A stretch of DNA of 63,261 nt, counting the filler, from Collodictyon triciliatum (taxonomy: Eukaryota): the NCBI GenBank assembly GCA_043381765.1. It is 5 parts of 5 records of this genome, joined end to end, with 100 filler letters (N's around TTAATTAATTAA, not from the genome) between each part and the next. Parts side by side here need not be neighbours in the genome. Positions count along the whole stretch, not along the records: positions 30,297 to 46,554 come from JBHJMP010000194.1; 4 more parts are not named here. One strand, 5' to 3'. Each line of letters begins with the position of its first letter. Within the stretch, counting starts at the first letter, position 1. Shown piece after piece: positions 1 to 63,261 of this stretch. Both the position numbers and the translations under genes were made by a program. The notes under the pieces are model-generated. The model did no database searches, was not told where the DNA came from, and saw nothing but the letters and a program-made list of their open reading frames with translations.

Positions 1-77
<77 letters not shown>

Positions 78-163
78 AAAAAAAAAACAAAAAAAAACAC
101 TAAAAAGAATGAATGATGACCTCTTCCCTATCTTTATCTTTATGTTTTTGTTTTTCATAACAG

Positions 164-2086
164 AGGAGACGAAGTTCGGGGGAGTCTTGAAAGATGTTTG
201 AGTTACCGCAAAATTGTTAAAGACATTCAGAAACAGGATGAGGAAATAGCGACATTGAGAGGTATTCTTTTGAGCATAAAAACCAAATAATTAAACCACG
301 AATGTACGAATATTCTATTTTAATTACATATTCCCCCCATCGTTTAAATCATTCCTTGAAGACTAATTGTTTTTTTTTTTTTAAAAAAAAAAACTACCTT
401 TATGAATGGTAATGACATGATTTAACACCATCATCGCGTCTGAAGAGCTAATGAGTTCGAGACGAAGTTTATCAATTCTTCAAAGCGAGTTGGAAAACCT
501 CAAAAAACAACGACAAGAGCTCGTCGAGCAGGTAATAACTGAGCCAACAAATCAACCAAACAAGACAAACAGAAGCACGCTATTTACTTTCCCAGCCTCT
601 TATAACGCCCTCTTCTGACTTTGACATGTGCTTTATTCCACGTGAAAGAGAGCGCGATTCCAGGGAGAAGAGCAGGCCAGGACGGAGCAGCTTTCGCGGC
701 TCCAACGCGAATTCGCGCAGGATAAATTCCAAAAGTCTTCTGAAAACCTGCAAAGAGCGCTTGTCCAATGCAAGGTATTGTCCCAAGTATTCATGTCTGG
801 TGCATGTGGTTGTTGTCATTACCGATGAAGACGGCAGCTTTTACAATTTGATAGGAACCTAACCAGTCATACCAATCAAAAGCTTCTTTCTTGTTCTTGT
901 TCTTTTTTCTTTTTTCCTTTTTTTTTTTTTTTGATTTAGGTTATGGAGCTCGCAAATGATGATATGGGCGCATACCACGGCGCGCTTGAAAAGTAATCAA
1001 AGCGCAAATCGCATTCTTCACGCCTGTTTATAATGGTCGCTATTGATTGCAGACAACTTTTCCCAATGCATCGCACACACATAATATCTCTCATCTTGTT
1101 TTTTATTTTCTTTTTCTTTTTCTTTTTCTTTTTCTTTTTCTTTTTCTTTTTCTTTTTCTTTTTCTTTTTCTTTTTCTTTTTCTTTTTCTTTTTCTTTTTC
1201 AAAAGAGCCCTTCTCAAGTACCACTCCCAAAAAATGGATGAGATCAACAAGTCCATCAAGGAGCTTTGGCAGAAGACATACCGCGGAAACGACATCGACA
1301 CCATTGAAATCCGGGCAGAGGCCGAAGAGAAAAATCGGTCGTCGTACAGCTACAGGGTATCGGAAAATCAAAACCAAAAAACAAAAAACAAAAATCGATA
1401 AAATCAAAAAAATCAAAAAAATCAAAAAAAAAACTAAAGAAAACTAAAAATAATCAAAATTCGCAGGTTGTGATGATCAAGGACGAGGTGGCCATCGACA
1501 TGCGCGGCCGCTGCAGCGCCGGACAGAAGGTTCTCGCGTGCCTGATTATCCGCCTGGCCCTGGCCGACAGCTTCTGCACAAACTGCGCGCTTCTCGCCCT
1601 CGACGAGCCCACCACAAACCTTGATTCCCGCAACATCCGCTCCTTTGCGAGTTCCCTCAGCGAGTAACTGCTCTTCACAAACCACATCATCATCACATCA
1701 TCACATCATCACCATCATCACATCATCACATCATCACATCATCACATCATCACATCATCACATCATCACATCATCATCATCATCATCACATCACATCATC
1801 ACATCATCACCATCACTGCAGCTTGATCGCCCAGCGGAGACAGACCTCAAACTTCCAACTCATCATCATCACCCACGACGAGGAGTTTGTCTCTGAGCTG
1901 GGCCGGGGCGGAAACACAGAGCACTACTGGCGAGTGTCCAAGAACGCCGCGTAAGTCGCCCTCCAAGAGCCTCTCTTTTGTGTTGCTGTTGTTGTCCTTT
2001 GCCATCCTGGCGGCGGGAGTTGTGATCACGGTTCCCTTTGCAGGCAACGAAGCGTGATCGAGCGGCAGGACATGAACACGCGCTAG
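164..2086 (+). CDS. RAD50: DNA repair protein RAD50, 3' part (5'-truncated); exons 164-261, 446-531, 649-774, 940-992, 1206-1356, 1467-1663, 1822-1950, 2044-2086
   Basis: The exons splice in frame through GT-AG introns to give [35 protein letters not shown], the Rad50 signature [10 protein letters not shown], Walker B/D-loop [11 protein letters not shown] and H-loop [11 protein letters not shown] stop at 2084-2086. Confidence 0.96.
1105..1200 (+). repeat. (TTTTTC)n intronic microsatellite
   Basis: Visible tandem repeat directly before a RAD50 acceptor. Confidence 0.95.
1684..1816 (+). repeat. (CATCA/CATCACAT)n intronic repeat
   Basis: Fills most of the RAD50 intron 1664-1821. Confidence 0.9.
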
Positions 2087-2395
2087 CAGATCGTCCCTTC
2101 CACAGACGCGAGGCCGATCCGTCTCTTTCTCTCTCTCTCTCTCTTTCTTTTTTATAAAGCTCTTCCTTCTAAGTCGATCGACTCGCGCCGTCTCACAAGA
2201 TGGATCCCTGCCGGATGAATCACGGGGCAAGAAGGCGTGATTGAAGCTAGTTCCTTCGTTGCAACTTTTTTTTTCTGTTTGTTTTATAGCTTTTCCTGAT
2301 TATTAATTTTTATTTTATTTATTTTGTTTATTTATCCTTTGTGATCTGTGAAGGCGATCTCTGCCGATGCGATTCGCTCGGGCCACACGGCCGCT

Positions 2396-2509
2396 TCACT
2401 GGGCAGTCTTGAAGGCTTCGCTGCTGACATAGTGATGCAGGACGATCAGGAGGAAGATGGACGTGCCGATGATGTTGACAAATGTGCCGAGATCCTCGTC
2501 CGTGAACAT
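2396..2509 (-). CDS. OST4: Oligosaccharyltransferase subunit 4 (37 aa, intronless)
   Basis: Translates as MFTDEDLGTFVNIIGTSIFLLIVLHHYVSSEAFKTAQ*. This matches the Ost4 pattern M-x-[TS]-D-x-x-L...N-x-x-G-x-x-x-F-x-L-x-V-x-x-H-[YF]-V and its typical length. It is below the 60-aa cutoff of the ORF track. Confidence 0.9.
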   Translation of the reverse strand: MFTDEDLGTFVNIIGTSIFLLIVLHHYVSSEAFKTAQ

Positions 2510-2969
2510 GCTCTCTGTCTTTGTCTCTGTTTCTCTGTCTTTGTCTTTGTCTGTTTCTCTGTCTTTGTCTGCCGCCGCTTGTCAGATTCAGGCCGCCTGT
2601 GTTGTTGAGTTGTTAGACAGGATATATGATATCTGCAGCAAGGGATCCCTTAGGGTTCTCTTCGACTCCGCCCGGAATGTTCTTGGTTGGCTTCTTTGCC
2701 CGATGTGCAGGACGATGTTTGGAGCAGTTCTGATTCATGTTGACGTGCTGTGTAAAATTAAATTCCGCAATTGGTGGTATGTGGATATCCATTGATTTGC
2801 TCGATTTTATTAGATAAGGTATGGTCACCCGTTCTATGTTTTTCTTTGGCGTGGATTTTTTTTTCTCTTTCTTTTCTCGTCTGTTTGTGTCGATAGTTTT
2901 GTGATTGCGGCATCTTCGGAGTTGTGTGTTATTGTGGTGTTGGAGAAGTAAATTCATAAGAAGGGGGTT

Positions 2970-5900
2970 CTAAATAGATTCATCCTCAACGACGATTGAT
3001 TCGCGGATGCGCGTCAATGGGAAGAGAAAGAACCAAGCAACAATCGAAATCACCCAGCACGTTGATTGGATGGTGAAGATTGCACACCCCAGCTTTTCGG
3101 CATCCTGCATCAAATTTATAATAAAAAATTATTAAAAAGAGATGGTGTATTCATTAGTTCTTCAGGTCAAGCTTCGAAAACATGGGATAAGAACGAAGAG
3201 GGAGTGAAAAGTAAATCAATATTTTGAGATAATTCGGTCGAGATAAAAAGAGAAATTTTTTTCATTCTTATTGTTAAAAAAAAACACAAGAATAAAACAA
3301 AAAAAATAAAAACAAAAAAATTAAAACAAAAAAATTAAAACAAAAAAATTAAAACAAAAAATTAAAACATAAAATAAAAACATAAAATAAAAACACAAAT
3401 AAAACCATAAAATATAAACATAAAATATAAACATAAAATATAAACATAAAATATAAACATAAAATATAAACATAAAATATAAACATAAAATATAAACATA
3501 AAATAGAAACATAAAATAGAAACATAAAATAGAAACATAAAATAGAAACATAAAATAGAAACATAAAATAGAAACATAAAATAGAAACATAAAATAAAAA
3601 CACTAAATATAAAAACAAGAATAAGTCAAAAATAAATATAAACTGCACATTGTCGTTGACAGAGCCGTTCAGGTTATCCTTGTCAGCATCGTAAAGAAAC
3701 TATGTGCATGCAAAATTGAGTGATACGAAGGAGGCAGGACAAGGTAGATATCCCTGTCAACAAATAGGGAAAAAAACCACAAGAAAAACAAGATACATTT
3801 TCTTTCTGTGACTTACTACATGACGTGAAAATATAAAAACAAGCAAAGGCCCCAATGAACTGAAAACCCCCTCGATGAAGTAGCAAATGTTGTATATGCT
3901 TTGTATATCCTGCGTATTTCGCCAAACAAAAGATAAAGCGAGTCAGATGTGGGTATGGCAATAAAGGATAATGTCATAATGATGTTTTTTTTCTTCTGAG
4001 ATGATAGTAAAAAGACGAAAGAATAACAAAATTAAAGCAGTAAAATGTATATTATTTTTAATCAAACTATTTTTTTTTTGGCTTATGTATGAAATTAGTA
4101 AACTTACATGGTCAATATAATTACGCTGGACGAACGAGATGAATGTGCCGTTTACAAAATAATTTGAAAAAGAAAACGTCAATAGAATTAAGAAAGGAAG
4201 AAACCATGAGGCACTATCACGTCGCACCAGAATCAGATTGAAGGAGATTGAAGCAAGAATATAGCCGATTGTTAAGCACTGTGCAACCCCATAAAATGTG
4301 GAGGTCTTTGAAGACCGCTCTGTTATGTGCTCGCCAGACTGTTGACCCATCCATGAGCCACATTGAACTCCGACATGGGCAGCTATGTACGAAAAGACAA
4401 TGACGGCGCAGTTTTTATTCCCGTGATACAGTAGAATGGGATAGAAAACCATCGTTTCATTTACGATTGACTGCGCTGTGATCTAAGTTGAATAAGTGGG
4501 GGGCGGGGGGAAAGAGAGAAAAGAAAGAGAAAATGATGTGATAAAAAACAAAAAAACAAAAGGGGAGATAATTGCTTACATTTACATAGGAAGTCTTACA
4601 AAATGTCGTAAAGTAGATGTTATGGGATATAATCAAGCTTCTAACTCATTCCATAAGTCTATATATGATATGGATTTACACTCACCAACGCAGTCAGCAT
4701 GATGAAGGAGCTCTTGCTGTGTTGCAAGACAGAGTCCTTTGATGAAAAAAAAGACATCGACTCAGAAATCTCCGAGGTCGAATCCATCGAAGAGTGTAAA
4801 CTTTCCGGGCGTGGCGGGTCGTCTCTTCTGACCAGATGAAACACCAACCTTGAGGAAATGTAGTTTGGAGAGACAAACATGGACCGAATATACTGATGCA
4901 AGGGCGTATTGGGAATTCGAGAGAGACGCCAGACTAGGACTCGGATGACTACACCGGCCAAAAAGAACAGAGTAAGCATGATGGCATAGAGCCAAGTGAC
5001 GCGGCCATCTGCCGCCAAATCCACCCACTGATAGTTTCGCAGCGTGTAAGACAGCGAGAGAGCCATCAAACCCGAGGAGACAAGAAACACAATCTTTGCG
5101 ATGCGATTGGACAGGGAAGGGTTCTTTGTCGCCAAATCGGCCAGCAGCGGGCGCGTGTGGACGAGCTGCGCATACGAAAAGAAGGCGGCCGAGAGAAGCA
5201 TCATGACCCGGAGCGTGTACATGTCGCCGCCAACAAGAATGAGGGGCAGGAAAGTGGCGATGGGCCAGAGACACGCCAACGTGAGTGTGGGCCGAAGCGG
5301 CACAACGTTGTAGCCGACGATGCGATACCAGAACGAGAGAAAGAGCCACGGCAGCAGCAAGCGCAGAATGCAGACGGTTGCAAAGAACAGCAGCGGGTCG
5401 CTCAAGTCCCGCGACCAGATCTCCTCATCGCGCGGCGCTGCCTTCTTGCCGGCCGACGCGTCAGGGGCAGAGTCCGAGGGCGACGACTCGAGAAAGAGCA
5501 GCGGCGTGAGAAAAGCCAGGAGCCAATGCAGCCCGCGTTGCACATGCAGCAGAATCAAGAGCGCGTATGTGCGGCCGCGCGTGAGGATGTTGAACTGGTG
5601 GAAGGTCGAGTACATCTCCGGGTTGTAGTATGCGTCTGGCGGCAGAATCAGGCCGCCGTTTCCGAAGGCGTAGGAAGTTGCGTTTGCGTTTGCGTTTGCG
5701 TTTGCATTTGCGTGAGTGTCGAGGCCAAGGCTCATGCTGAGCGAGTGCGCAAAGGACTGCGGCCGCGGGAATGTGCCCGATGCAAAAGACCGGACGCTTG
5801 GAAAGGACTCGTGCGTGTCAGACGTGGCCGTGTTTGACGGGGCGATCAGACCGGCTTCGGAGTCGGACGGCAGCTGCGAGTGCGGCCGTGCGCTTTGTGG

Positions 5901-6134
5901 AGAGACGGAGCGTGTGGCCCGCTCGGACGGAGACGCTGAGGCGGACGGACTTGTTTGCGGCGAGAGCAAATGCGGCGGCGCGTCGGGCGATTTGGACGGC
6001 GGGCGCAGTTCGGGCAGGCTGATGTCTCGTGTGTGGTTGGATTCGCGGCGCTGCGTTGGGTCGAGAAGTGCCGTGCTTTGGGCCGAGAGATCGTTGTGGT
6101 GTGTGCGTGTCTTGAGTGTGGGATGGCTGTCCAT
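2970..6134 (-). CDS. Multi-pass membrane protein, MFS-like, with a long Ser/Pro-rich N-terminal tail
   Basis: Large GC-rich first exon (ORF 4659..6134) with about six hydrophobic segments. Further hydrophobic exons lie at about 4110-4480 and 3790-3950. The last exon reads DAEKLGCAIFTIQSTCWVISIVAWFFLFPLTRIRESIVVEDESI* (TAG 2970-2972). The transporter call rests on topology only. Confidence 0.6.
3290..3600 (+). repeat. Compound A-rich tandem repeat, mainly (AAAATAT/GAAACAT)n
   Basis: Visible tandem array in the last intron of the MFS-like gene. Confidence 0.9.
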
Positions 6135-6184
6135 CGGCTCGGCTCCTTTTTTTTTTTTTTTTATTTTTTATTATTATTATTATT

Positions 6185-6236
<52 letters not shown>

Positions 6237-6448
6237 TGGGTGACAGGTTGATCCGTTTTCTTGCTGATGCATGTGCGAATCGCGGCATCATAAATGACGG
6301 CAATGCGTTTGCATGGGAATTGCGTGGCAGGTTGGCGAAAAAGGGAGTTTGGGGTTGTGAATGAGCGAATGAGCTTTACAGAGATATATGATTTCCTGTC
6401 ATTCTCTTTATGATTCGCTCCTCGATTCGTTTCGGTTGGTGGGTGCGG

Positions 6449-9400
6449 TTAGATGGAGACAGTGAAGGAGTCGCCGCGTCCGCGCATTAGGGTGGCTGTG
6501 TTGTGTGATGTCCAGAGAAGGCGCACGTGGTCGATGATGAATGCGTTTGTGAGGTTTCCTGGGTGTGTGTATGGATGTTTGTGCGTGCAGGTGGATAGAT
6601 CAATACTTTGTGGTTGTGAGCGTTGATGGAAAGTTGGTGTTTATTACTTTCTGTGGGCGGAACATTGTATACACCCATGAGTTTTGGTGTGGGTGCGCTC
6701 AAGATGGAGAAGACTGATTGCTGCAAACTGAGAGACAAATATATAAATGAAATGCATGTTTTGGGTGTAAAGAGACATTATGTATGATGAGTAGGAAATC
6801 ATGACGCTCTGAAAAATTTGATTCAAAAAAAGAAATACTTTATGATGCGGATGGTAGAATCTCCCTGTGGAGGTATTGATTATTAGTATTATAATTATAA
6901 TTTCTTATTTAAAAAACCACATGCATTATTAGTTCTTAACTATTATTTTCATGACGCAAACCATAAAGTAAACATGTTAGTTGTTGTATTCAGTTTGGTG
7001 CACGACCAAGTTGATACCTTTGAAAAGCTGGCCAGGTGTTTCCCATCGTTGGAAAAGCAGACACAGGTGATAGAGTCCACGTGGCCCTATGGACGAGCAC
7101 GCAAGTTGTTAGCAAGGATTTGGAATAAAAACATTGTTTTCAATGGAGCTACTTCGTGATTTCATCAAATACACTCTTTCTTTTGTTACTGCCACTGTCA
7201 CCGCTACTAACTTTGTTTTTTGTTTTTTTTTTAAAGAAAACAAGCCATTCATACTTCGATGGCATATAGCCTATTGGTTGTCTTCAGGTCATATACAAGA
7301 ACAAGTTTCTCCTTCGTCCCGACCGCCAGTCGCTGGGAGGCAGCATGGAAACTCGTGTTTGGGAATCTTGGTTTCATGGTTTGTATAAAAAATATAAAGT
7401 AATGTAAAATGAGATTGTAATCTTCATTCTGCCATGAGTGTATGCAGTTCTATATCCGGATTAAACAAGTTAATTTTTTTGTTACAAAATTCAAACATTT
7501 TGATCATTTGATGGATAAACAGAGTGACTGATTGTAAGCACGAATCACGACAGGGACATTCCGGCCCCATTGGTTGCAGAATCGCTGGTAAAAAAAAAAA
7601 AAAAAAGAGTGTTGCGTTGATGCCGAGAGGTGATAATTATTCAATATTGCTTATCCAAAAATACAATCCCACCGTCAATTAAATGCGGCACGTAGAAAAA
7701 ATATGACGGCGGAAACTAACAAAATCATACATGGAATATTTCAGTAATCTGGCCAACAAAAAATATGTTAATTAGTTGAGTATTATTTCCTTGATAAAAA
7801 ATATTCAAACATAAAAGTAATCTCGTGATACCGCTTTCACAGCCTTTGTCAGTGCATTAATGGCTGCTGGTTGCTCTCGTGATGGTGCCTTATCTCTGGA
7901 TAGAAACCACGACAATGATGCAATCACAGATGCAGGGTCGAAGCTAGAAATGACCTGAAAGGCTGCTTGGATTAAGTGATATATTGTCTTTGATATTAAA
8001 ATACTTTAATAAAAAGATTGAATTATCGATTCTTTTTCCAAGGCTTATATGCGTTTTACTAAATGCGGTTATGCAACCTTGAGAACAGGATGAGGACCAC
8101 TGTGTGATTTGGACGAAAGATAATATGAAGAGCTGTGGGATAGAAATTATGATTATTTTCGCAGATTTAAACCAGTGAAGACGCGACGCACGTGAGCGAT
8201 AAAAAAAGAAGGATTTTGGAACCTGCTTGATGACTGCAGGTATGCTCTTGATATCTACAACAGACGTAGGGATTATTGTACTTACTCAAGAGAAATAAGG
8301 AGAAATAAGGAGAAATAAGGAGAAATAAGGAGAAATAAGGAGAAATTAAAAAGTTAAAAATGATTGAATTGGAATTAACAACATAAAAGAACATGAAAAA
8401 AATCCAGAACAAACGTTTCTTAAACACAAGAAATCCTTTCGCAATTAAATCACCCGCCATGGCTGCTCGATATCCAGACGAGTCTACAAATAAAAATTTG
8501 AGAAGGAAAGAAGGTGTTATTGATTTGAATGTGAAACTTTTCGAACAAAATACATTTAATGAACGATGTAAAATTGTTACGGTGGTACGAATGTTCGTTT
8601 TATAATAAAATAAAAGAATAAAAAAAAAACTTCTCAGAATTTCCTCCAAATGAGCCGCGACATTCGCCACGAGTGCAGATCTAATTTGAAGTATGTGCAA
8701 TTAAGTTACCTCTGATGCAAACCCGATTTTCTGAATCAATCCTTTCTATTTCTAATAGTTAATATTGCTATCAATGACTCCAACAATAATTAGTATTACT
8801 TTGTTTCGGATGATAGTGGGACGTTTACAAATATAGCTGCAACCGAAAAGACTGCGGCTGGCACAGGAACTAGACAATTAAGTTTTCCTTTAGAATTGTC
8901 CAAGTCTTGCAGTCTTTCGTTTTCCAAAGAGTCAGGACATAATATAGAGATAAAAGACAACTTCTGCTTTCCCACAGCAGAATTAGTCGATCCACTTCAT
9001 CTGCCTTCAATGTAGAAAGAATGGCCTTTGTAAGCGTGTGGGCTGTGTACTGGATATCATCTGGATATTAAAAAGAACATGAAAAGAAAAGCTTGTCTTT
9101 GTGGTGCTAATAGAAATTAAAATGAACTTGAAAGGTTGGACAGTGTTTAATGTCTTGTTTCCTTTTTTTCTTTCATCTTATGACATATCATATAATGAAA
9201 GCTATGAACACATTAGTAATATTTTGGCTTTGCTTACCATGAGCATCATGCCATGAGCGCATCAGAACAGGAAGAGATGGGGGTATATATACCGCACTAT
9301 GGCCAGGGAGGGTAGTGCAGTACTCAGTGATTAGCCTGTACAAATGGGGGCGCAGCTCATTCTCTTGTTGGTCAAGCGCACCGATTAAAACATGAATCCA

Positions 9401-12400
9401 CCCAACATAGCATAGCGCATGGACAGCACTCAGGTAGGGAGAATACTACGTGAGAATTGATAGCAACTATCAGTGACACAAAGTATGCTTTCTAGTAGAC
9501 ATTTCTTTTTTTAAATATATATATATTATCCTAGCATTATCCATGTTTAAAACATGTTATGTTAGCCATGGGTTATCGAAGCAACCATTGTGCGAGTCAC
9601 CTGCCACATCTTCAATGGGCAGTCTCTGTGATTTCTTGGTACCACAAGGGTATATGTATCAGAATCCCTGGAACACAAAGAAAGTATTAATAAAAGTCTT
9701 CAAGGTTCTACTATGTTGGGTTCTGTGCAGTATGAATAGTCCACAATTCTTGTTGTTTTATTTGCATGTATAAAAACTACAGAGTGTTTTAGAATGGCAC
9801 ATAATGATACCCTTTGATTCCAAAAGAGGTTAAGTTGCAGACACCAGGATTACTAATGCCCAGAAGTTTGCAGGTCATCTCATCCACAACCGCATCCATT
9901 CCCCACGGATAGAGATGCCCCATCATCCAAAGTTCGGCTATGTCCACCTGCGTAAAGACAAAATAAAATTAAGGAAAGAAAAAGAAAACTGACGAATCAA
10001 CCGCCGAAAGAAATGTTTTTTTTATTTTATTAAATAGCAGGCAGTAATACGGTGTTCTGTTGCAAAGCAGGCCTATCAACGGTATTGAGCATATGTGTAA
10101 AGTGGCTTGGTCGGAGAGCCTGTATTATACAAATTCATTATTGCTAGGTGAAAAGAGTGAGTGTAAATAAAACAAATTAATTTTTTTTATTTTGAATGAC
10201 AAACCTCGCATACTTGCTTCAGATTCAGAGTGGTCAAATGGGCTATGCATTCTAGTGAACGTATTATGATTCAAATATCCGATAAGAATATTCCGTTTCA
10301 AAAAATGATTGTAGATATCAGATTCTGAATGTTTGTATAAAAGTAAAATAACAACTTTGAGATACATAAATGGACGTCGCACTAACAGGACCATCTGAAA
10401 TTCTACAAATTTAATCAATTGATTGTAAGAATACATATTCAAGACTATACATGTGGATTCGTTTGGTGGCTTATATACAATAAATAATTAATTTTTTATT
10501 TATTTATTTTTTGCAAAAATTGACTAAAAACGACATGTTTCACACACATATTTATGCAAGATACTCCGACATGGCTGGGTAAGATTGAAACGTTTCTTGT
10601 TTTCAACAGTCTGTCTCCTTTATTATCACTGGCCCCACAAATTCGTTGCAGAATATTTGTATGGTAAATTTTTTATAAAAAAAAAGTTTGGCTCATACTT
10701 TATCAAAAGACACGAATGCTATATATTTTTTTCGGTTGTATCTGACTGTTTATAATACCTATCATCAGCGGAACAAAAGTAGCTATCGATTGTGGCCGCT
10801 GTTTGCCCTGTGAACTGCCTCAATAATATGCTTCTTTGCAACTGTGCAAGAAAAAAATATATGCGGTATTTACATATTTTTTATGAGCCAATAAATGATG
10901 AACTGCAAATATCATTCGAATGAATAAGAAATTAAAGTGATAAACGTCCTGTAATAGCGCAGTACCTGCCACTGATAAATGCTATTGTCTTCGCAATGAA
11001 CAAAGACATGACCAACATGTGGTCTCCATATTAGTTTGGTGATGTTACAGGAATGTCCAGCCAGTCTGCTCAGCCTGTTTGTTTCGTTAAAGTGAAATAT
11101 TATGTCTACATTTCATCTGTAAACCAGGAGCTTGGATGACATGGTATGATTACGGACAATTTTGTAATCATTTGGCAGAGGAAAAGAGTGCTCTAAAAAA
11201 TGTATGAGTTCTGGTGCTAATTACTGTAAAATGAATTTCTTACATCACACCCGTCTGTAAGCAAAGGATCGATAGAGTACGGTCCTTGTCGACGATGAAG
11301 ACGCAATCGCTCATTGAATCGCTATCATTATTGCCGAATATTTACAAATATACCAATCAAACACCTAGATCTGCGAATATACAACAAAGTAAGGAATTAC
11401 CATGATTCGGACGCAGGACATGCACCAATGCTGGTGATTTCAGTCTCCAAGGTATGATTCGTGGAGAGCAGCTCCTGGGTTCTTTGGTATTATTGTGACA
11501 TGAAATTAGGCAACTTATTTCGGTTGTGGAAAATCAAGTCATTCAACACTCAATTAATGAGCTGCATTAAAATGCTGATAACTGACATGAAATTCCATAT
11601 GCATATAACTCCGTTCTTGTGTCCGCTAATTATCCAACACATTTTAGATGTATTTGATTTTGAGCAGCACACAGCTGAAACAGGCGATTCTGAGCCACAT
11701 TCGAACCTAGATGTATTGAACGCTCGTGGATTCAACTATATGACTTTCTCTGCAAACAATTATGGGACTCCTCCGTACACAGTCTTTCCGTGTTCCAGAT
11801 GCAAAAGTTTTAAGCTTTGAGATTATTGTTCATTTGATTTACCTCATAGGTTCCGTTCTTTTGCGAACATCATGCAACACAAGAGCACCATTTTCTAAAA
11901 GATAATATGGCAAAACATAACTAGAGTATCTTTAGACTAGCTTGTATTCTAGTTTAATATTCCTAACATATCCAAACCAAGCCCATCTAATTTGTACCGG
12001 ACGGCATCAATTTGAACAACAGAAGATGCTATTCAAAGTTGTGATTGGCAAATGTAACTTTTTTTTGTATCTTTATTTGATGAAGAAAAGTGAGAAAGGA
12101 TTCTTAATTAATTGCATCAAAATGGAGATATTGCATTACAATTATTTACCTGTTGTTTTCGACTGGATTTTATCTTCAGGGAATAATAGAGCCTCTATAT
12201 TAAAAATCAAAAGCGTTATAATAAGAAGGGGGAAAATATTGAAAGCCACACAAACCTTGACACGCAACTTTCTTCATTGTAATTTTTCCAGAGAGGCTCG
12301 AGATTGTGAAACCATTCAAGACATTTGCACTCAAAACAAACCACATGATTCCTTCAGAAAATGCCACTCTTTTCTTGATTTGTATATTGAATTTGTGTTG

Positions 12401-13032
12401 ATTTTTTTTTTGTATTCGAGGCATAATCATTATTTCTTCTCTATCTTTCAATCAAAGACGGAATGGTGAGAAATAGTTCAATAAATAAAGAGATTTCAAC
12501 TCTCACAATCTTGTCTGAAGATTTCACATCCGGAAATTCAATCTTTTCCATTTCTTTTGCTGAAAAAAAGCCGATGAATGAGTAGGATTTTTTTTGGAAT
12601 CATGAAATAAAATTGAATGAGCAAATAGTTCACCTGGTGTAGCAACATTCAGGTCAAGGACGAATAAGTCTCTATTCTAAATTTGCAGTTTATTTTTTAT
12701 TTTTTTTTATAGAGTCACTACCTTTTTGAAACAGTCAAGAATCAGAGGTAAGATTATGTTTTCTAAAATACCTGCAGCCATACTAAAACAAATCCGTCAT
12801 CGAGCATACCTCCCTTTCATGTTGGTTGAATTCAGCCCAAGGGATAATTTTTTCGTTCATCCAAAAATAAAGCATCAACGAAATGTTTCAGATAAAACCA
12901 GATGACTAGCATTCTCTTACCTGAATGGGTGATTTTGAAGGGCAAATAGCCTCAAGGAGGAATCTCCCATCTATAGCAGAGTACAGCTACAAGGGAAATC
13001 ACGTTTTTTTTCTCTATCTCTACCTCTATCTC

Positions 13033-13121
<89 letters not shown>

Positions 13122-15048
13122 ATTCTTTCTTTCTTTCTATTTATTTATTCCCTCATTTATGTATTTATTTATGTCTTTCCCTATTTATGTATTTATTTAT
13201 GTCTTTGTTTCTTTGTTTCTTTGTTTTTCTTTTTCTCTTTCTTTTTTGGAAAGATAACATTGATTATAACAACCATGCAAAATACCTGAACAAAGGTTCT
13301 ATACAATATTAAAATCTGCAGGGTTTTGATATTCTTCTGTAAATCCACAACATCACTATCTGGTAAATTAACGTCGATTGTCACCTATGAAACGAAATGT
13401 GATTTTCATTATTCTTCAAAAGCTTGTAAGCTGCCGATACATATTATTTTTTTAAAAGAAATACACTCATGTTGCTCTCATTTCCCGTAGAGTGGGGTGC
13501 TGGAGTCTGAAAAGCAATTGGAAATGTTAGTCGCGATATACATCATAAGATAGCATGGTATTGTAAATATTACCCCCAAAATCTTATCAGAAAATCTGTG
13601 CACTTTCAAATACGAGCAGGAAGCAGTGGCAATGATGAACTGATGGTGACCTGAGATACAATATAAAATTATTTACAAGAATGCAAAAAAATAAAAGCCT
13701 ATTTTTTTCAAAAAGAATATATTCTTTGGACTGAGAAAAACGCAGAACCTTCTTGTATTAGGCCAGAAGGAAAACAGGCGAATCCTTGGATCCAATCAGA
13801 GTGCTCGTCAATTTTCCTAATTTTCTATTCCACAAGCACGGGATGAATTATTTATTTTTTTTTTAAAAAAAAGAGGACAATAATTTATTGATTTCAGAAT
13901 TATATGGCCTCGTTAAAGTCTTGCAGAACACTTTGTACATAAACACTCTTAATAATGCAAGTCGAGAATACGGATGATTCATTCACTACCTGGAGATATG
14001 ATATATCAATGATGTCGAACGACCCCGACTTTGTGGTACATATTACAAATCTCTGCTTCGAGCCAAGATTCTTCATCAAAAGAGGCCCTGACGGTAAAGT
14101 TAAATAGACACGAGAAAAGAAAACAAGATAGTTTTGAAAATAAACTTGTCGATATCAATGCATTTATGCAGAGTAAAATAAAATTGGAAAACAAAGAACC
14201 ATCGATCATATTCGGGCAACGACGCAAACATCTTCCATCTGCTACATCCCAAACACAAAGAGTGCCATCTTCGGACACTGAGAGGAGTCAATGATGTCAA
14301 TAGTTTACTTGCAAAGTGAACACGAATGTTTATTTAATTATCAACGCTTCAAAGGATATGCGATTCGGCAATGATGAACATATTTCTTACTACGAGATGT
14401 TTTATAGGATTTATTAAAATGGGGAAGTTCGCTGAATTAAACAAGATATTGTGGGATTTCATCTTGGGGAAATGTATGGAATAATAATTGGGTGATGAAG
14501 TTTAAGTATCTCACGGTCTTATATGCTGGTGAATGCAAAAAAAAATAACTGCTGTTACCTGATGCAGCAGCATCTATCCATTCGACTTGGCAGCTTGCAA
14601 TCGAGACAATTCGTGATTGGTGTCCCATCAAATATGCCTGCGTTTCCAACACCTTTGTTTTCATCAGCAAGAATTCAGTTGAATGAATGTTCAATAAAGA
14701 GCACTAAATATTACATCGATATCAGGCCTTTAAGTCTCACTCACAGCAGGCACTGTATCGGGTTCTGCGCTCTGCAAAAGCCTCTGCATGACTATTATTC
14801 CCTCTGCAGTCCCACATAGGACTTTGCCTGATGACCTGGAGTCACATTTTGTTTGCGTTCTTTATGGCTCTCCAATCAAGATGGATAAAAAACAAAGGAA
14901 TGGCTGAGTTAGCTGCCCTGCTTTGAGGATGCTAAAAACACTCTGAGATACCTGGGCCGAAGGCTTACCTGAGATATTCCACACACGTGACCGTCAGCGT
15001 TGGGTTCTCTCCTGTCCAGTGGACGACGGGCATTTGAAGAACGCTCAT
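6449..15048 (-). CDS. WDR7: WD40-repeat protein WDR7/rabconnectin-3 beta (V-ATPase regulator), multi-exon
   Basis: N-terminus MSVLQMPVVHWTGENPTLTVTCVEYL...KVLCGTAEGII...LMGHQSRIVSI...SEDGTLCVWDVADGRCL. C-terminus SQRLAVGTKEKLVLVYDLKT...GHVDSITCVCFSNDGKHLASFS...VRLLWTSHNTATLMRGRGDSFTVSI*. Both ends match the WDR7/WDR72 family. Internal exons were not all resolved. Confidence 0.85.
13034..13138 (+). repeat. (TTTC)n microsatellite
   Basis: Lies in a WDR7 intron. Confidence 0.9.
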
Positions 15049-15723
15049 GACCGAAGCGCACGCCGTAGATTTTCCACGCTATTCCTCCCGGAATGTCACT
15101 ACAGAAGGTGATGTGCTTTGTGCAGCGTCCGATCTTGTTGATATGCAGGCATCTTCTCAGGCTTTCAGCTTTGCAACGCGGCCGAGTTTTCGATTGATGC
15201 ATCGTGTGCTGTCTGGTGCGTCGGCGGTTTTGGTTAGCGTCTGGATTAGGATTCCACCCTGCACTACCGACTACTATATATGTTCCACATGGGGAAGTCT
15301 AAGCGCTGCTAATTTTCCCAACGGATAGACGAATTTGGCAACTCAATTCATTCCAAAACAGTATTTTTTTTAAAAAAACCAACTTTATCTGGAATACGAA
15401 ACAAGAAATTGGCCACCACACACTCGTCCCTTTGCGTCATCACGACTCATTCGAGTCAACCACCCAACCTGCTCGGCATTTCCTTCCTTTCTTTCTCCAA
15501 TCCCGCAGCAGAATCAACATCATTGTTCTGTCGTGTCTTTGGGATGGTGCGACCATGCGGAAAGAATTGTCGAGTGTGGCAAACCGCTCTTGTCAGTCCT
15601 TGTCTTCTGCTTGCTGCTCGCTGCTTTCACGCTTCTGGTATCTGATTCTGATGTGATTCTGTTTCATGATATATTTTTTTTCTTTGCCATCCCTTCGATT
15701 CTGCTGCCTGGGGCGCTGGTCGG

Positions 15724-18700
15724 ATGAATACACCTACCAGCGACGCCGTCGAGGTGATGTCACCACAACGAAAAACACCGCAACTGTCGACAAAGTATGC
15801 TGTGACAAAGCGGCGCGGGGATTTGATGGAGATGGAGATGCGCGAGGTTGTTCACACACCCATGGAGTATCGCTCTGGAGACGATGCTGGCGACGGCCGC
15901 ACAGGAAAGAATGCAAGTGACATCATGTCAGAAACATCTGGACTTTCTGGCATTCTAAAGTCCCTACATGTGGATGAGGCGGTGTTGGAAGACTTCCCCA
16001 AGGGCGAGATTGACCGCCGGAGTCTCCGGTGAGCCTTTCTTTCTTTCTTTTTCTTTTGTTATTTATCTGTTCATCTCTTTGTTCATTTTGCTGGATGATT
16101 CCATACTCAGAGGTGTGATAGTATTAGTACAAAAGGTGTGTCTTTCTGCCTCAAATTATCTCCTCAACTTCAACACTTTTTATATTCGCAGATTTGTTGA
16201 TGAGGAGCTTGAAAAAGAATATCAGATCTATTCAGCCTGGAGTTATTCGAAACCTTCGGCGCTGATTTCCTTGATGTGCTTCGTCTTTTCTCTGCTTCAA
16301 ATTGCGAGATTGTAATAATCAAACATTCTCTCGATTCAAGTGCATATCAATGTCGTTTGATGACTCAACTAACATAACTTGTGACAAACATGATATATAC
16401 TGACTTGTTCCCCAACTTCTATATCTGTCTGGAATATCTCCCGAAGCATAGAAGCACGCGCCTTAGTGGCACTTTTCTTTGCCCTTATCGCGCTTTATGC
16501 CTTTTTCGCATTCACAATTTTTTGCCTCATCCGATACTTAATCAGGAAAAAAGAGAATCAGCAAGCATGCTCAAAGTAAACAATATTCGACAAAAATCAT
16601 GACCTCTTAGAATTATCTGTCCAAAAATCAAATGAGACATTTGTTGTACTGTTTATTCACTTCTTTTGGAACAATAAATCAGGTCATATTCCGTCATGCA
16701 TACTCTTACGTACTTTCATTTTGTTACGTGCTTATCGTTGATAACTCTGGTATATCCCAATCGAAATCTCGGAGAGATGCAGTTTGCCGTAGTGGTAATA
16801 AATAATCAAGAAAAAAAAAGTGACATTCTGCATTAAATTTTATTTTTCCAATTCGTCATATTTTATAAATGCGTCAGAAATTAAAGTCTAAAATGATTTT
16901 TTCGACTCCACCCAGGCGATGACGGTAATTGTGCCATCAGGCTTCTCGAGGCAGCTCTATGTGACCATATACGCTAATTTACTTCCATTTGTTTTGCTGA
17001 GCATATCGACAAATTTTAACTTTGCCTTGATATACCGATGCATGACTCCATTTACCTGCCTTTCAATCCTGTGCATCACAACATTTCGAACTATGGAGCT
17101 CCAGAGAAAGCAGTAAGTATTCCTACATGCAATCTGGCAAAGAGGACTAAAATGAAACAGTAATATCTAAGATGGTATCCACTACATTTCTGCAGCTCGT
17201 TTTATTCAAGAAAAAAGCTGATTCGGATTGAGGAGCACATTTCAAGGGCCAGAAATCAAACCAACTTTCTGCTGTCGAATCTTTATCCTGTGTAAACAAA
17301 TCACAAAATACATATTGACTTCACCTATTCTGATGGATTCCCTAAAGATACAACCGCTCCAAATCACTCAAAAAATTTCATAAAATATAGGCCAGTGATG
17401 AAATCAATGCTTGAAAATACCTCAGTAGATCCCTTTTACCAGAAGTTTAACTGCTCTGTCATGTGTGTGCTTGTTGACCTCTTTAAAGAACCCAATCAAA
17501 ATGAGAAGGCTGTGAGGGATGACATTGAACTGATTCATAGGTATCTGGGATTTTTTCAATTTTTCATGTTCCATCGTAAAAATGTGATAAAATAAACAAA
17601 TAAATAAATACCAATAGGATTATATCCAAAGCCACAAGCAGGTATTTTATTTTTAAAAAATCGAATATATTGCAAATGCCACCCAAGAAATTCTGATAAA
17701 CTTGCTTCAGCAGAAACGGAATCCATAGAATAAAGACGGCAGGTTACTCATCAATTTCATTCCATTTTATTGAACTTCAATTCTAGTCATATACGTACTT
17801 GCTTTGTGTATAGCGTATGCTTATAATTCATTTTATACATAGGTATCTGTATGACGGTAATCAGCCATAATTTGCAGCATTTTTTTTAATATTCAACGCA
17901 TGCTATGTTGATATATTGAACACATAGGCACATATCTCAATTATCCAATATTTTATTAGTTCGTATGTGGGCTTTTTGACGAAGAGACTGTCAACTTGAT
18001 TGATTGTGCATATCTGATTATAAAGGAGTGTTTACGAATCCGGCCAGCAAATGTAAGATTATTTTTAAAAGCTTTTGAAATGGAGAGAAAATAATAAATA
18101 CCTACCCAAAGCTAAGCGTCAAAGTTGGGATTGGCAGCGGACTTGTTATTGGCGGCATGGTTGCATCTTCAAAGAAACATTTTGACGTAATTGGTGAAGG
18201 TATGATTATTTTTCTTTAATTAGCGTACCCAGAAAAAAAAACCATCGTGATTTTTTTTCACGCTGATTGTTAAATTATTCATCAATTTTTTTTCGCTCTC
18301 ATAGGCTGTGACAAAGCTATGAAATCGATTGATTGCGCCGGTGATTGGGAGATTGTAGTCGACAGAGAGACAAAGGACAAATGGGCGGCAGTAATTTCCG
18401 ACGACGTAAAAAAAAAGCATCATAAGATTGAATTCAATCATTTACGTGTAATGATACTGACTCAATCCTTTTCAACTACAGCTATACCTCAAATGTGGGA
18501 CAAATGAGATTGTTTCATTCCATAACGAGTTGGATAGATGGCTGTTCAACTACGAAAAGAGAGATGATACTCTATCCCAGCAAATCTTATCCAATTTGAA
18601 CAAGCCCAACCAAATACAAGATGCCAATCGATACGAAGCGATGAACCAGACGATGGAGGTACACTATTTCTTTTCTTTCAATAATGGAGCTACCAGAACT

Positions 18701-21259
18701 TTATTTAGTTATAATCTATTTATTCTAACAGGAAAAAACAGACACGATTACCCCTTTCTCTCAAGTACGCAATAAAAGAGAGGCAAAGTCTCCATTCGTT
18801 GCATATTTTAGATTCAGTGATACGAATGAAGAGGTTGAATTCCAATTGGGATTACGAACTGAGAGAAACAAGAGGATTCTTCAGTAATTATTTCTTTAGC
18901 AAACACTATTTTATCTAAAATTTTCTTATTAGCCCTTAATGTCTTTACTTGTCCATAGAATGCAGATTGCTGTTATGGTTATCTGCTGTATCATGTTCGG
19001 TTACATAGACTATGTCATAATACATGAATGCTACCAATATGAGAATTCTACCAGTATCGTTTTATTCATTCGCTACTACGTGCTGAGCCCGGTTTTTGCA
19101 ATGTTCCTTATGGCTGCAATATTGTCGAAAGTCTCCAAGTATCCCAACAAGATGAATATGGATATTTGGAAAGTACATTATATTTTGGTGTCTATCTATG
19201 GTTTATTTTCACTTCTCCGGTTGTCATTTATAATCGGTAATCTTCAGTTGCACTGCAGAATGGAATGGATCAATTTTGTTTTTCTTTTCTCTGAGATCTA
19301 TGACATTGGAATTATCTTTGTTGCTTGTGTTACTATCACCCCCATCCTGGTATTTTATCAGTTCGCTCTGTGGGGTTTCTATCTATCTTGGCTTTTTGTC
19401 GCCCACAACCAGGACGTCGGGTATGGTTCATTTTCAATTAATTGAGTTGATGTTTTAAAATGTTTTTTTTATTTATTTTGCAACCCACTCACGTAAAATT
19501 ATATTTTAGGCTAGATGATAAGGATGTCATGTTCTCCATTTTGTCGATTATCGTTTTCTCCTTGCTATTTTTTATGATGTTTATTCTTCTCCGAGAATTT
19601 TCTGCGAGAAGTGAATTTCTAGATAAAAAGATACTGACAAAGGTGATTTATTTATTTGAAAATGTTGTTATTCATACAAAATAATGATTTCTTGAAATAA
19701 CATTGTTACACGATAGGTCGATTTTGCTTGACAAACTCTATATATCTAGGGCGTTCACATCTTGACTGAAGAAAGTGAAGCAAGCGAAAATGCCTTGATA
19801 ACAACACTAAATGACAAACTTTTCAAAGATTTAAAGAATAGCAGATTTTCTACTGTGCAAAATATCCAAAAGTTCCCTATGATAATGATAGAAATCGAGT
19901 ATTCCAGAACATTCTTCAAAGAAGTTTATGCACACTCCAGCTTTTTCAAAATATCCGGTGAATTTCATTTTAAAACTCGCAAAACAAAACCAAAAAAAAA
20001 ACCTTTGTTACATCACAAGTAAAATAAGCCGTTTGAGAAAAACAGAAACCAACGAACACTATTTTGATTTTCTTTCTATCCATTTAAGACCTCATCAAAT
20101 CAATCGAGGAGACTTGCCAAACTTATGAAATGGAGATCATCAAAACGACAAGTTCTATTTTGATGGTAATTTTATTATTTTTCATATCCACTTTACAACA
20201 TATCTTGAGGCCCAACTCGAAATTTCTTTGTTTCTGGCATTACTCAATAAAATCCGAATTGGTTTTCAAAACTGTTGTTTATGTATTCCTAGATTTCTCC
20301 AAAGTCGAGTAACCAAACTGGGGTGTTGCATCTAACAAAGCTTATGGAGCAAACCATGCAGTTTGCATTCAAAGTAAGAACTCGCGTTCTATCATTTAGA
20401 GAAATGTTTGTTTTCTTTTTCTATCATGTTAAAAAAAGATAATCTCTTGCCAAAAAAAAAAGATTGATGTTGATTAATTTCACAATTTTTTATCTTATGG
20501 GAAATAGTTGAATTCAAATCTTTATTCTGCAAGCCACGGAGAGCTGAAGGGTAGTGTGGAAGCTAAAGTATCTGTTGATATCGGAGACTTTAGCTATGGT
20601 ATCATCGGTACGTGAGCTTTGGATGCTAATCGTGATGCCAGATGTAGAAATCTTTGAATCACGTCTGTTTCGAAAAAAAATGTCGAAGCTCATCACATTC
20701 ATCAATATGCATAGGCAAGCGCCCTTTCATATACGATTGCTATGGGAAGACTGGTAAGTTAATTCACATGAAAAGCACACTCTGTCTTGTTTCTATTCGG
20801 CACAGTCGAATTCTGAAATCTATGCATTCTGAATAGTGACGACGCTGATGCAAATATCCAAGCACGCCTTGGCTGGGGATGTAGTGGTACGAAGTTTATT
20901 CTCTTATTTTGTTATTTTAGGTTATTTCTTGATTTTTTTATTGTTATTATTATTTTATTATTTTTTTTTTTGGAAAATAGGTATCTGCCAACGCATTTGG
21001 AGTGTTGAGAGCGTGCCGGTTTATCGAGTTTGAGTTTTTCAAAACAACGCCAGACTTTCACAACCACGACGGAGGCATGAAGCTCTATCGCGCATTTGAA
21101 AAAGCAGATGTGTGGGATATGTTTTGCAAGCATATTGACTGGATGGATGAAAAGGACATGAAGTACAATATCGGAGACGGATTCGCTGATTTCGAGTATG
21201 CTGATGCAGATGCCGTCCAAAGCATCGACGCTGTCGTCTTGACGCATGAGCGTGAATGA
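15724..21259 (+). CDS. Membrane class III adenylate/guanylate cyclase-like protein (TM-C1-TM-C2), catalytic residues degenerate
   Basis: Two hydrophobic blocks, each followed by a cyclase-homology domain. C1: RIKTAGICMTFVCGLF...VKVGIGSGLVIGGMVASSKKHFDVIGEAVTKAM. C2: EIIKTTSSILM...AKVSVDIGDFSYGIIGKRPFIYDCYGKTVTTLMQI...GDVVVS...GGMKLY. Also the pre-TM motif RFVDEELEKEY and the linker NFLLSNLYP. Confidence 0.8.
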
Positions 21260-21364
21260 CAAGTGGCTCGGCTGCCTCTTTTTGTTATTTATTTTGGCTA
21301 TTTTCTGTGTAGAATCATCTTTCTCCTGCCCGTCGTTTTCGCCTCCCGAGCGCAACGCCCGTAC

Positions 21365-21370
21365 TATAAA
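21365..21370 (+). promoter_or_regulatory. Possible TATA box
   Basis: TATAAA ending 30 nt upstream of the ATG at 21401, in a short intergenic stretch. Confidence 0.3.
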
Positions 21371-21400
21371 CGCTGTCGCACTATATCAGATTCACAAAGC

Positions 21401-21635
21401 ATGGCGTTCTGGGCTGCTGTATTCGGGGTTGGAGCAAAAGAGAGAGTGAGTGAGTTGAAGGGTATGCGAAAACATATCAATCACAAAGGAAGCCGTGGTT
21501 GAAAGCAGAGAGAAATGACCGTGTTGATCTGATGCTTGCTTCGCGCTCTAACACAAACGAAACTTCAGCTGTCAACAAGGCGAAGAAGGCGAGAGTGTCC
21601 AGAACTCACCCATGAGTCAGGAAACGTCAAGCAAG
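21401..21635 (+). CDS. 5' end of an unidentified gene cut by the scaffold end
   Basis: ATG at 21401 (MAFWAAVFGVGAKER) followed by GTGAGT/GTATGC donors, a CTAAC...TTCAG acceptor, and an exon ending AAG|GTGGGT at 21635 before a pyrimidine-repeat intron. The reading frame is ambiguous. Confidence 0.35.
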
Positions 21636-21855
21636 GTGGGTTTTTTCTTTTTTTTTCTTTTCCCTTTTTTCTTTTTTCTTTTTCTTAGCTTTTCTTTTTC
21701 TTTTTCTTTTTCTCTTTCTTTTTCTCTTTCTCTTTCTGTTTCTTTTTCTTTTTCTTTTTCTTTTTTCTTTTTTCTTTTTTCTTTTTTCTTTTCTTTTTCT
21801 TTTTCTTTTTCTTTTTCTTTTTCTTTTTCTTTTTCTTTTTCTTTTTCTTTTTCTT

Positions 21856-21955
21856 NNNNNNNNNNNNNNNNNNNNNNNNNNNNNNNNNNNNNNNNNNNNT
21901 TAATTAATTAANNNNNNNNNNNNNNNNNNNNNNNNNNNNNNNNNNNNNNNNNNNN
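21856..21955. other. Artificial scaffold-joining linker
   Basis: N44-TTAATTAATTAA-N44; the 12-mer at 21900-21911 has stop codons in all six frames. Confidence 0.97.
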
Positions 21956-22107
21956 AAAGAAAAAAGAAAAGAAAAAAGAAAAGAAAAAAGAAAAGAAAAA
22001 AGAAAAGAAAAAAGAAAAGAAAAAAGAAAAGAAAAAAGAAAAGAAAAGAAAAAGAAAAAAGAAAGAAAATAGAAAAAGAAAGAAGGACACAAATTACGCA
22101 GCATTAC

Positions 22108-25100
22108 CATTCAGTTAGTGATTTAAGATGGTCGTATGATATTAGCCGCACCAGTGCATGCAGCAAGGATGCGTGCAGTAACTGTGCCATGTCAGAGATA
22201 TTTTTTGAAAGAAGCTATGGGCAATCAAGAAAAATATATAGTTATTTTCATGTTAATTGAAAGACGCAAGATTCGTTATAGTTACCATGACATAAATAAA
22301 GGCAAAATTTGAGAGACCAATTTTCTCACATCATATACAAATTTCGTGGCACTCATGACGCCAAAAGGAGACAAAGACGATGCAGTGGTTTCGGGGTTCA
22401 GTTGCGCACAAAGAGAGTTCCATACATCCGCTCCGATGACTTTTTCCATGAAAGTTGTCCCCAGCTATTTTGGATGAATATTTATAAAGGTAATATCTAC
22501 ATACTAACTCTTAGATGAAAAAAAATATGGGTTATCCATCCCTGGGAAGAACACAACAATATTTATATATATTTCGAAGCATGAGTAACGCACCTTGTCC
22601 CCGGCAAATTCCAGAAGATAAACCGAGCTGTCCAATAATCCGGTCTGGAACCTTCCAAAGTTGCTTCCATCCAGTCTCTTCATCAAACTCAGGGCTTCGC
22701 TTTGCTGAATTCAATTCAAGTCATCGTAAGAATGCCCAAAACTTGCGGTTTATTTTCGTTGGGATATGGGAGTATATATGCAATTCGATTTTCCCTGTAT
22801 GTTATTTAAAGTTCAATGCCAAATCAAAATTACCGAGCAGGACAGAATATTGTTGATGACATCCAAGCAATGATTTGAGATAAATGAGAGCTAGGTATAT
22901 ATTATTCTTAACGTTAGATTACCAAACATTAATGAATGTAATATAATATATTTTTATATATATTGAATATTCATCCGGGTTCATTACCATGCCATGACCA
23001 AAATCGTGCAACTTCACAGATTTAAAAAGAGTGATAATAACAGCAATAACAGCAATAACAGCAATAACAGCAATAACAGCAATAACAGCAATAACAGCAA
23101 TAACAGCAATAACAGCAATAACAGCAATAACAGCAATAACAGCAATAACAGCATCAAACAAGCGAGTAAATGAAAACAAATAAAAATAAACACCCTGATA
23201 ATCATTTAAACTGTCTAAAATTTATACAAATTCAACACTATCGGCTCTTACTAGTTTCTCTCTCGGGTATACAGAGTGGTCAATGAAGAACGATAGAACT
23301 AGCATCACAGAAGCATGGACTGCCGGCTAGTCATAAACAGAAAATAAAAGAAAGGCATTACTTCATGTTCTATGCATAAATATAGCTGATAAAGTTAAAA
23401 TAGTCAACATTTCCACTTGATATATTTTTTTTCGAGAAACATTTATCAAGATTACATCAGACAAATGGGTCATGCATGAGGAGCACGAATCGACAACAAC
23501 TTGAAAAGACTCTGCATTTCTAGCAAGTGAAGAAAGGCAGGTTAGTAAATGACATTTTTTTTTTCTAATGCTATTCTAATTTTGCTGACTTCAATCGAAA
23601 GATATTGTCCACATTAGATAAACCTCATAACAATATCTGGTGCTGACAGAAACACTGTATGGGCTATCATAAAAACGGATGCCTGTGAATGATTTTTTTA
23701 AAAAAAAGAATGAACGCCCATGATTATGGATACAGTAAATATTAACAATAAATATTCATAAATGTAGAAATAAGACAGAAGGTAAATATACCACAATACT
23801 GGAATCTCCATCTCGAAGGAGAAGAAGTATATTACACCATTTTGGTTTCGAGGCGATGAATTCACAATATTTTGGGGAGTATCTACAAACTTGAAGAATA
23901 ATCTAGACAGGAAGATGTAAGAGTGAATGTTTTTTTCTGCTGTTGATGCTTCAGTGCCAGACTGTGAAACTCATATTTAACATTATTGAGGAAATTGCAA
24001 AAAATAAATAAATTAAAATGATCATTTTTTCAAATATGTACACGCAAAACAGAAGATTTTCTGGAAGGCGAGAGCTGCTCGATATGGTCATAGATTCTTG
24101 AAAACGCCGAGTGATCGACTAGGTAGTTTACGGTTTGCGTTCTTATCTATGTCAATGTATAGACAGTATAGAGTTATGGAACATGAGAGGAAGGAATTTT
24201 CTTGACACACTTCGATATAATAATAAAATAAAAATTCATTTATCATAATAGCGAATATTACATTAAAGGTAAATTATCCACCTGCTGAATCAATTTTTCA
24301 TCATATCTTATACTTGGGTTCGGTGTGTTTCCATGTAGAGGAAAGAACAGGACATCCCCTATAAGATTTCAATTGCTATAAGCTAATGGAATTGTTTTCA
24401 ATTATGTTAGAAGATTGGGCGAGTGCATAAGTGGAATGCAGAAATGTTATGACTCTGGTACTTTGAAGTAACGAGAGCAAGAAATATGATGGCAATATTA
24501 ACCCTCTGTGGGATGCAACAAATCAGCCAAGCAATTAATTGAGGATGTGATGATTCGGTCAATAGTCTCTTCTGAGGGGCGAATAGAAGGAACTAAAAAG
24601 AAAAAAAGGATTCAAAAATTAGATTGAATGAATTTTGCTTCATTCTGCAAACTGAAAAGGCATTTTCAAACAATAACACTAATTATCGAACGGATGATGT
24701 ATTCATAAGGAAACCGGATGGAATTTTCATGACTGAAGAGGAGCTCAAACAAAAGCAAATATCAACGAGGACGTCATCATTGAAAAGAGCCTGTGTTGCA
24801 AGAAAGACGTATATATAAGGCGTTTACTTCTGCAAAGAGATGTTTGGGTGGAGAAACATCGCAAGGAGCATCACCCACACCATGGAGTTTGCTATGCTAT
24901 ACCTGATATATATCGATGGCCAGATGGGCATTCTTCCCGGCAGATATGATGAGATTTCTGGCGCACTAAATGGTGCAAATTTAAGCGCATGAAATATAAT
25001 ATAGAGCAAAAGAAAAGAAAGCCAAAAGCTTTTGGATTAGTTACGTAATATATTTACATGGAGGGTTTGTTCCTGGACCACTAGTGTGGGATCTTTTGAG

Positions 25101-25580
25101 AACGTTATCAGTTTGTGAAAATTCGAAAGGAATCCCTAATTATTTTTTTTTTTGTGATAGAGAAAAATATTAGAAAAGATGGAGAAAAGATGGAGAAAAG
25201 ATGGAGAAAAGATGGAGAAAATAAAAAAGAGAGAAAATAAAAAAGGGACACATTTCTATTTAAAAAGGTTTTTTATCGGCTATCAAAACTATCTTTGATT
25301 GAATGTTATTTTATGGTTGAGATATAATTTGATTTCTTTATTTTAAATTGTTGATAAAAACTAATTAACTTGGCTCTTGGACTTGGCTATTGAAAATAAA
25401 GCGAAAAATTACCTGCAGCAATGGTTGGTTGAATCGTAAGGTGTAATCGAAGGAGGCATTCAAAAATAGGCCTGTTGCTCGAATGATTTCGGCCAAAACT
25501 TCCGGAAGAGGAGGGTCTAATTGGTATTAGCCAAGAACTATATTAAGAAATATTCCATGACAGTCCGAATAGATAGATGA

Positions 25581-25667
<87 letters not shown>

Positions 25668-25768
25668 CNNNNNNNNNNNNNNNNNNNNNNNNNNNNNNNN
25701 NNNNNNNNNNNNNNNNNNNNNNNNNNNNNNNNNNNNNNNNNNNNNNNNNNNNNNNNNNNNNNNNNNNN

Positions 25769-25818
<50 letters not shown>

Positions 25819-28810
25819 CCAATTTTCGATCAATAAAGGATAAATAATTGATTAAAGAGGTCAATTATAATGCAACTGTTAAACCAAACCGTTGAGGGCA
25901 ATACATTGCTGCAAAAGATATAACAATGCATGAGGTAATGCTGTACTAGCTGCTATATCATCTTCAGAAGCTGGGTCATCTGTCGTTATCAAACATTCGA
26001 TGCATTAGAAGATATTTATTCCTTGGTGCTTTATCCACCAATTTTATAATTGTATTCTTTTCATCCACGCCTCAAAAAAAAAAAAAAATTACAGGTCTTT
26101 ACAGCGACAATCAGTCTTTTTACAGACCTCGAGGTCTTGGGCGGCCAACTGTTAAGAGATTGCATATGATTCGAAGAACAGAACACGCGATAGCCTGTCG
26201 GTCTTTTTTCACTTGAATATCCGGTATCTGAACCGGCGGAGGTGGTGATAAATTGATAGCTGTATCAAATAAAGACAGAAAAAAAAATCTAATACTGGGG
26301 CAACTGTTTTTTAAACGTAAAACTCTAAGGACGGTGAAAACATCATACCAGAAGTGAAATAAAAAAAAAAGAAAAAGAAGTAAATTACCTTGAGGGCTCT
26401 AATTAGGGCATCAATAAAGGTTCTGTCTTTCCGTTGTCTTGATGCGGTTGCCTCCATTTCAGATGCCTGTTCACTGTTTTTCCACCCTGCCGCAGTAATG
26501 ACTGGATCTTTAACTTCGGGTAGCGAACCTGCGTCACGAAATATGCCTTGAGTTAAAAGAAAGACTCCAGCAATTTAAAGATGCATTTTGTCATAAATGT
26601 ATCTGCTTACAACGTCAAAGAACCATTATGTTGACCAACATCGAACAAATTTAGTTTTCGTTTATTTTTATAATAGCTCTAATCTCGAGCAGGAAGTAAC
26701 CTGCACGCGATACAGACGCTTTAGGCTCCGCTCCTCTAGATGAATCAGGTTTCTTAGCTGAAGAAAATCCACTGCTTGTTGGGCTCGGAGAACGCGGTGT
26801 AATCGGGACATTTGTGGGCATCTAAAAGAATTAGATTGAAATACGAGTGGTGCTCTTTTTAATAAGCGAAATACTGAGAAAAGTGCACAGCTGAAAGTTT
26901 TCAAGAACAAAATTTGATTCCAAAAATAAGTATTCCTCTTATGTATACGAATAAATAAAAAATTATAATTGGCACTTCCTACAGGGTGGATTGGTTGAGG
27001 TATAACGATGTTGGTTCCGCTAGGATTTGGTGATTTAGTCACGAGTCGATTGACTGGCCCTTGCTGAAAAGATTGAGGCTTTTCTGGTAGTGCTGCAGAG
27101 ATGGATGCTGGGTGCACTGGGGGATTCATCGGCTGAGGTGCTGAGCCAACCACTGCTGTAGTTGCCGTCGCAGTTTGAGCAGGTTGGTTTTGTTGATTAG
27201 AATTCCTCAAGTCCTAAGTATATTATAGCTATTAGTATATAATTACTTTTTTCATTTTTGAAAGGAAGCAAGGAAGATCATTATGATTTGGGATATATGT
27301 ATCAAGGTTTCAAATTCATGATTAGCATATAAATAATCCCCCATCAATCACATTCAAACTGCATGCATGTAATGGAGGACCTTGATGGATGGGCGACGAG
27401 CTGACCCCTTTCTCAAGAGGTCCTCCTCGCTTTGCTTCTTTGAGATGGCTTGTTGAGATGAGGACGAGGCTGACGGGTCCGTTTCGGTCTATATAGAAAT
27501 TAGATGGCCTTTTCAAAAAAAAAAAAAAAAAAAAAAAAANNNNNNNNNNNNNNNNNNNNNNNNNNNNNNNNNNNNNNNNNNNNNNNNNNNNNNNNNNNNN
27601 NNNNNNNNNNNNNNNNNNNNNNNNNNNNNNNNNNNNNNNATGTATGTATGTATGTATGTATGTATGTATGTATGTATGTATGTATGTATGTATGTATGTA
27701 TGTATGTATGTATGTATGTATGTATGTATGTATAAAATGGTTACTTTTTGGTCCATAACTAATGTTGGATCACTGCGAGCCTTCACGATGGATATTTCGT
27801 CCTTATGACGAACCATCCGATGGACCCTGGTGATAGATAGACAAACCGTTTCCGAAATTATCTTTTTTTCTTTCACACCCATCTCGAACAAAATGATGCA
27901 TAGGCGCATAAAACATTGGTAAACTTAAATGATTCTATATGCAGGTTCGCGTTACTTTTCTTCCTCTGTTTCTTTCACGAAAGGATGCTCAGCAAGCTCC
28001 GGCCAGGACAGGCGCTTTGACGGTGTCTTGTGGAGTAGTCCCTTCAGAAAACTTTTAAAGTTCTCTGACATAGTTTCAGGATATTTTACCTGCATACGGA
28101 GGACAGCAGATCCATAAATATAGCTATTTTGCAGTTTCGAAGAGAGCAAATGCCCATGAAAAAGACGACTAACCTGATCTTTAACAATCATGTTTATGAG
28201 AGAGTATATATTGTTGGTGTAGAATGGCGGCGTTCCAACAAACAATTCGTATAATATAACACCGAGTGACCACAAGTCTACAGTGTGATTGTAAGGCTTT
28301 TCTTGGACGAGCTCTGGTGCCATGTACAGCGGTGTTCCTGATTTCATAAAATGCGTGAACACAATCCCGAAGGAGAAAATGAAACTACTAAAGAGTCGTC
28401 AAATTATCATATAAAATAGTTGCTGTTGAATAATGCATGCTATATTATACCCTTGATTGACGTTAGCATCATCGTATTACAAGACATGGCCCGAGCAAAT
28501 CCAAAGTCACACAATTTAATAATTCCATTCACACCAATCAAGATATTCTGGGGTTTCATATCACTAAGGGGAAAAAAAATGTAGCAATGTGAGGGGGATG
28601 CATTCGGTGCTTAACAAATGGATTAAAAACATGGGCCCACAGACCGGTGAATGATCCTGTTGGAGTGGAGGTATTCCAGAGCCCGGACAAGTTGCTTCGC
28701 TATCCTCTGCACTTCAATCTCTGGGAGACATCCATCCTCTTCAAGAATTTCAAATAATTCGCCCTACGTATTATTTGGATGGAAATATAAACAACTCTAC
28801 GACTCCAACA

Positions 28811-28877
<67 letters not shown>

Positions 28878-29269
28878 AAGAAAAAAAAAGAAANNNNNNN
28901 NNNNNNNNNNNNNNNNNNNNNNNNNNNNNNNNNNNNNNNNNNNNNNNNNNNNNNNNNNNNNNNNNNNNNNNNNNNNNNNNNNNNNNNNNNNNNAAAAGAT
29001 AAAAAGATAAAAAGATAAAAAGATAAAAAGATAAAAAGATAAAAAGATAAAAAGATAAAAAGATAAAAAGATAAAAAGACAAAAAGACAAAATGACAAAA
29101 AGACAAAAAGACAAAAAGAAAAAGAAAAAGAAAAAGAAAAAGAAAAAGAAAAAGAAAAAGAAAAAGAAAAAGAAAACAAAAGAAAATAATGTACCTTGTA
29201 GACCTTGCCGAACGAACCCTCTCCGATACACTCGATGATGTGGTAGTTCTCGACAGTCGGCTGACTCAT
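22108..29269 (-). CDS. STK36: Fused/TIO-family Ser/Thr kinase with C-terminal helical-repeat region (3'-truncated; subdomains II-V presumably in the N gap)
   Basis: [19 protein letters not shown]...[11 protein letters not shown]...[20 protein letters not shown]...[70 protein letters not shown] is diagnostic for Fused. Leucine-rich exons continue to ...HLKSLTEW at 22108. Confidence 0.92.
23039..23153 (+). repeat. (AACAGCAAT)n 9-mer repeat
   Basis: Lies in an STK36 intron. Confidence 0.9.
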
Positions 29270-30196
29270 CCGAAGGCTTTATTGCCCGGTGGTTTTCCCT
29301 GCTCTGGTACTGGTTATTTTTGTTCAGCGCCCCACCCGACAAACTTCTCTTCCACGACTGCGCGCGTGATCAGGCTTCTCGCCCATCCCGCCCCAAAGCG
29401 TGTTTCGGATCCCTCTTCATTATTGGATAGGCGCGCAGAATAGTATCAATGAGCCGGAGGTTTGACACGTTGACACATGACATATTTGTATGTTTGAATT
29501 TGGGTTCAGTTACAAACATGCCGTTTTAATCAATCCTATTTGTGGAATATACTTCATTTACAATGCAGGGCGGAGGACGAGCAGGTTGGAGTGAAGAAAA
29601 ACAGAGATACAGCGCCATTTTTAAAAGATTCACAGCTTTGTTGTGCCGATAAACCTCGTTTGTCACTTAAGCCATGGACAAGAAAACAAGAAACAAGAAT
29701 CAAGAAACAAGAAACAAGAAACAAGAATCAAGAATCAAGAATCAAGAATCAAGAAACAAGAAACAAGAAACAAGAAACAAGAAAACAAAACAAAAAAAAA
29801 TCAAATAAGAGAACTAATAAGCCCTCCTCAGAATCTTCCTTCTTGTCCAATCCATGTCTGCACCCACAAGCTTCGCTGCAAGACAGGAAGATGGACATGA
29901 TTGAAAAGGCAAACAAAAGACTTCGACCCGTTTGCAACAGAGCAGCAACTTTAGTTTTCGACGAGAAGGATATTGGGGGTGTACAACTACACACACGACA
30001 AAAGTGCGGGACATGAACCAGCAAGCAGCCCGACCAGCAACAGAAACGACCATGACGGAGAAAGCAAAGCAAGATGACAAGCCTCCAAACGGATTAAAGA
30101 ATCAAGAAAAGAAAATGAAGAGGGAAAAAGATAATGGAATAGGGATGGACGAGATAGTCTGGCGCCAGGCGAGAATCGCCCATCACAGACCCACCA

Positions 30197-30296
30197 NNNN
30201 NNNNNNNNNNNNNNNNNNNNNNNNNNNNNNNNNNNNNNNNTTAATTAATTAANNNNNNNNNNNNNNNNNNNNNNNNNNNNNNNNNNNNNNNNNNNN
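30197..30296. other. Artificial scaffold-joining linker
   Basis: N44-TTAATTAATTAA-N44 (12-mer at 30241-30252). Confidence 0.97.
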
Positions 30297-30496
30297 AGCC
30301 CGCAAGACTCACAGCAGATACGCGCATACAGCGACAGCGACGATGACGTGGAAGGAAATCTCGGCTCCTCTTCAGAATCCTGGCACTCGAGCCCTTCATA
30401 GCCAACCACCGACAAGCCCGCACATCGCAAGACCCAAGAGCAGCGCATCTCCAAACCCCGAAAGCAATCTCCACTAAACTACCAATTCAGACTGGC

Positions 30497-30928
30497 GTGA
30501 ATATGGTTAACATAGGAGGCATCAAGACAGTCTATGTTACTTGTCCGAAAGGATACTTCAAAGCGAAGGCAACACAAGAACCAGCGCCCACCAAAGATAG
30601 TCCGTTTTCTCTGTCCCAGCCCATCGCACCGAGAACCAAGGAGCAAGACCAAACAGGACAAGTCGAATCCAAGCTTGGAACTTCACACACCAAAGACAGA
30701 CCGAGCAAGCAGGAGCGTATGTTTCTAAAACCACAAACGCGTATCCGTGCTCCGGTTAAGCGAAGTCCACTGCCGGCTACGCATGGTTCCGAAACCAGGG
30801 GACGGTCAAGCGCCACTTCCACTAATTCCAGACAAACAACGATGCATCGCTTTCTATCTGAGTCGCCCAGCAAGAAACGCAAGGAAAGTGACCCGCTGTC
30901 CCCTCAAAAGACACATTTTGTGGAATGA
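30497..30928 (+). CDS. Probable disordered C-terminus of a nuclear protein (5' part unclear or off-scaffold)
   Basis: 143-aa ORF rich in Ser/Thr/Lys/Pro, ending QTTMHRFLSESPSKKRKESDPLSPQKTHFVE*, which contains a PIP-box-like motif, a basic NLS and SP sites. Confidence 0.4.
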   Translation: MNMVNIGGIKTVYVTCPKGYFKAKATQEPAPTKDSPFSLSQPIAPRTKEQDQTGQVESKLGTSHTKDRPSKQERMFLKPQTRIRAPVKRSPLPATHGSETRGRSSATSTNSRQTTMHRFLSESPSKKRKESDPLSPQKTHFVE

Positions 30929-31513
30929 AATAGGACGTAAAAATGTTTGATATGGATGGTTGAAAGGATTCGTCGGAATCTTCTTGAAGTAACTGCCATG
31001 TGCGTACTTTCATCGACCCGACAACTTCATTCGCTCTTCTATCAGTCTCGAATGCAACCAGATATCGCGTTGAAGCTGATTCACCTCGGGTAGAATAGTC
31101 TGCGTGTGAGAACACTTCTCTCCTTTCTATTTTCTTTTTCTTTCCACCCAAAACACAAAATCTCCAACCACACAATCCGGGGTCTTCGCACTGTCTCGTC
31201 CACAGATCGTTTCTTGTCCTAGAGGCGAAGGCGGTTACCTCGGCTTTGTTTTCTCTCAACAAACTGTTTGAAGACCACTACAACGCCCAGACTTACTGGC
31301 AGGTTTACTTCGTAGCGCGTTTTTCTCTGCTTTTTTTTTTATTCATTGTGGGGTGGCGGCAGCTGTTCGGCAGCATGGAATTGGGGTCGGGTGGGGAGGG
31401 ACGCGACATGGTAGAAGCTTCTGCCGGTCGATCTGTAGAGGATAGTTAAGTGTCTACTACGTGAAGGTTGGAGCAGGTGGGTGATATGGATAGGGTAAGG
31501 AAAGCGTTGTTTG

Positions 31514-31602
31514 TTTGTGGGTCAGTATTTGGGACACATTTCGCTCATTATCTTTCGCGTATAGTAAGGATTTGGCACGCGTCGCTTCATCACATCCACA
31601 AA
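31514..31602 (-). ncRNA. Candidate box C/D snoRNA, intronic
   Basis: The minus strand reads TTTGTGG-AT-GTGATGA (box C, 31593-31587) ... CTGA (box D, 31525-31522)-C-CCACAAA. This gives a 7-bp terminal stem and a 72-nt C-to-D span, inside a predicted GTGAGA...CTTAAC...TACAG intron (31636-31433). Confidence 0.65.
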
Positions 31603-33481
31603 TGCGAGATATTCCAGTGCGGTGGAACATTCTCACTCAGGAGAGAGACTGCTTAGCAAGGTAGTGAGTGAACGGGGGAGGGTGTGTTGAGAGGGCCTCT
31701 TACCTCTCGTGTGTCGCGTCTGATTCTTCCTTCCGTTGCTTCGCCTCGCTCTCTTGTTCTCGGGGTCTTCTCGATGCTCAGTGTGTGTCCGCCTGACTGT
31801 TCTTCTGCCTATGAGCGCCACTGTAGAATTACACGAGATGTGCACTATATATACTAGGGCCGAGTTGTGGGCTACATGGTTCCACGCAGGCCACAACGTG
31901 GAAGCACCCCAGCCCACACAATACTGTCCCATACAATACAATATCATATTATATATTATTTGGATGACAAAATTGCATAATATAAAACCACGTGACTTCA
32001 AAAATACCTTAAAAATATTAAATATATTATATTCCGCATTTGAATGACTGGTCTTTTGGTTCTATTTTTTGCTTTATCTGTCTCTGTCTATTCACGCACG
32101 CGCGGTTGCACGAGCGAGATGAATGAGTTTGTCGGTCGTCCCTCCTAACTCGAGGGTTGCCATAAAGTTATCCAACGGTTTGCGAGTTTGCCAAACGAAA
32201 TAAATCAGTGCTGTTCCGCATATTCTGTTGCGCTTGATTACCTACACGCGCAGTTCACGTGTCTTTCCTCCTCGGTCTTACTCTGCTACATTCGAAGGGG
32301 TTCGGTTGTTCTGGTTCTATTAGTGTTAATATTTACGACGTATGAAAAACAAAACTAATCAAAAAGAAAAAAAGATATTAGAAGCCGAACCGTACAGAGA
32401 CAGAGAAATACATACACATTATTCGCAGTAGTCAATTGATGAATAAGCTCCTAATCCCCTTCATCGCCCATCTAGCAGGAGAAATGCCAAAAGGAGAAGA
32501 AGGCGCAAAGGCTATGATGACCTCAAAACAATCCCAAGCATGAAAGTTAACACCGAAAAAATGTCAGTCTTTTTTATTTTTTTATTTTGCGCCTGCCTCG
32601 CGTCGCAACCGGTCGCCTGACCCATCTCAGAAGGTTGGTGAGCAACTTAACCAATCAAAAAAAAAATCTGGGCTGGTGCCTTTTGCTAAACTATCGGCCA
32701 TTTTGCAACACTGATTACTTCCATATTGGGATTGTACTCGTCATTATGACACACCAACCAATTTTTTTCCTGTTTCTCTCCAATCAGATACGCCTGCCAG
32801 GACTTCGCCCCAACAAAAAAAAAACAGATCAGATTGACGCTTTGTGAGAAAGACCGAGACTCGCAGCCATATTTTTGAATGTATATCCCTATTGAACCAA
32901 TCGAGTCGGTGCTGCTACAACAATGTGTGTATCTATAGTTGTCGATCAGTTATAAAAGGCTGATTTGTTTTATCCTTCCCTTGTATTCTGTCCTTTGGGT
33001 CAAGATTTGTATTTTCTCCCAGCTGGCAAAGTGAGACGCAAGGGGTTTCTTTTCTTTTCTTTTTTCAACAATAATTCACAGGCATACATAGCAGCTACAT
33101 TATACTAAAACGTATAATATACATTAAGGTTGTTTCTCTTTTATCGGAGTCACACAAGGAGAGGAAACCATTCCTTCTGCACTTAAAATACTGACTCTAA
33201 AGCTGACAAGAACAAGTAAACCAGTATGGCATTGGCCACTTCGTCCAGGTTTATGGTATGCATAGACTCGCTGGTGTTTTTTGCCTTCCATAATTAAATA
33301 ATTTAGCATATGAAGAGACTTCTGTTTTTGTGTATTTAATATATCTGTCTCTCTTTTATTTTATTTTTTTAAAAAAAGGAATATTCTCAAATGGCCCACC
33401 ATTCACCATATTGATATATGAACAAATTTTGCGTGCTGTGCTCACTTTATTTTAAAAAAGAATCACTCGCATGTTTTGTAC

Positions 33482-33482
<1 letters not shown>

Positions 33483-33576
<94 letters not shown>

Positions 33577-33630
33577 CAGTATTATTATTATCATCATCAT
33601 CATCATCATCATTATCATTATCATTATTAT
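33483..33630 (+). repeat. (TTA)n/(TCA)n compound microsatellite
   Basis: Upstream of the signal-peptide exon of paralogue A. Confidence 0.9.
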
Positions 33631-33665
33631 ACCTTCATTTGATTCAAATGTTTTGTGTTATTTAG

Positions 33666-35879
33666 CATCAAATTCACACAAAGCAGCCCTTCATTATCGC
33701 TCTCATTTTGTTGGTGACCATCCTCACCTTCGCATATGGGATGCCAACCAGAAATCAAGACCTCGCTGATTGGGTTAGACTATTGAAACTTTATTTGAAT
33801 CAAAATGTCATGAATAGTGTTCAGCAGGGGCAATTTTTTTCTAAAAAAAAAAAAAACTCATAACAAAAAAATTCCGAAACCAGGATGGGTTCTTCGATGA
33901 TAGGAGCGAGGTCGATTTGGCAAACAATCCTCTGAAACAAAATGATGGGCATGAAGACAAACCAAGTCACACACCAATGCAAGGCTACGGAACAGAACTG
34001 TACGACCCTGTCTCTGCGTATGCGTCCGATTTACCTCAAAGCGAAGAGCCTGTATCACAGTTTGGATCTAACATCCCGACAGACCCGACGAGGCTTTACT
34101 CTACTGTATTTTCAGAACTCCCGTCAGAATCCCAATATGGAAGCCGAACCGTGTCAGGGTCATCTTACGAAACTTACAGCTCAGAAAGGCATACAGGCAG
34201 TCTATCTCCAGGTTCGATATTAATTTGAAGTAAATTGTGTTATAGCCTTCTCGTATAGTTTACTCACTTGCAACATCACCACTAATTAGGTTCCATGACC
34301 AATACAATGTTTCGCATCCAACAATCCATGTCCGACTTCAAACAGGAGTCATTCACAACAACAATAATTGCTGCACTCGGAATCAGTGCCTCCCAGTTTC
34401 GTGTGGACTTTGTTTTATCTACTGATACATACGACGAACTTAATGTTCACTGCAATACCATGTCCGGACCATCTGGGTCTTCTTTTCAGATTTCCGTGTT
34501 AATAGGGGATGCAGTTGCTCAAGGTTTAAAGGTTAGTGGTGAATATCAAGATATTTTACGATCACAGTTTCTTCTTCTTTTTCTTCTTTTATTTACTTTT
34601 TTTGTACACTTACATGCTTACTGGAACACAGGATCTAGAAGTGCTTGAAATCTTATATTACATTACCCATGAAGGAGACGTCATTTACTTTGATTATGCA
34701 GCGAGTGAATCCAAGGGTAATTAAAAAATTGGTTTCGTTTTTGCTGAAATCTTTCATCATGTGCGTAATGTTGCATACAGCCTTCATGTCGCGCAGCAAC
34801 AGTGAGGAAAGGCCAGCAGTTACCATCACCGCAAGGCCATCAGTATCACAGACAGGTTATTCCTTTTTATTGCTTTAATTAGAAGGAGCATTTTGATTTA
34901 ATTTGTGCCTTCTGGTGAAGACGTCAAACTGATACAAAGCCTCAATATATATGGACAGACCCCACAATTCACACAATCGAGATGATTCTATTGTGCCGCC
35001 TTGCATCATTCAACCAGACAAAATTCATCGAAGTTATTAGTTATGTGAATGACATAAGCCCTAGCCGAATCAAAGTCAAAAAGATATCCGAGTTATACGA
35101 AGAGCCATCATCCAGTAAATACAAATCGGAAAATAAAACATGTGTGGTTTATGATGTTCTGCATGAGCAATACGCATCATCTACTAAGCTATGCAATAGC
35201 ATTATGAACACTGTAAAGAAATGTGATAAGGTTAGTGGAGTAACTTTCCTTTTATTTGTATTGATTGCATATGCATATAAAATAACAAAACTGGTTATCC
35301 TATATTTTCTCCATGTGAATAGCCAAATTTTACTCTCATTTCGTACTGTAGGGCTATGCTGAGATTAACTTGCTTAAGGCAAGGATGGACGAAGGAGAAT
35401 ATGTCGACTACGAGGCTGAGGTCTGTCTTTCTAGATTACTTTTCCTTTTGAATTATGTTTGTGCGGTTCCTTTTCAACTCAATTGATATTTGATACCTTT
35501 GGATCGTTGAATTATCATGCATTATCCGCCCCATAGAGCGAGCCAGTCGATGAAGACCAGGAGCCAAGTCATGAGGCTGCAGTAATTGCCGGAGCAGTTG
35601 TCTCAATTACTGGAGGTATTGGCGTTATCGCAGCAGCTGGTGTCTACAGTTATCGAAAAGGCCATCTGCATCTGCGACAATGGCAGAGTAATATTTGATA
35701 GATTTAAATCTTTATGTAAATAAAACGAACCACTATCACAAATAAATCATAACATAATGCTTGTAATTGTTGATTAATTAAATTATATGGAATTCGCAGA
35801 ACTTCGGATGTTCACCAGATACACAATCACATCCGAGGAGGCACTCCAATCAAAAAGCATCGAAATGTCTGATTTATGA
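33666..35879 (+). CDS. Type I membrane protein with two SEA-like modules, paralogue A (start exon unresolved)
   Basis: Signal-peptide exon (PFIIALILLVTILTFAYG), acidic Ser-rich stalk, two alpha/beta modules (FKQESFTTTIIAALGISASQFRV; FNQTKFIEVISYVNDISPSRIKV), TM segment AAVIAGAVVSITGGIGVIAAAGVYSY followed by RK, tail ending KSIEMSDL*. Confidence 0.75.
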
Positions 35880-37108
35880 ACACACCCCCACAAGAAAAGA
35901 AAAGAAAAGAAAATAGTCCAACGCCTTCACAGGCCACCCTCTCATCCAAAAACTGGAAGCGACCGAATAATAATCTCTGAAACAATAACCCCACACACCT
36001 TCTCCTTATTCAATTAATAAAGTCTCGTATCTCTGACATCAAAAAATGATTCCCTCTCTTGTTTCCTTATCTCCCATCTCCTCTTATCTCTTGCTATGGT
36101 TTATTCATATTTTGTTTTGTATTTACCTTCGTTCTTGTTTTTGTTTATTTTTTCTTGCCTTTTGCCTCGAAAAAAATCCACAGCCCTTGGGATATTCCAT
36201 ATTTGGATTATTAAATCTTTAGTCCTGGATATATATCCTGAACTGGAAAAATGCACGCGCACGGAAAATATGCGCCAAGCAAAGGGCGAACCTTCACAAA
36301 CACCAGAGAAGCAGAGCAGGACTGTCCTTTTGATTCTGTGATCAGCGCAAGGATTCACGCTTGGGACTTGAAGCAGGTGCAGGAGCAAGAGAAAGGGAGA
36401 AAGGAAAGGCAGAGGCAACGGGGCGAACAGAGGACTCGAGTGGGACCTCCTTCTTTTGTTTCTTCTCACTGGTCGTCCGGGTTGTGTTGGGCTTTTGTTC
36501 TGAGCAAACGGGAAACTCTGCAGGTTATTTTCCACTTTTTTTCTTTGTGCCTTCCCTTCTTTTTTTTTCTTCTTGTTTTTGTTTTATTTTCATTTTTATT
36601 TTTTCTTGTTTTTTTTATCGTGGGATATTGACAGCAAATATCTGATAAAAATAGCGGTGAAGTCGAGTATTCATCTAATGTCATTTATATGGACAATGTA
36701 ATTATGCCGACATTATTCAAACTTCTCACGTCATGTGTAGATATTGCTGTTTAATGATATGAACAATTTATGTATATAATAAGAAAGGGATGTAGAATAT
36801 CACTATCGACCATAACACGATCATTTTCACTCCTTTTCTTCTATGGTTTTTTTCTATTCTTCTGGTTATCGGGGGTCATCAGTTACGGCCATTTCAAAGC
36901 AGGATACAGATACGAACAAAACAGAAACAAAAACAGAAACACTTCTACATGTTGCATCAGAAATCAGAACTAGCTCGGGTTATTCGGCAACGAAAAGGAA
37001 TTCAAGTAAAATACTCTGAAAAAGTTGTTAATATGACGCAGTTATACCCAGGAGAATATATTCGTAAGGATAGATTTATTCGTATTTAATTCATCATCGT
37101 AATAATAG

Positions 37109-39929
37109 AATACTTGCGTGTATCAGTTAGCTTTACTTCTTATTTCCGTGGTATTTTTCATACGGCCGTCTCTTGGTATACCCACGCAGGAACTGCCACT
37201 TAATGATTGGGTAAATCTTTCAGTCGCAATGTTTTGCAATTATTCTTTTTGACTAAGTCCATTCTACCTTTGAAAAAGCATATTCATGCATCTCCTTGCT
37301 AAATTGGCATTACAATCTCCAACGTGTCTTTTTCTATCTCTAACCATCATTTTGTTACAGGATGATTTTTTTAATGATGGAGAAATAGCGAACGACTCCG
37401 TTTATGTTCAATCATCAGAATTTACCAAAGACGAAGCTTATAAAGTAATGGCTCAAAGAGAAGAAATTCAGATGAAATCAGAAGGTCTGTTTTCTGGCAT
37501 AGGGTCTGATGTTCCCCAAACTGAGACGATAGAAAACATATCTGAGCTTGTTTCAGATATACCCGAAACGGAGACTGACGATTATTTTTCCCCTATCATT
37601 TCGGAACTACCCTCTGAATCTCTTTTCGATAACCACACAATATCTCCATCACAATTTGAAACAGGCCAGACTGAATACATTACTGAAAGCGTAACAAGAG
37701 GTAAGCCTGATAAAAAATAATACTAATACGGATAATAACATGTTAATAAAGTAATAGTAAAAGAGAATATAATCGAGACATGAAGCTCTATTGTTATGAA
37801 TGAAAGTATTGTTACTTTATATTTTTCCTATTTTTTCTCGCTAATAATTTCTGTCATCTACTATGAGACAAATTTTACGTGATATGTATTTTTCTTCTAT
37901 GTGCTTCTGACTCAATTCGTACTCAAAGCAGCGGACTCTGTGCACGTCATGTTCCGTATTGGCGAGTCGAAGCTGCATTTTGATAAAGATTCGTTCGTAT
38001 CTGTAATCGTAACCCATCTAAATATCAAGTCATCTCAATTCCAAGTAAACAGCATCCAAGAAACTGACACACCTGAGGAAATTGATGTTCACTGTGTTGT
38101 TTTTTCTCATGATTCATTGTCAGCAGCGCAACTTTCTGAGAGAATCGAAGTAGCAGTGAGAGAAGGTCATCCGGTAAATATTTTACAAATATAGTTATTC
38201 ACTGGGTATGTTTCTTTGGATTTAATAATTTTTATTTTTACCATTGAACTATATACCATACCAACTTTACAAACACAACATTCAATCGCCATTAGGACCT
38301 TTCCACATTAAAGATAATTTATTACGTCACACACGAAGGGGATGTTATATACTATGGCTTTGAACAGAGTAAGATTCGAATGACATGTTTACTTTCATTC
38401 GATTTTCCATATTAGGATTATTCTAGTAGAAAAATTTAATGACGGCAAGAGTGTAATATTATCTGAAAAAAAAAAAAGCAGAGTCGCAAACACCACTTCG
38501 AATAACAAACTCTGTTCGCCCGTCATCGTCCCTCACTGGTTGTTGTCTTATTTTTGTTGGATTAAATATTTTGATCTGCTTTCACTTCCCAATGACGGAG
38601 CGTGCTTTTTTATGTTTAACACCCACGATTATATGCATGAATATTTTTCCATAGATCCAAGGGTACATACTATTGAAATGATTCTGCTCTCACACGTGTC
38701 TCTCTTTGATGAGTTCAAGTTTGTGAGCGTGGTTTCATCTGTCAGTCAAATCAACGCCGGCCAAATAAGCGTCAAAAATGTGTCGGATTTTCTCGAAAAA
38801 CAAGTGTTGGACAAGAATCGAAACGCTAATAGCAAAACATCGGTAGTATATGACGTCCTTCACGGGGAGATGTCTTCAACACAGGCATCGAAAGCTATTA
38901 TGGATACGGTTTTGCAAGGACATAAGGTATGTGCAGCTCCAATTTACAACTCTATGTCATCTTCTGATATGGGGTTTATGTCAATACAGGGATATGCCGA
39001 AATCAGATTGTTGATGGCCAGGATGAACGATGGTGATTTCATCGACTTCGCCTCTTCAGTAATGCTACGATATGTTGTTTTATACATGAAGGAAATGTCA
39101 TGAGTCTTTTTTCCCTTTCTTTTCTTTTCTTTTTGTATTTGTATCTCTTTCATTTTCCTTTCCTTTCCTTTCCTTTCCTTTCCTTTCCTTTCCTTTCCTT
39201 TCCTTTCCTTTCCTTTCCTTTCCTTTCCTTTCCTTTCCTTTCCTTTCNNNNNNNNNNNNNNNNNNNNNNNNNNNNNNNNNNNNNNNNNNNNNNNNNNNNN
39301 NNNNNNNNNNNNNNNNNNNNNNNNNNNNNNNNNNNNNNNNNNNNNNNTTTCTTTTCTTTTCTTTTCTTTTCTTTTCTTTTCTTTTCTTTTCTTTTCTTTT
39401 CTTTTCTTTTCTTTTCTTTTCTTTTCTTTTCTTTTCTTTTCTTTTCTTTTCCTCCATTTTTATTTTTATTTTTATTTCTTTAAGGCACATGTCATCTCTC
39501 ACTAATCAAGGACGTCATCATCACTTTGCTCTCTTAGACGGGCGATTCACCTTCAGAGAAATCTGAAGGCTCTCCACTGCTCTTAATTCTTGTGGTTGTC
39601 GGGATAGCCTGTGGGTTGGGCCTCATCATCGGAATAGGATTTTATGCCCACAAAAATAAGAGCATACTGCAGTACTTTGGTAACCATTCGTTAGCCTTCA
39701 AAGGATGCTCAAGATACAACGACACCTTTTTTTTTTCCTTCACAAATCTAACATCGAGGTGAAATCATGATGTACAGTGTTCCGATGGAGGTCGACCAAA
39801 CACGCGGAGCTGGACGAGGATGAAGAAGAGCCACAAGAGACACAGAGAGACGATGAACAGGGAGAAGATGAGCCGAAGCGTTATGGAAAGAACATCGAGA
39901 TGGTTGATTTGCTCAAAGCCGGATACTAG
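37109..39929 (+). CDS. Type I membrane protein with two SEA-like modules, paralogue B (start exon unresolved)
   Basis: Same exon structure as paralogue A, with shared motifs DW|DxFFxD, SELPSES, MFRI, YYxTHEGDVIY, HTIEMILL, VVYDVLH and GYAEIxLLxARM. TM segment LLLILVVVGIACGLGLIIGIGFY; tail ending KNIEMVDLLKAGY*. Confidence 0.75.
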
Positions 39930-40244
39930 CTCGTATCACTGAACTCATTTCTAGAGTCATCACGCACGGTATTATATCATACCAAAGAGAATAAAATATA
40001 CCAAGGAATCCACCACATAGAGGCGTGTTGCAAAGGTGACGATAAAACCCGATGAAAACACAAAAGGTTATTAGAAAGGAAAGAATACTAAAGGAGTTTC
40101 CATAATAAACCAAGGGCTTCCGTTCGCACTGTAGAGCCAACTCGTATCCCATACAGAAACATGAAAACCCCACGCTCTTACTTTTATAATCCTCTTCTCC
40201 AACTGGCAGTCGTCCCAAAACAGCCATCAACTCATCCACCACCC

Positions 40245-40321
<77 letters not shown>

Positions 40322-40450
40322 TTACTCGACTCGCAAACCTCTCCAAACGACTCTATTCTTCTATTACGACTCTACACGATTAAACCAAACAAACCGTGCA
40401 CATTGTTTTCTTAATGTTTATCGTTCTCCCCCATTATCCAACCTTACTCT

Positions 40451-40537
<87 letters not shown>

Positions 40538-40652
40538 TTCATTCATTCATTCATTCATTTATTCATTTATTCATTCATTCATTTATCCACCTCTTTCATT
40601 TCCGAATACGCCCATACCCTCGCTCTGCGACTCCCAAGAAGCCGACCTGCTT

Positions 40653-43600
40653 ATGAGCGCAACGCGGCCGATCGACCTGAGCGACTCGGCAACTTTGCCA
40701 AACCTGCCTGCGCGCACCCGCTCCGTCCCAAAACGAAGGCCTCCACGAACAGCACCGTCCACTCTGCTCACACACCCAACAAAACCGACAAGTCTCGCAG
40801 CCGAAACCCGGGCAAAGTCCTCGCCTGTTGTTCCGAGCGACTCGCCTGTTCGAGCGCAACACACGCCCACAAACAACACGCCCAAGACTCACAAATCCAC
40901 GCCAAACTCGCCTTTGCAAAAGGCTCTGCCCGATTCCAACGCAGAAACGCATCACATGCATCCGAATCAGAAGAGCGGGCAGTTCCATCCAAGGGTCATG
41001 AGCTCCTTCATCCGCCACCTCACGACGTGGCTCCATTCAAACCCGCCTCATCCCACCATGGATCTGCAGAGTCTGTTTGGACACTACAGGTTCTCGTCTC
41101 GCTTCATCCGCCTCTGGATGGAGGAGTGGGAAAGCCCGACACTTCGGTGGATGGAATGGAAGCAGGCAAGGTTTATGCACAAATGTTTCTGCATCAAGTG
41201 CGAAGCAGGTTTGCCAGTGGCAGGGCGTTCTCAAACGCCTGACTCCATGATGCAGAAGGATCAGCAAGGAGCTATGGGCTCTTTGCATGAAGCACATCAG
41301 AATAGTCTCAATCACAAAGAATTATTCCCATCCAGACCAAACACTAGTTTGTTTATTGACGGACAAGGCCTCGACGATGTAAATCTGGAGCTCTCTGCTG
41401 ATTACAAAGATAGGCAAAGGAGAATGAACAGAGACATGCACCAAACGAATGAAAAATACGGCAACTACGTGGAAATGAAAAATAGGCGATTGTCAGATTC
41501 ATCCTCAAGCTCCCCGTCTCGTTCTCCTTCCCCTCCACTCTCTCCTTCTGGGAGACGTAGGCAGAAAGGTATTGTCTTGGTCGGAAAGAAAACGCGTCAT
41601 ATGTCACTGCATCAACTTGACCGGGAGTTACATCGATTGGTCAGCTCATGCCATAAACTTTCATGGGATGCGCAGAATGTTATGAAGTTTGATCGGCATT
41701 CACCTCTACAGAATGAAAGTTATTTATATTCAGATCTAAATTATTCCATTGGTAGATTCAACCAAATGATTCACCAAATCGCCGCCACGGCACGGTACGC
41801 TTCGTGTCTGAATATTTACCTAATGAATTACTTAGACCTTCTTGTTTTCTTGTTTTCTTGTTTTATTGTTTTCTTGTTTTCTTGTTTTATTGTTTTCTTG
41901 TTTTATTGTTTTCTTGTTTTATTGTTTTCTTGTTTTATTGTTTTCTTGTTTTATTGTTTTCTTGTTTTCTTGTTTTCTTGTTTTCTTGTTTTATTGTTTT
42001 ATTGTTTTATTGTTTTATTGTTTTATTGCTTTATTGCTTTATTGCTTTATTGCTTTATTGTTTTATTGTTTTATTGTTTTATTGTTTTATTGTTTTATTG
42101 TTTTATTGTTTTATTGTTTTATTGTTTTATTGTTTTATTGTTTTATTGTTTTATTGTTNNNNNNNNNNNNNNNNNNNNNNNNNNNNNNNNNNNNNNNNNN
42201 NNNNNNNNNNNNNNNNNNNNNNNNNNNNNNNNNNNNNNNNNNNNNNNNNNNNNNNNNNTGTTTTTTGTTTTTTGTTTTTTGTTTTTTGTTTTTTGTTTTA
42301 TTGTTTTTTGTTTTATTGTTTTTTGTTTTATTGTTTTTTGTTTTATTGTTTTTTGTTTTATTGTTTTATTGTTTTATTGTTTTATTGTTTTATTGTTTTA
42401 TTTTTTTCTTGATTTCTTGATTTCTTGATTTCTTGATTTCTTGATTTCTTTTTTGTCAAGGCATTGGGGAAATCATAGTAGAGAGAAAAAGCTGATGGGA
42501 CATTTCTCTTTACTAACATGCCCTTTTCTTAAAGATATTTTTACTTTTAGTGCACAGTTGAATCTTTCTATATGCCTCCGGTCAGAGGGAACATCGTCTG
42601 ATATACATGAAGCTTTGCAACAGCTCGAAAAGGTCGGTCAATTTTTGGAGGGGAGCGATTTCATTACAGTCGCGCACGAAATATATGCTGACCGTTCCGA
42701 AAAAGAGACACAACTTCCCAGAACCTCTACAAATTCCTTTCCACCAGGGCAATCATCTCATCTTTTGCCAGACAGTAATGACCCATCGGGCTCTTTCATC
42801 GCTGTAGAGAATGAGAAAAAGGAGTCATCTCTCTCAACCTCAGAGCCGGTGTCTAATTATATTAAAGCTTCTTCCCTTATTGCGCAGGTGAGTAAGCCAA
42901 CGGGAATTGACTCTTACAAAATTGTTGTTCAAAAGAATTCAAACACAGAAATCGGGAGTAAACAACAGGAATCAAATCCTACCCAAACAATTGTCCAGTT
43001 CCATCCGGAGAACACACTTTCACACGACTTAATCCAGCCAATTACATACCCAAGATTTCAGCCAAAGTCTGTCATCGTGTCCGCTAAAATTCAAGAGTAT
43101 AAAGATAAACAACCATCCCCGCAATTATCATCCATATATTCCACATCTCCACTGGTTTCTTCTCCGACGGAGCTACATGAAAATGCAAACAAGTACATGG
43201 GAGATAGACCAAAAACCTCTGGGAGCCTGTGGAGCAGCAATTTCGAGACAACGCAAGGGATTTGCAATATACACACGATTAACATGCCGGTAGTACCAGG
43301 AAATCGAGATGAAAAGGGCGTATCTACCGCCAATTCAAATGGAAAAATTAGTTTTGGGTCAGACACCACAAATATTACCCACGATGCATCTGCCAAAGAG
43401 ACATCCCTGATGCAAAGACAAAGTCCGAAGCATTTTTCCAAGTCAACGTCACCAACCGTGAAATCCCGCTCAACCTTGGCCAAAAACTTGTTGACATGTG
43501 ATCCAGAGCTTAAGAAAGCGCAAGAAGTGTACCACCCTATGGTAAATACCACTTCTACCACACAGACAAAAGGACCTCATTCGAACTTTCTTTTTCTTTT

Positions 43601-44664
43601 TCTTCTCTTCATTTTTTCCTTCATTATTCTTTTCCGGTTCTCTTTCTAGTTCCTCTCTTTCCTCCCCTTCCTTTTTATTTGATCGTGTACGTCTTTTCGT
43701 TATTTATTAAATTATATTACTCCAGATCGAAATCCTTTGCAGTCAAGAGGATATTGATTCCAATTTATCTCGGTTGGAGATTCCGTTCCCTTACACGATT
43801 AAAGAACTCCGGGTTTCTTTTCTTTTCTTTTTTTTTTCTCTATTCGATTGATATTACCCACAAATAGACTCTAAAAAAAAAAGGAACATAATCAAAATTG
43901 TAAATTAGGAATTAGTTCAAAGGCAATACAAACTCCTTTCAACTGGAATTACTCTTTCGTATCCCAGCAGTGCTGGTGAAATCGTCCCGCTGAAATCATC
44001 AAAGGAATTAAACACATATCTCAAATATGAAATGAAGAAGAAAAGCACAATAAGAATAATCATTTCCAAAGAAAATCCAAGCCACCGATGTATGGTTTTC
44101 GTTCTTTATTCATCAACTATCAACATTCATCTTGGTTGTTTATGTGCAATCACTATAAATTAAATTTCATTTCAATCAACGATAAGCGTTTTTTCTTTTT
44201 TCTTTTTTTTCCTTCCTTTTCTTCTTTCTTTTTTCTTCTTTCTTTCCTTTCAGCGACGGCAAGACTAACATCCATACGCAAATAAAATAACAGGGCAGCC
44301 AGTGATGCCGCAGAAAGTGTGCGAGCTCTCTGGAAGCAATCTACCAGAGATACGACCGACATATTCGTTCATCTCTCTTGGGTCGGCCAACCCGCACACT
44401 CCATCGGCTCCAGACATGTTTTACCCCCCGTCTGCGCAATCCTCAGTTCCTGCATTCAGTATATTTACTGCCCAAACAAACGCCATGCAATCTGCATATC
44501 CCCCAACGACATACGCCAACCGCACTTCCTTGACAACGCCGTCTGAATCTCCTGTCCCACTCGTCGATTCTTTTCTTGAGACAAGTGGCCAGTATCTATA
44601 CAAAACTTCAAATATGTCATCACGGCAGAGTTTTTCACCAAAGACACCACACAATTCGAATTGA
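40653..44664 (+). CDS. Large Ser/Pro/Thr-rich hypothetical protein (about four exons)
   Basis: Exons at about 40653-41792, 42551-43541, 43909-44094 and 44293-44664 splice in frame. Mostly low complexity; no domain recognised. Confidence 0.6.
41838..42450 (+). repeat. (TTTTCTTG/TTTTATTG)n compound repeat containing an N gap
   Basis: Intron of the hypothetical gene at 40653-44664. Confidence 0.9.
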
Positions 44665-44844
44665 TGTATGAAGCTCGGAATACCAGTGAAGTGCCGCTTG
44701 GATGGTTCTCTCATTTAAATGACTGTCATGTCGACAGTAGCATAATAAACTGTGCATATATAAGATTTAAACGCATCAATTTTTGCCAATGTTTTTCTCG
44801 CAAGAAAAGTGAAGCATGATGAATTGTGATGTTTGATTGTTGTT

Positions 44845-44897
<53 letters not shown>

Positions 44898-45660
44898 GAA
44901 TGATAGCTCTTTCGAGCGACAGTCTTGTCAGAATAGTTTTCCTAGCGATGGTGTAATACGATTATAACAAGGTGATAAATATGCGAGTGTAAGAGTGAGA
45001 AAGAAGTAGAAAAATATTAATATGGTAATATTGTGAATCAACCAGGGATGACATTCGTATTCCCTTTAATTGTCAATCTTATTCTGATATAAACTGCTGC
45101 ATATGAAACGTGGAACTTGGTCTAATTCTATCACTAATGATAGTAAATATTGATTGCTATTTGGATGTACGGTCCTGAATCCGCTTATTTGATACATCCT
45201 TTAAACCCCAATAAAATACTAATTATGTTTCCCATGGCCTCTATTGAAAATACGTAAAGAATAACTGACTGAACCTTCAACCAAAAAAAATTATGGGTAA
45301 ATGAGGTGTTTTCCCTGTTCGACATTAGTATTAGATGCAGCCTTGTAATATATAAGCATAGAGTAAATCCAGTAATTGATGCTGATTGCATCGGGTTGCA
45401 TTCCGAATGTATTTATAAGGTATATACGTGAGGATTATGTCTAATCCTTGAGGTGAGCTTTGCTACATTTTTTTTTTTTAAAAAAAAAAAGACAACAATC
45501 GGACAAAAAGAAGGACAATCCAAGGTGGTGGTGAGCAAGGAAAATCTATCAAATAACATCTCATTTCTACGACTCATGGACGATGACAACTACCAACATT
45601 TGATGAATTATCTGGTACCAATGTTCCAGAATAGATTATCACTCCCCCAAACAACCATTT

Positions 45661-46347
45661 TCATTCAAACTGCAGCATGGCTGATGACCGAGTATGTTCC
45701 GATAGACCTTGCGCAACGTGAGGTTGAGAAAATACCGGTGTTCCAATTGGTTGCGTTGTTTGATGAAAAAGTCTCTCATGTGGTGATTGCGCGTTCATTT
45801 GTCGGCTGTCTATTTGAACCCCACTCGTCCTCTTTTCCGGGGCATTGCGTTTGTCAGGAACGGGTGTTTGATGTGCCATGGATGATACTAGTGTTCCTGG
45901 AGAGCTCGTATTTCTGGATTGTGCTTGCGACTCTCGGCTGTATGTTGGTGTGGCTCTTGGGAAGGCTGCTTGGATGGGTGAGTTCATTGGGTCTACCAAG
46001 TATGAATCTCTGCTGGTTTGATGACTCGGATTGTGAGGCTTCTGCACGCCTTGATGTCTATTTTCGATTTAGACTGTATTTGATTGTGCAGATTGAATAT
46101 ATATATGTCGATAGTCACATCAGCCAGCCACTTTTCAAGACAATTTGTCGTACATTTACAAAAACATCAATTCAAATGGTCAACAAACATAAGTAATAGA
46201 GAACATATTTGATTTAAAATTAGAGACAAAATATACTAGAAACCATGTAATTTTTGACAACTTGGATATCATATTTTGAGAGAAGCATTACTTTGTTTCG
46301 TCTTGATTGAGATTCTCTATTGCTACGATTAGTGGCTTGGGTTTCAA
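45661..46347 (-). CDS. 3' end of a hypothetical protein (5'-truncated at scaffold end)
   Basis: A TTGCAG acceptor opens an exon at 46347 (LKPKPLIVAIENLNQDETK) that splices in phase to the Gln/Ser/Pro-rich ORF ending ...SSAMLQFE* at 45661. Confidence 0.4.
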
Positions 46348-46459
46348 CTGCAACGTAAAAAAATAATCAAATTTTAGGAGTTTATAATTTTACTTCAATA
46401 GAAAAAGGTTTCTTGATTATTTATGAATTTGGTTATGCACTTTAATTATTTCGTTTATC

Positions 46460-46554
<95 letters not shown>

Positions 46555-46654
46555 NNNNNNNNNNNNNNNNNNNNNNNNNNNNNNNNNNNNNNNNNNNNTT
46601 AATTAATTAANNNNNNNNNNNNNNNNNNNNNNNNNNNNNNNNNNNNNNNNNNNN
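46555..46654. other. Artificial scaffold-joining linker
   Basis: N44-TTAATTAATTAA-N44 (12-mer at 46599-46610). Confidence 0.97.
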
Positions 46655-48072
46655 CATTTATCCTTGAAAACTAGCTGAGTGTAACGCAAAGTCTGACAAA
46701 AATACATGTGTAAAAAAGAAGGGGAAAAGGCCGGATTAAATAGTACTCTGTAATTTTGCTGTGTATTGATGATTCCATTTACAACAGGCAGAGCAGATGA
46801 TAATATTTTGATTTTAAGCGTCATGCGTATTATTTTAGTATATACCTCCTCAACTTCTGTTTTGTCCATTTTGCGCCATAATTCGGATTTCACTTATCAT
46901 TTCAAGCACTTTACGGGAGAAAATCAAAGTGACAAAAACTCATTCTATTCGAAACGCGCTATATCTATTCAACAATCGTGGAGTAGAATTATGATATGAT
47001 ATACTCATTTTTAGATTGAGTGAATTTGATTTGTTATACCCTGATGCACTATCCAAGTCGGAAGTTGACCCTAAAACTAACGATGGTAATTAAATCATGC
47101 ATAATTCTCTGCAATTGTGGGGTAGCAACTACATGTCGGTGGAACCAACCTTCAACCAGAGACTTCGAGTCAGTTTAGAGAGCGATTGAAGAACCCTAAG
47201 GCCAAAAAAAGCAGTAAGTCAGATTACAGGACCCAGAGTACGGCCAACTGGGCACAACAGATTGTGTAAGTCACGTGTATGAAGCTAACTACATGACAAC
47301 AGACAAGTCAGATTGAGCAAGTTGGCACATAAACGTAGTGTGGTTTTGGTGGAGGTGAAAGAATCGAATCACTTGGCGCTCTTTCTTTATGAGCCAAGAA
47401 CAATTATGCAGCTGAAAGGGAAAAAAAAATGTGATGTAAAAATGTAAGAGGCCAATTTTTTGTAAGGGACAGTTTTCAAGCACTTCTGCTATGATAATCC
47501 GCATAAATATGTAATTAAAGTCAGCAGTTTTAAATTGTCCAATTTTCTCTTATGGAGTTTTATGGGTTTACCACATATGAAAAGTTTGGCAATCGCATGA
47601 CCCAATAACATGACTATTTCTGAACCTCATTTTATTTTATATCTATTTACACCGCCCATACATATATAAATAAAAATACAAAAGATTTCCATGTTATATT
47701 TCCTCATAAAGTAGGCTACCAGCAGATGGCACGTTGCAGTTATAAAGGAGTTGGAGAATGTGCTGTTTTCTGCTTTTATCTATTTTGCTTTTAATTATTG
47801 TGTATATTATTTTTCAATTTCTGTCTCTTCTGGTTTTTGGGGGGTTTCCCTTTATTTTGCAAGGATATATGCAGCGCATATTTCAACCATATTTTTCCTT
47901 GTCATTTTGTAAGAAAATTTTTTAATAAAGATCAATTGCAATCATTCTTTGGATAATGAATCACGCTCCACCGTGCCCAAACTTCATTCGATTCCGCACA
48001 TCAACACAACCCAACGGGTATCTCCTTGTTAAGTGGGATGCTGTAGGTGGTGGCGATTCCATGAGTGTTCCA

Positions 48073-49340
48073 TCAGAGGGGAAGGCCGAGCGCATCGCAC
48101 TGGACAAAACACTCAACGGCATGGAACTCTGGCAACCCAAGCTGGTCCATACTTTTTGCGGTGGCCATATTACGGTCGCGAGCACGTTGCCAGAATTCTC
48201 TGAGAAGTGAATGACATAATAAGCAACATGAAGTACACGTCATCCAGCTGTGAAGATGCCTAGAATGTGTAGGGAAGGATTAAGTGGCGCTTCCTTACCG
48301 CGGGTCGCTTCCTGGAAAGGCTGCTCGGTCCTTCTGGCTTTCATGGCGGTAGATGGAATCAATTTTTCGTTGCAGGTCGTCCTTTGTGAGACGTAGATGA
48401 TATGAGTGCTCGTCTTGTCAAAAAGAAGAAAATGATTGAATCGGGATACTGGAATAAAAAAAAAAAAAAAGTAAAATCGAGATACATAAAGGATATTAAA
48501 TCGAGGGCGATAAAAGGCATGTTACACCGACATCTATCATAATCATATGAATGAGGATTTAGTTTTCTTAGAAACCTGTGATAGTGGCAGAAACACATCG
48601 GTCTCGTGCACTTCGTATTCCACCCACGAGCCACGATACAACCAAACAGTCGGCTCGTGCACAACCGGTCCAAGGTGAGACGTTCTCTGCATTTATCAGA
48701 AGATTGTATGTGTTCGTTATAGCATCAGTAGCCTCCGTATACATTTTGATTTGAAGTGGAAATTAAGATAAACATAAAACTAGACGAGGAAACCTCAATA
48801 ATATTGGAGAACAAACATCAACAAAACATGCAAGACATACGTATTCCCATTCCAGCTGGTTGTGCGGGTGTTTCGGGTCGTTAGGAGGGACTGTCTCAGG
48901 TCGTCTCTTCTTGGCTGGATGGGGCTCAGCAACACCCATTCCTTCATCTTCCTCAAAGGCGTACGATTCTTTCACATAACGAACGAGCGCCTCGCGAATG
49001 GCATAGTAGCACATTCTCTACATCACCGACGCAGATAAAATTGATTTTGAATATAATAAATATAAAAAAGAGTGCAAAATACCGAAATGAGAAGTATGAT
49101 GATAGCTATGAGAGAATAAGTGAGAAATAAATCTGCAAAAGTGTGTGAAAGAGTAATTACTAAATGGTAAAAGAAAGAGAGAAAAAAAGAGGGAGAGAGA
49201 TAGAGAGGAGGAGGAGGAGGAGGAGGAGGAGGAGGAGGAGNNNNNNNNNNNNNNNNNNNNNNNNNNNNNNNNNNNNNNNNNNNNNNNNNNNNNNNNNNNN
49301 NNNNNNNNNNNNNNNNNNNNNNNNNNNNNNNNNNNNNNNN

Positions 49341-49435
<95 letters not shown>

Positions 49436-62428: not shown

Positions 62429-62623
62429 ATGCCACTGCCGACCCTTGCTCTGCTCTCTTGGTTATCACTCTGGTTGTCTCGCTTCCTTGTCTCGGGCGCC
62501 GCTTTCAATGTTCCCATCGACCCTGGTGGCCGCGAGTGCTTTCTGGAGACACTCGCCGTGGATCAAACATTGCAGTTAAACTATCGCGTCCTTGAGGGAG
62601 ATTCATTTCTAATTAAAACAACG
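62429..62623 (+). CDS. p24/emp24/TMED-family GOLD-domain cargo receptor, first exon
   Basis: Signal peptide followed by FNVPIDPGGRECFLETL...LNYRVLEG, the typical p24 start. Donor ACG|GTGAGC at 62623. Confidence 0.75.
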
Positions 62624-63261
62624 GTGAGCCCATGGCTAAGTTTTTTATATTCTTTTCTTCTTTTTTTTTATGCTCTTTTTTCAGCTTGTTTAAGCTTTTT
62701 TTTTTTTATCACTTTCTGAATATTTTCTAACTTTTTATGGGCTTTTTTTGTGTTTTAGTAGGGGGCTGCATTACACCGCCCCTCCATTAATATATATTTG
62801 TGTATATGCATACAATAATTATGGAGCATTTAATTCAAAGAAGAGAATAAAAATAGGTATATGGACCGAGAAAAGAAGTTTTATTTGAAGAATCCCATAA
62901 GTCCAGTGGCGTTTTCCAGGTCCGTGAAAGTCCTGGGATTTTCACTTTTTGCTTTCACAATCCAGCTGAATCAGGCACTGAGAAGATTGTCAGTTTTTAT
63001 ACTGCGGTATACGAACCCACTCGAATCGAAGGAGCTGATGAAGGTGTGATAGATAAATTTAGTTTGGCTAAATTTATGAAAATGCTTAGCCTTACATTTG
63101 AACAAAATTTCAATCATAACATTATTTTGCTTTGCTTTGCTTTATTTTATTTATCTTATTTATTTTATTTTATTTATTTTATTTATTTTATTTATTTTAT
63201 TTATTTTATTTATTTTATTTATTTTATTTATTTTATTTATTTTATTTATTTTATTTATTTT

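Follow-up and report, generated by a model that had tools for sequence, protein, structure and literature searches.

The window, a stretch of 63,261 nucleotides of Collodictyon triciliatum DNA, contains a box C/D snoRNA of 89 nt, terminal stem included, on its minus strand (31514..31602, read from 31602 to 31514). This RNA is very probably an ordinary intron-derived guide that marks one base of the SSU rRNA for methylation, the mature RNA and the methylation both being predicted; its mechanism is the ordinary, textbook one. A first-pass annotation of the same DNA, which left the strand unstated, had described an intronic box C/D snoRNA with no target identified, perhaps orphan or lineage-specific. 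The intronic box C/D part of that description is supported. The absence of a target is not, since the D′ guide is a perfect 12-nt complement of the organism's own 18S rRNA and recurs, in metagenome contigs, in C/D-type RNAs with unrelated host genes. The RNA is thus not an orphan.

We are almost certain that the element is a real box C/D snoRNA. It has an RUGAUGA sequence near the 5′ end (box C, GUGAUGA, 31587..31593) and a CUGA near the 3′ end (box D, 31522..31525), closed by a 7-bp terminal stem with its 5′ arm at 31596..31602 and its 3′ arm at 31514..31520. The stem begins beyond one A-C mismatch, and a check of the register agreed with a kink-turn. Box C, box D and the 7-bp stem with kink-turn spacing had been noted in the first-pass annotation, and all are present. 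The window has a single instance of both boxes combined with a stem of at least seven Watson-Crick pairs, and none of 200 block-shuffled windows has any. The internal C′-like AUGAGCG noted at the same time is also there, at 31542..31548 (31548-31542 as read on the minus strand). The D′ box is degenerate. It can be read as a five-base form, CGCGA (31555..31559), from the sequence, the register of related RNAs and the box type described in PMC5389607, its function as such being putative; the alternative is a four-base GCGA (31558-31555). Together, (C)GCGA and the C′ box AUGAGCG can form the G-A pairs and three Watson-Crick pairs of stem II, in which the last three bases of C′ would pair with the D′-side CGC. 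The 12-bp guide to 18S rRNA stops 1-2 nt ahead of the D′ box. Complementarity of at least 10 nt to rRNA or snRNA beside the box is found on the D′ side and not on the D side.

The RNA resembles the methylation-guide box C/D class in its terminal C/D boxes and stem, its internal C′/D′ motif, its 12-nt rRNA guide beside D′ and its apparent position in an intron, but it fits no family in Rfam 15. The Infernal/Rfam search that had been proposed as a check gave 0 matches in the window at gathering score, and at E values up to 10 it gave two chance lncRNA matches on the opposite strand.

To look for targets, we took the rRNAs and U1, U2, U4, U5 and U6 of the organism from its own genome. The SSU and LSU rRNAs, of 2153 and 4571 nt, are encoded by long, A/T-rich rRNA genes (L003/L005, G000:C1045). 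Nucleotides 31-42 of the RNA (the D′ guide, 31561..31572, read 31572-31561) make an unbroken run of 12 Watson-Crick pairs with SSU 1424-1435, so that the C at 31564 faces G1427, and this is the sole perfect match of 12 or more among the SSU and LSU rRNAs. Of 20000 dinucleotide shuffles of the interior, 332 reached 12 bp anywhere and 54 did so beside a box. The anchored score was reached by 0 of 300 guide shuffles, a null that is partly post hoc, as the D′ position was picked after the match had been seen. Among 2021 real 61-mers of the window, 132 reach 12 bp with these targets, probably via A/T tracts. RNAduplex ranks three pairings above the 18S duplex (−17.3 kcal/mol), namely LSU 2999 (−25.2), LSU 2270 (−23.0) and SSU 1740 (−21.6); these are bulged and G-U-rich, and none lies beside a credible D′ box. 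The upstream guide proposed in the first-pass annotation ends five bases into the real guide. Its implied D′ box, at CUUA, was tried and rejected, the best anchored pairing being 10 bp including 2 G-U.

The mitochondrial-type rRNA loci (L004 and L006) have no perfect 12-nt match to the RNA. The 85-kb contig C834 carries a second, weaker-scoring SSU/LSU pair, which is probably mitochondrial, and the 5′ half of U6 lies inside an ATT repeat (L011, G000:C517:15469-15516) and is probably a pseudogene.

Related RNAs were sought by scanning metagenome contigs for box C, the D′ guide and box D, which yielded 113 loci. Two features outside the search pattern are carried by 11 of these, representing six sequence types (L012/L099; L016; L021; L024/L070; L025/L077/L081; L028/L050). 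One is a pair of further rRNA-complementary bases, for a duplex of 14-15 bp, and the other is a single base followed by C-N-G-A (CUGA, CCGA or CAGA) straight after the guide. Every locus with a C-N-G-A box (11/11) also has the two-base extension, where base composition predicts 0.08. The remaining 102 loci were not retained, being probable chance matches; 94 of them have neither feature, five have the extension only, two have GA without the C, and one (L118) has a shifted GA without the extension. By the +5 rule all 11 related loci indicate G1427, with the qualification that they were selected with the window guide as the pattern and that their targets were read on the SSU rRNA of this genome, not on their own.

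Of eight terminal pairs in the tested register, 5-7 form in four types and 2 in the remaining two. Five loci, when tested, proved to lie beside coding stretches of WD40, ankyrin or enolase, and the G+C content of the related loci runs from 0.41 to 0.68. From these different host genes and this range of composition we infer that the loci derive from different eukaryotes. An Rfam search of 10 of the 11 returned none at gathering score. Likeness among the related RNAs is confined to the boxes and the guide, and common descent is therefore likely, not proven. The six types have the D′ guide and the predicted G in common with the window RNA, but differ from it in their four-base D′ boxes, their longer duplex (the window guide is 2 bp shorter), their D guides and their hosts.

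Some of these RNAs have further features. A second guide, of 12-13 bp to SSU 1003-1015 (U1005 here), is present in the types L012/L099 and L025/L077/L081. L012 and L077 lie in different introns of what is apparently one WD40 gene, which suggests a move within the host gene. In L021 (396-484) the D-side guide aligns weakly with yeast snR41 (E 0.88) and the D′ side is the 18S guide described here, which suggests that guides may have been recombined between snoRNAs.

After the guide, the window RNA has an A and then CGCGA, with one base more than the related RNAs have there. With the GCGA reading, the plain +5 rule leads to A1426. According to PMC5389607, when a D′ box has no 5′ C of its own but is directly preceded by one, the box is lengthened to five bases in yeast and methylation moves one base further, to +6; the cases shown are snR13 (CUCGA) and human U24 with an inserted base. 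By analogy, this rule would give G1427 for the window RNA, the same base as in the related RNAs. The window RNA is like snR13, for which the paper shows +6 targeting, in having a D′ box without a 5′ C and a C before it, but the target of snR13 is 25S 2280/2281 and there is no sequence homology between the two. The same source states that snR13 marks two sites, for which accessory pairing is required, and on reading the six-base D′-C′ loop of the window RNA no pairing of that kind is evident. Given an active guide, G1427 alone is the site that we moderately favour; A1426 alone seems unlikely, and methylation of both bases rather improbable.

It is likely that the D′ guide actively directs methylation at 18S 1426-1427. 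A real snoRNA in which this guide is decaying or non-methylating, so that the RNA acts as an 18S folding chaperone or is kept for a D-side target, would account for the non-consensus D′ box and for a duplex of 12 bp against 14-15 bp in the related RNAs. It also finds a precedent in PMC8053127, where, of 244 Arabidopsis sites that had been predicted or reported before, 145 went unconfirmed. We nevertheless consider it very unlikely: all 12 of the 12 guide bases are perfectly complementary to the 18S rRNA, the three D′/C′ Watson-Crick pairs are kept, and the pattern of box C plus guide occurs in one place in the whole 75-Mb assembly, with no second copy having both.

The spacer 5′ of box D (the D guide, 31526..31541) had been listed without a target in the first-pass annotation, and our search agrees, as it gave no significant target among the SSU, 5.8S and LSU rRNAs and U1, U2, U4, U5 and U6. 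Its best pairing is of 9 bp, one of them G-U, with LSU 296-304. This side of the RNA is probably inactive. The main target might instead lie elsewhere, at LSU U300 through the D guide, at LSU 2271-2287, or in tRNA, 5S, U3, minor snRNAs or mRNA. The pairing with LSU 296-304, which is extendable past a bulge, and that of the 5′ spacer with LSU 2271-2287 (−23 kcal/mol) are in keeping with such a target, but the former is equalled in 119 of 300 D-guide shuffles, the latter is not beside a credible D′ box, and no pairing exceeds 8 bp in U1, U2, U4, U5, U6 or 5.8S. A real snoRNA with its main target elsewhere is highly unlikely, and we retain the 18S site as the probable target.

For comparison with known methylation maps, the SSU numbering was converted to that of other organisms. 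Only an offset of 199 agrees with the identities of six methylated bases of Arabidopsis near the site, and it makes G1427 Arabidopsis 1228. On the assumption of no indels, Table 2 of PMC11542601 equates the base with yeast 1224, human 1281 and Ostreococcus 1195. Between C1219 and U1235 the available portions of PMC8053127 and PMC11542601 list no methylation in Arabidopsis and in tomato or tobacco, respectively. Nothing appears at 1194-1195 in any row of Ostreococcus Table S4 (PMC7671301), or between 1133 and 1255 for Dictyostelium in the accessible part of PMC8817022. Yeast and human sites are given in PMC11542601, as far as it is available, only where they are shared with plants. Searches of the literature by guide and target strings and by site names found nothing relevant, and passages of PMC10324135 and PMC6461891 contributed nothing further; the Chlamydomonas catalogue or the supplements of PMC11542601 may list the site. 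The target is probably common to several guides and uncatalogued. To our knowledge, the site is also absent from the full yeast and human maps.

SNORD110, Arabidopsis snoR14 and Ot-CDsno90 (18S Um1288, Um1235 and Um1202, respectively) pair with an overlapping stretch of 18S rRNA. The U that these three target is U1434 here, inside the duplex of the window RNA, but the predicted site of the window RNA is 7-8 bases upstream of it. Membership of the SNORD110/snoR14 family was rejected, as the box geometry leads to 1426-1427, and nt 37-40, where methylation of U1434 would require a D box, belong to the guide.

The snoRNA is flanked by the GT at 31703 and the AG at 31433 of a 271-nt GT-AG intron on the minus strand (31433..31703), between host exon 1 (31704..31810, with an approximate 5′ end, contigs extending to 31780-31809) and host exon 2 (31340..31432, with a provisional 3′ end and an AATAAA at about 31344), both on the same strand. 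Splice signals and RNA contigs suggest this intron. Four public runs, all stored as contigs, were compared with the locus and contain at most 0.17 of the words. The exact joint 31432/31704 is present in two contigs of one of the four (X1), whose shorter overhangs, 23 and 25 nt, fall below the 31-letter bridging bar; the second contig has a one-base variant beside the joint. X1, X4 and X11 also contain unspliced contigs that span the intron and may come from precursor or DNA. Exon 1 lacks an ATG (31830-31704 scanned), the longest ATG-started ORF in exon 2 is 34 codons, and exon 2 differs by an indel between the window and a second copy of the locus. The host transcript is therefore probably non-coding, as well as short. 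That the box motifs fell together in this intron by chance, with no stable RNA, is extremely unlikely: the lack of an Rfam match and of any sight of the mature RNA in the four contig-stored runs would fit, but the stem and boxes arose in none of the 200 shuffled windows, and the rRNA guide, the paired C′/D′ motif, the intron position and the matching guides elsewhere are further features.

From the end of the stem to the last intron base (31433) is 81 nt, which bears out the distance of about 80 nt to the 3′ splice site given in the first-pass annotation. The mammalian rule to which that distance had been referred serves as an analogy only, this being a 75-Mb genome with a 2153-nt SSU rRNA. 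A candidate branch point, CUUAAC, lies at 31445..31450 on the minus strand, with its A 67 nt 3′ of the stem. PMC8162545 places the optimum for intronic C/D assembly some 50 nt before the branch point, a rule that would carry over to this intron by analogy.

The second copy of the locus (L002, G000:C3519) corresponds to 30297-31553 of the window with 91% identity overall. It is identical over 31378-31553, where its contig ends inside the RNA, and carries the 3′ half of the snoRNA. It is either an allele or a duplicate merged in the assembly. As the identical stretch also covers the intron and the contig ends there, we left it out as evidence of conservation.

In the mechanism that we propose, the short, probably non-coding host transcript is spliced, as the joint in the RNA contigs supports, and a box C/D snoRNA of about 80 nt would be trimmed from the intron and, as in others of its family, bound by Snu13, Nop56, Nop58 and fibrillarin. 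The D′ guide would then pair with its complement at 18S 1424-1435. The D′ box, without a 5′ C but with a C before it, would act as a five-base box and position fibrillarin on G1427, the base indicated by the related guides with ordinary D′ boxes. The case is evenly balanced for a broader proposal, in which an uncatalogued family in several eukaryotic lineages methylates this 18S G (yeast 1224), and the window copy, having gained one D′ base, either still marks the ancestral base through the five-base-box shift or methylates a pair of neighbouring bases. If true, the yeast D′ ruler model would have a natural test case outside fungi. A supposed orphan becomes a testable rRNA guide, and one that points to a predicted 18S methylation site common to several poorly studied eukaryotes and not found in Rfam or in the lists for land plants, Ostreococcus and Dictyostelium. 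Its one-base-longer D′ box makes a sharp prediction, G1427 versus A1426, on how the methylation ruler is set.

The host gene is followed directly downstream by a dispersed repeat of about 1 kb (30297-31268), with at least 40 full-length matches in the assembly at 85-100% identity (40 scored of 541 candidates). Three of its ORFs gave no Pfam match. Other copies end at about 31268, some of them followed by A-rich tails, like the end of a retroelement. Spacers at 21856-21955, 30197-30296, 46555-46654 and 60294-60393 each consist of a 12-base A/T linker with a run of N on either side, and the contigs that flank them are not necessarily adjacent. Parted from the snoRNA contig by a spacer is a multi-exon protein kinase gene on the minus strand (29270-27900), one stretch of which matches Pfam Pkinase (E 8.5e-25), and which we take to resemble Fused/STK36.
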